Of a stretch of DNA of 64,000 nucleotides, positions 1-64,000 are shown piece after piece. Both the position numbers and the translations under genes were made by a program. How positions within the stretch are numbered: position 1 is the stretch's first letter; every line of letters begins with the position of its first letter. The notes below the pieces were generated by a model. It ran no database searches and was not told the origin of the DNA. It worked only from the letters and a program-made list of their open reading frames with translations. The stretch is from an uncultured Methanoregulaceae archaeon (GTDB taxonomy: Archaea > Halobacteriota > Methanomicrobia > Methanomicrobiales > Methanospirillaceae). The stretch spans positions 2,208,001 to 2,272,000 of the forward strand of contig CAVTTL010000001.1 of NCBI GenBank assembly GCA_963737635.1, given 5' to 3'.

Positions 1-666
1 ATCTCGGTCGGTTTTGAGACGACAGCCCCAACCGTCGCTGCCTCTATCCTGACGCATCCTCCGGAAAACTTCTCGATCCTTTCCTGTCACCGGGTCGTTC
101 CCCCGGCAATGAAGTGGCTGCTTGAGCAGGGGGAGGCAAAACTCGACGGTTTTGTGTTACCCGGCCATGTCTGCACGGTGATGGGATACGAGGAGTACGA
201 GCAGTTCCCAGTCCCGCAGGTCGTTGCCGGTTTCGAGGCCGAGGATATCCTGCTTGGTCTGGTGATGCTGGTCGAGCAGATCCGCGAAGGAAAACACCGG
301 GTCGATAACGCCTATCCGCGTGCGGTCACCCGGGATGGGAACGTCAAGGCAAAGAAGATTATGTACGAGGTCTTTGAGTCGTCCGACGTTGAGTGGCGTG
401 GTTTCCCGGTTATCCCGCAGTCCGGACTCAGGCTCAAGAAAGAGTTTGAGCAGTACGACGCCCAGAAGAAGTTCGATATTGTATACAAGAAAGTGAGCAA
501 GCACTCCGCCTGTATCTGCGACCGGGTACTCCGCGGGATTGCCGAGCCGACCGACTGCAAACTCTTCGGCAAGGTCTGTACGCCCCGGACACCTGTCGGG
601 CCGTGCATGGTGAGCCATGAGGGGGCCTGCAAAATCTGGCATCTTTACCAGGTCAAAAAGCAGTAA
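1..666 (+). CDS. hypD: Hydrogenase maturation protein HypD (5'-truncated by window edge)
   Basis: Frame is open from base 1 (ISVGFETTAPT, the GFETT motif); also PGHV and the C-terminal C-x2-C...CKLFGKVCTP..PVGPCMVSHEGAC Fe-S motif. Confidence 0.95.
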   Translation: MSVGFETTAPTVAASILTHPPENFSILSCHRVVPPAMKWLLEQGEAKLDGFVLPGHVCTVMGYEEYEQFPVPQVVAGFEAEDILLGLVMLVEQIREGKHRVDNAYPRAVTRDGNVKAKKIMYEVFESSDVEWRGFPVIPQSGLRLKKEFEQYDAQKKFDIVYKKVSKHSACICDRVLRGIAEPTDCKLFGKVCTPRTPVGPCMVSHEGACKIWHLYQVKKQ

Positions 667-687
667 GGTGACTGGAGAACCTTCTCA

Positions 688-694
688 TTTATAT
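688..694 (+). promoter_or_regulatory. Putative TATA box (TTTATAT), probably the original tRNA-Arg promoter
   Basis: Lies ~32 nt upstream of the duplicated tRNA 5' end at 726. Confidence 0.5.
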
Positions 695-722
695 GGAAGC
701 ACACAAGAATAAGTATGGTAAA

Positions 723-737
723 TTTGCCTCGGTAGGG
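723..737 (+). repeat. 15-bp direct repeat copy 1 (TTTGCCTCGGTAGGG), containing the first 12 nt of tRNA-Arg
   Basis: Identical to 2503-2517. Confidence 0.9.
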
Positions 738-2502
738 AGTCCGGGTGCCGACGGTAATTTGCTCTGTTTTTAATCAATTACAAAATCAAAAGCGCGCGGA
801 AAAATCTAGCATTTAAATGTTGAATCAAGAATACAGAGTCAACTGTGAAAAATGCAAAAATTATGCAAAGATAATCCTTAACCGTGTTTGTCCCTTTTAG
901 ATGAGATATATATCTGGAAAAGTGTTAACTGCAATCCTTAATTGAAAGTATCACGATAATTGTTAAATTCATCAAGATGATTTAACGTTCCTGCTTTAGT
1001 TCTCTCTTCTATGGACATGAATAAATCAGGATTATAAAAAAAATTGGGGTATCTAATATAGTTCATTTCTACATCATAAAACGCTTCGTCCTTCTTAATT
1101 TGTTCTTCTAATAATTCTGGTATAAAATTGGCTTTTACTATTTTAGCAAAAGGAAGAATTTCTTGTCTATCATTTTTGTCAAGAACTGCGTGGCGTGTAA
1201 CAACTCCAATTAGTTTATTATTAGAAATTACTGGACACCCACTGTTTCCCCAATATATCCTTAAATCTCCCCAAAAGTAATCCAAATCTGATGATGCCAT
1301 CGATACCTTTCCGAAGGTAAAACTAGGAAGAACGATATCATCTGAAAAATATTCTTCGTATTTTTCAGTTATTATTTTCTGTTTTTTAATCTGAGAGATA
1401 TCTTCTGGGAAACCAACTGTAAAAATATCTTCACCTTCTTGGATAGGTTCTTTGGCTATTTCTTCAAATGCAATTGGTTGATATCCAAGCATAAGGAGCT
1501 CTTCTCCAAATGTAGGTTGACTCATGAAAATTCTAGTTGCGAATTCACATAAACGTGGTCGTAACGAGATTATTGCAAGGTCAATATTTTGATGAACCGT
1601 AACAGCAGAATCAATAGAATCAGATTCCGTCAATTGTATAGATTTGGAAGCTGCAATTTCTTCCCCGTCGTGTCCAAAAGGGACATTATCCCGAGTTACT
1701 TGAAGACGCAATACCTTTTTATCATCGAAATAAAGATTTTTAGTAATTATTCGTCTTTTGATTTCATCGTTTAATTCATACAACAACGGGATTCTAAATA
1801 GCTGTTTAGTCGATAAAGAAGTACTTAATTTGGTTTTATCATTCAACAAATGAGCAACAGTAATTAAAAAATATTTCTTTTTGTATGATACAAAAATTGC
1901 AGTTCCGGATATTCTATAATCATCACGATTTTGTCTTAATTCAATATTCACAACACTATGTTTCCATCGTTGTAAGGATTCCATAGTACATTATCATATA
2001 CATAATATTTTATTTCTTAATTTCGAAATTTTTCTATAAGTTTTTTGTTGTAATGTCTCCGGAATCTCCCCCTAAAGTCTCACATGCCTTGATATTCACC
2101 TCATACGAGGGCGCCTGATACATCACAGTTGGGTCATTTCTCTTTTTACCGGAAATAACTGTCTCGATGTGGCAGTATCCCCCTTCCGATCCGTGCGGGT
2201 TCATAATATTCGAGAGGGCGCGGGACGGCTGGAAGGCCCTCACCCTGTGCCCGATACCTCCCGAACCGTTTGGGACTGGGAGACTACTAGATACCCAACA
2301 ATAAATACAGTATCATCGGGGTCGACGAAGCCTTTTTCTTCCCACTTTTGGAGAGCTTTAATACCATTAAACGTGTTGTTAATATGGAACTGTGATTCAT
2401 CGAGCGTTGGTTATTCCTTCACCGTCGCGGTTATCTTTGTTACCATACAGGATGATTCGCGCTGGGGAAGTCAGGCTAGCGCACCATGGACATGGTTGCC
2501 TG
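738..2502. mobile_element. Remnant integrated element in the 5' end of tRNA-Arg(CCG)
   Basis: Bounded by a 15-bp direct repeat overlapping the tRNA 5' end; largely AT-rich; no integrase or transposase visible. Confidence 0.6.
938..1984 (-). CDS. Trypsin-like (S1/PA clan) serine protease
   Basis: Catalytic triad motifs ITVAHL (His), IDLAII (Asp), WGNSGCPV (Ser); AT-rich; no signal peptide. Confidence 0.85.
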   Translation of the reverse strand: MESLQRWKHSVVNIELRQNRDDYRISGTAIFVSYKKKYFLITVAHLLNDKTKLSTSLSTKQLFRIPLLYELNDEIKRRIITKNLYFDDKKVLRLQVTRDNVPFGHDGEEIAASKSIQLTESDSIDSAVTVHQNIDLAIISLRPRLCEFATRIFMSQPTFGEELLMLGYQPIAFEEIAKEPIQEGEDIFTVGFPEDISQIKKQKIITEKYEEYFSDDIVLPSFTFGKVSMASSDLDYFWGDLRIYWGNSGCPVISNNKLIGVVTRHAVLDKNDRQEILPFAKIVKANFIPELLEEQIKKDEAFYDVEMNYIRYPNFFYNPDLFMSIEERTKAGTLNHLDEFNNYRDTFN

Positions 2503-2517
2503 TTTGCCTCGGTAGGG
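2503..2517 (+). repeat. 15-bp direct repeat copy 2
   Basis: Identical to 723-737. Confidence 0.9.
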
Positions 2518-2577
2518 TAGTGGACATCCTAGAAGCCTCCGGAGCTTTTGACCCGGGTTCAAATCCCGGCCGAGGCG
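2506..2577 (+). tRNA. tRNA-Arg(CCG), intronless, CCA not encoded
   Basis: Acceptor stem GCCTCGG/CCGAGGC; anticodon arm GAAGC-CTCCGGA-GCTTT; T arm CCGGG-TTCAAAT-CCCGG; discriminator G. Confidence 0.97.
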
Positions 2578-2745
2578 CTTCACTTTTTAAGTCCAAATCA
2601 TTAACAAATAGGGACCCCATTTAATTTCCGGATGGGGCGTCATCCCTTTCAAGTCTGAATCTCCTCTCAAAAAATTATTCCATTGAGCAACGATTTATGC
2701 AGGCTACACGTATTGAGAAATACTTCTTTGTCAAATCTAAAAATC

Positions 2746-3504
2746 TTAAATTTTATCATCCATTAGCGGAATCGTGTCAAATTTTGTCCCGTATAATTTG
2801 ACATGTTTTTGATAATCTTCGAACGTTAAATATTCATCGATTAGAAATTCAAAAAATGGATATATATCCCAAGCCCAATCCCGTGCCCACGCTGGCTCAT
2901 TATTTCGTTTGGTTATATCAGCTACCGAATTATCAAATGCAGGATTTATTTCAAAATAGGAAACCTCACCTACAGATGATTTAGTAAGAACACTTTCCAG
3001 TTTTTGAAAATTTTCTTGATATGTTTTGCCTACAGAGAATCTAGCGATTTTAATTTTATCGTTCTTGAACAATTTAGTATAATTTAAATGAATATAGGGG
3101 TCTCTGAACTCTTGTACTCGTTTTAAAAAATTGATAACGAATTTGGGGAAAAGAGGAGTAGTAGAACATTTTCTTCTCTTTCCAGTTGTATCTTCAGAAT
3201 ATTTTATGGAATGTGCTAATGGTCCTTGCATTCTTACATTGTCATGTACAAAAATAATTTCGTTAATTGTAACTTCAATAAGTTGTCCGAGTAACATAAT
3301 TCCGGGATGATACAATCCGTACAGAATGCATCTATAAGAGTCATAATAGATTGAATATAAATGAGGTTTTGACATAAATTTTGGATGTAACGAGTTATAG
3401 AGTCGTGGAAGTTTAACTTCATTGATTTCCATTTCGTCATTTAATCTGGTAGCATGATCTTTTAAGTCTAAATTAGCCCACAATGAAATCTCATTATCGA
3501 CCAT
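2746..3504 (-). CDS. Hypothetical protein, probable HEPN-superfamily (DUF4145-like) domain
   Basis: N-terminal helix (SYRCILYGLY...LLGQLIE) and Rx4H motif RDPYIH; AT-rich. Confidence 0.55.
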   Translation of the reverse strand: MVDNEISLWANLDLKDHATRLNDEMEINEVKLPRLYNSLHPKFMSKPHLYSIYYDSYRCILYGLYHPGIMLLGQLIEVTINEIIFVHDNVRMQGPLAHSIKYSEDTTGKRRKCSTTPLFPKFVINFLKRVQEFRDPYIHLNYTKLFKNDKIKIARFSVGKTYQENFQKLESVLTKSSVGEVSYFEINPAFDNSVADITKRNNEPAWARDWAWDIYPFFEFLIDEYLTFEDYQKHVKLYGTKFDTIPLMDDKI

Positions 3505-3727
3505 TATTCAGAATAAAACATTAGTATAATTAAGTATTTGTTTCGCGATTTCACTTGAAAGGTAATTTAAGGCTAAAACGCACTCTTGAAACTCAATTTT
3601 TTTACACCATTCTCATCAGCAATCGTCTTAAATCCTCATTCTTCCTTTTACTCTATTCAAAAGGACTTTTCAATAACTACCAGAGAGATCCCCAAACCAA
3701 TATGTGAGAACCAGCATCGGTTTTCTC

Positions 3728-4651
3728 TCACCCCAACCATTCCGGATTCCTGCTGGTCGAATCAAACACGTGCGTCGTCTTATACAGCTCATATTTCCCC
3801 TTCGTCGCAGCCTTGGCTGTCCGTGCGAGCAACTCCCGGGTCTCATCCACCGTCATCGGGCGAAACGTCCGGGCCGCCATGAGCGCCTGATCCAGCACCT
3901 GCATAGAATCGCAGCCGGTTATAACGACGCTCGTCGGGAGGCTCATCGCGTAATGCAGGCATTCAACGGCTGTCACTATCCCGCTGTCGAAAATGTACCG
4001 GTCGCCCATCGGCTTCATCCCGAGCACACCGGTCCCGTCCTGCACTAGAGCCGGCAAGACCTTCTTTTCAAAGCTCTCGAAATGGGCGTCCATCACGTTC
4101 AGGGGCATCTGGACCGTATCGAACCGGAAGTGGTGGCGGGTCGCGGTCTCAAGCATCTTTATGTGGAACTCCGGGTGCTTATGGCCGGTAAAGCCGATAT
4201 AGCGGACTTTTCCCTCACGTTGTGCGTCGATCACGGCCTCCAGTGCACCACCCTCAGCAAAGATCCGGTCCGGATCGTCAGCACGGATAATTTCATGGAA
4301 CTGCAGGAGATCAACATGATCGGTCTGGAGTCTCGCAAGCGATTCGTCGATCTGGCGGGCGGCAGAGATCCGGTCGCGGCCGTCAATCTTTGTCATCAGG
4401 AATGCCCGCTCGCGGTACCCGTTGCGGAGCGCTTTCCCCATCCTGACCTCGCTTCGTCCTTCGTTGTAATCCCAGCAGTTATCAAGAAACGTGATCCCGT
4501 TGTCGATCGCGGTGCGGATGATGCGGATGCTCTCCGGCTCCGAAAGATCCGGCAGACCCAGATGAGCCCCGCCTAGACCGATGACCGAAACCCGTTCCCC
4601 GGTGCGCCCGAGGATCCGGGTGGGAATCTCACTTCCCTCTGAGTGTTCCAT
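3728..4651 (-). CDS. Aldo/keto reductase family oxidoreductase
   Basis: LGRTGERVSVIGLGG, FLDNCWDY, LMTKI, SLARLQTDHVDLLQFH, GKVRYIGFTGH. Confidence 0.92.
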   Translation of the reverse strand: MEHSEGSEIPTRILGRTGERVSVIGLGGAHLGLPDLSEPESIRIIRTAIDNGITFLDNCWDYNEGRSEVRMGKALRNGYRERAFLMTKIDGRDRISAARQIDESLARLQTDHVDLLQFHEIIRADDPDRIFAEGGALEAVIDAQREGKVRYIGFTGHKHPEFHIKMLETATRHHFRFDTVQMPLNVMDAHFESFEKKVLPALVQDGTGVLGMKPMGDRYIFDSGIVTAVECLHYAMSLPTSVVITGCDSMQVLDQALMAARTFRPMTVDETRELLARTAKAATKGKYELYKTTHVFDSTSRNPEWLG

Positions 4652-4822
4652 GCTTCCTGGTCCCTCCTGCTTTTGTGAGAGGGACTTGTGAACGGCAACA
4701 CATTAAATTGTTGATAGTGCGCTTTTGAATCCGGTCCCGTATTGGCAGATCCGGTAAAACTATACGATAGACCCGTTAGGAAGCGGTTTTGCTCAAGTCT
4801 TATAGTTGCAAAAAAAACTGTG

Positions 4823-4868
4823 CATAATGCCAAAAAGTTTATACATTATGCCAAATATACAATGCATG
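4823..4868. promoter_or_regulatory. Putative operator repeats upstream of the Ig-like surface gene
   Basis: CATAATGCCAAA / CATTATGCCAAA repeated 21 bp apart; 4844-4868 matches 5816-5840 at 18/25. Confidence 0.45.
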
Positions 4869-4875
4869 AAACCTT

Positions 4876-5733
4876 ATGAAACACCAGAACCTTGTAATCG
4901 GCAGCATTCTTGCTGTCGGTATTATTGCCACCTTAATCTGCGTCGGCATGGTCACCGGATATTCGGTATTCAAACCATTCATCTCCGTTAAACCGGTAAG
5001 TAACGTGAACACGAGCGTCCAATCCTCTGCTATGGAAAGCACCCCGGTTGATACACCACCGTACATCGCCATTGATCCCATCGCCAACAAAACAACCGGC
5101 GATCTTCTGATCGTTACCGGTTCAACGAATCTCCCGGCAGACGCATCTCTAATGATTCAGGTAGGCGGCACTGGAGGAAATACCGAGGTAAACGCAGGAA
5201 CCAACGGCGTTCACCGGTATTCCATGCCGATCGACACTTCCATCTTAAAACCGGGCACGCTCAACATAACCGTGACCCAGATGATCGGTGACCCGGCAAA
5301 AGGAACGTACAGGCCGGGGACCGTCAAAGCGACCGCCTCCTTCACGCTGAACGGCACCTCCCTTGCAAGTGCCACACCGGTACAACCAACAATCACTGCA
5401 AGCAATTACATCCATTTAAACGCAATCGGTAACCGGTCTGTCGGGGATCAGTTCCTCATCACCGGAACTACCAGTCTACCCATAGGCACCAACCTGCTCT
5501 GGCAGATCATGCCGGACACCGGAACACCGCCGACCGGCGTCAATATGACCGCAAGTGGTGACGGGGGAAATAACATGGTAACGAAAGGCGACGGCACAGC
5601 AAACCGGGTATCGTTTGCCGCCGATATGAGCCGACAAGTACCGGGGAAGTGGGTGGTCCTTGTGGGGGTAGCAAAAGAAGGCCAATTTGAGATGGAAAAA
5701 CCTCTGGGAATCGCCTACTTTACCCTGCAATAA
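4876..5733 (+). CDS. Membrane-anchored/secreted protein with two Methanomicrobiales Ig-like repeats
   Basis: N-terminal hydrophobic helix; two IAIDPI..GD...TG(S/T)T(N/S)LP repeats. Confidence 0.75.
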   Translation: MKHQNLVIGSILAVGIIATLICVGMVTGYSVFKPFISVKPVSNVNTSVQSSAMESTPVDTPPYIAIDPIANKTTGDLLIVTGSTNLPADASLMIQVGGTGGNTEVNAGTNGVHRYSMPIDTSILKPGTLNITVTQMIGDPAKGTYRPGTVKATASFTLNGTSLASATPVQPTITASNYIHLNAIGNRSVGDQFLITGTTSLPIGTNLLWQIMPDTGTPPTGVNMTASGDGGNNMVTKGDGTANRVSFAADMSRQVPGKWVVLVGVAKEGQFEMEKPLGIAYFTLQ

Positions 5734-5813
5734 GCAGGTATTCAGGCTAGGGAAATACACCCCATTCACCCTTTTCCGAAAACCGAAATGCTGGATCAAA
5801 GATAAAAATTTTT

Positions 5814-5840
5814 CACGTAATGCACAAAATACATTACATG
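5814..5840. promoter_or_regulatory. Imperfect palindromic operator CACGTAATG-N9-CATTACATG
   Basis: 8/9 inverted repeat ending 10 nt upstream of ATG 5851. Confidence 0.5.
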
Positions 5841-5850
5841 TGGCGCGCCT

Positions 5851-6690
5851 ATGAAAAAGAAATATCTCACCTATGCTGGTATTGCATCTGCCGTGATATT
5901 GGTCGTCATGTTCGCCATTATCCTCCTGACCGGTTCCTTTTCCATCTTCTCCACTGCTACCATCGATCCCATCCCGGATCAGGTTCCCGGAGATCTCATA
6001 GTCATCACGGGGACGACGAACCTTATGGCCGGCACGATGCTGGAACTGGATATTGTCAATGCCTCCTATGCTCCCGGGAAAAATTCCCCGGTCGGGAGAG
6101 TGGATGCGTTCATTGTCCGGGGTGGGGGAATGGCGAACAGCTGGTCAGGCATACTTGACACTTCCAGCTTCCCGCCCGGAGAATACGAGATAAATGCTTA
6201 TTCGACGAACGATACCGGTTCCCGGGGTAATCTTCTTGCCACGGCCCGGCTCAGGCTGACGAATACCACATCTAACCAGGACAAAATCATCTACAATCTT
6301 ACGTCACAAGGATCGGTTGCCGGGCCCTGCAAAGTTATCATGATTGATACGTTACCGGGTAAATTCACTAACCGTACCTATACAATCACGGGAACAACCA
6401 CCCTTCCCACCGGGACGATATTGCTTTTGGAAGTATTTCCCACGGAAATTGATGTGAGCGTGAACATGGGAACCGGGGGAATGTCGGCGTCCGGCGTCGG
6501 GGCATCAGATGATGTGGAAGTCGTCCGTGGAACCGGGAATACGAACTTGTGGTCTACGGATGTCGACCTTTCAAAATTCCCGCCGAATGAATATCTCATC
6601 AATATTAGTAATGACCGGATCGATACCAAGACTTATGCAACAATATACGGGGACACTTACTGCTCAGAACGATTTACCCTTTCGGGGTGA
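5851..6690 (+). CDS. Membrane-anchored protein with two Ig-like repeats (paralog of 4876)
   Basis: N-terminal TM; TIDPI..GDLIVITGTTNL and ITGTTTLPTG repeats. Confidence 0.75.
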   Translation: MKKKYLTYAGIASAVILVVMFAIILLTGSFSIFSTATIDPIPDQVPGDLIVITGTTNLMAGTMLELDIVNASYAPGKNSPVGRVDAFIVRGGGMANSWSGILDTSSFPPGEYEINAYSTNDTGSRGNLLATARLRLTNTTSNQDKIIYNLTSQGSVAGPCKVIMIDTLPGKFTNRTYTITGTTTLPTGTILLLEVFPTEIDVSVNMGTGGMSASGVGASDDVEVVRGTGNTNLWSTDVDLSKFPPNEYLINISNDRIDTKTYATIYGDTYCSERFTLSG

Positions 6691-7274
6691 TTTTCATGAA
6701 ACGCCTAACCTATCTTACCTGTACCCTCATCGTGGCCTGTATGGTGGCCGCAATGGTCGGGTGGTCGATGGCAGCCGGTAATTTTCTGGTCCCGGTCATT
6801 GCCATCCCGCTCGGAATCATCGTTGTCCTTGCCTGCCGCGCGCAGGTTGACGTTGTGATAGCAGACGAACGGGAGAAGAGGATCCGGAGTAAAGCCGCTC
6901 TTCGTACACTCGAAGTTGTCGTTATCGGAGGGGCGATTGTCGCGATTATCCTGTATTCCTTTGTGGTGAGCATCCCTCTTACCCCGATAATCACCGGAAA
7001 AATATTCATTAATGCTGACGGGACGCAATCCATGACAATAACCGAGTATAAGCCAGGAAGTGTACCAGGCCCGCAAACCCTTATCCGACAAACAACCATT
7101 CACAACCTGAATGCCATGAACGAATCCGAGGCAATAGCGTACTGTTCCTATGTCAGGGAGGGTTTCCAGGAAAACGAGAACAGGGGGCTTGTCGGTATGA
7201 CCGTAGGAAGTGTTGTCGTCATTCTCCTGGGAACGTTCGGAGCATTTTATCTCTATTACGACAAAAAATACTGA
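6687..7274 (+). CDS. DUF2178-family membrane protein with an extracellular insertion
   Basis: TM helices; DEREKRIRSKAA motif; directly upstream of an XRE HTH gene. Confidence 0.7.
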   Translation: MIFMKRLTYLTCTLIVACMVAAMVGWSMAAGNFLVPVIAIPLGIIVVLACRAQVDVVIADEREKRIRSKAALRTLEVVVIGGAIVAIILYSFVVSIPLTPIITGKIFINADGTQSMTITEYKPGSVPGPQTLIRQTTIHNLNAMNESEAIAYCSYVREGFQENENRGLVGMTVGSVVVILLGTFGAFYLYYDKKY

Positions 7275-7288
7275 TCCTCAAGGTTGCA

Positions 7289-7522
7289 ATGAAAAACAGG
7301 ATTAAAGTACTCCGGGCTGAGCGAAATATGACACAGGAGCAGCTCGCAGAGCGTGCCGGAGTGACCCGGAATACGATCATCTCCATGGAGAAAGACAAAT
7401 ATTGCCCATCGTTAAAACTGGGGTACCGGATTGCGCATGTTTTCGGGGTCGGCATTGATGATGTCTTTACCTATGAAGAGGACAAGGATGGGCCATCATC
7501 AGATTCTAATGATGATACATAA
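7289..7522 (+). CDS. XRE/Cro-family HTH transcriptional regulator
   Basis: MKNRIKVLRAERNMTQEQLAERAGVTRNTIISMEKDKYCPSLKL. Confidence 0.93.
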   Translation: MKNRIKVLRAERNMTQEQLAERAGVTRNTIISMEKDKYCPSLKLGYRIAHVFGVGIDDVFTYEEDKDGPSSDSNDDT

Positions 7523-7541
7523 CATCGAAAAAACAGGTAAT

Positions 7542-8346
7542 TTAAAAGATCAGACTCGGTGAGAGGAAAGCGACGGCGGTAAATCCCGCTGCCGCGACTA
7601 CAAGACTGCTCATCAGGACGTAATCCCCGGTTGCAAACCTGCGCTCGCGGACACGGGTCCGGGTTCCCGTCCGGTATCCCCGCATATCGATAGTCAGGCC
7701 GAGCACCGTAGAACGCAGGAGCGCATTTGAGACCAGCGGGACGATTATGGGCGAGACGCTCCGGATCTTCCCGAGTACCCCGGTGCCCGGATTATAGCCC
7801 CGGGCGAGCTGTGCCTCGTGGATCCGCGTCCCCTCTATCTGGAGGGTCGGGATGAACCGGAGTGCGATAATAAACATCAGGATATAATCGACCGGCATGT
7901 GCAACCGGTCCAAAGCATGCACCAGGTCACGGGGCTGGGTTGAGATCAGGAAGAGCTGGAACGCGAAGATCAGCACGACGAACCGGAGTGCAAGGATAAT
8001 CCCGATCACGATCGCCCCGGCCGTGACTGGTATTGCCCCGCCTATCACCGGTACTCCGGCGGGAATAAGCGTGCCAATGGTCGCGCCATTGGGCATCGTG
8101 AGAATCGTGATAACGATAAACACAACACTCATGATAAGGAGAAGCCTGAGCTGCTGGATCAGTTCCCGGTGCAGATGGCTGATATACGCGATAAGAAGCA
8201 GGACCGCGACCATCAGGAGAAGGAGGGGGATGCCGGTCGCAAGGACACACATCACCGCTACGACGATGATAAAGAGGATCTTTGTAAACGGGGAGAGCCG
8301 GTGGAAGAAGCCGTCCTTGTGGACGTACCTGCAGGATCTCAGCCAT
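7542..8346 (-). CDS. ecfT: ECF transporter T component (EcfT/CbiQ); +1 frameshift near 8328
   Basis: MAEILQ/YVHKDGFFHRLSPFTK N-terminus; ALRFIP, ARG and MRG motifs; extra G at CAG-G-TAC. Confidence 0.85.
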
Positions 8347-9790
8347 GGGCCGGCTCCTCCACTCTCGTGTCTGATACTATTCGACCCTGGTTCATGGTGA
8401 TGATGCGGTCGGCGCAGTACCGTGCGATGTCCCGGTTATGGGTGATAACAACGACCGTATGCCCTTTCTGCTGGTGCTTCCTGAGGAGCTCAATCACAAG
8501 CCGCGCTTCTTCGCCGTCAAGGCCGGTCGTGGGCTCGTCAAGGACAATGATCTTTGGCTGCATGGCAACCACGCAGGCGATGGCAAGCCGCTGGCGCTCG
8601 CCCCGGGAAAGCCACCGGGGGTAAAGCATTTTGGTGTGCAGGAGGCCGGCATCTTCGAGTGCCGCATCGATAACGACGTCTTTGTTCCCGATGCCGAGGT
8701 TGTCAAGGCCAAAGGCGATCTCGTCCCGCACGGTATCGGCAAAGAACATGTGGTCCGGGTTCTGGAAGACCAGACCCACATCCCGGGCTAATTCGGTAAT
8801 CGTGGAGTCCCGGGTATTCCTGCCATTTATAATCACATCCCCGGTTGTCGGTGTGAGGAGGCGGTTGAACTGCCGGACAAGCGTGGTTTTGCCGGAACCG
8901 TTCTCCCCGACAATGGCAACAAATTCACCGGCACCGATACTCAAGGAAACGTCATGCAGGGCCGGCACATCACCATACGAATAGGAAAGGTTCCGGACGG
9001 CAATGACCGGGGGTGCATCAACCGGTAAAGCAGGGGAGGAACCGTGGTTCCTGATCCCGGAAAAATCCGGGATGACCATGTTTCTGATCCGTTCATCCTT
9101 GAGCTCTTCGTCGGGTGCGCCGATCGCTGAAATGGTGCCATGCTCCATCACCACAAGGGTATCAACGATTTCTTTGAATTGGTCGTATTTGTGCTCAACG
9201 ATGAGGAGGGTTTTTCCCTGACTCTTGAGGTTTGAGAGAATCTCCACGATCCGCCGGGTCGCGTGCTCGTCCAGCTCTGAGGTTGGTTCATCGAGGATCA
9301 GGACGTCGTTTCCCAGCGCAAGCGTCGCGGCAAGGGCGACACGCTGCTTCTGGCCCCCGGAGAGGTTGTGAGGGGAACGGTCTTTCAATGCCGAGAGGTA
9401 CGTAACCTCCATGATCGCGGCAAGGCGGCGTTCAATCTCGTCAGGGGCAAGACCCCGGTACTCGAGCGCGGAGAGGATCTCCTCTTCGACGGTCGTAAAG
9501 ATCATCTGCGCCTCGGCGTCGTCAAAAACGATCCCGATGGTTCTGGCGATATCGGATAAACCGGCGTAATCCGCGACGTTTTTGCCGTTGATGGTAACAA
9601 GGCCGGCTTTTTTCCCGCCGTACTCATGGGAAAGGATGCCGCACGCTGCAAGGCAGAGCGTGGTCTTTCCGGCGCCGGAAGGGCCGGTGACCATAATACA
9701 CCGGCCTTTCTCTAAAACAAGGGACAAACGGTGCAGGGCCTCCTGCACCGTGTGCGGATAGGTGTAACTGACGTCAGAGAGTTCGATCAT
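8339..9790 (-). CDS. ECF transporter ATPase with two fused ABC domains
   Basis: Two Walker A motifs (GPSGAGKT, GENGSGKT); LSGGQKQR and LSRGERQR signatures. Confidence 0.92.
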   Translation of the reverse strand: MIELSDVSYTYPHTVQEALHRLSLVLEKGRCIMVTGPSGAGKTTLCLAACGILSHEYGGKKAGLVTINGKNVADYAGLSDIARTIGIVFDDAEAQMIFTTVEEEILSALEYRGLAPDEIERRLAAIMEVTYLSALKDRSPHNLSGGQKQRVALAATLALGNDVLILDEPTSELDEHATRRIVEILSNLKSQGKTLLIVEHKYDQFKEIVDTLVVMEHGTISAIGAPDEELKDERIRNMVIPDFSGIRNHGSSPALPVDAPPVIAVRNLSYSYGDVPALHDVSLSIGAGEFVAIVGENGSGKTTLVRQFNRLLTPTTGDVIINGRNTRDSTITELARDVGLVFQNPDHMFFADTVRDEIAFGLDNLGIGNKDVVIDAALEDAGLLHTKMLYPRWLSRGERQRLAIACVVAMQPKIIVLDEPTTGLDGEEARLVIELLRKHQQKGHTVVVITHNRDIARYCADRIITMNQGRIVSDTRVEEPAHG

Positions 9791-10314
9791 TCCGATCCTC
9801 GTACGAGCACCCTGCTTGAGGGGAGGTAGAGGATCTGGACGATAATCGCATTAAATACTGCCGTTATGACAACGATGGGGATAAAGACAATGACGAAGGC
9901 CCCGAGACTGCCGTGAAACGCGGCAAGGATGGTCGCAGTCACACAGAGGATCGCGATCGCGGCAAACGAGAAACCGCTTACGAGCGTCGCAATAAACGTG
10001 GTCACGGTTGGGGCAAGCTTTGTCCGTGACGAAAGGAGTGCATAGAGGCCAAAGCAGGTTAGTGCACCCAGCGGTTCGCTGATGAGGTTTGCCGGGGGAA
10101 ATATCGAACTGGATATGAGCATCGACAGGAGACCGGCAACGATCCCGATCCCCAGTGCCTCATAGACTTTAGGCCGGATAAGGATGATTGCAAGACAGTA
10201 GAACGCGATGATCATGTTGGGCGTCAGCGGCGTATGGAGCATTGCAAGGAAATACCGCAGGATCGCACCGACAGCAAGAAGGATGCCGACTATGGCAATA
10301 TCTTTTGACTTCAT
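9787..10314 (-). CDS. ECF transporter S component (TrpP/MtsT-like, substrate uncertain)
   Basis: ~5-6 TM helices; first gene of an overlapping S-A-T operon. Confidence 0.75.
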   Translation of the reverse strand: MKSKDIAIVGILLAVGAILRYFLAMLHTPLTPNMIIAFYCLAIILIRPKVYEALGIGIVAGLLSMLISSSIFPPANLISEPLGALTCFGLYALLSSRTKLAPTVTTFIATLVSGFSFAAIAILCVTATILAAFHGSLGAFVIVFIPIVVITAVFNAIIVQILYLPSSRVLVRGSE

Positions 10315-10517
10315 GGAACTTCACACCAGTAATATCGAAAGGTACTCCGCGAAAACACACGACGTGCTATCAGTATCGCCGGCAGAACGGCAATTGAGGC
10401 TATACCTTAATGTATAATTTTGTTCATTGATGTATTAAAATGTAACTTTATCGCTGCGAACGTTTTCCCATATCCCTTTAACCCCGTAAACGATACGCAA
10501 TATACGGAAATCCTATC

Positions 10518-11132
10518 ATGAGACTACTCATCCTGTATTATTCTCAGTTCGGCCATATCCACCGCATGGCACAGGCAGAGGCAGAAGGAGCCCGAAGCGT
10601 TCCAGGGACTGAAGTGGCACTAATGCGCGTCCCGGAAACGCTGCCGCAGGACGTACTCGAAAAGACCGGGGCCGCCGGGTTCCAGAAGGAATTTGCAAAG
10701 GTGCCGGTCTGCACACCAAGGGATATGACCGAATTCGATGCGATCATCTTTGGGACACCCACACGTTTTGGGAATATGTGCGGCCAGATGCGGCAGTTTT
10801 TTGATGCGACCGGCGGTATCTGGAAGGCAGGGGCATTGGCCGGTAAAGTCGGAAGCGTTTTTACCAGCTCGGGTACCCAGCATGGCGGCCAGGAATCAAC
10901 TATCTTAAGTGTCCACATGACCCTTCTCCACCACGGCATGATTATTGTCGGCCTGCCATACACGTTTGAAGAGCAGACCCGGAGTGATGTGGTGATGGGC
11001 TGCTCCCCGTACGGTGCATCAACCATTGCGGGAAATGACGGGAAACGGTGGCCAAGCGAACCAGAGTCTGCGGGCGCCCGGTACCAGGGACGGCACGTCG
11101 CGGAGATCGCAACGAAGCTCGCCCGGAAATAA
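10518..11132 (+). CDS. wrbA: NAD(P)H:quinone oxidoreductase WrbA
   Basis: [36 protein letters not shown]. Confidence 0.93.
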
Positions 11133-11235
11133 CGGTCTCTTTCTCAAATAAGACGAGGATGAGTTAAGCCTGTATTTTCCCAGGGAGAAGGTTCATTAGG
11201 TTTCGTTACGCTCTTTTCGTTAAGGAAGAGACACT

Positions 11236-12447
11236 ATGCCAGGCACCGCCGACCGTGACGAGATCTACTGGGAATCACTTGCGCTGCACGCACGGCATCA
11301 CGGGAAGCTGGAGATCCGGTCCAAGGTCCCGTTCAGGAACCGGTACGACCTCTCCCGCGCCTATACTCCTGGCGTAACAGAGGTCTGCCGCAGGATCGGG
11401 CAGGACAAGAACCTCGCATACCGTTATACTCTCAAAGGGAACACTATTGCAATCGTGACTGACGGTTCGGCGGTTCTTGGCCTTGGGAATATCGGCGGCC
11501 TTGCCGCCATCCCGGTGATGGAGGGAAAAGCGATCCTCTTTAAAGAATTCGCCGGGATCGACGCGTTTCCTATCTGTTTTGAGAATTACGAGACCGATTT
11601 TATCGACCAGGTAAAAAATATTGCCCCGGTCTTTGGCGGAATTAATCTCGAGGATATCGCTGCGCCCAAATGCTTCGAGGTTGAAGACGCTCTGCAGGAT
11701 ATCGGCATACCCGTCATGCATGACGACCAGCACGGCACCGCGGTGGTTGTCCTCGCCGGATTGCTGAATGCCTGCCGGGTCACCGGCCGGAGATTTGAAG
11801 ATCTCAATATTGTGGTCTGCGGGGCCGGGGCGGCGGGCTACTCTATCACCCGGCTTCTCAAGTGTATCGGTTACGATCCGCTTGTCTGCACGATGGTACG
11901 CGAGATTACGGTCTGCGACACCAGCGGGATCATCCACCGCCGTCGTGAAGGCCTCTACCAGAACAAGTACAAGTTTATCTTAAGCCAGGTGACCAACCAT
12001 GCCGGCAGACGGTTCGCTTGCCGATGCGATGGAAGGAGCGGATGCCGTTATCGGTGTCTCGAGTCCGGGGATCATCACCCAGGCGATGATCCGATCGATG
12101 AATAAGGATCCCATTGTCTTTGCGATGGCTAACCCGGTGCCGGAGATTTGGCCGGATGCAGCAACTGCAGCAGGCGCGGCTGTCGTTGGTACCGCCGCAG
12201 CGATTTTCCAAACCAGATCAACAATGTGCTCGCATTCCCGGGCATATTCCGGGGGGCGCTGGATGCGTGTGCCACCCGGATCTCCGACGAAATGAAGGTG
12301 GCTGCGGCTCATGCGATCGCCGGGTGCGTCCACAAACCGCATCGGGGACATATCCTGCCAAGCATCCTCAACAGAAACGTGACCCGGGCCGTGGCTCAGG
12401 CTGTGGCAGAGGCAGCAGAATCCTCCGGCTGCAAACGGGCAATCTGA
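11236..12447 (+). CDS. NAD(P)-dependent malic enzyme; two frameshifts (~12010, ~12194)
   Basis: [43 protein letters not shown]; continues in other frames as [10 protein letters not shown] and [20 protein letters not shown]. Confidence 0.88.
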
Positions 12448-12469
12448 GCAACCTTTCTGGCTGGCAAGT

Positions 12470-12874
12470 CTATCCATAGCCGGTGATCTCGTAATCGATC
12501 CCGGTTGAATTCTTCGCACACTCTTTCCCGTGAAGAAGCACTTCGTCAACTATTTTTTTGAGGAGGGCAGGATACACCGCACCTATCATTTCCTGAACCG
12601 GCTTGCCCAAACAGAAAAATTTGAATGGGGGAGTGCTCCGCACGCCATACCGCTCGGCCGTCCACGGGTTGATAAGAATATTGAGCCGGACGAACGTGAC
12701 GGTCTCCCGGTATTCGGCCGCATAATTCCTGAAATAGGGCTCAATCTGGTGACAGAACGGGCAGATCGGACTGTAAAACATGACCGCCACGGGTTTTTTC
12801 TCTTTCTCTACAAGCGCTTCCCATGTCTGGTCTGATACTTCAGGAAGCGAGTCCGGGGATTCTGTGCCAGCCAT
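12470..12874 (-). CDS. Thioredoxin-family protein
   Basis: FYSPICPFC CxxC motif; thioredoxin-fold pattern. Confidence 0.85.
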   Translation of the reverse strand: MAGTESPDSLPEVSDQTWEALVEKEKKPVAVMFYSPICPFCHQIEPYFRNYAAEYRETVTFVRLNILINPWTAERYGVRSTPPFKFFCLGKPVQEMIGAVYPALLKKIVDEVLLHGKECAKNSTGIDYEITGYG

Positions 12875-13160
12875 CGTGCCACCACGCATGTTGAGATGTG
12901 AAAATCCTGATGATATAGTTTATCCTGACACCGTGTCCAACCGGGACCGGTTTTCGCCAGAGAAAAGGAACAACAATGACGAAAAGTTCCTCCGATTCAA
13001 TTTTTCCTAAGAATCCGGTGGCTTATTGCTATGCTGTACCGAATTCTTTATTGTGGATTACCGGGATAGGGTACTGAATTGGCTATAGGGATTACCATAA
13101 TGCCCCGCGATACCCTCTTTTCATCCGGCCCCACAAAAGAAAGCACCGCGGTGATGTAGC

Positions 13161-15074
13161 GTGGTAAAACGGTATCTCTCCCTTATCTCCTTTGACGAGG
13201 CGCTGCGTCTCCTTAAAAGTTCGTTTGCGATTCCCGGACGAACAGAATCCATTCCGGTCACCCGGGCGCTGGGACGGGCAATTGCTACCCCTCTCTATGC
13301 CCGGTATTCGGTGCCTGAAGTCAACCTCGCGGCAATGGACGGCATCGCCGTAAAAAGCCGGGACACGTTTGGGGCAACGGATCAATGCCCGGTAACCCTT
13401 GACGATGTTGCCCGGGTCAATACCGGCAATATTCTCCCCCCAGAGTTCGATGCCGTCATCATGATCGAAGATACGTGGGAGGACAAAGGGCATTTCCAGA
13501 TCCGTAAAGCCGCAGTCCCGTGGCAGCACGTGCGGCCTGCCGGAGAAGATATCAGGGAAGGCAGGCTCGTCCTCCCGAAGGGACATGTGGTGCGGGCCTT
13601 TGATATCGGGGCGCTTGCAACCTACGGTATCGCCGAAGTGGAGGTGACATCAGCGCGGGTGGGAATTATCCCGACCGGGAGCGAACTTGTCCCCCTTGGC
13701 GTCCGGCCACAGCCCGGGCAGGTCGTGGAAAGTAATACTATCATGGCGCAGGTGCTCCTCGAATCGATGGGAGCTTCGTGCGAGCGCCTGCCGATTGTCC
13801 GCGATGAACCTGATCTTATACAGGAAGCGCTGCGCCATGCTGCAGAAAAAAACGACCTGGTCATGATCTCCGCCGGGTCGTCTGCCGGTACCCGGGATTT
13901 TACTGCGGGCGCGATCTCGGCAACCGGTGAGCTGATTTTCCACGGTGTTGCCGTCAAGCCGGGCAAGCCCATGATGCTTGGGAAGATCCACGATACGCCG
14001 GTCATCGGGTTGCCGGGCTACCCGCTCGCCGCCCAGACCGTTCTGCGGGAATTTGCCGTGCCGCTTCTCGAATATTGGGGACTTGCACCGTTCCCTACCT
14101 ATGCGGTCCGTGCACGGCTTGCGACCTCACTCTCTTCCGATCTCGGCTTTGACGAATTTGTCCCGGTATCGGTCGGGAGGATCAAGGACCAGTACTGGGG
14201 GATTGCCCGTTCCCGGGGTGCAGTCGTGCAGATGTCGACAGTCAGGTCAAACGGTTACACACATATCCCGGCACCTGTGGAAGGGTACGAAGCTGAGCAT
14301 GAACTGGAGGTCTTTTTGACAACCGACCCGGCAAACATCGAGCGAACCCTTATCTTCTCCGGTGCGATCGACCCGGTCCTTGAAGAGCTCGGAAACCTCG
14401 CCCACGACCAGGGTCTTTTCATCCACACGGCAAGCGCCGGCAACACCAGCGCGATTTTGTCGCTCATACGGAACTCCTGTCATGCCGCACCGATGAGCCT
14501 TCCGGCATTCTCCGTCATGAAAGAATGCAGGACCCTCCTGCCGTACCTGGAATCGATGGACCTGGTCTTTGTCAATATTGCGACCCAGGAGCAGGGCATC
14601 GTCTCGGTAAAAGAAGTCCGGCCTGACGCTCTTGATGCCGTCTGCTGGGTCAATTCCCGCAAGGACACTCCGGCCCGGCATCTCTTCGATGCCCTGCTCT
14701 CAGCCCATCACTTAGAGCCAACCCGGATCCGGGGCTACGATAATGAAGCGGCGACTCCGGGGGCCGTTGCCGCAGCGGTCCGGGCCGGCCAGGCCGACGC
14801 CGGGATCTGTTCGCAGGGTCTTGCAGCATCCCACGGTCTCCTGTTCTTACCGGTCGCAGAGGAACAGTACGAACTGGTAATGCGCCGGGAAATGCTTGAA
14901 GATCCCCGGATAGTCACGCTCATTGGTCTGGTGAAAAGCCCGGCCTTTAAAGCCCATCTCGACCGGTCAGGTGCCTACAGTACCACCCTGACCGGCAGGA
15001 TCCGGAGCCTTTCCTGCGACACCATTGAGATCCCGACACCTTCATCCTGCAACCCGTACGCGGGAACGGGATAA
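13161..15074 (+). CDS. moeA: Molybdopterin molybdo/tungstotransferase MoeA fused to a PBP domain
   Basis: AAMDGIAV, IIPTGSEL, SAGSSAG.RD, VKPGKP, GLPGYP; C-terminal PBP-like domain. Confidence 0.92.
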   Translation: MVKRYLSLISFDEALRLLKSSFAIPGRTESIPVTRALGRAIATPLYARYSVPEVNLAAMDGIAVKSRDTFGATDQCPVTLDDVARVNTGNILPPEFDAVIMIEDTWEDKGHFQIRKAAVPWQHVRPAGEDIREGRLVLPKGHVVRAFDIGALATYGIAEVEVTSARVGIIPTGSELVPLGVRPQPGQVVESNTIMAQVLLESMGASCERLPIVRDEPDLIQEALRHAAEKNDLVMISAGSSAGTRDFTAGAISATGELIFHGVAVKPGKPMMLGKIHDTPVIGLPGYPLAAQTVLREFAVPLLEYWGLAPFPTYAVRARLATSLSSDLGFDEFVPVSVGRIKDQYWGIARSRGAVVQMSTVRSNGYTHIPAPVEGYEAEHELEVFLTTDPANIERTLIFSGAIDPVLEELGNLAHDQGLFIHTASAGNTSAILSLIRNSCHAAPMSLPAFSVMKECRTLLPYLESMDLVFVNIATQEQGIVSVKEVRPDALDAVCWVNSRKDTPARHLFDALLSAHHLEPTRIRGYDNEAATPGAVAAAVRAGQADAGICSQGLAASHGLLFLPVAEEQYELVMRREMLEDPRIVTLIGLVKSPAFKAHLDRSGAYSTTLTGRIRSLSCDTIEIPTPSSCNPYAGTG

Positions 15075-15146
15075 CCGCTGCCATTTTATAGGGCGCTTGC
15101 GGATGTTCCTGCATGGACTTAATGCACAAGAGGACGGGTCGTTTCT

Positions 15147-16577
15147 ATGGATATGCTTATTAACGGATCGGCAGCTCCTGCGGCCGATGCAGCGTGGATC
15201 GACGTGATCAACCCGGCTACCGGCGAATCTGTCGACCGTGTCCCACGGGGATCCACAGTGGACGTGGATGCGGCGGTCGATGCGGCAGAGGAGGCATTTG
15301 GTTCATGGTCGGAAAAGACTATGAGGGACCGCGGGCTTGTCCTTTCCCGCGCCGCAGAGCTGGTACGCCGGGATCACAAGGCACTTGCAGAGATCCTTAC
15401 CCGTGAGCAGGGTAAACCGCTGCGTGAGTCGATCGATGAGGTCCGGGGATGTGCAAACATCCTCGAATACTATGCCTCTATCGCCGGGCAGCCTGCCGGT
15501 GAGACTGTGCATCTGGGTAAGGCCGGGGACTGCCTGGTAACCCGGGTCCCGCTCGGGGTGTGCGGTGCGATCATTCCCTGGAATATGCCGGTGATCATCA
15601 TGGGCTGGAAAGTGGGGCCGGCACTGCTTGCCGGAAATACCCTCGTCCTCAAGCCGGCGTCAACGACACCGCTCACGAACCTCAGGATTGCCGGGCTTAT
15701 GCAGGAAGCTGGACTGCCAGCCGGGGTACTGAATGTGGTAACCGGTCCGGGAGAGACGGTGGGAGAGGCGCTGGTACAGCACCCGAAAGTAAAAAAGATC
15801 TCCTTTACCGGGAACGGTGAAACCGGCCACCGGATACGGAAGATGGCCGGAGATCACCTCAAAACGCTCACGCTGGAACTGGGAGGGTCTGACCCGATGA
15901 TCGTGATGGCTGATGCGGATATCCCAAAGGCAGTCGAAGGAGCGCTTCGAGGCCGTTTCTATAACGCCGGCCAAGTATGCACCGCTGTTAAACGGCTGTA
16001 CCTGCACGAGAAAATTGCCGGGGAGTTCATGCGCCTGCTTACTGCCAAAGTGGAAGCCATGAAAATCGGCAATGGTCTCCTGCCGGGAACGGACATGGGG
16101 CCGCTCAACAGCCCGGGCCAGCGGGACCGGATCGCTGCGGTTGTACAGGAGGTCACCGACCGTGAGGAGGGGACAATCCTCACCGGTGGCTGTCCGTTAA
16201 CGGGGCAGGAATACGCACACGGCTTCTTCTATCATCCGACCCTGATTTCTGATGTTGCCCCGGATGCCACGGTGTTCAAAAACGAAATCTTCGGGCCGGT
16301 GCTGCCGATGATGACAGTCCCGGATCTCGGCACGGCTATCCGGGAGGCAAACCGGTCACGCTACGGTCTTGGCGCCTCGGTCTGGACGCGGGATCTCTCC
16401 ACAACAAAAGAGGTGTTCCGGAATGTCCATGCCGGGATCATCTGGGTGAACCGCCACCTCACCATCCCCCCCGAAGTGCCGTTTGGCGGGACAAACGAGA
16501 GCGGGATTGGCAGGGAAAACGGTTTTCACGCGATGGACAGTTACTCGCAGACAAAAACGCTGTTCCTGGGATGGTAA
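15147..16577 (+). CDS. NAD-dependent aldehyde dehydrogenase
   Basis: IIPWN, LKPA, FTG, LELGG, GQVC, EIFGP motifs. Confidence 0.95.
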   Translation: MDMLINGSAAPAADAAWIDVINPATGESVDRVPRGSTVDVDAAVDAAEEAFGSWSEKTMRDRGLVLSRAAELVRRDHKALAEILTREQGKPLRESIDEVRGCANILEYYASIAGQPAGETVHLGKAGDCLVTRVPLGVCGAIIPWNMPVIIMGWKVGPALLAGNTLVLKPASTTPLTNLRIAGLMQEAGLPAGVLNVVTGPGETVGEALVQHPKVKKISFTGNGETGHRIRKMAGDHLKTLTLELGGSDPMIVMADADIPKAVEGALRGRFYNAGQVCTAVKRLYLHEKIAGEFMRLLTAKVEAMKIGNGLLPGTDMGPLNSPGQRDRIAAVVQEVTDREEGTILTGGCPLTGQEYAHGFFYHPTLISDVAPDATVFKNEIFGPVLPMMTVPDLGTAIREANRSRYGLGASVWTRDLSTTKEVFRNVHAGIIWVNRHLTIPPEVPFGGTNESGIGRENGFHAMDSYSQTKTLFLGW

Positions 16578-16592
16578 AAAGAGATTGCTTAC

Positions 16593-17654
16593 TTAAGTAC
16601 GCCTACAGAAGAGGAAAACGACGGCAATACTCCCCAGACATAGTGCCACCGGCACCGGGGCGCTTTGTGTAGTGGAAGAGATAGTGGTAGTGGCAGGTAC
16701 CGACGTAACCGGCACGCTCGTAGGACTATCTGCGGTCACCGGTGGCATGGATGGCGTAACGGTAGTAGATACGAGTGCAGGAATGCTGCAGGTCTCCCCT
16801 GAGCTGTTGCATTCGACCGTAAAAGAGGTGGATGCGGTCACAGATTGTACTATCCCAGAGACGGTCACCAGGTACTCGCCTGGCGTAAAAGAAGAGGCGT
16901 CCGTGGTAAAAGACCAGAAATTCTTCCCGCCGCTACCGGGCATCACCGTTACCATGCCTCCTGCACCGGAAAAGCCGGTCGGCTGGGTTTTTTCTGCCGG
17001 GGTATACGTGGAGGAAATAATATTGACAAGCAGGTTATCGCCTGCGGCAAGGCTTGTAGTACCGTTTATCGTAAGATTTCCGCCCTGCTGCAGATTACCG
17101 ATCGGCACGATGGAGACCGCCGGGGGACTGACCATGAAGGTAGTCAGGGCAAACGTATCGTCTATATCCTGGCTTGCTATTGCGTTTACCAGTGCGGTCG
17201 CGGAAGCCGGGCTCTGGAGACTTCCGCTGCCGGAGAACTGGTAAAGGTCCTTACCGGTCACGACATTTTTCACCATTCCCGATGAGGTATCATAGACGAC
17301 ATCGAACCTTCCGTTCTCCATGGGATGCTGGACAAGAACAAAATACTGTCCACTCGCGAGGTTCGCGGTATCCGTTCCCTGGAGGTCATATTGGTAGGTA
17401 TCGTCATTATTGACCTGCACGCTTGTGACCTTCGCAAAATTGTTTCCGATAAACCAGATCTGGAGGCCGACCTGAGGCTGGCCGGTGGCAATCCCGCTGA
17501 TATAGACGGGATCCCCTTGTGCGATGGTGGCAATCGACGATGTACTCCCAGGTGAAAGGGTGAGCGCTGTCGCGCAGGGAATGATCAATGCAACGGCAAG
17601 CAGCAGAAGGCAGGTTAACCGGTATGTATTCCCGGTAAGAGGGGAAGAGTTCAT
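16593..17654 (-). CDS. Cell-surface glycoprotein (DUF3821-related Ig-like) with a C-terminal sorting-like TM
   Basis: Signal peptide; GQYFVLVQHPM; GTTSLAAGDNL repeat; Thr-rich linker; TQSAPVP-TM-RR. Confidence 0.75.
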   Translation of the reverse strand: MNSSPLTGNTYRLTCLLLLAVALIIPCATALTLSPGSTSSIATIAQGDPVYISGIATGQPQVGLQIWFIGNNFAKVTSVQVNNDDTYQYDLQGTDTANLASGQYFVLVQHPMENGRFDVVYDTSSGMVKNVVTGKDLYQFSGSGSLQSPASATALVNAIASQDIDDTFALTTFMVSPPAVSIVPIGNLQQGGNLTINGTTSLAAGDNLLVNIISSTYTPAEKTQPTGFSGAGGMVTVMPGSGGKNFWSFTTDASSFTPGEYLVTVSGIVQSVTASTSFTVECNSSGETCSIPALVSTTVTPSMPPVTADSPTSVPVTSVPATTTISSTTQSAPVPVALCLGSIAVVFLFCRRT

Positions 17655-17858
17655 GAAAAGGACTTCCTTTACTTTCGTGATATTATCCTTGTCTGGTATA
17701 TATCAGATCGTTCTGCCTTAGTGTGGCGTACTCATTAAAAAAGTCGCTTCCTTTCCTGGTTTTACGCCGGAAGACCCTCTTCTGCAAAAACGCATCGGCC
17801 CCGAACGCCGGATACAAAGAATATAAGATTTAAGGAGACGCGCCTCCAAGTACTATGC

Positions 17859-18497
17859 ATGGAAAAAGGACACATGCACCACCACGCCGACGACTTTGAC
17901 GCCCGCATTATGGCCTGCGGGGTTCCTGAGCCAATGAGAACCTACCTTTCCCGGTGCGCACAATTCCACTCGTCACCGGCACCGGGACTTCTCGTCGGCG
18001 CCTTCATGGTGGATTATGCCCTTGAACTGCTGGGTGCAAGCCCGGACGAGAAACTCTTTGCAGTCTGCGAAACGCCAAAATGCCTTCCCGATGCACCACA
18101 AGTGATCGCCCACTGTACGGCCGGCAACGGCCGGCTTAAGGTGCTCCCTATCGGCAGGTTTGCCCTGAGCCTGAACAAATCCACCGACAATCCCACAGCA
18201 GATGCGGTCAGGGTTTTTGTCGATATGGATAAGATACAGCAATTCCCGGTAATTGACCTATGGTTCTCGAACAGTCTACAATTCAATAAACATACTCAGG
18301 GAACCGATCTTCAGGAGCAGATCTTTGTCGCCGGAAGAAAGATTCTGTCCTCTGAAAAGGTGAAGGTACCAGTGACGTTCAAAGAGCCATGGAAACCGGT
18401 GGTCTGTCCATCCTGCAAAGAAACCGTGCCGGATTACCTGGTTGTCGACGGAAAATGCGGTGCCTGTGGCCCGATGAAATATTACGTGAAGACCTAA
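17859..18497 (+). CDS. FmdE-family protein with a C-terminal Zn ribbon
   Basis: FHSSPAPG, CETPKCLPDA, CTAGNGRL, CPSC...CGAC. Confidence 0.88.
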   Translation: MEKGHMHHHADDFDARIMACGVPEPMRTYLSRCAQFHSSPAPGLLVGAFMVDYALELLGASPDEKLFAVCETPKCLPDAPQVIAHCTAGNGRLKVLPIGRFALSLNKSTDNPTADAVRVFVDMDKIQQFPVIDLWFSNSLQFNKHTQGTDLQEQIFVAGRKILSSEKVKVPVTFKEPWKPVVCPSCKETVPDYLVVDGKCGACGPMKYYVKT

Positions 18498-18567
18498 ACG
18501 TGAGAGCGGTCTTTGGTTAATCTCAAAAAACAGCCCGTTCCAAAAAAAAAGTTCAAATCTCCGTCAT

Positions 18568-19092
18568 TTACCAGAACTCATCGTTGAGTTCTTTTATTAC
18601 TGCCGTTGCAAAGTCCTTTGCCACAGCCGGGCCGTTTGCTGTAATGATCCTGCTGTCAGTCACCACAGGCTGGCTGACAAGGACCGCCTTTCCTTTCTTC
18701 ATCTCAAGTACAGCAACAGGGCTCTCATAGACGGTCGCTTTCTTCTGCTTAAGGATCCCGGCCTTTGCAAGAACTACCGGGCCAAGGCAGATCGCACCGA
18801 CGACTTTGCCAGTCTCATGGAAATAGACCGTGAGAGGCACAAGCAGATCGTCGTCCCAAAGGTACGACTGGCACCCGGCACCTCCGATAATGATGAGGCC
18901 ACTATAATTTTTCGGGTCTATGTCATCAAATGCAATGCCGGCGACCGTTTTCCCGCCGAGCATTCCTGTACAGGTGCCGGGCCTGGTTGACGCGATATCA
19001 AACGTGATCCCGGCTTTGGTAAAGGCCGCGAGCGGTTCGGCCAGTTCTTCATCGCGATATTTTTCCGGTGCAATGGCAACAATTACTTTCAT
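18568..19092 (-). CDS. DJ-1/PfpI-family protein
   Basis: YRDEEL, IIGGAG, AICLGP nucleophile, ITANGP; start reassigned to MKVIVAI. Confidence 0.9.
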   Translation of the reverse strand: MKVIVAIAPEKYRDEELAEPLAAFTKAGITFDIASTRPGTCTGMLGGKTVAGIAFDDIDPKNYSGLIIIGGAGCQSYLWDDDLLVPLTVYFHETGKVVGAICLGPVVLAKAGILKQKKATVYESPVAVLEMKKGKAVLVSQPVVTDSRIITANGPAVAKDFATAVIKELNDEFW

Positions 19093-19279
19093 TGTAATCC
19101 GGGATGTTCTTTCTTCATATTTGAGGATTGGCAAAGAATCCGTTGAAAACATGTCACCAGAAAAGGTGTACATATGAGAAAACGTGGCCGGAACATCAGG
19201 GTTTCCCGTGCCGTTTTCACGTGCCTGCAAGCGTTTATCCGCATGCCCCGCCAACAGAGAGCAGCAAAATAACCATCCT

Positions 19280-20709
19280 ATGGCCGCCCCTCAGTTCCTC
19301 CCGATCCCTGAAACGATTCACGCGCTCGCCTGCGAGACCATCAGCCGCCGCATCGGGCGGCTCCCTTTTACCCGTGATGGTGTAGAGATCACCGAAAGCC
19401 TTGTTGGGATAACCCTGGAGTGCCTGAATGCAGAAGTCAGGCGGATCCTGCCTCTGAAAACGGGGGGACCGGCACCTGTCCCGGCTTGGCCGAATGCCTC
19501 AGCGAGCGTACCGGGAGCGATCAGGGCGCAACCGCACCGGTCATCGCCGGCATCCTGGTAACCGCGGGCCTTGCAGAGCCAGTCGAAGTTCTCGACACAG
19601 CCAATCACGTGAAAAGACAAGGGATCCGGCTCCTTTCCACATGGACCTGGCACATCGGATCAGGGGAATTTCCCACGAGCGGCGGCCAGTTTACCGGAGG
19701 AGAAAACGATGCGTGGCTTGCCCGGTGCCCGGTGTGCGGAACCGGCATACTCAGCCAGGTTACCGGTAAAAGACTGTTTGGTATTCCTCCCACCGATTAC
19801 TACCTCGACTGTTCCCACTGCGGTGCGAAATTTATCCCGGAAAAAGACCGGTTCCGGCTGGTTTCGATCGCACGGATTTCAGATCCACGATGGCGTCAGT
19901 ATCTCAATTCCTGCCGGACATCCGATGAATGGTCAGGACTGGTGCGGGAGGAGAGTCGTGCACAGAAAACGCCAGCCCGCATTGCCACATCACAGTACCG
20001 TATTGCCCCAAAAAAACCTGCGGTACCGGCTCCCCTTCCATTGGTGCGCCAGCATGAAAAATCCGAACGGCCAATCGAAGGCGTCCCGGTCCCGTTTTCC
20101 ACTCTCCGTGATGGGTCCCTGACCGTAGCCGGTACGACAAAAACCCTTTACTTCCGGTCCACAAAACTCCGGTTTTTAAGGGGAATCCGTCACGATCTCT
20201 TCAGCCACGCAGAGCGCACCCTTGAGCAGGCACTTGACGCACCGTCATTTTCTGAGATTAAACCGATCTTTGAACAGGAATATCGCCAATTCCTCCCGCT
20301 TCGGCTCGGACCGGTCACGGAAACGCTCAAAGAGAAAAACGACCCCCGCTACCGTTTGCTCCTCCATCGATACGGGGACGCCGATTTTGGCTCGTTTGCG
20401 ATGGATAACGAGGAAGAGGCACACCAGAAAGGGATCCTTATCGTATTTCTGCAGGGAAAACTCTGCCACATCGCCGCGTGTCACACAACGTTTGCGGATC
20501 TTGTTGACCGTTCTTTTGGAACCATCACAGCCGACCAATGCTATCGGGACGGTGACGAGACCGCGTGCAGGATCAATAACCTTCTCACCACGTTCCGGGA
20601 TACCCAAGCCGTCTGGCTTCACGAATTGGCAGATGACTGCTCTATCGATGCCCTTACGGCTGACCTGCAGAAACGCTACCTGAAGATTCCCGCGAGCCCA
20701 CCAGTATAG
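19280..20709 (+). CDS. Hypothetical protein with a Zn ribbon and a degenerate GIY-YIG-like C-terminal domain; frameshift at the G6 run ~19462
   Basis: ORFs 19184 and 19420 join across GGGGGG; CPVC...CSHC; KGILIVF...HIA...CYRDGDETACRINN. Confidence 0.55.
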
Positions 20710-20798
20710 TGCCAGATCCTGATAAGATCAGAGAATTTTTCATATCCTATGCGAACATTATACTTATCTACTCAGGTCAGAAAACGGGGAGAAACCGG

Positions 20799-22190
20799 AT
20801 GAAAAAGTGTCCGCACTGCGGGATGAATATCAGGGATAACGTCGAAGTCTGCGGGTATTGCGGAGGCGAGATTTCGCAGAAGCCGGCAGGACCCTCAGGT
20901 ATGAAAAGTGCGCAGGCCCCACAACGGAGCGTCCCGCCCAGGCCTGCCCAGAAAAAACCCCCGGTCGAGGAGCAGCCGGAGAGTGAAGAGGGGGAGGAAG
21001 AAGGGGGGGGCCTTTCTGCTATACTCCAGCCAGGCGAACAGGTTCTTATCGGATCTCTTAATGTATCGGTGAAAAAATTTTTTTTCCATGCATATCTCAC
21101 CAATAAGCGCATCTTCCTGATCGATACCCAGGAAAAGAAACTCAAAGTCACTGCAAAGGATATTCCACGTGACACGATAGCCGACAGTATTGTGGAATAC
21201 TCGGAGAATGCTGACCCGGTACTCGTGCTTTCGGTGAAATCTGCCGACGATGAGGTCAAGACCATGAAGCTGGTTTTTGCCCAGAGCGGTACAGATCGTA
21301 CTGGAGAGATCGACGACTGGATTTCGCTCCTCGGACAGGAGCCGGAACCAAAAAAATCCAAGCGGCCGGGTTCCATGCAGAAGGTGGCGGAACCACAGGA
21401 AGAAAGACATCTGGAAGAAGAGCCGGAGGAAGCGCTCCCGCCCCGTCCGGTGAAAACTGCCGTCCGCCAGGAAGAACTTCGCCCGGCCCGCAAACCCCTC
21501 AAGGAACACGAACGCCAGCAACCGGTAAAACGGCTTATACCCCTCGCACGCGAACCGGAGCCTGAACCGGAACCCGAACCGGAAGTCCAGCCCCAAAGAC
21601 GGGTGCAGATCAAGGCGGTAGAAGAAACGCAACCGCGCCGGGTACCTGTTTCCCGTGGAATTCCCACCCCCGTAAGAGGCGATTCGCAGCCGGTCAGGAA
21701 ACCCGAAGTACAAGCGGCGATGCGAACGGCGATGAATAATCCTGTACAGCCGGCGCGGCAGACCCAGATCCAACCGGTAAAAAACGTAATTTCAGAACCG
21801 GTCCGACGCCCTCTACCGGAAATGTCCCGGGAGGTTGTTACTGATGAGAGACCAGTAGTGCGGAGGACCGTCGTACCGCAAGAGCCGGCAGACAACCCGC
21901 AGTTCTGCCACAATTGCGGGAAGAAGCTTCCGGGTGAGGCAAACTTCTGCCCCGGATGCGGGACCCGTCTCGGGCGTTCACGGACCGACCCGATAGCACG
22001 AGTGTCAAAAACTGTGCCCCGACCTGCCGCGGCAGTGACCACACCACCATCTACGCAGCGCAGGATCCCAAAAATTGAAGAGGTGCAAGAGGAGGATGAA
22101 GAGGAGGATATCCAGCCTCGGCGCCCCCCGGTGAAAAAAACACCCAAAGGCAGCGACATGACCATCCTGCAGAAATTCCTCAGGCGTTGA
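20799..22190 (+). CDS. Zn-ribbon / PH-like / Pro-Glu-rich / Zn-ribbon cytoplasmic protein
   Basis: CPHCG..CGYCG; LQPGEQVL...YLTNKRIFLID; FCHNCG...FCPGCG. Confidence 0.75.
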   Translation: MKKCPHCGMNIRDNVEVCGYCGGEISQKPAGPSGMKSAQAPQRSVPPRPAQKKPPVEEQPESEEGEEEGGGLSAILQPGEQVLIGSLNVSVKKFFFHAYLTNKRIFLIDTQEKKLKVTAKDIPRDTIADSIVEYSENADPVLVLSVKSADDEVKTMKLVFAQSGTDRTGEIDDWISLLGQEPEPKKSKRPGSMQKVAEPQEERHLEEEPEEALPPRPVKTAVRQEELRPARKPLKEHERQQPVKRLIPLAREPEPEPEPEPEVQPQRRVQIKAVEETQPRRVPVSRGIPTPVRGDSQPVRKPEVQAAMRTAMNNPVQPARQTQIQPVKNVISEPVRRPLPEMSREVVTDERPVVRRTVVPQEPADNPQFCHNCGKKLPGEANFCPGCGTRLGRSRTDPIARVSKTVPRPAAAVTTPPSTQRRIPKIEEVQEEDEEEDIQPRRPPVKKTPKGSDMTILQKFLRR

Positions 22191-22296
22191 ATTAACAGGT
22201 GCTGGTGCGTTAGCGTGACCCAGAGAAAAAGACTCTGTCGAAATAAATACCAAGCCAGTATTTAAAGAGTGTCGAAGATGCACCAGAACCCCGCCA

Positions 22297-23145
22297 TCAT
22301 TTCTTTTTCCCGTCAGGAAGCAGGGGAAACGGGGATCCTCCTCCCTCGATGAGCCGTTTCCAGTTGAACTGGCTGAATATTTTCATCTGCAGGATAGCAC
22401 CTTTGTTCCTGGTATTAAGGACCGAGACCGTGCCGGAGTAAAACGGCGGGATCATGAGGAGTTCTTCGTCGTCAACGATCAGTTCGAGCACATTGTCAAC
22501 TTTCATCAGTTTATGGATCTCCTCGAATTCCGGAGGAGCAAAGGGTGGCGGCTCGGCGAATTTATCCGGAGAGATTACATGGATATCTGCGTTCTTTCCC
22601 AGGAACCGTTCATGCAATCTTTTCTCGAGACCCGGTTCATCGGATACCACGATAAGCAGCAGAGAAATATCCTTTATCCGTATATTTTCAATGATCGGAA
22701 GGTACCGCTCACCGATCATGCATTGGATCTGCTTTTTTGCCTTCCTAAAAAGGTCACGAATCTTATATTCGATGTTTTTGTCACCATATATGGTCCAGAG
22801 AGCCTCCTCTTTCTCGGTTTGCACCGTTACCTTTTCCAGTTTTTCCAGTTCCGCCAGTGCCAGATCAGCTGCCGCTTGGTGGTTCCCCATGAGCAGGTCG
22901 ATAGCCATCTCCGGTGAAACTGCGCTGTACCGCGCCGGTTTTGAGACCTTTTTTAAAGCAAGCCCCATCTCCGCCAGATGTTCCAAGGCTTCGTAAACAC
23001 TTGGCTTGGAAAGAGAGAGATAATCAATCAGGTCTTTTGCTTCCGCATTGTCATACAAGACCAGCGCGGCATAGACCCGTGCCTCCGTGGACGAGAGCCC
23101 GAGTTCATGGAGCGATTGTACGAGAGTCGAGGAGATGCTCTCCAT
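22297..23145 (-). CDS. TrmB-family transcriptional regulator
   Basis: LHELGLSSTEARVYAAL...SVYEALEHL wHTH plus effector domain (LIVDDEE). Confidence 0.9.
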   Translation of the reverse strand: MESISSTLVQSLHELGLSSTEARVYAALVLYDNAEAKDLIDYLSLSKPSVYEALEHLAEMGLALKKVSKPARYSAVSPEMAIDLLMGNHQAAADLALAELEKLEKVTVQTEKEEALWTIYGDKNIEYKIRDLFRKAKKQIQCMIGERYLPIIENIRIKDISLLLIVVSDEPGLEKRLHERFLGKNADIHVISPDKFAEPPPFAPPEFEEIHKLMKVDNVLELIVDDEELLMIPPFYSGTVSVLNTRNKGAILQMKIFSQFNWKRLIEGGGSPFPLLPDGKKK

Positions 23146-23165
23146 ATGAAAGGTAATAGTAACCG

Positions 23166-23256
23166 AGTCGTTAATAATCTTACTACTTTGATGGATACAT
23201 TATTTAAGTCCCAGCTGCAACTTAGAAACGTAAAAGTAGTAAAAAAATTTACTACT
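23166..23256. promoter_or_regulatory. Two copies of a palindromic operator AGTAGTAAA-N4-TTTACTACT
   Basis: Perfect 9-bp inverted repeat at 23235-23256; degenerate copy AGTCGTTAA-TAAT-CTTACTACT at 23166-23187; both lie between divergent trmB and the ABC operon. Confidence 0.7.
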
Positions 23257-23272
23257 CCATGAGGAAAGATAC

Positions 23273-24540
23273 ATGATCCAGAGACTCTCCCCTTCGGCTA
23301 CTCACAGTACCGGGGATCATTTGCACGAGAATAACCCGGGATGTCCGGGACAAAGGAAAGGAAATTTCGTTGGGATATCGCGTTCCCTGTGCGGCGCGTT
23401 TTTGGTCCTTGTCATCGCAATGGGCGTTCTGGCAGTACCGGCAGCGGCATACCCGACACCTTACTCCATGAGCGCTGATTCGAATGTGTATGTGTCCAAT
23501 ATCACGTACGACCCGGCCGTTTTTTTCACCGGCGACAGCGGGACCGTTACCTACACGGTGACCAACGGAAATACGAACACGAGCATGGTGGTCAACCACG
23601 CGGCGTTCAGCGATAACGACATGGATCTCACCAGTGGCACGTATGATGCGACGTTCAATATCGGACCTCTCCAGACCCAGGAGTATACTTTCTCGATAAC
23701 GACCAATGCAACCGATGGCATTTACTACCCGACATTCTCGATAACATTCCAGGACGGGCAGGGTATGCATTACCAGGGAATGGTCAAGGTCGACAATCGG
23801 CCGCTGGTCATGACCATCCTGAGCCGGCCGGATGCCTTTACCCAGGGTAAGAAAGACACGATCTGCGTACAGATCGCAAATCCCCGTGATAACGATGTGC
23901 ATAACGTCATCCTTGATGTCACCGGGAATAACGTCACCCTTTCGCCATCCAAGATCTATATCGGCGACTTGCCCGGGCAGAGCAGTACATCGATCAACTT
24001 TACTGCAATCCCGGCGGAGGAAACCACGCTCTCGTTGGCGGTAGGGTACGATAACGGCGACAATTACCACTCAGTGAATCTGACGCTTCCGGTCCAGTTC
24101 GGTGTCGATAAAACGCAGGCAAACCCGGTGATGAGCAACGTTGTTATTACCCTCACTAAAGGTGTCTATCAGGTTACCGGGGATATCACGAACGCCGGCC
24201 TGCTCACCGCAAATGGTGTCACGGTCACGTCCCTTTCCCCGGCTTCCCTCAGGACCCCGATGGCACCTATGTGATCGGCACCCTTAAGCAGGATGATTTT
24301 GGGACCTACGAAGTCACCTTCTCCGTCCCCCAGGGCACAACCAGTGTCCCGCTCCAGATATCGTACAAGGATAAAGACGGTAATGTGATCGCATCGGTAC
24401 AGCCGGTCAGCCTCGTCGGGATCCTTGATACCTCAGATCCGAACCAGCAGCCCAGTGTGATTCCCGGCATAGTTATCGTCCTTGTCATTATCGGCGGCGC
24501 TGGCTGGTACCTCTACCGGAAGAAACAGAAAAAACAGTGA
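23273..24540 (+). CDS. COG1361-like S-layer-domain protein associated with an ABC exporter; frameshift ~24245
   Basis: Signal peptide; Ig-like repeats (YIGDL); the C-terminal TM plus basic tail lies in the 24271 ORF. Confidence 0.75.
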
Positions 24541-24554
24541 AAGGACAGTACGCT

Positions 24555-25226
24555 ATGCAACCGGTCATCCAGTTTTCTGACGTCGTCAAGATCTACCCGC
24601 TGAGATCAGGAGATGTGACCGCACTCGACCACATCTCTTTTGAAGTGGAACGCGGGGAGTTCATTGCAATCATGGGTCCGTCGGGCTCCGGCAAATCGAC
24701 ACTCCTGAACCTGATGGGGTGCCTCGATACCCCGACAACAGGGAATATCTTCATGAGCAGCATTGGGGTCCGGGATATGAGCGATACCGAACTGACAAAC
24801 CTGCGGCGGGACCATATCGGGTTTATCTTCCAGTACTTCAACCTCTTCCCGCTGCTCAATATTGTCGAGAACGTGAGCTTTCCCCAGATGCTTAAATCGC
24901 AGCAGCAGGTTGACGAAAAAAAAGCGGTTGAAGTCCTGCGTGCCGTCAAGCTCGACGAATTCCTCTTCACTCATACGCCTCTTGAATTGTCCGGGGGACA
25001 GCAGCAGCGGGTCGCTATCGCCCGGGCGCTCATCAACGATCCCGACATCCTGCTCTGCGACGAACCGACAGGCAACCTCGATTCAAAGACCGGTGCAAGC
25101 ATTATGGAACTTATGAGTGACCTGCACCGCAGGGGTGCTACGATCATCGTGGTCACGCACGATCCCAATATCGCAGAGTATACGGACCGCATTATCCATA
25201 TTGTCGACGGGAGAATCGCCCAATGA
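24555..25226 (+). CDS. ABC transporter ATPase (LolD/MacB type)
   Basis: GPSGSGKST, LSGGQQQR, DEPTGNLD, VTHD. Confidence 0.95.
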   Translation: MQPVIQFSDVVKIYPLRSGDVTALDHISFEVERGEFIAIMGPSGSGKSTLLNLMGCLDTPTTGNIFMSSIGVRDMSDTELTNLRRDHIGFIFQYFNLFPLLNIVENVSFPQMLKSQQQVDEKKAVEVLRAVKLDEFLFTHTPLELSGGQQQRVAIARALINDPDILLCDEPTGNLDSKTGASIMELMSDLHRRGATIIVVTHDPNIAEYTDRIIHIVDGRIAQ

Positions 25227-26419
25227 GCACGATATTCTGGGAGATCTCCCGGAGGAATATCCGGCTCCACATGCTGCGTTCGACCCTTGCCATGCTCGGG
25301 ATCATTATCGGTGTGGTCGCGATCGCAGCCATGGGGATCCTCGGCAACAGCATGGTCCAGGTCGTCTCCGCGAGCCTCTCTTCCGTCGGAGACAGCGTCA
25401 TTGTCACCCCGTATGCCGGCGGAGGCGGGTTTGGGGGAGGAGGAGGAAGTTCCCAGAACCTGGAGCTCACCCAGCAGAACTACGAGCAGATCAAACGGGC
25501 AGTGGCTCCCAATGAGGCGATTCCCATACATTCGACCTCCGAGCACATGAGAGTGGGCGTCGGTAGCGATGATATCGTCGCCATGGTCTACGGCGTCCCG
25601 CCGGATCAGACAAAATACCTGCTTCCCGATCTTCAGGCCGGGGATTACAGCAACGGGAACTCAGGTTGCCTGGTTGGATCAACTTTTGCGACGGACCATA
25701 ATATCAACGTTGGATCGCGGATCTCCATTGGGCAGGATGGGCAGGACGGTACGCTCCGGGTCACCGGCATCATCCCTGAAAGGGGCATGAGCTTCGATAT
25801 CAGCACGGACAATGCGATCGTCGTCACCCAGGACTGGTTCGAGAGCACGTATAACGATAAGGATGAGTACAACGAAGTTGTCGTCAAGGTCACAAGCGGC
25901 GATACCGCAACCGTCAAAACGATCATCGAGGGCCAGCTCAACCGGAATATCAAGGAAAAAACCGTGACGGTGATTGACAGCAAGGCGACACTTGCGAGCA
26001 TTTACCAGACGTTTGGGACGATCACAACCTTTGTCACGGCAATTGGCGGCATCTCGATGATCGTCGCCGGCGTCTCGATCTTCAATATCATGATGATGTC
26101 GGTCAACGAGAGGATAAAAGAGATCGGGATCATGCGCAGCATCGGGACCCAGAAACGGGAGGTGATGAGCATGTTCATCTATGAAGCTGGAATCATCGGC
26201 ATCGTCGGGAGTGTTACCGGCGGCATTATAAGTCTCCTTGCTGGTTACGGGATAAGTGCCTTGATGCTTAAGACCACCAAGTACCTCTTCACCGTCTCAA
26301 GCATGTCGTCGGTAGTCGAGGGTGTCGTATTTGGCATTTTCATTTGTATTGCCTGCGGTCTGTATCCGGCATGGCAGGCAGCAAACCTCAACCCGATCGA
26401 CGCGCTGCGGCATGAATGA
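25223..26419 (+). CDS. ABC transporter permease (MacB/FtsX type)
   Basis: RSTLAMLGIIIGV; NIMMMSVNERIKEIGIMRSIG; PIDALRHE. Confidence 0.93.
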   Translation: MSTIFWEISRRNIRLHMLRSTLAMLGIIIGVVAIAAMGILGNSMVQVVSASLSSVGDSVIVTPYAGGGGFGGGGGSSQNLELTQQNYEQIKRAVAPNEAIPIHSTSEHMRVGVGSDDIVAMVYGVPPDQTKYLLPDLQAGDYSNGNSGCLVGSTFATDHNINVGSRISIGQDGQDGTLRVTGIIPERGMSFDISTDNAIVVTQDWFESTYNDKDEYNEVVVKVTSGDTATVKTIIEGQLNRNIKEKTVTVIDSKATLASIYQTFGTITTFVTAIGGISMIVAGVSIFNIMMMSVNERIKEIGIMRSIGTQKREVMSMFIYEAGIIGIVGSVTGGIISLLAGYGISALMLKTTKYLFTVSSMSSVVEGVVFGIFICIACGLYPAWQAANLNPIDALRHE

Positions 26420-26497
26420 AGTTTTTTTATTGGGAGAATCTGCGAGGGCCCGTTCGCCAGATGTCCGATACCCGGAGAAAACTATAACCCACGGTAC

Positions 26498-26962
26498 CTA
26501 TGATGCAATCATGATCGGGATCCGTTCATCAGATCCTTTTTCCTGCGTAGGATGACGTATTGATGCTATCTCCGGCAAAGATTCGCTAGCCGATTCCCGT
26601 TGGGTATGCCCGGTCAGGATATCATTCTGGTGAGAAAGGGCTGCAAGAATCTGTCTGTTTGTTTCGAGTGCCTCTTTGGTGAGAGTGGAGAACTCTCTCA
26701 TGATCCTTGTCTGTTCGGTGATCAATGTGATCGCATCGGCAGATGTCATCCCGGTTTTTACATTCGGCAAGGTCGGCTGCCGTTTCTTTGCAAACTCGCT
26801 GCGGCGTTTCCACATCTTGGAGATATTATCAGGATCTTTCTTTGTATCGGGAAACACTTTGAGATACTGCTCAAAAAACTCATGACTGTCCCTGCATATG
26901 AGGACAAGGTCAATCTCCGCTTCCTCGACCACCTGGTATTTTCTGACAGTTTTCTCCTGCAT
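26498..26962 (-). CDS. Hypothetical protein with a coiled-coil C-terminal half
   Basis: Open frame from MQEKTVRKY; divergent from 27287. Confidence 0.5.
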   Translation of the reverse strand: MQEKTVRKYQVVEEAEIDLVLICRDSHEFFEQYLKVFPDTKKDPDNISKMWKRRSEFAKKRQPTLPNVKTGMTSADAITLITEQTRIMREFSTLTKEALETNRQILAALSHQNDILTGHTQRESASESLPEIASIRHPTQEKGSDERIPIMIAS

Positions 26963-27286
26963 AGTAACTTTCTCAGTCCACCATACGCACTGATGGGAAT
27001 AAAGGACCGGCTCCGAGCGGTGTGAAAGTGATGGTACTCCGGATCTAGATTCTTTAATTAAATTCAAATATCGTTAGATCAAAAACCGAAACATAAATCT
27101 TGTTTGATTCTCCTCGTAACGATCTAATTTAGCATTTCACGCATCCATAGCTGCAATAGAACCGCCCTCATAGGTCTCTTTTTATCTATATAGTGTCTTT
27201 ATTTTTTCATAAAATGCCTAATTATTCATTTAATCGAAATAAAAACATTTATTAACAAAAAAATAAAGATGTGAAAAATAGAGATT

Positions 27287-28166
27287 ATGGCTGTAGATCA
27301 GACTCAAGTCGATAGTTATATTAGTGCAGCCTCAGCTGAGGATCCGGCTTCCAAATTGAAGAACCTAGAGGAAGAGATCAACCTCATTAAAACTTCAATT
27401 AAACGCCTGTTGCTGGATCTGCGGGATCGCATGTCTGAATTCCAAAGTTTCCCCCAGACCACGACTATATCCGGGGACGAGGCGATATCTCAGGCACCTG
27501 CCAACGCAGAGGAAGCGAGAAAATCTGCCTTGGAAGCGCGGGAAGCGGCCCTTGAAGCACGTGAATTCCAGATAGAAGCAACAGAAACCACATCGGAGAC
27601 AGACCGAAATGAAAATGCCTCGCCACTAAAACCAGATCAACCTCTCGAAAGCAGGAAAACGGTGAATGAGAGAACGGTCTCAGCTCAGACGCTGTTTGGC
27701 GTTTCCACAATCCCGCAGGCAGCCCCCGTTTCCTGAACCTGTCAGTCTCCAAAAAGCGTACAGGCTTTTTATCTGGACGCAGAAAGCGGTAAAAAAATTC
27801 GGGCAGGATCGGATAGAAATTATGCTTGAATCCTACCGGGTCATGGGATATATGCCGGGAAAATCCCGGGATGAGATCCTTGGGATCGTCCGTCTTATGC
27901 CGATGGACGTTGGCATTCTGCAAGAGGTCAGTGCGGAGGACTACGTCTCCGAAATCTACACACTAAAGAGGATTCTTACACCCGACGATACCTCTTTTGA
28001 ACGGGACATGATCGAAATTCTGATGGAACAGCGCAGAAAAGATGATCTCACAAGTAAAATGCCAACCGGAGAGGAAAATGTTCTGGAATACCAGATCGTG
28101 CATGGTCAACGTGGGATCTCAAGCAACAGACAGCCTGATTTGGAGAGAACTGATCTTCTTTATTAA
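27287..28166 (+). CDS. Archaellum-accessory (FlaD/E-like) coiled-coil protein; frameshift ~27725
   Basis: LKNLEEEINLIKTSIKRLLLDLRDRM; C-terminal WTQKAVKKFGQDRIEIMLESYRVMGY resembles the FlaD/E C-terminal domain. Confidence 0.5.
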
Positions 28167-28631
28167 TGTAGATAACGGTTCTGCGGTTAGTGACTAATAT
28201 TCCAGTTTATTAAGAATCCTCAATCAATTATCAACGCATCAGCACCAATTTTGAAGAGATCACCGGTCTCGCCGAGATCCCGGTATGGCATTACGTGGTT
28301 CATATCGTTTAGATCCACGTTCTGTCCAATTGAAGACACTTATGCGAACTTTATTAAACTTCCCGGTGAGTGCTGATACGGGTATCTCCCGTTTTTCTTA
28401 TCGTAAAAAATTCCTCGCCAACCGACAACTTATCAGAACAATATTGAGAGGTATTATGAAATAAAATCCCGGTTGATCGTTTACAATTACCTTAAATATT
28501 CAATAATTCATTTGTGTATTCCATTAAAAAGTCCAACCAAAACGTCTGAAAAAAGAGAAAGATTATCTCTGTACATGACGGATAATTGTAGAAGACGCCC
28601 CAGAACAGACACTTGACTGCGGAGAAGTACC

Positions 28632-28988
28632 ATGGATATAACCACCACGATACATGACATAGCAGCTGTCATTTCAGTAACAGGACGCGTCGACACGCTG
28701 ACCGCTGGTGACTTCGAAGGTTCCATAAACAGCTGCATCGATCAGGGCGATCGTCGGATCATCCTCGATTTTACGGATCTTGTCTATATCTCCAGCGGCG
28801 GCCTGCGGGTACTGCTTGCCACCGCAAAGAGACTACATAACGACGGGGACCGGTTTATTCTCTGCGGCCTCTCGATCGAGGTCCAAAAGGTCATGAACCT
28901 TGCCGGTTTTACGGCTATATTCTCTATCTACGCCACGGCATCCGATGCACTGGTTGCAATAGAAAAGCCTGCCGCACCCCGTACCTGA
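28632..28988 (+). CDS. STAS-domain anti-sigma-factor antagonist-like protein
   Basis: GRVDT...ILDFTDLVYISSGGLRVLL with the conserved phospho-Ser. Confidence 0.92.
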   Translation: MDITTTIHDIAAVISVTGRVDTLTAGDFEGSINSCIDQGDRRIILDFTDLVYISSGGLRVLLATAKRLHNDGDRFILCGLSIEVQKVMNLAGFTAIFSIYATASDALVAIEKPAAPRT

Positions 28989-29183
28989 ACTCTTCTTCCG
29001 TTAAACTCTTGACCCGCACCTGAAGGGATATGTTCTGGCGTAAAGTACCGATATCAGACCCACCCAGATAGTCCTTGTGACAATATAGGGAACCAATGGT
29101 CCTTTACCAACATCTGTGACACGATAGAGGAGAATGGATATCAGCGAAAAAAGAAAACATTGTTTCCACAAGGAGGAGATCAG

Positions 29184-30000
29184 GTGCCGGTATATGGCGT
29201 AGAGGGTCCAGCGCAAGGATCGCCGCTCATAGAATTTGAAAACGTCACTATTGTCCGAGGTGGCTGCCGGGTGCTTGACGCTGTTACACTCTCCCTTCAC
29301 GAGGGAGAGAACGTCGCCATACTCGGACCAAACGGCGCGGGAAAATCCTCGCTTGTTAAGGCAATCACCCGGGAATATTACCCAGTGCTCTCAGAGGGAC
29401 CAGTGACCTTCCGGTTCCGGGGAAATGATGTCTGGGACGTCTTTGACCTGAGGTCGTTTATCGGCATTGTTTCAAACGATCTCCAGTACGCTTTCACGCG
29501 TACCATCACCGGCCATGAAGCAATACTATCCGGTTTTTTCTCAAGCGTCGGCCTTTTTAACCGGGAGATCACCCCGGCCATGGAAGAAAAAACTGAAGAG
29601 ATCGAACGACTTCTTGGGATCGAACAGCTCAGCTGCCCGGCCTATGACGGCCCTGTCGTCCGGTGAGGCCCGGCGGTTTCTGATAGGAAGGGCGCTTGTC
29701 TCCGGCCCGGCTACGCTCCTTCTTGATGAACCGACCAGCAGCCTGGACCTTTCCGCCCTGCACACCTTCCGCAGAACTCTGCGGGCGATCGCACAGGCAG
29801 GGACCGGTATCGTTCTGGTAACGCACAATCTTCACGATATCGTCCCGGAGATTACACGGGTCGTGTTGATGAGAGAAGGCAGGATCTTTTGCGACGGAGA
29901 GAAAAACGCTATGCTGACCAACGAGAAGATCGGCCAGCTCTTCTCAGTCCCTGTTTGTGTACGCAAAGAGAATGGCTGGTATTACGCGACCGGGTACTAA
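29184..30000 (+). CDS. ABC ATPase (ModF-like); +1 frameshift ~29631
   Basis: GPNGAGKS in the first frame; LSSGEARR, LLLDEP, VTHN in the second. Confidence 0.85.
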
Positions 30001-30113
30001 CGTCAACTGCACTAAATTGTAGCCCCTGATCTTCACTCTCGTTTCAGCACTGGAGAATGTTGAGTTCGCCGGATATTTTTTAGTGCTTTAAGAAAACAAA
30101 AAAGATGTTGTTG

Positions 30114-30689
30114 TCACGGGGCCGGTGCATCCGGGACCACTTTTTTAGCGCTAAATGAAGTCACAATAGCGGCGATGCCGATAACGATAGCGAAAATTCC
30201 GGCGACAAATGGCACAAGTACGGCCGAGATCAGCGGGAAGATGAGCAGCAGGATCCCAAAGATGAGGCTGATGATCCCAAGGATACCGTTTCCCGCATCC
30301 TTTGAAGTGAATGCCTGGTACAGGTGAGCTGCCCCAATAAAGCACGCCCATATACCGATAAGGATGATGAGGAATGTCACAACGAAGAATGCACTGTAGA
30401 TGGGGTAGGCAAGGATGAGGATACCGGCGATCAGGTTGATGACCCCAAGGAAGATCTTCCATCCCATGTTGTTCCGGTCAACAGCAAGGCTCGCCAGGGA
30501 GAAGATACCCCCGACAAACCAGTAGGCACCAAGGAAAGTAACAAAGACAAGCGTCGTTATACCCGGCGACGTAAGGAACATGATCCCGATAATCAGGGAG
30601 AGAATCCCCCACAGGAGGAGGATCCACCAGGGATGGAGACCAGAAGAACAACACCAGCATGTTTGCGGAGAAGCAGTTGTTTCAGCCAT
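30114..30689 (-). CDS. HdeD/DUF308-family membrane protein
   Basis: WWILLLWGILSLIIG; six TM helices in repeated units. Confidence 0.85.
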   Translation of the reverse strand: MAETTASPQTCWCCSSGLHPWWILLLWGILSLIIGIMFLTSPGITTLVFVTFLGAYWFVGGIFSLASLAVDRNNMGWKIFLGVINLIAGILILAYPIYSAFFVVTFLIILIGIWACFIGAAHLYQAFTSKDAGNGILGIISLIFGILLLIFPLISAVLVPFVAGIFAIVIGIAAIVTSFSAKKVVPDAPAP

Positions 30690-30845
30690 TCTTTATACCT
30701 CTGAATTTATAGGTGAATTCTGCCATAGCGGTATTTGAAGATTGCTTTTTAAGATTCGGGACACATACTGATAGATCACACCGAAGTTACTTTGGTTGGT
30801 CTTTCCTGAGCCATCCTACAACTCCGGTTGCATCGCTCTACAGGC

Positions 30846-31799
30846 TTATTCTACCTCTCGTATACCGAGAACCGCCCGGATCTGTTGCTGTGTTTCTTTG
30901 GGGGTCCCGGTTGTATTGAGCAGGTAGCAGTCCGTCCGGTTAACAATATCGGCGATATAACAATTCCGGAGCGCTGTCTTGCGGGCGTCTCTGACAAGAA
31001 GGTGGGGATTGAAGTAACCATTCGCCGTAAAGAGCGCAACCGCATCGGCTTTTTCCAGCTGACACAGGATCCGCGAGTCGGCGGGATCCCGGTGCAGGAT
31101 GATGAGCGTCGTCAGTGTAGTGAGGGGCAGCAGCCGGCCCTTCCCTACCACCCACCGGACGTCGGCTACTGCCCTCCCATCAGCATCATATTCATTTGCT
31201 GCAACAAGACCGTCAAACTCTTTCCAAATAGCCGAGAGGTCTTGGCGGATGTAGAAATTCCGCTCCGAGCCGTAGGCAAGGATCTCCGGACCGAAGATCC
31301 GGGTAAAAAACCAGTCATCTGATATGATCCGGGCATGTGGACTACGGAGGAGACCGTACGTCTGTGTTGTCTTTCCCGCACCGGATACCCCGACCATACC
31401 CAGACCCTTACCTCCGATATCCACGCAGGCGCCGTGGATCGAGCTGATCCCGTGCTCGTCCTCAAGAATATCACCGCACAAGCCAAGCGCAATCGACTTG
31501 ATCCAACCGTAATAGAGAAAATTGTGGAGGAATGCAGTCTTGGAATACGGATCGAACAGCACGGAATTTTCACCTGCAGATGGGTCAGAAAAGACATAGA
31601 GACGACCGTGCGACCGGATGTTCTGGGACATAGGAGAGAAATTCTCCTGCCAGGTCTCAAGCAGCGTCCGGTTGTCGGAGATCAGCTTGATGCAACAGCC
31701 GAAGATCTCAGATTTGATCTCGTATTTGGCCCGGGGCGCACAGCGCTGTTCGAGCTGTTCTTTTTCTTCCGGGGAAATCAGGGTGATGGTATAGGTCAT
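30846..31799 (-). CDS. HPr kinase/PEPCK-like P-loop protein
   Basis: HGACVD, GVSGAGKTT, IISDDW signatures. Confidence 0.8.
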   Translation of the reverse strand: MTYTITLISPEEKEQLEQRCAPRAKYEIKSEIFGCCIKLISDNRTLLETWQENFSPMSQNIRSHGRLYVFSDPSAGENSVLFDPYSKTAFLHNFLYYGWIKSIALGLCGDILEDEHGISSIHGACVDIGGKGLGMVGVSGAGKTTQTYGLLRSPHARIISDDWFFTRIFGPEILAYGSERNFYIRQDLSAIWKEFDGLVAANEYDADGRAVADVRWVVGKGRLLPLTTLTTLIILHRDPADSRILCQLEKADAVALFTANGYFNPHLLVRDARKTALRNCYIADIVNRTDCYLLNTTGTPKETQQQIRAVLGIREVE

Positions 31800-31940
31800 A
31801 GGACGGCCTCGCGAATATCGATCTGTATTTTGATATTCAGGTGTACCGGAATAGGACATTTTCGGTTGGCACAAAACCCGGATCGATCAGAGTGCTAAAA
31901 AGAGGGGAATCCATTCACGGCATCAGTGCTTAAAAAAAGG

Positions 31941-32432
31941 TTACTGGGTAACCGTCACCATCCCTCTCATGAAGGGATGAATGTTGCAGATATACGGATA
32001 CGTCCCGGTTTGGTTGAAAGTGAATTGGAATGTGTCCCCCTGATGGAGGACCGGTGAACTGAATAATACCGGCGATGGTTCCACCGAAGTGGCAGTATGA
32101 TAAACAGGGTCGAGGTTTGTCCATGTCACTGTAGTCCCTTGTTTCACCGTTATTGATGCGGGAACGAATGAATAATTCTGGATGGCAACCGATGCATTCC
32201 CCGAATAGACCGCTACTGTTGCTACGGGAGAGACAGGTGCTGACATCACCATTGTTGTTGTGGCAGGTGGAACGGGTGTTGTTTCTATGGTTTGAAGGAC
32301 TGTTTGCGACGGCGAGGCAGTAGGTGTCGGCATCTGCGATGACGATGGAGACATACATCCAGCAATCGAAACGGCGGCGATGAGGATAAGGGTAAAAGCC
32401 GCTCCAGGTACAAGGTATGTATGGGCGTGCAT
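31941..32432 (-). CDS. Plastocyanin/azurin-like blue copper lipoprotein
   Basis: Lipobox IAGC; Thr/Pro linker; YHTAT...YICNIHPFMRG (His/Cys/His/Met ligands). Confidence 0.9.
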   Translation of the reverse strand: MHAHTYLVPGAAFTLILIAAVSIAGCMSPSSSQMPTPTASPSQTVLQTIETTPVPPATTTMVMSAPVSPVATVAVYSGNASVAIQNYSFVPASITVKQGTTVTWTNLDPVYHTATSVEPSPVLFSSPVLHQGDTFQFTFNQTGTYPYICNIHPFMRGMVTVTQ

Positions 32433-32556
32433 ACCCCCACATGATACGGACATATATTAATAATCTTCCCTGGTACAGAACGTCACCGGGCGGAGTTTTC
32501 ACCTCGAAAGAGTTTGCAAGACAAAATTAAGGCAGTTTTGAACGTACTATCAAATT

Positions 32557-32717
32557 GCTCAGGGTAAGAGTCAGCAGCACGGGCAGATATGGGAGGGCAG
32601 CATGGTGGCATGCTTATCCCTCCCGGCTTCCTTACCCGCCTGAGTCTCGGCCTGCTATCAATCACCCGGGTTCCGGCGTACTCATCGGAGCTGAGTTTTC
32701 CATTGGGGGCTTTTTTT
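32557..32717 (+). ncRNA. Candidate structured non-coding RNA (unknown family)
   Basis: Nested helices CTCAG/CTGAG, GGTAAG/CTTACC, GGGAGGG/CCCTCCC, AGCATG/CATGCT; upstream AAATTAAG; ends in T7. Confidence 0.45.
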
Positions 32718-33750
32718 ACACACCATCATGCCGACGGACAAATACAAAAAGAAGAATGCCACCCATGCATGCACCGATCGTCACGGCCACCGGGAGGGGG
32801 GTAAGATTTCCCGGTACGAGCGACGCGGATTTGAGTTCAATAGTGCAGTTGACCGACTCGTCTGCGATCACTCCGACTTGAACTTCGATCGGGATATACC
32901 CGTTGAGAGTTGCGTTGATCGTGTGGTTACCCGCCGCAAGACCGGCCTCGGTTAGCGGGGAGAGCCCAACGTTAATCCCATCAAGAACGATCCGCGCTCC
33001 CTCCGGGTTTGTATTTATTAAAAGGGTTCCGGTTTTTGGCTGGAGCGCTGCATTCACTTCTGTAATCGCGCCAGCCTCGACAGTAGCCATTGTAGATATG
33101 GGCTCGTAATTAAACTTGGAAAAATTGATCTGGTACGCGCCGGGACTCAGCCCGGAGAGATTCATCGGTGTATGTCCCTGATAACTCCCGTTGATAACAA
33201 CTGAGGCATTGCCCGGAACCGAACTGATATCGAGAGTACCGGGAACCACTACGGGGGTAACGATGCTCCCAGGAGATGTGGTAGCGGTAACGGAGCTGAT
33301 ACCGGGACCGTTCAGTGATACCGAAATGGTACGTGTACTCCGCTTCATTCAAGTTAGAAAGGTCGTTTGGTCCATCGACAACCCAGATCGTATAGGTGCC
33401 GGCATCGAGACTTCCCCCAGCGACCCGGTATACCAGTTATATTCCCAGTGATTGTTACTGTCGACACTGACCTGCGTAAATCCTCCCTGATCGGCACGGT
33501 TGTTGATATTATCCAGCGCTACACCGTTTGCCGGGAGGTTTGGCCCGGTCAGGAAGAGATAGACGGTCTGGCTGGAATAACTATATCCGGATAGCGGTAT
33601 CGTTTCACCAATGTATGCCTGAACCGAACCGGCTGCCGCTACAACACTTACAACTACAAAGAGAAGGAGAATCCCGGCACACAGGATCCGGTATATACGT
33701 ATCGTTCCCGTCATGCAGGTTTTTTTACCGGTATCCGCTGTTTGTACCAT
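32716..33750 (-). CDS. PEGA-domain surface protein; frameshift ~33415
   Basis: Signal peptide; YLFLTGPNLP; two PEGA repeats (SSVPGNASV..G.TP, NTNPEGARI); C-terminal TM plus RR. Confidence 0.8.
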
Positions 33751-33783
33751 AGTCAGGAATAAAAATGGAGTCTGGTTATACCT

Positions 33784-34644
33784 TTATTTGGCAGTTGTGT
33801 TTACCTTCGCAGTCGTATTCGACGTCAGAGGCAGGGTGGGGAGAGGTGTAAGCACCTGAGTAGGAGTGGGGGTAGGTGTGGCAAGCGAAACCTGCATATC
33901 AACGCTTCCATAGGGGATGGTTGTCGAATCGGTTTTTACAGTGGTGCCATCATTGTACACGTTAACCTTCAATGCATCACCGGAGCCATCCGTTTTCTGG
34001 ACAGATACAGCAATCGCGTACTCAGTCGGGATCCTGTAGAAATGATCTCCTGTATCAGTCACTTCCTGCTGCGCTCCCGGGACACCGACGGACCCGCTAT
34101 AGGTCTTGTCGTACGTAATCTCAACCCAGACGCCCGACTGCGGGACAACTGTTTGTGGGGTCGTCGGTACCTTAGTCACCACAGCAGTTAGGACCAGAGT
34201 TGGAGTCGGGGTTGGCAGGGGAGTCTGCGTTGTCGGCAGGGGTGTAGTAACCGGCGGGGCAACCGTATTCGACCCCTTGTTTTTCATCAGCATAAATCCC
34301 CCGCCCACAACCGCTATGATTACAATAACGATAATAATCGCAGCGATGAAACGCGTATGTTTTTTCCGGGGTAATTCAGGTACCGGGGGGAGTGGAGGAA
34401 TTGTCGGCACTGACGGGGCTGCGAGTGGGACCGCTACCGGTGCAGGATTGGTGGCTGCAACCGGAGCCGTCTCAGCGGGTGTCTCGGGGGCAGGCACCGG
34501 CGTTGCCGGCGGGACAGGTGCCGGTTCAGGGATCGCTGGTGGTATTCCCGTCCGGGGAACAGAATCCTCTATGAGGGGTTCGATTGAGTGGATGATCTGC
34601 TCGATTGGCCGACCCTTTCGATCCGCTTGTCCCATTCCCGTCAC
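33784..34644 (-). CDS. Pro-rich, single-TM protein with an extracellular domain (probable C-terminal half of the 35307 gene)
   Basis: In frame with the upstream ORF across a single TAG at 34660-34662. Confidence 0.7.
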   Translation of the reverse strand: MTGMGQADRKGRPIEQIIHSIEPLIEDSVPRTGIPPAIPEPAPVPPATPVPAPETPAETAPVAATNPAPVAVPLAAPSVPTIPPLPPVPELPRKKHTRFIAAIIIVIVIIAVVGGGFMLMKNKGSNTVAPPVTTPLPTTQTPLPTPTPTLVLTAVVTKVPTTPQTVVPQSGVWVEITYDKTYSGSVGVPGAQQEVTDTGDHFYRIPTEYAIAVSVQKTDGSGDALKVNVYNDGTTVKTDSTTIPYGSVDMQVSLATPTPTPTQVLTPLPTLPLTSNTTAKVNTTAK

Positions 34645-34659
34645 CGGAACTGCAGAGAT

Positions 34660-35307
34660 CTACCCGCCGGAATAGAACTGCCCGGCCTCTTCCCCAGGAA
34701 TGACGACCTTTGTCCCGCATCGGTTGCAGAACGTTGAACCCGGGGGAATGCGGTTTCCGCATCTCCCGCAGAACGATCCCTCAGGAAGTGACGTGGTTTC
34801 GACGGGTTTAGGGGGGAGATGGCTGGTTTCCACTACAATCTTTTTTATGGGCCGGGCTGTTTCAATCTTCTTTTTTACCCCGGTATTACCGGGATAATCC
34901 GGGCGGGCTTCTCCCTGCGCCTGCGTATCGGTAACCATATCGGCCGGATACGCTGCTGCCTCGGCGATATTTTTCTTAAGGGCTTTTACCCATTCGTCAG
35001 CCTCACGCCTTCGCTCACCGGCGGTCTGCCTGACAAAGGTGAGCGCCATTTCACGTGTATCCGCCGTATCGGTCAGGATAGTGAGCGTAATGACCGGGTC
35101 ACGGATAGCATTCTCGCCAGCCGTTACATTCCGGATTGTGATCAGCGATATCTGCTGTGTCGGGACAACATTCTTCTCGCTGTCGATGATGATGAGGCGT
35201 CGATTGGTGAGCACCAGTTCAAACGGTACAGATTTAACCTTAACATGCTGCGCCGTCAGGACAATAGACTCATCACTTTTCAAGTCGGGATAGCCCATGA
35301 TTACCAC
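34660..35307 (-). CDS. PH-like plus Zn-ribbon protein (N-terminal half)
   Basis: LKSDESIVL...LVLTNRRLIIID; FCGRCG...FCNRCG; paralog of 20799. Confidence 0.7.
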   Translation of the reverse strand: MVIMGYPDLKSDESIVLTAQHVKVKSVPFELVLTNRRLIIIDSEKNVVPTQQISLITIRNVTAGENAIRDPVITLTILTDTADTREMALTFVRQTAGERRREADEWVKALKKNIAEAAAYPADMVTDTQAQGEARPDYPGNTGVKKKIETARPIKKIVVETSHLPPKPVETTSLPEGSFCGRCGNRIPPGSTFCNRCGTKVVIPGEEAGQFYSGG

Positions 35308-35387
35308 GTTCTCTACTATACGTTTGCATGACCTTTGACTAATAAGTATTTATCACGTATTTTATTTTACCGGTAAATGTCAGTCAC

Positions 35388-36674
35388 TTACCCGTTCCAA
35401 AGGCACTCGCGATCGTTCATATATGGTCGGAGCACCTGTGGTATGGTTACCGATCCGTCGCGGTTCTGGTAGTTCTCAAGGATACACCGTAACGCTCTCG
35501 AAGTTGCAATGGCAGTCGAGTTGAGTGTGTGGACATGCTGCTTGGACTCGAAATTTTCTTTGTCGCGCACCCGGATGTTGAGACTGGCTGCCTGGTATGA
35601 AGTACAGTTTGAGCAGGATACGACCTCTTTGTAAGCATTTTCCCGGGGCATCCATGCCTCGATGTCATATTTCTTTGCTGCGACCGTCCCGATGTCCCCG
35701 GTGCAAATATTAACCACATGGTACGGGAGTTCCAGTTTCCTGAACACATCTTCGGCATTTGCAAGGAGTTCTTCGTGGATCTGCCATGAATCCCCGGGCC
35801 TGCAGAAAACAAACTGTTCGATCTTCGTGAACTGGTGAACACGGAAGAGTCCTTTGGTATCGAGACCGTGCGCCCCAATTTCCCTTCGGAAACAAGGCGA
35901 AATGCCAGCGAGACGTAAAGGCAGATCTTTTTCCTCGAAGATCTCATCCTGGTACATTGCAGCAATAGGATGCTCACTTGTTGCTATCAGGTACGCGTCA
36001 TCGTTATCAATCTTGTACATGACTTTTTCAAAATCGTCAAGATCGGTGACGCCTTCGTATGAGCTGTGGTTGATCATGAACGGCGGGATGACCGGAGTGA
36101 ATCCTTTCTTTTCGAGGAGATCGAGCGCAAAGCGCTGAAGTGCGAGGTCCAAGAAGACGAGGCTGCCTTTCAGGAAATAGAAACCCGCACCAGAGATCTT
36201 TGCCGCCCTTTCAAAATCGGCCCAGCCTTTGTCGGCAGCAAGCTGCCCATGGTTCCGAATCTCGAAATCGAAGGTTCGGGGCGTACCGACACGACGGACC
36301 TCTACATTCCCGGAATCATCACATCCCTCCGGGACACTCTCATGAAGAATGTTTGGCAGGCGCATAAGCCGGGTGCGGATAAGGTTTGAAATCGCCTCCT
36401 GCTCAGCGTCATTTTCCTTGATCTTTTTGGGAAGTTCGGCAGCTTCTGCCATCAGAGGCGCCGGGTCTTTCCCGGTTTTTCGCGCCTCGTTGATCTCCCG
36501 TGCTATGGTGTTTCTCCGGCGTCGCAGTTCATCGGTCTGTACTTTAAGCTCCCGGGAATGTGCATCCTTTGCAAGTATTTCGTCCACCCATGCAACCTTA
36601 TCCTGAGCGTTTCTTTTGAGCAGATCGGCTTTTACAATCTCCGGGCTTGCCCGGACAAACCTGATTTCAAGCAT
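35388..36674 (-). CDS. serS: Seryl-tRNA synthetase (standard/bacterial type)
   Basis: LIATSEHP, CFRREIG, RVHQFTKIEQF, EVVSCSNC, HTLNST. Confidence 0.97.
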   Translation of the reverse strand: MLEIRFVRASPEIVKADLLKRNAQDKVAWVDEILAKDAHSRELKVQTDELRRRRNTIAREINEARKTGKDPAPLMAEAAELPKKIKENDAEQEAISNLIRTRLMRLPNILHESVPEGCDDSGNVEVRRVGTPRTFDFEIRNHGQLAADKGWADFERAAKISGAGFYFLKGSLVFLDLALQRFALDLLEKKGFTPVIPPFMINHSSYEGVTDLDDFEKVMYKIDNDDAYLIATSEHPIAAMYQDEIFEEKDLPLRLAGISPCFRREIGAHGLDTKGLFRVHQFTKIEQFVFCRPGDSWQIHEELLANAEDVFRKLELPYHVVNICTGDIGTVAAKKYDIEAWMPRENAYKEVVSCSNCTSYQAASLNIRVRDKENFESKQHVHTLNSTAIATSRALRCILENYQNRDGSVTIPQVLRPYMNDRECLWNG

Positions 36675-36984
36675 CTGATGCACCTCTACGATAATCCCTG
36701 GCCTTTGTCCAAAGGGATCTTCTGGCTAATGTAATTCCTGTATTAGTGTAACATGTTTTACCTTATTATGTTTCGATGCGCATCCAGGTAAATCCACATA
36801 ACACTATTATGTTGTTAAATTTATCGGAGAATTTTTGTTTTAAATTGCCCGATTTGAATTTCGTTTGCGTAAAAACGGCAGAATTGCGCCAGCGTAAAGA
36901 ATCTATGACCGTGATAATCCCAAAAACCAAAAAAACGCCCGTCGGAAGCGATATTATTATATGAGCTCGGCGTCAACTTTTAAG

Positions 36985-37093
36985 AAATGAGGAGACGGGC
37001 TGTTCTGCTCGTGCTCTCCGACTGCCATTCGGATCGAATGGGGGGATGATCGGCACAATGCACTGATTAAAACAATGAGTTCGTGGGTGACGC
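36985..37093 (+). promoter_or_regulatory. Structured 5' leader of the metal-transport operon (riboswitch-like candidate)
   Basis: TATA-like TTATTATA at ~36954; hairpins at 36991-37019 and 37025-37041; SD GGTGA at 37086. Confidence 0.4.
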
Positions 37094-38362
37094 ATGGATT
37101 TTCTGTCTAAATTCTATTTTAACTACCGGAAAATAATCAAGACCATCCAGATATACCTGTTGCTGGCAGGTCCCGGGCTTATCGTGATGATTGCGGACAA
37201 CGACGCCGGTGGCATTACTACCTATGCTGCAACTGGTGCGCAATACGGATTCAACCTTATTTGGTTCCTCATCTTACTCGGGCCTGTTGCGTATTTTGTG
37301 CAGGAGATGACAGTCCGTCTGGGAGCCGTCACCAAGCACGGGCATGCAGAAGCGATCTTCAATGCATTCGGCTCGTTTTGGGGTTGGTTCTCTCTCATTG
37401 ACTTAAGTGTTCTCAATTGGCTTACGATGGTCACCGAGTTCATAGGAATGACCGCGGCGCTCAGCATATTTGGTTTTCCACCAATACTTACTGTCATAAT
37501 TGTTATTCTTGTAATGTTCGGTATAGTCATGTCAGGACGGTACTGGACATGGGAGAAGATCACGATGGTCTTCTGCGTCGTCAACCTGATCTATATTCCG
37601 GCAGCAATCATTCTCCACCCCTCGGTTTCTGATATTCTCCAGAAGGGTTTAATTCCCAACTTTCCGGGAGGCTTTAACGGCCAGCTCTTCTTCTTCCTGA
37701 TGGCAAACATCGGAACAACGATCGCACCATGGATGATCTTCTTCCAGCAGAGCGCCGTCGTCGACAAGAATATGAAGGAGAAGGATATTCCGTGGGGGAA
37801 ATTTGATACAGTGATGGGGGCCTTTTTCACCGTTGTCGTTGCAATATTCGTCCTCATCGTGACAGGTACGCTCTTGTACGGCCAGAATATAAATGATGCC
37901 GGAGCCGCAATTAGGGCGATAATGCCCATCCATCCCTATGTAGGTACCTTATTTGCCATCGGTTTATTTGATGCCGGATTCCTCGGCGCGATCTGCATCG
38001 CGCTTACCAGCTCATGGGCATTTGGGGAGGTTTTCGGATGGGCGCACTCGCTAAACTACAAGGTGAAAGAAGCATTTTGGTTCTACGTATTCTACTTATT
38101 AGGGCTGACGACCGCGGGAGCCGTCGTGCTCATTCCGGGAGCCCCGCTAGTACTAATTACTCTGTTTGTGCAAGTTGTCGCTGTGACTTTGTTGCCGGCA
38201 GCGCTGGTCTTCCTCATCATTCTCCTCAACAACGAGGATATTATGGGAAAATACAAAAATAGTCTCTTTGACAATATCGCGAACATATCGATCGTTGCGT
38301 GCATTATCGTATTGTCAACACTCTACGGCATTAGCACGCTGTTCCCGAACCTGTTCGGGTGA
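37094..38362 (+). CDS. Nramp-related divalent metal (probably Mg2+) transporter
   Basis: GPGLIVMIADNDAGG in place of canonical DPGN; VQEM.VRLG; IGTTIAPW. Confidence 0.9.
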   Translation: MDFLSKFYFNYRKIIKTIQIYLLLAGPGLIVMIADNDAGGITTYAATGAQYGFNLIWFLILLGPVAYFVQEMTVRLGAVTKHGHAEAIFNAFGSFWGWFSLIDLSVLNWLTMVTEFIGMTAALSIFGFPPILTVIIVILVMFGIVMSGRYWTWEKITMVFCVVNLIYIPAAIILHPSVSDILQKGLIPNFPGGFNGQLFFFLMANIGTTIAPWMIFFQQSAVVDKNMKEKDIPWGKFDTVMGAFFTVVVAIFVLIVTGTLLYGQNINDAGAAIRAIMPIHPYVGTLFAIGLFDAGFLGAICIALTSSWAFGEVFGWAHSLNYKVKEAFWFYVFYLLGLTTAGAVVLIPGAPLVLITLFVQVVAVTLLPAALVFLIILLNNEDIMGKYKNSLFDNIANISIVACIIVLSTLYGISTLFPNLFG

Positions 38363-38375
38363 GGGAGGGAGAGAA

Positions 38376-38588
38376 ATGGTAGCAATTGAAAGTGTCTTCG
38401 GGGATCGGATAGGAAGTATCCTACGGAATTCGACGGAAAAGATCCGCAGCATTAACCAGAAATATGCGAAGCCTCAGATCAAACTATCAAGAGGAGCGGC
38501 GTTCGCCCTTCTCGGCCTCAGGCTGTACCTCATCCTTCTAGTTGTTCTGCTTGCCTACAAATTCTGGACAATTGTTACGGGAGCCTGA
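38376..38588 (+). CDS. Small single-TM accessory protein of the Nramp/MgtE operon
   Basis: GGAGG-type RBS; MVAIES...ALLGLRLYLILLVVLLAYKFW. Confidence 0.7.
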   Translation: MVAIESVFGDRIGSILRNSTEKIRSINQKYAKPQIKLSRGAAFALLGLRLYLILLVVLLAYKFWTIVTGA

Positions 38589-38589
38589 C

Positions 38590-39870
38590 ATGACGCAGAA
38601 CGAGACTGCCGCGGGTGCGGCAAAGATCGCAGACCTAGAAATCTTTCTAAGCGAGATCCTGAGTATCCCGGTCATCCTTCGGGGAAAAAAAATAGGCACA
38701 CTCAGCGACCTGATCATTGTGGAGACGGCCCGGATACCTGAAGTAAAATCACTGTATGTCACGCGATCGTTTGGGAAACCCAGCCTTATCATACCTTGGG
38801 AAAACGTTGTGGAGCTGGCTGAACGCCAGATCGAGGTCGATATTCCTAATCTTGAACAATTCGAGGCGGAACCTGCCGAAGATGCAATCCTTCTCAAAGA
38901 TTATGTGATGGATAAAAAGGTGCTCGATCTTGAAGAAAGCGAAGTAGAGGTCGTGTATGATATACGGCTCATCCAAAGAAACAAAAAACTCTATGTGACT
39001 GATGTGGATACGGGGAAATCTGCACGTCTGAGAAGATTCGGCCTAGGACTGTTTTCAAAGATCGTCTCCGCTGATGCCAAGGATGACCAAATGATCTCCT
39101 GGGCCTATATCCAGCCGCTACCCACCAACATCGGCAGTTTCAAAGGTAACGTGAAACTGAAAGTATTAAAGGAAAATCTCGCGGAAATTCACCCGGTTGA
39201 CCTTGCTGATATTCTCGAAGAACTCGATCACGATCAGAGGGTTGCTGTCTTTACTTCGCTTGACAACGAACATGCATCTGACACTTTAGAAGAGATCGAG
39301 CCAAACGTCCAGCGGGATATTATTGCCTCTCTCGATATAGAAAAAGTGGTTCCTCTTATCAACACCATGACGCCCGGTCAGGCTGCCGATGTCCTCTCGG
39401 CCATCCCCCATTCTCAGGCCGAGGATATCCTTGAGGCCCTCAGCCCCGATACGGCAAAGAAGGTGCGTGCGATCATGGAGAAACAGGAGGAGAAGGTGAT
39501 CCATTACACAACCCAGAAGATCCTGAAATTCCTCCCGGATACGCTGGTCGAGTACGTACAGAACGATTATCCGAGTCATGCCCGGGGAAAAGATGTCATC
39601 ATGTACGTCTACGTGGCGGATTCAGGAGATCATCTGCTGGGGGTCGTCGATCTCAAGGATCTGCTGATTGCAGACGACAAAGCGCCCCTCGCAGCGATCA
39701 TGTCAGAAAACGTGATCAGCCTGAATGAAGGCAGCACGCTCAAGGAAGCTTCGCAGGAGTTCGAGCGATACGGTTTCCGGGCCCTGCCGGTCACTGATGA
39801 CGATAACCGCCTTATCGGGGTTATCCCCTACCGCGATGTCATGAACCTGACCCATCACTTCCTCGAATAA
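38590..39870 (+). CDS. MgtE intracellular-domain protein (PRC-barrel + MgtE_N + CBS pair, no TM)
   Basis: HPVDLADILEEL; LLGVVDLKDLL; ALPVTDDDNRLIGVI. Confidence 0.9.
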   Translation: MTQNETAAGAAKIADLEIFLSEILSIPVILRGKKIGTLSDLIIVETARIPEVKSLYVTRSFGKPSLIIPWENVVELAERQIEVDIPNLEQFEAEPAEDAILLKDYVMDKKVLDLEESEVEVVYDIRLIQRNKKLYVTDVDTGKSARLRRFGLGLFSKIVSADAKDDQMISWAYIQPLPTNIGSFKGNVKLKVLKENLAEIHPVDLADILEELDHDQRVAVFTSLDNEHASDTLEEIEPNVQRDIIASLDIEKVVPLINTMTPGQAADVLSAIPHSQAEDILEALSPDTAKKVRAIMEKQEEKVIHYTTQKILKFLPDTLVEYVQNDYPSHARGKDVIMYVYVADSGDHLLGVVDLKDLLIADDKAPLAAIMSENVISLNEGSTLKEASQEFERYGFRALPVTDDDNRLIGVIPYRDVMNLTHHFLE

Positions 39871-39944
39871 GGTGGGAACAGATCAGGTATTGGGGCTGGT
39901 GTTATTTTTTCCGCGATCATGGCAAAGAAACGGGCAATCCGATA

Positions 39945-40589
39945 ATGGAAGCATCGATGAGCATAGATCGTAACGCAGAAAACTGGGAAAAGGATTACTC
40001 ACATCGGGGACGCATCTGGGGCGGCGCTATGCATCATCCTCTGCCACTCAGCGCCGGAGACCGTGTACTCGAACTTGGGTGCGGAAGCGGGAAGACCTGT
40101 AATTTATTATTGGAAAAAAAGTGCGAGATTATTGGAGTCGATTTCTCAGCTTCCGCACTACACCTGTGCAGATCTTACACACCGGAGAGAACGGAAGGAC
40201 ATTTTGTCCTCGCGGATGTCTGCGGCCTACCCTTTCCTGATGCATCGTTTGATGTCATCATCGCCTTCCATATCATCGGCCACCAGTCCGCCGAAGGACG
40301 TACGATCTGCGTTAATGAAGCCGCCCGGGTAATGAGAGATGGGGGAACCCTGTATTTTTCCGGTTTTTCCAAGGAGGACTTCCGTTCCGGTACTGGTAAT
40401 GAGGTTGAACCGGGCACCTTCATGCGGAAAAGCGGGATCGCCACCCACTACTTCTCTGAGGATGAAGTATTGGCACTTTTCCGGGGACTGATTCCCTGTG
40501 AATGTTTTACCCGGCACTGGACGATGAAAGTGCGCGGACATTTGCTTCCCCGTGCCGAGATTGCAGCCTCATTCAAGAAAAACTCCTAA
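39945..40589 (+). CDS. Class I SAM-dependent methyltransferase
   Basis: VLELGCGSG, GVDFS, LPFPDASFD. Confidence 0.92.
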   Translation: MEASMSIDRNAENWEKDYSHRGRIWGGAMHHPLPLSAGDRVLELGCGSGKTCNLLLEKKCEIIGVDFSASALHLCRSYTPERTEGHFVLADVCGLPFPDASFDVIIAFHIIGHQSAEGRTICVNEAARVMRDGGTLYFSGFSKEDFRSGTGNEVEPGTFMRKSGIATHYFSEDEVLALFRGLIPCECFTRHWTMKVRGHLLPRAEIAASFKKNS

Positions 40590-40681
40590 AATACCGGGCA
40601 TATCGTTAAATCAAGTCATAACAAGAAGGAATTATTAAATGGCGTAACAACCTTCTTTTCTTCCTCACGGGAAGTGATTGT

Positions 40682-41215
40682 ATGAAGAAACTATTCCTTC
40701 TTGTACTGTTTGTGTGTATCGCAATAGTCGGATGCGTCATGGCAGCAGTTCCTGCTGCCAACCAGACCCCCACCGTAAACGAAACAACGGCCCCGCAGCT
40801 TATCGGCGGAGACATGGGTACCTACCTTGTCACAGCAAACGTTAACGGGGCAAACGTCACCTTCGATTCGGATTACAAAGGTGTTATTACCGGTGGCCAG
40901 CTTGCTGTCAGCGTGTACACCACCGGTACCCCATACCGTATTATCACAGTCGAGGCTCCTGGCTATGCCATTTATTCTGCGAATATCACGCAGTACCCGG
41001 GGAAAAACGAGACCGTAGATATTCCGGTTACGCTGGTCCCGCTTGCTGCGGCCAACACCACCGTTCAGGCAAATGTGACTTCAATGGTAAGCCTTTCTCC
41101 AGAAATGACTACAGCTGCCGCGTCTCCGGCCCCCACCCAATCCGGTAGCCTGCCGTTTGCTGCCTGTGCAGCCTTTGTTGTCATCGGCATCTTCTCGATC
41201 CGATCACGGCGTTAA
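40682..41215 (+). CDS. Secreted PEGA-like surface protein with a C-terminal TM anchor
   Basis: Signal peptide; ANVNGANVTFD; PTQSGSLP-TM-RR. Confidence 0.75.
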   Translation: MKKLFLLVLFVCIAIVGCVMAAVPAANQTPTVNETTAPQLIGGDMGTYLVTANVNGANVTFDSDYKGVITGGQLAVSVYTTGTPYRIITVEAPGYAIYSANITQYPGKNETVDIPVTLVPLAAANTTVQANVTSMVSLSPEMTTAAASPAPTQSGSLPFAACAAFVVIGIFSIRSRR

Positions 41216-41380
41216 ATAAATCATCTTCTTTTTTCAAGTCCGTTCTGGCGAATCGGTGTTACGCTGGTGCCCAATGCTATTGATTGCGTATTAGTACCAC
41301 GGTCAGCCCGGTTTTTACTGCAGCTTATTGTCCCGTGTCCTATGTTGATATAGGCAGTTTGTCCAATATCTATACTATTC

Positions 41381-42037
41381 ATGCTAGAATCGCTCGCAGG
41401 CCTCATCTTTCATCTTGATCAGCACTTGGCTGGAGTTGTACACACTTACGGTATGTGGACCTACCTGCTGTTATTCTGCATCATTTTTTTTGAGACCGGG
41501 TTTGTCGTCACTCCGTTCTTACCCGGGGATTCCCTGCTCTTTGTTTCCGGGGCACTGGCTTCAGTCGGCATTCTGAACCTTAATCTCCTGATCCTAGCCT
41601 TTTTTCTTGGGGCTGTATGCGGTGATACGGTCAATTACTGGCTGGGTAACTTCATCGGAATCCACGTTTTTCAGGAACGGTTCCCGAATCTCATAAAAAA
41701 GGAGTATATTGACGATACCTATGCCTTTTTCGAGAAGTATGGAGGTACAACCGTCTTTGTCGCCCGGTTCGTGCCAGTAGTCCGGTCGTTCGCACCGTTT
41801 CTTGCCGGTGTCGGTACAATGGAGTATCACCGGTTCCTCTTTTATAATGTGCTCGGGGCGATCTCCTGGACGCTTACCGTGGTTCTTGCCGGGTATTACC
41901 TCGGAAGGCTTCCCATTGTGCGGGAGAATATGAATCTGCTCCTCCTCTTTGTAGTCATAGTGACCGCTGGGACGATCCTCCTTCTCATTGCCGGGCTCAT
42001 TAATTCATACCTGCATAAGAAACAGCATGAGCACTAA
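41381..42037 (+). CDS. dedA: DedA-family membrane protein
   Basis: FFETG...PFLPGDSLLF, GDTVNYWLG, ARFVPVVRSFAP. Confidence 0.93.
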   Translation: MLESLAGLIFHLDQHLAGVVHTYGMWTYLLLFCIIFFETGFVVTPFLPGDSLLFVSGALASVGILNLNLLILAFFLGAVCGDTVNYWLGNFIGIHVFQERFPNLIKKEYIDDTYAFFEKYGGTTVFVARFVPVVRSFAPFLAGVGTMEYHRFLFYNVLGAISWTLTVVLAGYYLGRLPIVRENMNLLLLFVVIVTAGTILLLIAGLINSYLHKKQHEH

Positions 42038-42146
42038 TGGTATGGGCTTACCGGTTTCGTATCAATCAATATCCTCTATGTGACCCTGTTTTTCAAACTT
42101 CAAAAAATAAGACATTTGTTCCTCATTCCTGAGGTGAACGCTTGGC

Positions 42147-43226
42147 CTATTTTCCGAAGGTTACAATCATACCGTTATTATCAACTTTTGTCGCAATCGC
42201 GATTTCAAGCCCGATAGGCGAAAGAATCTTCTGGATCTCTCTGCGATTCCTGCTCGTCACGATTGCTATTGAAGGACCCACAGAACTCATGCCGACGAAC
42301 TCGAGACCGGTTTCCCGCAGCATGCTCATATACTGGTAGATCCGGTAACTGTGGTGCTCGACTTCCGCCCGTTTTGAACCTCTAAATTCGATTTCCCAGA
42401 CAACATCCCCAATCTTTCTTAAATCGCCACGTTCGAGCGCCGGAATAAAATCCATCATGAGGAAATATGCCTTGAGTTCCCGGTCCCGGTAATCAAGCGT
42501 GCGGGCCCGGTTCATGAGAAGGTCAAACTCTTTTGTACCTGCCGACGAGATATCCGTAGGCGGCACGACAATAAAGACATTCTTTCCTTCTGCAAACGTA
42601 TGGTGGTATACGATGACGAGTTCATCGCCCATCACCGCCATGCCCCCGTGAGTGCTTGCTGCCGGCCCGACGCCGGTCTCAAAGCCAAACGCTATGGTGC
42701 CCTCTGCGGTCTCTTCGACGTAATTATGGCCGATGAGTTGGCGGAGCTCAGCATTCGAGAGCGGGGCACCAACCGCTTCATTTAAAGCGGTTGCCACTGC
42801 GATCATTACCGTACTTGTCGACCCGAGGCCGACATGCTTACGTTCGTGATCGGTCGCTTTTATCCTGAAACCACCAGTGTAGCCGACGGCTTTGTTAAAG
42901 ACTGCGACAAAGTTTTCGATAATGGCTGACCGGTTGTAATCGATCACCAGTCCCTGCCGGGTGCATTCAACCTCTGCGGTACAGTAGCACTGGATCGCAA
43001 AACCGATGCCTCCTCCCCCGGCATGATCCGGGGCAAACCGGTTCATGTCAAGTACGGAAAGATGGATCCGGGCCGGTGCTTTTACTATAACTTTCCCTTT
43101 TTTCGGATGCAGCCGGTACGTATTCTTTTCAAGGTCAAGCGTTTTTGTGATCTCACCGGGAAGGAATGTCCGGAACTCGTATTCTACGAGATCGAGATCG
43201 CCACCGCGTATCATCATAACGGGCAT
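42147..43226 (-). CDS. GHMP-kinase-superfamily protein related to beta-RFA-P synthase
   Basis: PARIHLSVLD, GGIGFA, HVGLGS, GMSSVGP. Confidence 0.75.
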   Translation of the reverse strand: MPVMMIRGGDLDLVEYEFRTFLPGEITKTLDLEKNTYRLHPKKGKVIVKAPARIHLSVLDMNRFAPDHAGGGGIGFAIQCYCTAEVECTRQGLVIDYNRSAIIENFVAVFNKAVGYTGGFRIKATDHERKHVGLGSTSTVMIAVATALNEAVGAPLSNAELRQLIGHNYVEETAEGTIAFGFETGVGPAASTHGGMAVMGDELVIVYHHTFAEGKNVFIVVPPTDISSAGTKEFDLLMNRARTLDYRDRELKAYFLMMDFIPALERGDLRKIGDVVWEIEFRGSKRAEVEHHSYRIYQYMSMLRETGLEFVGMSSVGPSIAIVTSRNRREIQKILSPIGLEIAIATKVDNNGMIVTFGK

Positions 43227-43439
43227 TGTCTGTCACCGGTTATGATCCTTCTAGCAAAGAAAATGTTTCGATTTCATCCGGTGAAAAGAAGTGCCAACCA
43301 AACCTGATGACCGTTAACGAAGTCTTTATTGATGTTTCACGGATAGAAAAGTTCCTGTTGTATTTATATTTCAGTACGGGTTAACCGATGGTAGACACGG
43401 AGATCTTTGTCTTCGTTTATTATGCGGGGGTGGGGAAGG

Positions 43440-44625
43440 ATGATGAAAAAGACCGTCATGGATGTTGACGTTCGTGGGAAACGGGTACTTATGCGGGCAG
43501 ATTTCAACGTCCCCCTCAGCCCCGACGGAAAGATAGATGACGATAGCCGGATCCGGGCATGTCTTCCCACGATAACGTATCTTGTCAATCAATCCGCCCG
43601 CGTAATCCTCTGTTCCCATTTGGGGAGACCTCACGGAAGGGTAGACGATCGCCTGCGTTTGGGACCGGTAGCCCGGCGGATGTCAGAACTACTTGAAAGA
43701 CCGGTCATATCGCTGCGGGAAGCTATTGGGCCTGATGTCGAGCGAACCGTATCCAGTATGCAGGATGGCGATCTTGTTCTTCTGGAAAACCTGAGATTTT
43801 ACCCCGGGGAAGAAGAAAATGATCCCGGTTTTGCCAAAGACCTTTCCCGCTTGGGAGATCTTTTTGTGAACGACGCCTTTGGTGCGAGCCACCGGGCACA
43901 TGCATCCGTTGTCGGCATCGCTCAATTCCTTCCCTGCGTCACCGGTCTTCTCATGGAAAAGGAGATCGAACAGCTCGAGTAGTCTCTTTGAAAAACCTGC
44001 CCGACCTTTTGCGGTCATCCTTGGCGGGGCAAAAGTAGAAGAAAAGATCGGGATTCTCGAAAATATTATTCCCAAAGTAGATCTCGTCCTTGTTGGCGGG
44101 GGAGCGGCTGCCACGTTTTTGAAGATACAAGGGTATCCTACCGGAAATTCCCCGGTGGAACCTGATACGATGAAGGTTGTCGAAGTAATTTTGAAAAAAG
44201 CGGTGGCCCGCGGTGTACGGATCCTAATTCCTGAAGATATAGTCGTCACCGAAAAACCGGAACCGGGTGCGAGTTCAATGATAGTACGATCAGACCAGAT
44301 CCCTCGCGATTATGGTATCGCAGATATCGGCCCTCATACCATTGCAACGTTTATAAAAGAGCTCGGGCAATGCCGGACCGTGGCATGGAACGGTCCGATG
44401 GGCATGTTTGAGATCCCGCAGTTTTCGAATGGAACAAAATCCATTGCATCGGCTCTTGCCGATCTCAGGGCCACTACGGTCATTGGAGGAGGATCAACAG
44501 CCGAAGCCGTAACCCAGTTCGGGCTTGCAGAGAGGATGACCCATGTCTCTACCGGCGGAGGTGCTTTTCTCCGATTTCTTTCCGGGAAAGCCCTGCCCGG
44601 GATTGAAGTTCTCGCAAACAAGTAG
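43440..44625 (+). CDS. pgk: Phosphoglycerate kinase (bacterial-like); +1 frameshift ~43978
   Basis: RADFNVP, SHLGRP, LENLRF, NDAFG; second frame [21 protein letters not shown]. Confidence 0.92.
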
Positions 44626-44727
44626 GAAATGCATCATCTCTCGAGATTATCTGGCGAATGGGCTGCGGAAAAACAGAGAAATCACAAATCCAGAAATCAC
44701 TAGTTATGCCGGAATATGCGGCTTCGC

Positions 44728-46098
44728 TTACTTCGCTTCAATCTGCATTGCCGGATCAGCGTCCCGAATTATCTGCAGGACCTCGGATATCCGTTTGTCC
44801 ATGCATCCTTTTGTATCAGCTTCAAGGTTAAGCCGGATGAGTGGTTCTGTATTGGAAGGTCTGATGTTAAACCACCATGAAGGATATTCCATGGTAAGCC
44901 CGTCAAGGGTATCGGTCTGTGCATCAGGAAACGCGGCTCTGAGAGCTGCGACGATTGAATCGCGCTTGTTCACCCGTATGTTGATTTCTCCGGTCGAGGA
45001 ATATTTTTTCAAGGGAGATAAAAGCAATGAAAGCGGCTGGTTTTCTACCGAAAGCAGGTTGACCATTTGAGCCATGGCGAAGATGCCATTGTCGCAGAAC
45101 CCCATGTCACGGAAGTAGTAGTGGCCCGAAAGTTCACCTGCAAACAGGGCATTTTCCTGCCGCATCTGTTCCTTAATGAATGCATGACCCACCCGGCAGC
45201 GGATCGCTCGCCCGCCAAGACGTGAAACCGTCTCGGCAACTACACGGCTCGAGCGCAGGTCATAGAGGAATGTTGCACCAGGCTCTCGGGCGAGATACTG
45301 TTGTGCGATCAGGGCGGTGACGAGGTCGGAAGGAATCCTTTCTCCCCGTTCATCGACAAAGATGCACCTGTCTGCATCCCCGTCAAATGCAACCCCGAAG
45401 TCTGCACCCGAGTTCAGGACCATCCCTTTGAGTTCATCCGTTGCAGAGTCGAGGAACGGGTTTGCACCGTGATGGGGGAAATTGCCATCGGGATCAAGGT
45501 TTACTGCCACCGGAGCAAGTGAGGGAAATTTCAAAAAAAACTGTCGGATTTCCGGTCCTGCCATTCCATCCCCGGCGTCGATAGCGATAGTCAGAGGTCT
45601 TGGGTTGTGAATGAAGCTTGCGACGGTATCGACGTAGGAACCGGTCAGATTTCCAGTTCTGTACGAACCGGAAGAAGGGAGATCCGATGCCCGTCCTGAT
45701 CCGTCCATCTCTGCCACCATACGCTCGAGTGCAGGAAGCCCCTCATCTCCCGAAAGGGGGATCGCCTGTTCACGACAGAGCTTGATACCATTTGTCTCCG
45801 GGGGAAGGTGAGACGCGGTTATCATCGCGCCGCCATTGAACTTCCCTTCGATGATGGAATAATATAGGAGTGGAGAGCTGGTCAGGCCAAAATCGGTTAC
45901 TGTGCCTCCTGACCCGACGTATCCCCGGATAAACGCGGATGCGAGAGCCGGTGAGGAAGGGCGACAGTCTCTTCCAACTGCAATTGAGCCTGATCTCATA
46001 AGGTCTGCAAAAGCGGCACCGATCTTTTCGGCAGATGTTTCATCCAGTTCGCCAGGGTACGAACCCCGGACATCATATGCTTTGAAAATGCCGGTCAT
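44728..46098 (-). CDS. Phosphomannomutase/phosphoglucomutase
   Basis: IFKAYDVRG, ITASH, FDGDADR, GELSGH, RPSNTEP. Confidence 0.95.
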   Translation of the reverse strand: MTGIFKAYDVRGSYPGELDETSAEKIGAAFADLMRSGSIAVGRDCRPSSPALASAFIRGYVGSGGTVTDFGLTSSPLLYYSIIEGKFNGGAMITASHLPPETNGIKLCREQAIPLSGDEGLPALERMVAEMDGSGRASDLPSSGSYRTGNLTGSYVDTVASFIHNPRPLTIAIDAGDGMAGPEIRQFFLKFPSLAPVAVNLDPDGNFPHHGANPFLDSATDELKGMVLNSGADFGVAFDGDADRCIFVDERGERIPSDLVTALIAQQYLAREPGATFLYDLRSSRVVAETVSRLGGRAIRCRVGHAFIKEQMRQENALFAGELSGHYYFRDMGFCDNGIFAMAQMVNLLSVENQPLSLLLSPLKKYSSTGEINIRVNKRDSIVAALRAAFPDAQTDTLDGLTMEYPSWWFNIRPSNTEPLIRLNLEADTKGCMDKRISEVLQIIRDADPAMQIEAK

Positions 46099-46127
46099 AA
46101 TTATATCCTGTTCACCAAGTTCGTCCT

Positions 46128-46884
46128 TTATTCCTTATTGGATGCTGCGGCCTGATCAGCTACCGATTCAGTTGCACGCCGAATCTCCTCTTTGTTTCCC
46201 AGATAGTAGTGACGGACCGGGTGCAGGGATTCATCAAGATCATAAACCAAAGGAAAGCCTGTTGGGATGTTTAGCCCGGTAATCTCGTCATCCGGGACTC
46301 CATCGAGATACTTGACGAGGGCACGGATGCTGTTACCATGAGCGGATAGTATGACACGTTTCCCGTCAACCACAGTGGGAGCAATGAACCCTTCCCAGTA
46401 CGGCACCACCCGTTTCAGCGTATCTTCCAATGATTCTGTGGTGGGGAGTTCGTCTGTTTTCAGACTTGAATATCGCGGGTCAAAGCGCGGGTGCCGGGGA
46501 TCGTTTCCGGCAAGTGCCGGTGGCCGGATGGCGTACCCCCGGCGCCACGCATGAACCTGTTCCTTCCCGAACTTCTCGGTCATCTCCCGTTTATCCATCC
46601 CCTGCAGGGCACCGTAATGCCGTTCATTCAACCGCCACGAATGATATATGGGGAGGTACATCAGGTCCATGTCATCCAGGACGATCCACAGGGTCCGGAT
46701 CGCCCGCCTGAGCATTGAGGTGTAGGAAATATCAAACGAAAAACCGGCATCCTTGAGGAGGCCGGCAGCCCGGTGAGATTCTTCCTTTCCCTGATCTGAT
46801 AGGTCAACGTCGGTCCAACCGGTGAACCGGTTCTCCCGTTCCAAGGTACTCTCGCCGTGACGCAGCAGTACCGATTGTGAACAT
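46128..46884 (-). CDS. gpmA: 2,3-BPG-dependent phosphoglycerate mutase; frameshift ~46871
   Basis: [44 protein letters not shown]. Confidence 0.92.
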
Positions 46885-47066
46885 TCCGGCCCTCGTTTAA
46901 ATTATTGATATTTTAGACAGTGTAACGTTGTTATGAGATAATAAATATCCTCGTATAATTCTATGGAAACCGGTTTAAAACGGGGATTGGTTCATTTAAA
47001 CTCACTTTAAAAGGAGTGTTTTTTTACACACTACCACAGTGATAAATGACACGGGATCCGATGAAA

Positions 47067-47624
47067 TTACTTTACAACACGATCGAAGAAGATGTTCTTC
47101 CCCGATACCGAGAGCGGGATTGCATAAGCGACGGTACAGTCTTTCCCTAACAATCCAAGATCCAGAGCAACCGATCCGGCTGTGTACATGATCCGGTTAT
47201 CCACATTGTGTACCTGGGCAGTCTTTGCCGCTGAGCCGACTGCTATTCCCAGATCCGCCATCCTCACCGCGCAGTTAGGACCGGCAAAGGGTGTTGTGCG
47301 TTTTCTTGCCGTGCGGGTTGCCTTTGTAAATGCAGCACAGGTAGCATACCCGCATGCCCCGCAATTTATCCCCACAGCAACTTTGCCACAGACCCCGATA
47401 ATCAGGCAGGCATCGCTAGTGGCAACATTTTTCGCATCGCGCAAGAAGAAACCCAGTCCTTGTTTTGTGCCGAACTCCGTCATTGCCAAAGAGAGTTTCT
47501 TTTTCTGCGCTGTTGTGAGCAAAGTAATGAGAATCTCGTCCTGCCCCTTTGCTTTGGGTGCGGTGCGGGCTGCAAGGGCCATAAGACCGGCGACTCTGGT
47601 CACTGCAGTTTTCTCAATAGTCAT
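47067..47624 (-). CDS. DUF2148-type ferredoxin-like domain protein
   Basis: AARTAPK, NCGACGYATC, DLGIAVGSA, VDNRIM. Confidence 0.85.
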   Translation of the reverse strand: MTIEKTAVTRVAGLMALAARTAPKAKGQDEILITLLTTAQKKKLSLAMTEFGTKQGLGFFLRDAKNVATSDACLIIGVCGKVAVGINCGACGYATCAAFTKATRTARKRTTPFAGPNCAVRMADLGIAVGSAAKTAQVHNVDNRIMYTAGSVALDLGLLGKDCTVAYAIPLSVSGKNIFFDRVVK

Positions 47625-47675
47625 ACGTGAGTATGAGAAGTTCCGGGAAGATAAAGAGAAGGGATGGCCCGGAAT

Positions 47676-48092
47676 CTAAACCCGGAATGCGACACCGTCA
47701 AACAGGGCAATCGTTTTCTCGCCTTCGTATACGATGACGCGATATGTCTCGCAGGATCCGTTCGAGGCAATACGCTCTGCAACCGCAACAAGCTGGCCCC
47801 GGGCAGGTGCAATATACTGGATATGCACGGAGATGGCTGTATAGTAGTCTTTGCCGCAATTGGATGCAATGCCAAAAGCGTGGTCGGCAAGAGAGAAAAC
47901 AGCTCCGCCATGCGCGATGCCGTGCGGGTTAGACTTTCCTATACAATCCATCTCGACACGTGCATAACCGTCACGGGCCTCGGTAATATGCATACCCAGC
48001 AACCGGCCAAACTCGCTTTTTTCGAATGACATGATCGTATCGTTTTTAGATCCCAGGAGTTGTTTCTCCGGCAATTTTCGAGTCCCGGTCAT
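47676..48092 (-). CDS. PaaI-family thioesterase
   Basis: NPHGIAHGGAVFSLADHAFG hotdog motif; start uncertain. Confidence 0.9.
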   Translation of the reverse strand: MTGTRKLPEKQLLGSKNDTIMSFEKSEFGRLLGMHITEARDGYARVEMDCIGKSNPHGIAHGGAVFSLADHAFGIASNCGKDYYTAISVHIQYIAPARGQLVAVAERIASNGSCETYRVIVYEGEKTIALFDGVAFRV

Positions 48093-48469
48093 GGAATCCC
48101 TACCCAAAGAACATACCTCATCCGTATCTCATGCTTCGATATACTTTCACGTTTGTCGCTTCGAGACAATTTCTATTGGTATTGATTACTCTTTGGCAAT
48201 TCGAATCTGTCTTTTCACGCACAGAATGATCTTTGATAAATCGAGATAAATAACAGTGCTCTGGACGCATCTTCGATTTATATCTATTTTCCCCATGTTA
48301 CTTGTTCTTGTGATTCCGGTGAGAGAGAGGGATCTCCGATACCAAAAAGAGACCCATCATATTTCCTTCACCAATTCTTCGCTTCAATATGACTGATTTC
48401 ATTCCTCCGGGATGTCAGCCTCACTATCTGAGAAAACGATCCGCATGTTAGGCCCATCCTACTCTGCTG

Positions 48470-48570
48470 TTATCGCAATCTGAGTGGAATCAACAATATC
48501 GGCACTGAACCGCTTATCCTTTTCCAGAAAGAGTTTCCCTAGTTCAAGGAGGTTCATCACCAATATAGAG
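48470..48570 (-). pseudogene. Degraded receiver-domain fragment
   Basis: LYIGDEP then frameshifted LLELGKLFLEKDKRFSADIVDS, then a stop. Confidence 0.35.
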
Positions 48571-48593
48571 CCGAAGTCTACCGGATGATGATT

Positions 48594-48995
48594 CTATTGT
48601 CGGATCGGACTCTCTGAATGAGCTGCTGAAATAATTGACCGTATTGTCGTTTCGAGCCCATCAAGATTAAAATAAGAGTCAGGAATTTTCGGAACAAGAG
48701 CAACCCGGCCATACCGTATAAGATCATCTTCCGGAATGAGATTTTGCCCTATCCTGAAAAAAACAAAGGGCACCATGTTCCCTTTCTGTCTTATGTTGCG
48801 AAGGAGAGCAATACCGGCTGATTCTCTGGAGATATAATTGGTAACAATGGCGTCAAAGGAAATATACTCCATTTTCCGCATCGCCTCTTCAACAGAGTAT
48901 GATGTTTCAATCAGGATATCTCCCCCCCGCTCAAGAAAACTCCTGGCGGTATCCTCTAAAGGCGATTCTTCATCAACATAAAGTACGAAAATCAC
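48594..48995 (-). CDS. Single-domain response-regulator-like (pseudo-receiver) protein
   Basis: VLYVDEE...FDAIVTNY, with Asn at the usual phosphoacceptor Asp position. Confidence 0.75.
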   Translation of the reverse strand: MIFVLYVDEESPLEDTARSFLERGGDILIETSYSVEEAMRKMEYISFDAIVTNYISRESAGIALLRNIRQKGNMVPFVFFRIGQNLIPEDDLIRYGRVALVPKIPDSYFNLDGLETTIRSIISAAHSESPIRQ

Positions 48996-49115
48996 GAATA
49001 ATCACCCGTTTAGGTCCACAATTCTCCGGATTGAAAAAGATTAATTTTCCTCTATTTGTTCAGAGATCTTTTCCAATCCGTCAGAGTCAAACTACGAAAC
49101 CAGCCTGTAAAACGT

Positions 49116-49655
49116 TCAGATTGACGTATCCACATCTTCCAACAGCTGCTTGATATCGATCCAGATGATCAGTTCGTTCTTCTCTTTGTCTTTGACCTTT
49201 ACTTTCCTCTTGATAATTCCAATGATAGCCGTGTCTTCCTTGCTCACGGATGCAGATGTGTAATCTACCTGATTTGCTTCAAATGTCGAAACCGATGTAA
49301 CATCGTCGACGAGGATTCCGATCTTTGTACCGGTAATCTTATCGTCGAGAACGATAATTCGCGATGATTCAGCTGCTACTTTGCTGTTCTCTGTGATGTT
49401 GAGTCGTTGTTTGAGATCGATGATAGTCGTGATCTCGCCCCGGAGATCGATGATCCCTTTTATGTATAATGGCACGTTGGGAAGTTTGGTAATCGTGGTG
49501 TATTCAACGACTTCCTTGACATCAAACAGATCGATGGCAAAGAGCTCCTGGCCCAGGACAAACTCGACGATCTGGATGCTGCCCTGCCGTTTCCTGGTTG
49601 TAACCTCTGGAGTGGGGTCTTGCGCAACCTGTGGCTCACTTGGTTTTGCCGCCAT
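49116..49655 (-). CDS. cheW: Chemotaxis coupling protein CheW
   Basis: FAIDLFDVKEVV, ITKLPNVP.YIKGIIDLRGEI, GILVDDV. Confidence 0.95.
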   Translation of the reverse strand: MAAKPSEPQVAQDPTPEVTTRKRQGSIQIVEFVLGQELFAIDLFDVKEVVEYTTITKLPNVPLYIKGIIDLRGEITTIIDLKQRLNITENSKVAAESSRIIVLDDKITGTKIGILVDDVTSVSTFEANQVDYTSASVSKEDTAIIGIIKRKVKVKDKEKNELIIWIDIKQLLEDVDTSI

Positions 49656-49669
49656 GATAACGCCCCGGG

Positions 49670-51148
49670 TTAATTCACCTTGAATTTCTTGTTCGCTTCC
49701 ATTGCCTCGATCGCGATTTTGTCAACGGTTTCCATCATCCGGGTGATCTCGTCCAACGCGGCTGATGACTCTTCGGTTGCTGCTGCAGCATCGCCTGCTT
49801 CCTTTGCAGTTTGTTCTACCAAGCTTGCGACCTCGCTGACACTTGCCGTTATCTCTTCCGTCGTTGCAGCCTGCTCCTCAGTAGCTGCCGCAACTTCCGT
49901 CGCACTCGCAGCCACCTTTTCGATAGCGGACGCAATCTTGTTGAAGGACTGCAGCGTTTCGGTCACCATCTTCGAACCCTGTTCGACCGTCCCTTTCGCG
50001 TCGTTCATCGCAGCTGATGCGTTCTGGGTGCTCTTTTTGAGAGAGGCGATCATCTCTTCGATCCGCTCAGCTGAGTTGCGGGATTCCTGAGCCAGCGATT
50101 TCACTTCAGTGGCGACGACCGCAAAACCACGCCCTGCATCTCCGGCGCGTGCCGCTTCGATCGCAGCATTGAGCGCCAGCAGGTTTGTCTGGTTGGCCAG
50201 TTCGCGGATAAGTATGACAATCTTAGAGATTTCGCCCATCTGTGACTCCACCTCGGTTACAATCTCGTAGACTTTTGCTGATGAGGTAGAGATCTCAGCC
50301 ATACTCTTCTCTGCCTTCCCGGCGAGCTCAGCACCGGAATGGGAAAGGTCGTTCGTCTGCTTGGAAAGCGTTGAGACCGATTCCATGCTCGATGTAATTT
50401 CTTCGACGGCTGCGCTCATATCCTGCATCGCTTTCGCAATCTGATCCACACTCTGGGAGACTTTTTCTGCGTTGCTGCTGACTTTGCTCGCATTCTGGGC
50501 GATCTGTTGGACACCTTTAGAGCCCTCTTCAACACTGTGGGTCGCATTATCTGCCGTCGTGACCAGATTCTGCATCTTCTTGTTGACATCAGCGATATTG
50601 TTTTCAAGATTGACAACAATCGCTCGGACTGCATCTCTGACTTTAATAATCTGATCATGGGTCTCTTTTGTGTCTTCGTCAGGTTGCGATATTGTGTACC
50701 TCGGTGTTAGGTCCCCGGATGCCATTATCGCATAGACCTTTGCCATTTCATCAATCTCATGGGACATATACTCCTGAACTTTGACTATCTTCGTGACTTC
50801 GTTGTATGTGAGATAGAGGTACTTCACATCGCCTTTTTCATTCAGCAGCGGGATGTTCGTCCTGACCACGACATGCAATCCGGAAGGCGTTTCAATAGTA
50901 CTCTGTCCAACGGTTGTCCGCCGGCCATTGATTGCATCAGTCACCGATTCACCAGAGTCCTTAAGGTACTTCATCATTCCCTGTGCCCGGAAATCGGAGT
51001 ACTTTATCGCAAGCAGTCGATCCTTATTGTACCCGACCAGCTTGCTGAATGCATCGTTCACCATGACAAACTTAAGATTGGCATCCACAACTGCATGAGC
51101 CAGTGGATTCCTCTCAAACATTTCTGTTAATTCCTGTAACTCAACCAT
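49670..51148 (-). CDS. Soluble methyl-accepting chemotaxis protein with an N-terminal PAS domain
   Basis: [27 protein letters not shown]; no TM; PAS-like N-terminus. Confidence 0.95.
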
Positions 51149-51153
51149 GTTTT

Positions 51154-51741
51154 TCACCCGAGTCTAATGACCTGTTCTTTGTAAACTTCATTCATCAATT
51201 CGCCAAGACCTGTGTACATCGCAGATAAGCCGCAGATGATACCCACAACACCAGCGATCCCAAGGACTGCAGTGCTGCCGATTTGGTTCCCCGCAATCAG
51301 AAGGAGGAACAAGGCGGTGAGGAGACCAAAGACAACCCGGAGCGCTATGGATAGTCTGAATGTAATAATGAACATCACGAGCGAGAACAAACCCCAGAGC
51401 GTAAGAAACGATACAAGCGCTTCTTTTTCAAGCGGGACACTCCAGCCAAGTGCTGGCATGAGGATCAGCCCCACGAGCGAGATCCAGAAAAAACCGTACG
51501 AAATGAACGCTGTCATACCAAAGGTATTATTCTTCTTCCATTCCATGATTCCCGCGATAACCTGCGCAAGGCCACCGAAGAATATACCCATCGCGAAGAT
51601 CACTGAACCCATCCCAAAGAGTCCTGAATTATGCAGGTTCAGGAGAACAGTCGTCATTCCGAATGCCAATAACCCAAGCGGTGCCGGGTTAGCAGTTATG
51701 TCAGCGATACTAATCGCATCCTTGCTTTTTTCAATATCCAT
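51154..51741 (-). CDS. satP: Acetate uptake channel (SatP/GPR1-FUN34-YaaH family)
   Basis: ANPAPLGL signature; NTFG.TAF.SYG.FW; six TM helices. Confidence 0.92.
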
Positions 51742-51765
51742 TTTTTCACCACTCCTTTCTTTTAC

Positions 51766-51912
51766 TCATTTCAACGTTACTGCCGGCAGAGCAGTATAAT
51801 CATCGAACTTCTGTACGAGTTGATCCAGAACGCCAAAGTACTCCTGGATATCTGTCTCCACAGATCGTTGACTCAATGAATTTCTGGTTTCGTCCAAACC
51901 CAGTTTTCCCAT
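51766..51912 (-). CDS. Small hypothetical protein (48 aa), first gene of the satP operon
   Basis: GAGGA RBS; MGKLGLDETRNSLSQRSVETDIQEYFGVLDQLVQKFDDYTALPAVTLK; too short for the supplied ORF track. Confidence 0.5.
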   Translation of the reverse strand: MGKLGLDETRNSLSQRSVETDIQEYFGVLDQLVQKFDDYTALPAVTLK

Positions 51913-51937
51913 GCTCATCCTCAATTATCTGAACCGC

Positions 51938-51961
51938 AAAAACCGGAAGAATCCGGTTTTT
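51938..51961. promoter_or_regulatory. Perfect inverted repeat AAAAACCGGA-AGAA-TCCGGTTTTT
   Basis: 10-bp arms between the divergent satP operon and the histidine kinase gene. Confidence 0.5.
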
Positions 51962-52096
51962 TGGGTTGTAAATATCCATTTTCCTTAATATTATTTAAAC
52001 TTTTTGTTCTATGATGATTATTGAATTTGATTATTGAAGATTAACAATAAAGATATATATTGGCAATCAACAATTATTATTTAATGAGATGATATT

Positions 52097-53788
52097 TTGG
52101 AACGGGAAAGCGAATTAGAGCGAATCAAGGATATCTTAAAAATCAATCCCAAAGGGTTGACTATTGAGGAAGTATCGAAAAAACTTTCGCTTAACCGGGC
52201 AACAGCCGCAAAATATCTCAATTCCTTGGTAATGGCAGGGCTGGCAGATCTGCGGGAATTGGGACGGGCCGAGCTTTTCTATATAAGTCATCGGGTTCCG
52301 TTGACCAACATGTTAAGTCTGGCGTCGGATCTTATTCTGATATTGGATAAAGATCTCTTCATACAGGAAGCAAATGACACCTTGCTGGCTTATTTCAAGG
52401 TTTCAAAAGAAGAGCTGAAGGGAAGGCAATTGGAGCATTCATCTCTTGCCCCATATTTTACCGAAGAGCATTTAGCCGCTCTGAAACAGGCACTTGATGG
52501 ATCGGGAAGCAGGTTTGAACTCTATATCGATGGAATCGGTCAGGATCAGTTCTTCCGGATGAAATTAATACCCGTCGTATTCGAAGAAGGTGAGCGCGCT
52601 GTCGGTATCGTATTGGAAGACATCACCGAGATGAAGAGATACCAGCAAGAACTTGAAAACCGTGTTGTTGAACGAACCAATGAGCTTGTCGTCACCAATG
52701 AGGCCTTGCATAAGCAAATACGGGATCGTATCCTTGCCGATGAAGCACTTCGGGAGAGCGAGGAAAAATACCGGGACATCTTCAATAACACCAATGACGC
52801 CATTCAGATCATCGAGCTTGACGATAGTGGATATGCTGGCAGATTCATAGACGTCAATGAGCCTACCTGCCGTCTGTTACAGTACACTCATCATGAATTG
52901 TTGCAGAAACGCCTCTTGGATATAGAGACAAATTATTCCAGGAAAAATATAGATCTGATCGAGAAAGAAATGAGAAAGGCTGGATCATCGACATTCGAAA
53001 CAGAGCTTATTAGAAAAGATGGGGTTCTCATTCCGGTTGAAGTTAGTCTGCATCCTGTTGCATTAAAGGGGAGACACGTGGCCATATCGGTGGTCCGGAA
53101 TATTACCGAGCGTAAACAATGCGACATGGCAATAACAAAGGCAAATAAACAGGTCACCTTGCTCACGGCTATAACCCGTCATGATATTCTGAATCAGCTC
53201 TCGCAGCTGGAAGCATACATATCTCTTTCAAAAAAACAGCCGGGTAGTGGTATATTTGCTGATTTGATTCAAAAAGAAGAATCTGTTGCCCGTACAATCC
53301 GGCGCCAAATCGTGTTTACCCGGGATTATCAGCATGTTGGAGTGCAACCTCCTCAATGGAAGAATGTAAAAGGTACAATCTCTTCGATCGTTTCAACCGT
53401 CCCTCTTGGGGACATATCTACGATTCTCGATACGGGAACACTGGAGATATATGCTGATCTCCTAGTCGAGAGAGTCTTTTTCAATCTCATTGAAAATACC
53501 CTCCGCTATGGAGGGCATGTTACAAGGATCCGCGTATCATATCAGCAGAAAGAAAATGAAATGATCCTTATCATTGAAGACGATGGCATCGGCATTCCAG
53601 AAGAGGATAAGGATAAGATTTTCACCCGGGGATTTGGGAAAAATACGGGTTATGGTTTATTCCTCGTTAGGGAAATTCTATTGATCACCGGTATTACAAT
53701 CAAAGAAACCGGTGAACCGGGCAAAGGTGCACGGTTCGAAATGACCGTCCCGAAAGGTGCATGGCGATTTTCAACATCACTACAATAG
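52097..53788 (+). CDS. wHTH-PAS-PAS sensor histidine kinase (cytoplasmic)
   Basis: N-terminal HTH; two PAS domains; TRHDILNQL H-box; NLIEN, DDGIGI, TGYGLF. Confidence 0.92.
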   Translation: MERESELERIKDILKINPKGLTIEEVSKKLSLNRATAAKYLNSLVMAGLADLRELGRAELFYISHRVPLTNMLSLASDLILILDKDLFIQEANDTLLAYFKVSKEELKGRQLEHSSLAPYFTEEHLAALKQALDGSGSRFELYIDGIGQDQFFRMKLIPVVFEEGERAVGIVLEDITEMKRYQQELENRVVERTNELVVTNEALHKQIRDRILADEALRESEEKYRDIFNNTNDAIQIIELDDSGYAGRFIDVNEPTCRLLQYTHHELLQKRLLDIETNYSRKNIDLIEKEMRKAGSSTFETELIRKDGVLIPVEVSLHPVALKGRHVAISVVRNITERKQCDMAITKANKQVTLLTAITRHDILNQLSQLEAYISLSKKQPGSGIFADLIQKEESVARTIRRQIVFTRDYQHVGVQPPQWKNVKGTISSIVSTVPLGDISTILDTGTLEIYADLLVERVFFNLIENTLRYGGHVTRIRVSYQQKENEMILIIEDDGIGIPEEDKDKIFTRGFGKNTGYGLFLVREILLITGITIKETGEPGKGARFEMTVPKGAWRFSTSLQ

Positions 53789-54012
53789 TCAGGGATTATG
53801 AGTATGCCAAGCAGGATGATAGTCTGGAAAACAGAAACGACCTCTTCATTACGAGAGGGGGTCCCATCGTTTAGGTGATTTTAATATTATCTTGTGTTCT
53901 ACCATTTTTCAATTTGTCATTTAATATGTATTAAAAACAGAACACATATATCAAAGTTATAATAAATCTTGATGACCGCATATCGGATGTGATTTGAACG
54001 AGGACAAAAAAA

Positions 54013-54372
54013 GTGACCTATTTTACGGAAAAAGAAGAAGAATTTACGAACCTCCTCATTGAGATTGGGATGAAAAAAAATGTGGCAAAAGTGCTGGTTT
54101 TCTTAGCGAATATTCAGGAAGCAACATCACGTGAAATCGAGCGAGGGACCGATTTACGCCAACCGGAAGTAAGTATTGCAATGCAGCACCTGCTGGATCG
54201 TGGGTGGATTGCAAACCGCGAGAGTAAGGCCGAGAATAAAGGACGCCCGGTTAAGATCTATAAACTTGCAACTCCCGTAACCGATATCATGGACAGCATC
54301 GAAAAAGAGATGATGAAAATAACAACCAAAAAACTTGCTCTGGTTCATAAATTACAGAACTACATTAATTGA
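54013..54372 (+). CDS. Archaeal winged-helix transcriptional regulator
   Basis: SREIERGTDLRQPEVSIAM...KGRPVKIYKL. Confidence 0.85.
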   Translation: MTYFTEKEEEFTNLLIEIGMKKNVAKVLVFLANIQEATSREIERGTDLRQPEVSIAMQHLLDRGWIANRESKAENKGRPVKIYKLATPVTDIMDSIEKEMMKITTKKLALVHKLQNYIN

Positions 54373-54470
54373 TGGAATTAGCTAAATCAGTTTTTGATTT
54401 TTTAGAACTCGAAGAATACGATTTCGGCGTAGTCGATATTCTTCTGCATTTAAAAAAAAATACGTATAAT

Positions 54471-55170
54471 TTACTTGTATTTTTTCTGAGTATATGCATA
54501 CTTTTGAGTCTCCCCACCATGAGCGACGATATAAAGCCACTCATACAGGGATTTGAACGTGCCGTACTGCTGGTACCTGCGCATAGAGAAACCAACTTTT
54601 AATTTGCCGTCGAACCGGATTTTTCCCAAATCTTTCATGCGCATCGCAATCTCGATATCATCTCCGGCGTCAATGCAACGATACATGCCAGCCCTTATAA
54701 ATGCCTCCTTGCGAAACGCAGTGTTACAACCGAGCGTATAATAGAAGGTGCGGCTGTAAAACCCAATACGGGAGAAGGTATTTGCGAGGAGAAGCGAGAA
54801 ATGGTTACCGATGCTGTCCTCTATGGGATAGACTGTGCCGTAAACCTGTACGATCAGCCGGATTAGCGAAGTCCTTCCTGATACGATCGATCCAATCCGG
54901 CGGGAGGATGCAGTCTGCATCGGTCGAGGCGATGATATCACCTTTTGCTGCAATGACCCCATCGTTTCGTGCCCCGCCGACTTTTTTGCTCTTCTGGATG
55001 AAGACTTTGTCGGCATATTTCCGGGCAATTTCGCAGGTCTTGTCAGTCGACCCGCCATCGACTACGATAATCTCGTACTCGTTCTTGCTGACTGTCTGGT
55101 GCGAGAGTGAGACCAGGCACTGGGCTATGTTCTCCTCTTCATTAAAGGAGGGGACAATGACCGAAATCAT
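54471..55170 (-). CDS. Family 2 glycosyltransferase; frameshift ~54859
   Basis: ISVIVPSFNEE, VVDGGSTD, TDADC; second frame GCNTAFRK, GDDIE, FSMRR. Confidence 0.88.
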
Positions 55171-55242
55171 GCAGTATGAAAAACTCCTGTACTTTTTTGG
55201 GTTGGCGGATTATAAGGGTGATGCCGGAAACAAAAAATCCAA

Positions 55243-56555
55243 TTATGATGGATGTGATTGTATAAACTCCAGTACACTTCGGATGCATCCGTCCATATTG
55301 AGGTATTCGAACTGGGCAAACCGGCCCACGAGCGGGATATCGATCGCCTGGCAGAAATCACGGACGACGGCAATGTTCTCCTGGTACTTTTTATCATATA
55401 CCACGTAAGCAAATGACTGGCGCACTACTGAAGAAAACACCACCTGGTCCGGTGTAATAAGTCCCATATTGGCGAGCATCCCGGTGACCTCATCGATCAG
55501 ATCTTCATCGCTCATCCGCGCCACGGGATCTCCTGGCTGGTGAGTGATCTCGGAAAGAATGGCACTGCAGCCTTCCGGCGCCACGTGCCGGCTGTATTGC
55601 GAGGGAAACGAGATCCGGTTGGTCTTACCAAGCGCCGGGTCGGGGATGTAAAGCCAGGAGTATCCCGGGACATCCCCCCGAATGCCAATATTAACACAGG
55701 CAAGGGAATTATAGGTAAGTTTGTCACAGGCCTTCTTTACTTCAGGTGGTACCCCGTGAAGCGCTGCAATCAGGTGCTGGAGGGGGATCGTAGAGATTAT
55801 CCGATCTACCTTGATCGTTTCTGAGCCATTACTGATGAGCCACTTCATTCCCTGTTTCCTTATGGAACGGATCCGGAAATTGTTTTTTATGAATGGCTCA
55901 ACCGCCGGGCAATTGCTTTTACCAGAGATTCGATACCCCCGTCAAGCGGGTACGAGAAGACTGCCTGGTGGATGTACCCTTCTGTGGAGATGCCGATAGC
56001 GGATTTGATCACATCGTCGATTGGTGGTCGCGGGATCCGCCCATCCACCCAGTGAAGAGACATGCTGTCAGTCGGGTACTTCCAGATCTTCTCGTTATAG
56101 GGAACCATATAACACTCAGCGATCCCTTTCCCAAACGTGTAATAGATCCAGTCACGGAATGTCCGGGGGGGCGCAAGTTCGCCTTTTTCTACGGCAACAA
56201 GAGTCTTGACAAACTCGCTGATACAAAAGAACCGGTCCTCTGCAGGAAGATCACTAAGGCCGTTCTCAAAGGGGTACTTCACGTACCTACCCTTATAGAA
56301 GATCTTCGTATTCCGGATGTTCTCCTGTTCGTTTCCCTGGATCATCTTCCGCATGAAGGCGAGGACTTCAGCATCACGTGAGAAGATAATATGCGAACCG
56401 CCGGTATCGAAGGTAAACCCATCCGAAATATAAGACCGGCAGAGCCCGCCATATTCCGGCTCTGCTTCAAGGATCACGAGATCGGTGCCTTTTTCATAGA
56501 GGAGCCGGGCCAGTGTCAGGCCGGATAAGCCGCCCCCGAGAATTGCCGTTTTCAC
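55243..56555 (-). CDS. FAD-dependent oxidoreductase (protoporphyrinogen oxidase/UDP-galactopyranose mutase-like); frameshift ~55905
   Basis: GGGLSG, GGLCRS, DTGGSH, PYNEKIW; second frame AYVVYD, GRFAQFEYLNMD. Confidence 0.85.
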
Positions 56556-56709
56556 TGCCCCAATAGTTGGCTGGCAGAACTTATAGAATTCACCCTGATA
56601 GTAGTCCGCGGGAAAAACATTCGCCGACCTAATGCCCTCCGGATCAAAACGATAATGTTATGCTATGACATAGCAGACCAATAATTCATACCCCGGAGGG
56701 TAGATCAAA

Positions 56710-58293
56710 GTGGATCTGATTATTCAGTTTATTTTGGCCATCCTGCCCATCCTTATGATCTTTATCGGACTTGTCTTCTTCAAGCAGTCCGGTACGCTTA
56801 TGGGCATTCTTGGATGGATTCTGACGGTTATCATAGCGGTCATTTTTTTCCAGACCAGCGTTCCTGTGGCATTGGCAGCGTCATGGTATGGCGTACTCTC
56901 TTCGTTTGGAATCTCGCTGATGGTACTCTTTACCATCCTGCAAGTCACTATGATGGATTTAACCGGTGCGATCGCCAGCATTACGGCATACATCAAAACT
57001 ATCGCGGCAGAGCGGTACGAGCAGATAATGATCCTGAACGTAGGTTTTGGGACGTTTTTAGTCTCAATAGGGGCAACACCGGTGACCATGCTCCCACCAA
57101 TCATGCTTGCGCTAGGATTCTCACCTCTTGCCGCAGTTGCCCTGCCCTGTATGGGGTATGACCCGCTTACTTCATTCTCGCTGCTTGCCGTCCCGATCAC
57201 ACTGCCGGCATCGGCCTTTGGTCTTGACGTGAGATCGCTCGGGATCACGGTCGCCTGGTTCCTGCCGGTAATATCGACCGGTATCGCTCTCGCTATGCTC
57301 TGGGTCGCCGATGGCATCACTGGTGTGAAGAAAGGATTCCTCACGGCACTTGTCGCAGGCCTGACACTTGGGCTCTGTGCGATCCTCTTTGTGCATATCC
57401 TCCCGGCAGCGGCCATCGGTCTTGTTGGGGTCTTCTCGGGCGTCGTTACTGTTGCCGTCCTCTTCCTGATGAGAAAGATCCGGGGCAGGCCGCTTGATGT
57501 TTCAGAGCCTGCCACAATAGCAGCAGCAAGAGAAGAAAGGAAGAGTAAGATGCCGCTCTGGAAGGCATCGCTTCCCTGGCTAATGCTCGTGATCTTCTGT
57601 ATCATCATCAGCATCCCCGTCATCCAGGGTATCCTGCTTGCGTCCCTTGGTAACCTGCAGAAGATCCCGGTTATGGCCGACCAGATAGTCAACCTGAAGC
57701 TTTTAAATCAGGCGTACTTCTGGGTGCTGGTAAGCACCATTATTACCGCGCCGATTTTGATCCGGTCAAAAGATGAACTCAAAAAAATTACCACGGTCTG
57801 GCTGAAACGTTCGTGGAGCCCGACGCTTGCCGCAATGGTCTTTTTTGCTATTGCCTATGTAATGGACTGGTCAGGAAAATCCGTAATCAGCGGTGCACTC
57901 ACGTTCGCACCGAATGCTTCCGGGTTCAACATGAACATCGTTATTGGCACCGTGCTTGCACTCGCCTTCGGCCTTGCATTCCCGCTGATCAGCCCATCGA
58001 TGGGCCTGTTCGGCTCGTTTGTCTCAGGCAGCGAGACCTCTTCCAACGTCATGTTTTACGGCATCCTCAAAAAATCGACCGAAATGCTCAACCTTGACTT
58101 CATGAAAGTCTACGCCGCGCATATGGTTGCGGGAGGTATCGCATCAGGTATAGCGGTCGCAAAGATCATCAATGCTGCAGCTGTCGTCGACAAGATCGGT
58201 ATCGAAGGAGAGGTTGTCCGCAAAGTCGCACCGGTTGCGATTGTGCTGACTATCATCACCGGTATTATGCTGGCGCTGATGCTGATCTTCTAA
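56710..58293 (+). CDS. L-lactate permease (LctP) family transporter
   Basis: Many TM helices; GSFVSGSETSSNVMF motif. Confidence 0.8.
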   Translation: MDLIIQFILAILPILMIFIGLVFFKQSGTLMGILGWILTVIIAVIFFQTSVPVALAASWYGVLSSFGISLMVLFTILQVTMMDLTGAIASITAYIKTIAAERYEQIMILNVGFGTFLVSIGATPVTMLPPIMLALGFSPLAAVALPCMGYDPLTSFSLLAVPITLPASAFGLDVRSLGITVAWFLPVISTGIALAMLWVADGITGVKKGFLTALVAGLTLGLCAILFVHILPAAAIGLVGVFSGVVTVAVLFLMRKIRGRPLDVSEPATIAAAREERKSKMPLWKASLPWLMLVIFCIIISIPVIQGILLASLGNLQKIPVMADQIVNLKLLNQAYFWVLVSTIITAPILIRSKDELKKITTVWLKRSWSPTLAAMVFFAIAYVMDWSGKSVISGALTFAPNASGFNMNIVIGTVLALAFGLAFPLISPSMGLFGSFVSGSETSSNVMFYGILKKSTEMLNLDFMKVYAAHMVAGGIASGIAVAKIINAAAVVDKIGIEGEVVRKVAPVAIVLTIITGIMLALMLIF

Positions 58294-58327
58294 TTTTTCC
58301 TGTTTTTGAATAGTAAAAAAGAAGAGA

Positions 58328-58831
58328 TTATTTGCTGCTCGTTACAGTTTTTGTACCGCGCAAAATCCCAATCTTTCCGGTCCGTATCAGCTCCTTGATC
58401 CCGAACTGGCGCAACAGTTTCTCCATCGCATCGATCTTAGCCGTATCACCGGCAATCTGGAGAATAACCGACTTTGCGCCCACATCCACAATCTGGGCAC
58501 GAAAGATGGTAGCAATCTGCATGATCTCGGCCCGGGTCGTACCCTGGTCCGCGGTCACCTTGAACAGAGCAAGCTCACGCTCGACCCTCTCACTATCGGT
58601 CAGGTCAGAGACCTTAATCACATCAATGAGCTTGTTGAGCTGTTTCATTACCTGTTCGACCTGAGCATCGTCTCCGATTACAACGATCGTGATCCGGCTC
58701 ATATCAGGTTCCTCGCAGGTGCCCACGGCCAGGCTTTCGATGTTAAAACCGCGACGGGAGAAGAGCCCCGTAACCCGGGAAAGAACTCCCGCTTTGTTCT
58801 CCACAAGCACGGACAATGTATGCGCTTTCAT
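58328..58831 (-). CDS. ilvN: Acetolactate synthase small subunit
   Basis: LSVLVENKAGVLSRVTGLFSRRGFNIESL; KQLNKLIDVIKV. Confidence 0.96.
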   Translation of the reverse strand: MKAHTLSVLVENKAGVLSRVTGLFSRRGFNIESLAVGTCEEPDMSRITIVVIGDDAQVEQVMKQLNKLIDVIKVSDLTDSERVERELALFKVTADQGTTRAEIMQIATIFRAQIVDVGAKSVILQIAGDTAKIDAMEKLLRQFGIKELIRTGKIGILRGTKTVTSSK

Positions 58832-60508
58832 AATCGCGGATGCCCCCCGATCATCTCGTTAATGGCGGCACCGGCCGGGACCATGGGAAAAACATTTTCC
58901 TCGCGTTCGATCCGGAAATCAAGCACGAACGGCCCATCATGGTCAATCGCGGCTTTTAAGGCCGGCATCACCTCATCGCAAGACTCCACTTTGATCCCTT
59001 CAATACCGTACGCCTGCGCAATCTTGGTAAATTCGACCGGCGGGAGTTCGGTATAGGAATAGCGCCGGTCATAGAAGAGCTCCTGCCACTGGCGCACCAT
59101 GCCGAGGTACATATTATTCAGAATGGCAATTTTCACCGGGATTTTATATTGCGCGACCGTTCCCATCTCCTGAATGTTCATCTGAATACTTCCATCCCCG
59201 GCCACATCGAAAACCGGGAGATCGGGTCGGGCAAAGTGCGCCCCGATACGCTGCGGGAAAACCATACCCCATCGTGCCAAGACCTCCCGAAGTAATCCAT
59301 GTACGGGGGTGGCGGAAGCAGAAATACTGCGCAGTCCACATCTGGTTCTGGCCCACCTCCGAGACGATCACCGCATCACCCTTTAGCAGTTCATTCATCT
59401 GCTGGAGAATGAACTGGGGATGCAGGCACCCGTTGTCTTCGCCATAGCGAAGGGGATGGTTCTTTTTCCAGTGTATTATCTTCTTCTGCCATGCCTCGCA
59501 GGCATTCTTTTTTGCAAGACTGGCAATTATATCTGCAAGCACGGTTTTTGTATCCCCGACGATCGGGACATCCACGCGCTTGTTCTTCCCGATCTCAGCC
59601 GGGTCAATATCGATATGGATAACTTTTGCATGCGGCGCGAACGTGTTTATGTTACCAGTAACCCGGTCATCAAACCGCGCTCCGATTGCAATCAGGAGAT
59701 CGCACTCGGTAACCGCGAAGTTCGCATACTCGGTGCCGTGCATCCCCAACATGCCAAGATTAAGCGGGTGATCGCAGGGAACACACCCGATACCCATCAG
59801 GGTCGTTGTGACCGGGATGCCATGGCCGGAAGCAAAGGCCACGAGCTCCGCTGAGGCATTGGACGAGATCACCCCGCCGCCCGCGTAGATGAGCGGCCGT
59901 TCAGCCGCCGTGATGAGTTCAATGGCCCTGTCGATCTGGCGCTTGTGCCCTTTATAGGTCGGGTTATAGCCCCGGAGAACCACCTTTTCCGGGACAACCG
60001 GCTCCTTGACCGACCGGGTATTCACATCTTTGGGCAGATCGATAAGCACCGGCCCCTGACGCCCGGTGCCCGCGATATAAAATGCCTCTTTTACCACGCG
60101 GGGGATATCTGATGTGTCCTTCACGAGGTAGTTATGCTTTGTGATAGGCATTGTAATTCCCTGGATATCCGATTCCTGAAAGGCATCGTTCCCAAGCATA
60201 GTGGTCGGAACCTGGCCGGTAATGGCAACAATGGGAACTGAGTCCATGTAAGCCGTGGCGATCCCGGTGACAAGGTTGCAGGCCCCGGGACCGGAGGTGG
60301 CAAGGCATACCCCTACCCGACCGCTCGCGCGTGCATAGCCGTCCGCGGCGTGCGCTGCTGCCTGTTCGTGCCGTACCAGGATATGCCGCAATGGTGAATC
60401 GTAGAGTTCATCATAGATCGGCAGCACTGAGCCGCCAGGGTAGCCAAACAGCGTGTCTGTACCCTCGCGCTGCAGTGATTCAACGAGGAGTTTTGCCCCG
60501 GTCTTCAT
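58828..60508 (-). CDS. ilvB: Acetolactate synthase large subunit; +1 frameshift ~59240
   Basis: [27 protein letters not shown]; second frame [15 protein letters not shown]. Confidence 0.94.
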
Positions 60509-61995
60509 GTTCGTTCCTCAAGTAGTCTGTTCATTCCGGCGATCATCGCCTCGACGCTCGCCATGATAATATCAGTGCGGGCGCCCCGTGAAGTAATTAT
60601 CTTCCCGTCTTTACTTAACCTTACGGTAACTTCGACCAGTGCATCAGTACCGCCGCTGATCGCGTCTACATGGTACTCTTCGAGCCGGATGTTCCCGACA
60701 TCGGCAACTGATTTTGCGAGTACCTGCATCGCTGCGTCAACCGGCCCGTCACCGGTTGATGCGCCGGTCATCTCTTTTCCCTTCACTTCGAGCGTAACCG
60801 ATGCCGTGGGCATCATGCTGCTTCCCGAAACAACGGTAAACTGCCTCAGCTTGATCGTGGGTTTGCACTCCATTGCGAGTACCGAATCGGCAATAGCCAT
60901 AAGATCCGCATCGCTGACTCGTTTCCCTGAGTCTCCAAGGTCTTTTATCCGGGCAACAATGGCTTTGAGCTGCTGTGCGTTAGGCATGTACTTCATTTCG
61001 TGGAGTGCTGCTTCTACGGACGCGGAACCGGAGTGTTTTCCGAGCACAATCCGGCGTTGCCGCCCGACCTGCTCTGGCCGGATGGACTCATAGGTTGCCG
61101 GTTCGCGGATTACACCGTGGGCATGGATACCGCTCTCATGGGTAAACGCCATCTCACCGATAACGGCCTTGTTGACCGGCAGCGGGACTCCCGTGAGCCG
61201 GGAGACTAGGGTCGAGAGGGCATAAATCTCCTCTTTTTTTATCCCGGTCGGGTACCCATAGAGCACTTCAAGCGACATCACCAATTCCTCAAAGGGCGTG
61301 TTTCCCGCCCGTTCCCCAAGGCCGTTTACTGTCGTATGAGCGCAGGTGGCACCAGCCTTTAAAGCCGCGACCGTGTTTGCAAGGGCAAAACCAAGGTCAT
61401 CGTGACAGTGGATCGAGAGCGGCGCGATCCCGGCAAGCGGCGGGATGAACGCTGTAATCTTCTCCGGGGTCAGGAGACCTACGGTGTCGCAAAAACAGAG
61501 CCGGTCGGCCCCGTGTTCCACGCCACCGGAAAAGATGTCCGAAAGGAACCGCTGGTCGGCCCGGGAAGCATCTTCTCCCGAGAGTTCCACGATGAGTCCA
61601 CGGCTTTTTGCGTACTCTACCGAGCTCCAGGCCATCTCTGCAACTTGGTCGCGAGTCCTTCGCAGCTTCTTTTCAATGTGAAGGTCACTGACTGGAATCA
61701 CAAGGTGGACCGAATCGGCACCGTTATCCGCAGCATAATCGATATCGGCGTTTATGGCCCGGACGAACGTACAGGTCTCGGTCGGAAGCCCGGCATTCGC
61801 AATGAGCCGGATCGCGTCCTGCTCTCCAGCGGATGTTGCAGCAGAGCCGGCTTCGATAACATCGACACCTACGTCTGCAAGCCTGGTCGCAATTTCCAAC
61901 TTCTGATCCGGGTTTAACGATACACCCGGGGTCTGTTCCCCGTCCCGTAACGTGGTATCAAAAAAGCGCAGTTTACTGGCGAATAAAACACTCAC
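60505..61995 (-). CDS. cimA: (R)-citramalate synthase / 2-isopropylmalate synthase family
   Basis: [30 protein letters not shown]; LeuA-type regulatory domain; linked to ilvBN (cimA versus leuA not certain). Confidence 0.75.
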
Positions 61996-62130
61996 TCATG
62001 GCAGACACCATGCTACAGAACTAGGAAAGCAGACTATTAAAACATTCGGACACCGGAATGCCCGAACCAGAATCCTTACATGTCCTGATCGGGTAAATTA
62101 CCGTACAAGGGAAAACGATAGCGGGAGACT

Positions 62131-62805
62131 GTGGCCATGGATACATATAATGCAGATCACGAGTCGCCGGAGCAGATTGCTCCGACTATACAAAAGAACT
62201 GCACAAGGCTCGGGGCACTCCGGACCCGGGGCGAACTCGGTGCAGCGCTTGCACAGATCGTACTGTTGTACTCACCCCGCGATATCCGGCAGTTGATGCT
62301 GAACTTCGGAAACACAATCCGGGACATCTCCCCGGAATACCGGGCGGAACTCGAAACGGCAATAACCGGTCACCTGATCGGGAGATACCAAGAGATCCGG
62401 CTCATGAGCCAGCAGGGCGCATTTGCACGGATGAAAGAACCGGTAACGGATGCAGAGAGATCCTACTGGAAGATGGTGAGTGTCCAATGCCGGCCTGGTG
62501 CGGGGAGTCTCCGGCTCCGATTTTTGAAATTCCTGCTTGCCGGTTTCTGTATGATTGTCCGGCAGGAGCCGGGTCACCCGGTCGGACTCCGGTTTCCCGG
62601 CGGCGACCGTGTCGAGCTTGTCGAAGGAGTGTATTACTGCCCGGTCCGGGAAAAGGCAAATGATGTCGATGCAGCCCTCTGCCCATTCTGTCCCGCACAG
62701 CAGACCCCGGCAGTCGGGTACTTAAAACCGCCGGTAAACGCAAGTGAGCACCGGAAGCAGGAGTTTATCGATAATTGTTACCGGTATCATAATTTCAACG
62801 GATAA
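62131..62805 (+). CDS. DUF2115-family methanogen protein
   Basis: EPGHPVG..FPGG, YYCPVR, CPFCPA. Confidence 0.85.
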   Translation: MAMDTYNADHESPEQIAPTIQKNCTRLGALRTRGELGAALAQIVLLYSPRDIRQLMLNFGNTIRDISPEYRAELETAITGHLIGRYQEIRLMSQQGAFARMKEPVTDAERSYWKMVSVQCRPGAGSLRLRFLKFLLAGFCMIVRQEPGHPVGLRFPGGDRVELVEGVYYCPVREKANDVDAALCPFCPAQQTPAVGYLKPPVNASEHRKQEFIDNCYRYHNFNG

Positions 62806-62937
62806 ATAAACCTGAACGGAAAGGTAGGAAACAATTGCCCTGCCTGCCACCAGACAGTACGGATCCGTTTTTTCGGAGAGATTCTCCGGTAAGAAAAATG
62901 CCGATATTCAAAAAAACAAGTCACTACATCTTGGGAC

Positions 62938-63594
62938 TTATTCCGGTTTTACGTCTTTGATCCATTCTGAGCCCGTTCGTTCAAGGAACCGGGAGGTCCG
63001 TTCCTTGGGTTCTGCATGGATCTTGTAGTGGGCAAGCAGGGCCCGTACACAATCCCGGGCTTCATCTGATGTCAATCCGGTGGCGACCTGTTCTCCCTGC
63101 CGTGATTTAAAACCGCTGTGCCCGCCAAAGAAAACAGTCCATCCTTTCGTGGTTCCCATAATACCGATATCCCTTACCCGGCTCTCCCCGCAACACCGCG
63201 GGCAGCCGGAAACGCCAATCTTGATCTTTGCCGGGAATTCCTGGCCCGCATATTCATCGGATATCTCCCGGGCGAGACTGACGGAATCCTGCGTGCCGTT
63301 TTTACAGTACGAAATGCCCGGGCAGGACTGGACATAGCGTACCCCGGGCGTTATGGATGCCGTCCCAAGCGCCCCAAGATCTCTTCTAACACTCGTAATA
63401 TCCTGTTCCTGAACGCCGACGAGAAGAAAGCGCTGGCCGGAGGTGATCTTGACCATGGGAATGGCGTATTTTTTTGCCACCCGCGCAATGGTTTCCAATT
63501 CGTCTGGCGTAACGACCCCCGCCGGTATCCGTGTCTGGATCGCATAGGTTTTCCCGTCCCTTTGAAGTTTTGCACCGTACGTGATATCGGTCAT
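62938..63594 (-). CDS. Nitrite/sulfite reductase ferredoxin-like (NIR_SIR) domain protein
   Basis: KITSGQR, SCPG..YC, KIGVSGCPRCC. Confidence 0.88.
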   Translation of the reverse strand: MTDITYGAKLQRDGKTYAIQTRIPAGVVTPDELETIARVAKKYAIPMVKITSGQRFLLVGVQEQDITSVRRDLGALGTASITPGVRYVQSCPGISYCKNGTQDSVSLAREISDEYAGQEFPAKIKIGVSGCPRCCGESRVRDIGIMGTTKGWTVFFGGHSGFKSRQGEQVATGLTSDEARDCVRALLAHYKIHAEPKERTSRFLERTGSEWIKDVKPE

Positions 63595-63908
63595 AATATT
63601 TCCCGGATTACGTCGTTTTTAGAGCATTATGAATTCATGGAATGTACATAGGTTCTCTCTACAAATGGCCAACCTGCCTCATCCATGATCTTAAAACAGC
63701 TCATAGAACTACTCGATTGTTGGTGTGAAATGTGTAGTGGTCGGCGGAAATATTTTATTGTTCCCTGAAAACGCTGAACTTAACCTCCTGTGACCACAAT
63801 AGATCTCCTGCCGGGTGCAGGATTGATAAACCGGGCCTCCCTAAATTCACAGTGCAACAAAGGAGACTCGTATATTAAAGACGTTTCATACAGATTTCCG
63901 GTGACTCT

Positions 63909-64000
63909 ATGACAGATCCTGTACCCTCGCTTGATTCCCCGTATCTCTACATTAACCGCGAATTGAGCTGGATCCGGTTCAACCATCATGTCCTGGAAGA
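63909..64000 (+). CDS. ppk1: Polyphosphate kinase 1, N-terminus (truncated by window edge)
   Basis: MTDPVPSLDSPYLYINRELSWIRFNHHVLE matches the PPK1 NRELSW motif; not in the supplied ORF track. Confidence 0.85.
   Translation, partial: MTDPVPSLDSPYLYINRELSWIRFNHHVLE

Follow-up and report, generated by a model that had tools for sequence, protein, structure and literature searches.

How does a tRNA gene fare when a mobile element has integrated at its 5' end and parted it from its promoter? To our knowledge, tRNA-targeting integrases nearly always use the 3' part of their target, so that the tRNA gene keeps its own promoter. The tRNA-Arg(CCG) locus of an uncultured Methanoregulaceae archaeon raises this question, since a first-pass annotation of its sequence had proposed that a 5'-end-targeting element lies here between tRNA and promoter. 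We analyzed this locus in a window of 64,000 nt, by which we mean the whole stretch of DNA under study and to which all coordinates refer. On its left, the integration site is flanked by chromosomal hypD, the 3' part of which opens the window (1–666, plus strand; Pfam HypD, E = 7.4e-90).

ARAGORN predicted one tRNA in the window, an intact tRNA-Arg(CCG) at 2506–2578 on the plus strand, which is the sole tRNA with this anticodon in the genome; the Rfam search likewise returned tRNA only (59.5 bits). The sequence TTTGCCTCGGTAGGG was found in two exact copies on the same strand, at 723–737 and 2503–2517, which confirms the 15-bp duplication reported in the first-pass annotation. With up to two mismatches allowed, shuffled controls gave a mean of 0.16 matches, and two matches were reached in 2 of 100 shuffles. 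Because the second copy overlaps the tRNA start at 2506, the 15-bp repeat consists of 3 leader bases and tRNA bases 1–12. The first copy, which ends in a 12-nt tRNA stub (726–737), represents the attL core and the second copy the attR core. No repeat of the tRNA 3' end of 10 nt or longer was found downstream in 2601–9000.

The native promoter and leader of the tRNA lie orphaned at 681–722 (plus strand), as recognized from the loci of relatives, in which this sequence directly precedes the intact tRNA (L002–L005, L018–L021 and L030). They comprise the TATA sequence TTTATAT at 688–694, located 31 nt before the stub, close to the ~32 nt noted earlier, and an A/T-rich proximal element at about 710–716. 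A crude matrix derived from 33 tRNA promoters of the same genome gave them a score of 8.9 bits. The hypD part shows 68–83% DNA identity in relatives, and in six congeners (G015, G003, G004, G009, G007 and G005) the hypD match extends as far as base 737, with an overlap of 12–15 bp with the tRNA match. The aligned junctions of these six congeners revealed an empty site, hypD-TATA-tRNA, with promoter, leader and tRNA uninterrupted. Promoter and tRNA were also contiguous in two further congeners, and the empty site of a related strain is present in metagenome run X5. The empty site with a TATA box directly before the full tRNA, which had been predicted, therefore exists in congeners, and in the aligned junctions homology to it stops at window base 737. 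As congeners hold the empty site, 738–2502 is an insertion. The element integrated at the extreme 5' end of tRNA-Arg(CCG), after base 12, so that the native TATA promoter now precedes a 12-nt stub, as the proposal of a 5'-end-targeting element had it.

We further examined whether the duplication could be a misassembly, the possibility that the first-pass annotation had named against its own claim. In run X1, which may be the source, a single contig of 4596 nt spans 502–2900 with zero differences. The left junction is bridged by short contigs of runs X4 and X5 and the right junction by contigs of runs X3 and X5. Misassembly is ruled out by these junction-spanning contigs in X1, X3, X4 and X5.

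The first-pass annotation had also predicted larger elements that share this junction and carry an integrase, and such elements were found in genome G084 and on contig L109. In G084, the native promoter and the 12-nt stub are followed by 5.6 kb carrying genes for a Rep protein and a 421-aa integrase, and then by the tRNA. This integrase matched PF00589 (E = 2.7e-27; 96 bits, cut-off 27.1), and its translation shows GFRIGE, HPHIFRHTR and CYAHL, which are predicted to provide the R..HxxR..Y catalytic residues. Contig L109 has the hypD end with promoter and stub, and the integrase and the tRNA stand 6521 bp further on; the integrase (423 aa) is whole when integrated, like that of G084. Genome G017 holds promoter and stub on a single contig. 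The direct repeats lie at both ends, one of them within the rebuilt tRNA, and the 12-nt boundary is the same in G084, G017 and L109. In the window, G084 and L109, the core is located 56–62 bp outside the integrase ORF. The weak subterminal inverted match described earlier is real as well: the left arm GTCCGGGTGC (739–748, plus strand) is an imperfect inverted repeat of GCACCATGGAC at 2481–2491 and, as read from the sequence, might have bound the integrase in the former attP. A perfect inverted repeat of 13 bp is present in L109, at distances of 14 and 15 nt from the core; as it is not at the position equivalent to the arms in the window, it lends weak support to the arm at 739–748.

Stubs were also sought through second copies of the 12-mer. 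Two copies occurred in 13 of 101 genomes, a reversed-pattern control occurred at a similar rate, and the second copies were mostly in unrelated DNA; real stubs were present only in G084 and G017. In G078, the 12-mer followed by left-end-like DNA was seen 60 kb downstream of the tRNA of that genome, with no native promoter in front. At 15 metagenome loci, the integrase N-terminus is 59–80% identical to that of the G084 integrase. A divergent tRNA-Arg(CCG) has its 5' end about 60 bp from the integrase start codon at 14 of them, and the remaining one has tRNA-Arg(GCG) instead. In the tree, a 100/100 branch separates 15 integrases at tRNA 5' ends (14 metagenome integrases, L112 being absent, and that of G084) from 13 relatives at tRNA 3' ends. 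An IMG/VR scan with the G084 integrase returned no relatives. A possible second case of a divergent tRNA lies in G080 (L060): ARAGORN gave an odd 'tRNA-Thr' there, and no repeat of its 5' end was seen in 35 kb. A tRNA 3'-like fragment lies near this locus.

The insert was previously thought to hold no integrase, which proved wrong. The minus strand at 2446–2273 codes for the first 58 residues of a tyrosine integrase, matching residues 1–58 of the G084 integrase with 55% identity by tblastn (E = 2e-16; the whole-genome search gave the same match). This N-terminal remnant of 58 codons has a TAA at codon 12 (2411–2413), and the catalytic domain is deleted. At 2034–2261, also on the minus strand, lies a C-terminal remnant of about 75 codons from a rolling-circle Rep; the C-terminus of a 319-aa ORF in G111 shares 82% identity with it. 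The piece in the window is without the HUH part, and its assignment as an HUH Rep comes through the G111 ORF and the Rep of the G084 element, which are homologous (28% identity, E = 5e-17, aligned across the HxH region) and the latter of which passes Pfam REP_ORF2-G2P (E = 9e-8; 32.8 bits vs cut-off 27.8). An intact AT-rich cargo gene at 938–1984 (minus strand) encodes a trypsin-like serine peptidase of 348 aa (Pfam Trypsin_2, E = 4.3e-7; 31.2 bits, cut-off 27.6). Its homologues are 47–56% identical, two of them titled Methanoregula sp. proteins, and a search of 100 other genomes of the genus did not find the gene; its GC content is 0.318, vs 0.316 for the G084 cargo. When the two AT-rich ORFs of the insert were scanned, Pfam gave Trypsin_2 or no match, and PADLOC gave weak protease-domain matches only for the peptidase and none for the 252-aa ORF. 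None of the other genes of the G084 element was found in the window.

A search of the whole genome found no intact integrase of this family and only two fragments, the second being a C-terminal fragment beside tRNA-Glu. Since the integrase is cut to codons 1–58 with a TAA, the window holds a remnant and not an active element, and by homology 738–2502 is identified as what is left of an element with a tyrosine integrase. The earlier suggestion that excision works as a switch is unlikely to hold in this genome because no intact integrase of the family is present; two broken pieces do not support it.

What, then, drives the tRNA? The genome needs tRNA-Arg(CCG), since no other CCG tRNA exists in it and CGG is the commonest arginine codon (40%, counted in 545 long ORFs). 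The DNA directly upstream of it is GC-rich, as the first-pass annotation had observed. Between −50 and −24, no 8-mer exceeds 4/8 A/T. By this measure the tRNA falls into the lowest class of the genome, in which 38 of the 50 predicted tRNAs reach at least 7/8. The nearest TATA-type A/T-rich 8-mers are at −127 to −130 and −149/−150, in agreement with AT boxes placed only about 120–150 nt away, and a T-rich 8-mer, TTATCTTT, was also seen at −75. Alignment with intact elements identifies 2447–2502 (plus strand) as the former integrase-tRNA spacer, which contains a decayed proximal TATA-like box, AAGTCAGGC (2468–2476), and the right arm (2481–2491); intact elements carry ATAAAAGTAT or TATATAAAGAAA at the position of the proximal box. 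All 14 intact-integrase loci have an A/T-rich 8-mer at −50 to −24, and our locus has none.

Further upstream, a conserved box of 41 bp, GAGAGCTTTAATACC-N9-GTTGTTAATATGGAAC(T), is located in the integrase remnant at 2351–2391 (plus strand), about 115 nt from the tRNA. Of the genomes of the genus that were examined, 19 carry it, and only one of these has an intact integrase; in the 18 integrase-less genomes the integrase frame closes 7–149 codons past the box. Pairwise identity is 0.78 in the box vs 0.35 to its left and 0.47 in leader and spacer, and part of this conservation could be inherited, not selected, because the box is coding sequence (FHINNT..GIK) in intact elements. The proximal A/T box is gone in 13 of the 18 integrase-less remnants and the distal box is kept in all 18, counts that are not independent since the compared genomes are mutually related. 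In the genome contig database the exact box pattern had only 2 matches, both titled Methanoregula sp. MAG. Within the box, a TATA-like TTTAATAC precedes another A/T element by 21–22 nt; the putative promoter parts would be a TATA box at 2357–2364, a proximal element at 2379–2385 and a start near 2389. The box is the best plus-strand promoter-like site in 2300–2505, at 7.4 bits with the crude matrix, a score exceeded by 32 of the 33 training promoters and by the orphaned native promoter (8.9 bits); the minus strand reaches at most 4.9 bits in the same interval. A leader of about 115 nt would be unusually long for this genome, in which TATA-like boxes otherwise lie 30–58 nt from the tRNA start. 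Conservation across the 19 genomes suggests that the distal box is probably the replacement promoter of tRNA-Arg(CCG).

Our main reading, to which we give a probability of roughly 70%, is that 723–2517 is the scar of a small integrative Methanoregula plasmid or virus and that the tRNA now depends on an element-derived promoter. The ancestral element carried a classical tyrosine integrase, whole after integration, and a rolling-circle Rep, and its attP preceded the integrase start codon by about 60 bp. Recombination took place between this attP and a target made up of tRNA-Arg(CCG) bases 1–12 and 1–3 leader bases. Conservative and site-specific, it rebuilt the tRNA beside the integrase gene (attR) and stranded the host TATA promoter with its 12-nt stub at the far end (attL). 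In the order of decay that we infer, an internal deletion took the integrase from codon 59 on, through most of Rep, which left the element immobile, and the peptidase cargo gene survived intact. The tRNA would most likely still be transcribed, from the 41-bp TATA-like box that lies antisense in the first 35 codons of the integrase, and the pre-tRNA leader of about 115 nt would be removed by RNase P. The orphaned host promoter may yield a short transcript only, ending at the nearby T-run: a T5 run at 767–771 (plus strand), 30 nt past the stub, is a possible terminator, and T-runs are also present near the left element ends in G084, G017 and G078.

The first-pass annotation had held that the insertion could silence or re-wire the tRNA. 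Under silencing, the insertion would have shut off or weakened the gene, CGG would be read mainly by tRNA-Arg(UCG) through wobble, and tRNA-Arg(CCG) would be heading for decay. The bare −50 to −24 region, the decay in the window of the proximal box that intact elements have and the low score of the distal box are all consistent with this, and the genome does have a gene for tRNA-Arg(UCG), which might read CGG by wobble. The tRNA is nevertheless intact and 94–99% identical to the copies of relatives, and an intact tRNA and the distal box are kept in the 13 integrase-less genomes that are also without the proximal box. Because CGG is the commonest arginine codon and the box is kept in 18 integrase-less genomes, we regard silencing as unlikely; with the promoter-less arrangement and an intact tRNA in many species, re-wiring appears to be the better reading. 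Read-through from further upstream, either from the orphaned promoter at 688 or from a site in the cargo, would leave the box another role, possibly as a binding site or a leftward promoter. Plus-strand promoter-like sites at 1208, 1710 (11.3 bits), 1853/1855 and 2291 could serve it, and the box is nearly symmetric, with TATA-like motifs on both strands. The path to the tRNA, however, crosses T-runs at 767–771 and 2333–2337, and the minus strand reaches only 4.9 bits where the plus strand reaches 7.4. Moreover, the DNA left of the box is unrelated across the 19 genomes, so that they have no common upstream sequence. We consider read-through quite improbable and retain the distal box as the candidate promoter.

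A different origin of the insert was also weighed. Casposon insertions in tRNA genes are likewise bordered by short direct repeats, and the first-pass annotation had drawn this analogy. If the insert were the remnant of a casposon or another transposon, the 15 bp would be a target-site duplication; their length and their position in a tRNA gene resemble casposon duplications, and the weak subterminal inverted match could be taken the same way. Against this, the remnant adjoining the repeat is that of a tyrosine integrase, and intact relatives have integrase and Rep and no Cas1-like gene: no Cas1 domain was found in the 8 ORFs of the G084 element, and the remnants of the insert are those of integrase and Rep. 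Four separate elements that differ in cargo all have a repeat ending at tRNA base 12, as expected of an att core, and same-family integrase relatives have 16-bp cores at tRNA 3' ends. These results leave a transposon origin extremely improbable. Unlike in casposons, the repeat is the identity core of a tyrosine-recombinase att site, in a family that carries tyrosine integrases.

A precedent for integration at tRNA 5' ends exists in pTN3-like integrases. The pTN3/TKV4-like integrases of Thermococcales are described as integrating into the tRNA 5' part, and the rebuilt tRNA as 'separated from its original promoter' and said to use the integrase promoter (PMC8371274, PMC5495485). In the description of PMC5495485, they are of the 'suicidal' SSV type, with attP inside the integrase ORF and the gene split on integration, and their shared att is 41 bp, tRNA-Leu bases 2–44, in hyperthermophile hosts. 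The account in PMC8371274 terms the case 'unique in archaea', and by that account the pTN3-like group, whose integrase is split on integration, is the sole archaeal exception on record. As far as these descriptions go, the Methanoregula elements are alike in integrating at the tRNA 5' part and in parting the tRNA from its original promoter. They differ in that the integrase is whole when integrated (G084 and L109) and attP is found some 60 bp before the start codon; in both G084 and L109 it is outside the integrase ORF. By the same descriptions, they are also set apart by a core of 12–15 bp, not 41 bp, at the extreme 5' end and reaching into the leader.

The Methanoregula integrases at tRNA 3' ends belong to the same family: they are 40–46% identical to the G084 integrase and share an N-terminal FH motif, and the Arg(CCG) clade forms a separate, fully supported branch. 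As in this clade, they adjoin an intact tRNA, starting 50–170 bp from it, and their att cores are also short (16 bp in G111 and G073). The tRNA is co-stranded with the integrase, its 3' end facing it, in 16 of 20 loci examined. The core of the 3'-end relatives comprises the last 13 tRNA bases and 3 trailer bases, whereas that of the Arg(CCG) clade is the reverse complement of bases 1–12 plus leader. Its layout, CCC-NN-acceptor-flank, is that of the 16-bp cores of the 3'-end relatives, and the reverse complement of tRNA-Arg(CCG) bases 1–12 differs from the 3'-terminal 12-mer of the same tRNA at 2 of 12 positions. We tentatively suggest that this integrase clade may have flipped from tRNA 3' to 5' targeting via the mirror-image acceptor stem, with integrase codons kept as an antisense tRNA promoter. 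If this is true, the first 35 integrase codons also serve, in antisense, as a tRNA promoter, and an integrase-derived promoter has been kept for the tRNA of the commonest arginine codon in at least 18 species. In intact elements such a promoter would fire antisense over the integrase start and could repress the integrase while the element is integrated.

The locus and its relatives represent a second, mechanistically different route to 5'-end targeting, with a whole integrase, a 12–15 bp core and mirrored 3'-end geometry. This mirrored geometry, set against that of the sister 3'-end integrases, offers a concrete test of a strand flip in att-site specificity. Empty site, intact element and remnant form a natural series, in which a high-demand host gene appears, as judged from sequence comparison, to have been handed permanently to a mobile-element promoter; if confirmed, this would be a clear archaeal case of regulatory domestication. 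The short defined att core may also interest developers of integrase tools for methanogens.

Among deposited viruses, the best matches to the G084 integrase were Geoglobus acetivorans pleomorphic virus 1 (31%, residues 165–421), a Methanomicrobiales tailed virus and the pleomorphic virus ThalV2. These matches, which fall among SNJ2-type and pleolipovirus-like classical archaeal tyrosine integrases, are distant and confined to the catalytic domain. As described in PMC8371274, the SNJ2 att lies at the amino-acid attachment (3') end of the tRNA and can be as short as the acceptor end, whereas the att of the Arg(CCG) clade lies at the 5' end. In a separate observation, the putative pre-tRNA of our locus folded with a leader hairpin separate from the tRNA, at a z of −3.4 for the whole.

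The 15-mer TTTGCCTCGGTAGGG occurs exactly twice within the window, at 723-737 and 2503-2517. The sole tRNA gene in the window, tRNA-Arg(CCG) at 2506-2578 (ARAGORN; Rfam concurs), begins within the second copy, and the repeat thus consists of three leader bases and tRNA bases 1-12. TTTATAT lies at 688-694. No A/T-rich 8-mer stands at -50 to -24 of the intact tRNA (maximum 4 of 8), whereas the same count is 7 of 8 or higher for 38 of the genome's 50 predicted tRNAs; the first TATA-type A/T-rich 8-mers met on going upstream have their starts at -127 to -130 and -149/-150, and a T-rich 8-mer, TTATCTTT, starts at -75. Exact matching, ARAGORN and the 8-mer scan thus confirmed the repeat, the tRNA at its second copy, TTTATAT and the distant A/T boxes reported in the first-pass annotation.

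A DNA search with window 1-4700 covered 31 genomes (the window's own and 30 relatives), among which the unoccupied site was found. In G015, G003, G004, G009, G007 and G005, the match to hypD, the chromosomal gene left of the integration site, reaches as far as base 737 and shares 12-15 bp with the tRNA match. At four aligned junctions (L002-L005), the promoter and leader CATTTATATGGA..AAGTAAGGTAAAATTT continue directly into the full tRNA; in G012 and G008 they are likewise contiguous with it, but 1-2 kb away from hypD. The similarity of the aligned empty sites to the left side of the window ends at base 737. The comparison of the hypD-tRNA locus across congeners therefore bore out the proposed insertion, here taken as 738-2502. 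Contigs of four soil-metagenome runs were also compared with 400-2900. A 4596-nt contig of X1, possibly the source sample, covered 502-2900 with zero differences, and contigs of separate runs bridged both the left junction (X4, 447-788; X5, 483-834) and the right junction (X3, 2295-2560; X5, 2057-2536), which speaks against misassembly of the duplication. One X5 contig with 19 differences in hypD joined 659 to 2505 via 64 other bases; this contig represents a related strain with an unoccupied site rather than excision in the window's strain.

Intact relatives occupy the same junction. The 12-mer GCCTCGGTAGGG was found in 81 of 101 genomes of the genus, with two copies in 13; because a reversed-pattern control matched at about the same rate, the flanks of the copies were inspected. 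G084 carries the native promoter and a stub of the first 12 tRNA bases, with the intact tRNA 5585 bp further on the same strand, preceded by DNA that resembles window 2288-2505 (83% identity). Its element encodes a 421-aa integrase (Pfam Phage_integrase, E 2.7e-27; zinc ribbon at the C-terminus) that is divergent from the tRNA and starts 62 bp away, a Rep of 291 aa (REP_ORF2-G2P, E 9e-8) and AT-rich ORFs to which no family could be assigned. A metagenome scan with the G084 integrase yielded 16 loci at 59-80% identity, 15 of which included the N-terminus. A divergent tRNA-Arg(CCG) lies about 60 bp from the start codon in 14 of these 15, being cut by the contig end in one (L100); the fifteenth, L110, has tRNA-Arg(GCG) instead. 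The complete locus L109 runs from the hypD end, native promoter and 12-nt stub to an integrase (423 aa) and tRNA 6521 bp on, followed by an ECF transporter gene, and its replication module differs (a 536-aa P-loop protein). G084 and L109 thus provide the larger, integrase-bearing elements by which the insertion could be checked. In G017, promoter and stub lie on one contig and the same promoter with intact tRNA on another. Four elements that differ in cargo share the boundary after tRNA base 12, as expected of an att core; a target-site duplication need not recur in this way.

Several details of these loci deserve mention. The integrase in L110 1-1400 belongs to the same clade, and the first bases of its tRNA-Arg(GCG) differ; L110 may represent a target switch between isoacceptors. 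In L109, a 108-aa ORF (6743-7101) begins 21 nt past the stub, and the displaced host tRNA promoter could drive this element gene in the integrated state only; the window differs in having a T5 run after the stub and no following plus-strand ORF. The occupied attL of G017 (L026, G017:C34, 566-616) consists of promoter, stub and foreign DNA close to a Fic-like gene, and the promoter before the intact tRNA (L021/L068, G017:C16) differs by one base; this double state could reflect presence/absence variation in the sampled population, or duplication. In L024 (G078:C2:70300-71200), 60 kb downstream of the tRNA of G078 and on the same strand, the 12-mer leads into DNA similar to the left ends of elements (..CGGCAATTACCTGTTTTTTT) and lacks a preceding native promoter.

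The insert in the window is a decayed tyrosine-integrase/Rep element. The minus strand at 2446-2273 translates as MVTKITATVKE*PTLDESQFHINNTFNGIKALQKWEEKG.., corresponding to residues 1-58 of the G084 integrase and nothing further (55% identity, E 2e-16), with TAA at codon 12; integrase sequence is thus present, contrary to the first reading. On the minus strand, 2034-2261 shows 82% identity to the C-terminal end of a G111 ORF of 319 aa, which itself aligns with the G084 Rep across the HxH region (28% identity, E 5e-17). The order tRNA, integrase remnant, Rep remnant, AT-rich cargo matches that of G084 once a single internal deletion, starting at integrase codon 59 and reaching into Rep, is allowed for. 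A casposon, proposed by analogy, is ruled out by these remnants and by a boundary that behaves as an att core. Nor does the idea of a switch by excision hold for this genome: a whole-genome search found no intact integrase of the G084 family, and the sole other piece is a C-terminal fragment 1.9 Mb off. This fragment (L043, G000:C1:272331-275882; residues 226-412, 45% identity to the G084 integrase) shares the strand of tRNA-Glu(CTC), downstream of which it is located, and seems to be what is left of a second element, one of the usual 3'-end type. The cargo gene (938-1984) encodes an intact trypsin-like peptidase (Pfam Trypsin_2, E 4.3e-7); a search of 100 further genomes of the genus did not detect it, and its homologues show 47-56% identity, two of them being named Methanoregula sp. 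proteins by their sources. A minus-strand promoter-like site at 2030-2045 (11.4 bits with a tRNA-promoter matrix), 46-61 nt before its start codon, may be its promoter.

Homologues of the G084 integrase occur in 66 of the 101 genomes, mostly at 40-46% identity. Among the 20 loci with the best full-length homologues, 16 show the usual arrangement, with a tRNA on the integrase's strand whose 3' end lies 50-170 bp before the integrase start; three lack a tRNA, and the arrangement in G080 is ambiguous. The second att copy was located in two of the 20. At tRNA-Thr(CGT) of G111, a 16-bp exact repeat comprises the last 13 tRNA bases and three trailer bases, with copies 42.6 kb apart; at tRNA-Gly(GCC) of G073 the layout is the same, with copies 15.0 kb apart. 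These repeats delimit elements of those lengths (G111:C1 and G073:C1; L091-L094, L063, L064) that are presumably intact. On the integrase strand, the window core reads CCCTA + CCGAGGC + AAA and shares with G111 and G073 the layout of CCC, two bases, the seven-base acceptor strand and three bases outside the gene; its position relative to the integrase is also the same as in those two. Reverse-complemented, tRNA bases 1-12 match the 3'-terminal 12-mer of the same tRNA, CCCGGCCGAGGC, except at two of 12 positions. Of 31 integrases placed in a tree, the 15 at tRNA-Arg 5' ends are set apart by a 100/100 branch from 13 at 3' ends and three unassigned; the tree is unrooted and therefore does not show nesting of the 5'-end group. 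We infer that 5' targeting may have arisen through mirror-image use of the acceptor stem.

A review of archaeal tyrosine recombinases (PMC8371274, section 18) describes archaeal integrases as favouring the tRNA 3' end. It singles out the pTN3-like integrases as 'unique in archaea' for their use of the 5' half, the recombinant tRNA being expressed from the integrase promoter, and notes that such use is rare in bacteria; for pTN3, PMC5495485 reports a shared att of 41 bp, disruption of the integrase gene and a tRNA that is 'separated from its original promoter'. The tRNA-Arg(CCG) family has the same outcome but not the defining feature: unlike in pTN3-like elements, the integrase is whole when integrated and the core is short and outside the ORF. 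A limited literature search found no comparable elements in Methanoregula.

Separation of the tRNA from its promoter had suggested silencing or re-wiring. An alignment of the regions upstream of the tRNA in 19 genomes of the genus (14 found by a separate DNA search plus G010, G039, G048, G067 and G078) showed a single conserved island, GAGAGCTTTAATACC-N9-GTTGTTAATATGGAAC, at 2351-2391 in the window. Its internal spacing is invariant, and its distance to the tRNA is 102-118 nt in 15 genomes, 54 nt in two and 35-36 nt in two. Across 15 non-redundant genomes, mean pairwise identity was 0.35 left of the box, 0.78 in the box, 0.47 in the spacer, 0.47 in the leader and 1.00 in the first 12 tRNA bases. 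Only G084 has an integrase at the box; in the other 18 genomes the integrase frame ends 7-149 codons past it, and the DNA to its left is unrelated. In intact integrases the box codes for FHINNT..GIK, where relatives at 3' ends have FH......YA..SI..AL. Intact elements carry an additional TATA-like box in the spacer (ATAAAAGTAT or TATATAAAGAAA); its distance is about 29-38 nt to the tRNA and 24-33 nt to the integrase ATG. An A/T-rich 8-mer at -50 to -24 was present in all 14 scored metagenome loci (of 15; L100 omitted), and G084 has 7 of 8, as against only 5 of the 18 integrase-less remnants, in two of which it is the box itself; the window is among those lacking it. The compared genomes are related, so these counts overstate independence. 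The proximal box thus tends to go with the integrase, and the distal box stays with the tRNA.

Silencing is unlikely: tRNA-Arg(CCG) is the single CCG tRNA of the genome, CGG makes up 40% of Arg codons (545 long ORFs; a rough gene set), and the distal box is kept with the tRNA. The tRNA is probably still expressed, with the distal box as its putative promoter, and re-wiring to an element-derived promoter appears the best-supported explanation, given the conservation of the box (0.78) and its retention in the 18 integrase-less genomes. The TATA element would be TTTAATAC at 2357-2364 and the proximal element TTAATAT at 2379-2385; transcription would start near 2389, giving a leader of about 115 nt. 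With a crude matrix built on 33 tRNA promoters of this genome, the box scores 7.4 bits and is the best plus-strand site in 2300-2505 (minus-strand sites, at most 4.9). It nevertheless scores lower than 32 of the 33 training sites and than the orphaned native promoter (8.9 bits), which counts against the promoter reading.

To the right of the tRNA, about 5 kb of strain-specific DNA (2579-7541) separates its 3' end from ECF transporter genes, and a search of 2601-9000 revealed no repeat of that 3' end. This DNA encodes an aldo/keto reductase, two secreted proteins, a membrane protein, an HTH protein and an AT-rich 252-aa ORF without a match in Pfam or PADLOC. The corresponding distance between tRNA and transporter gene is about 100 bp in G015, G003, G012, G009 and L109.
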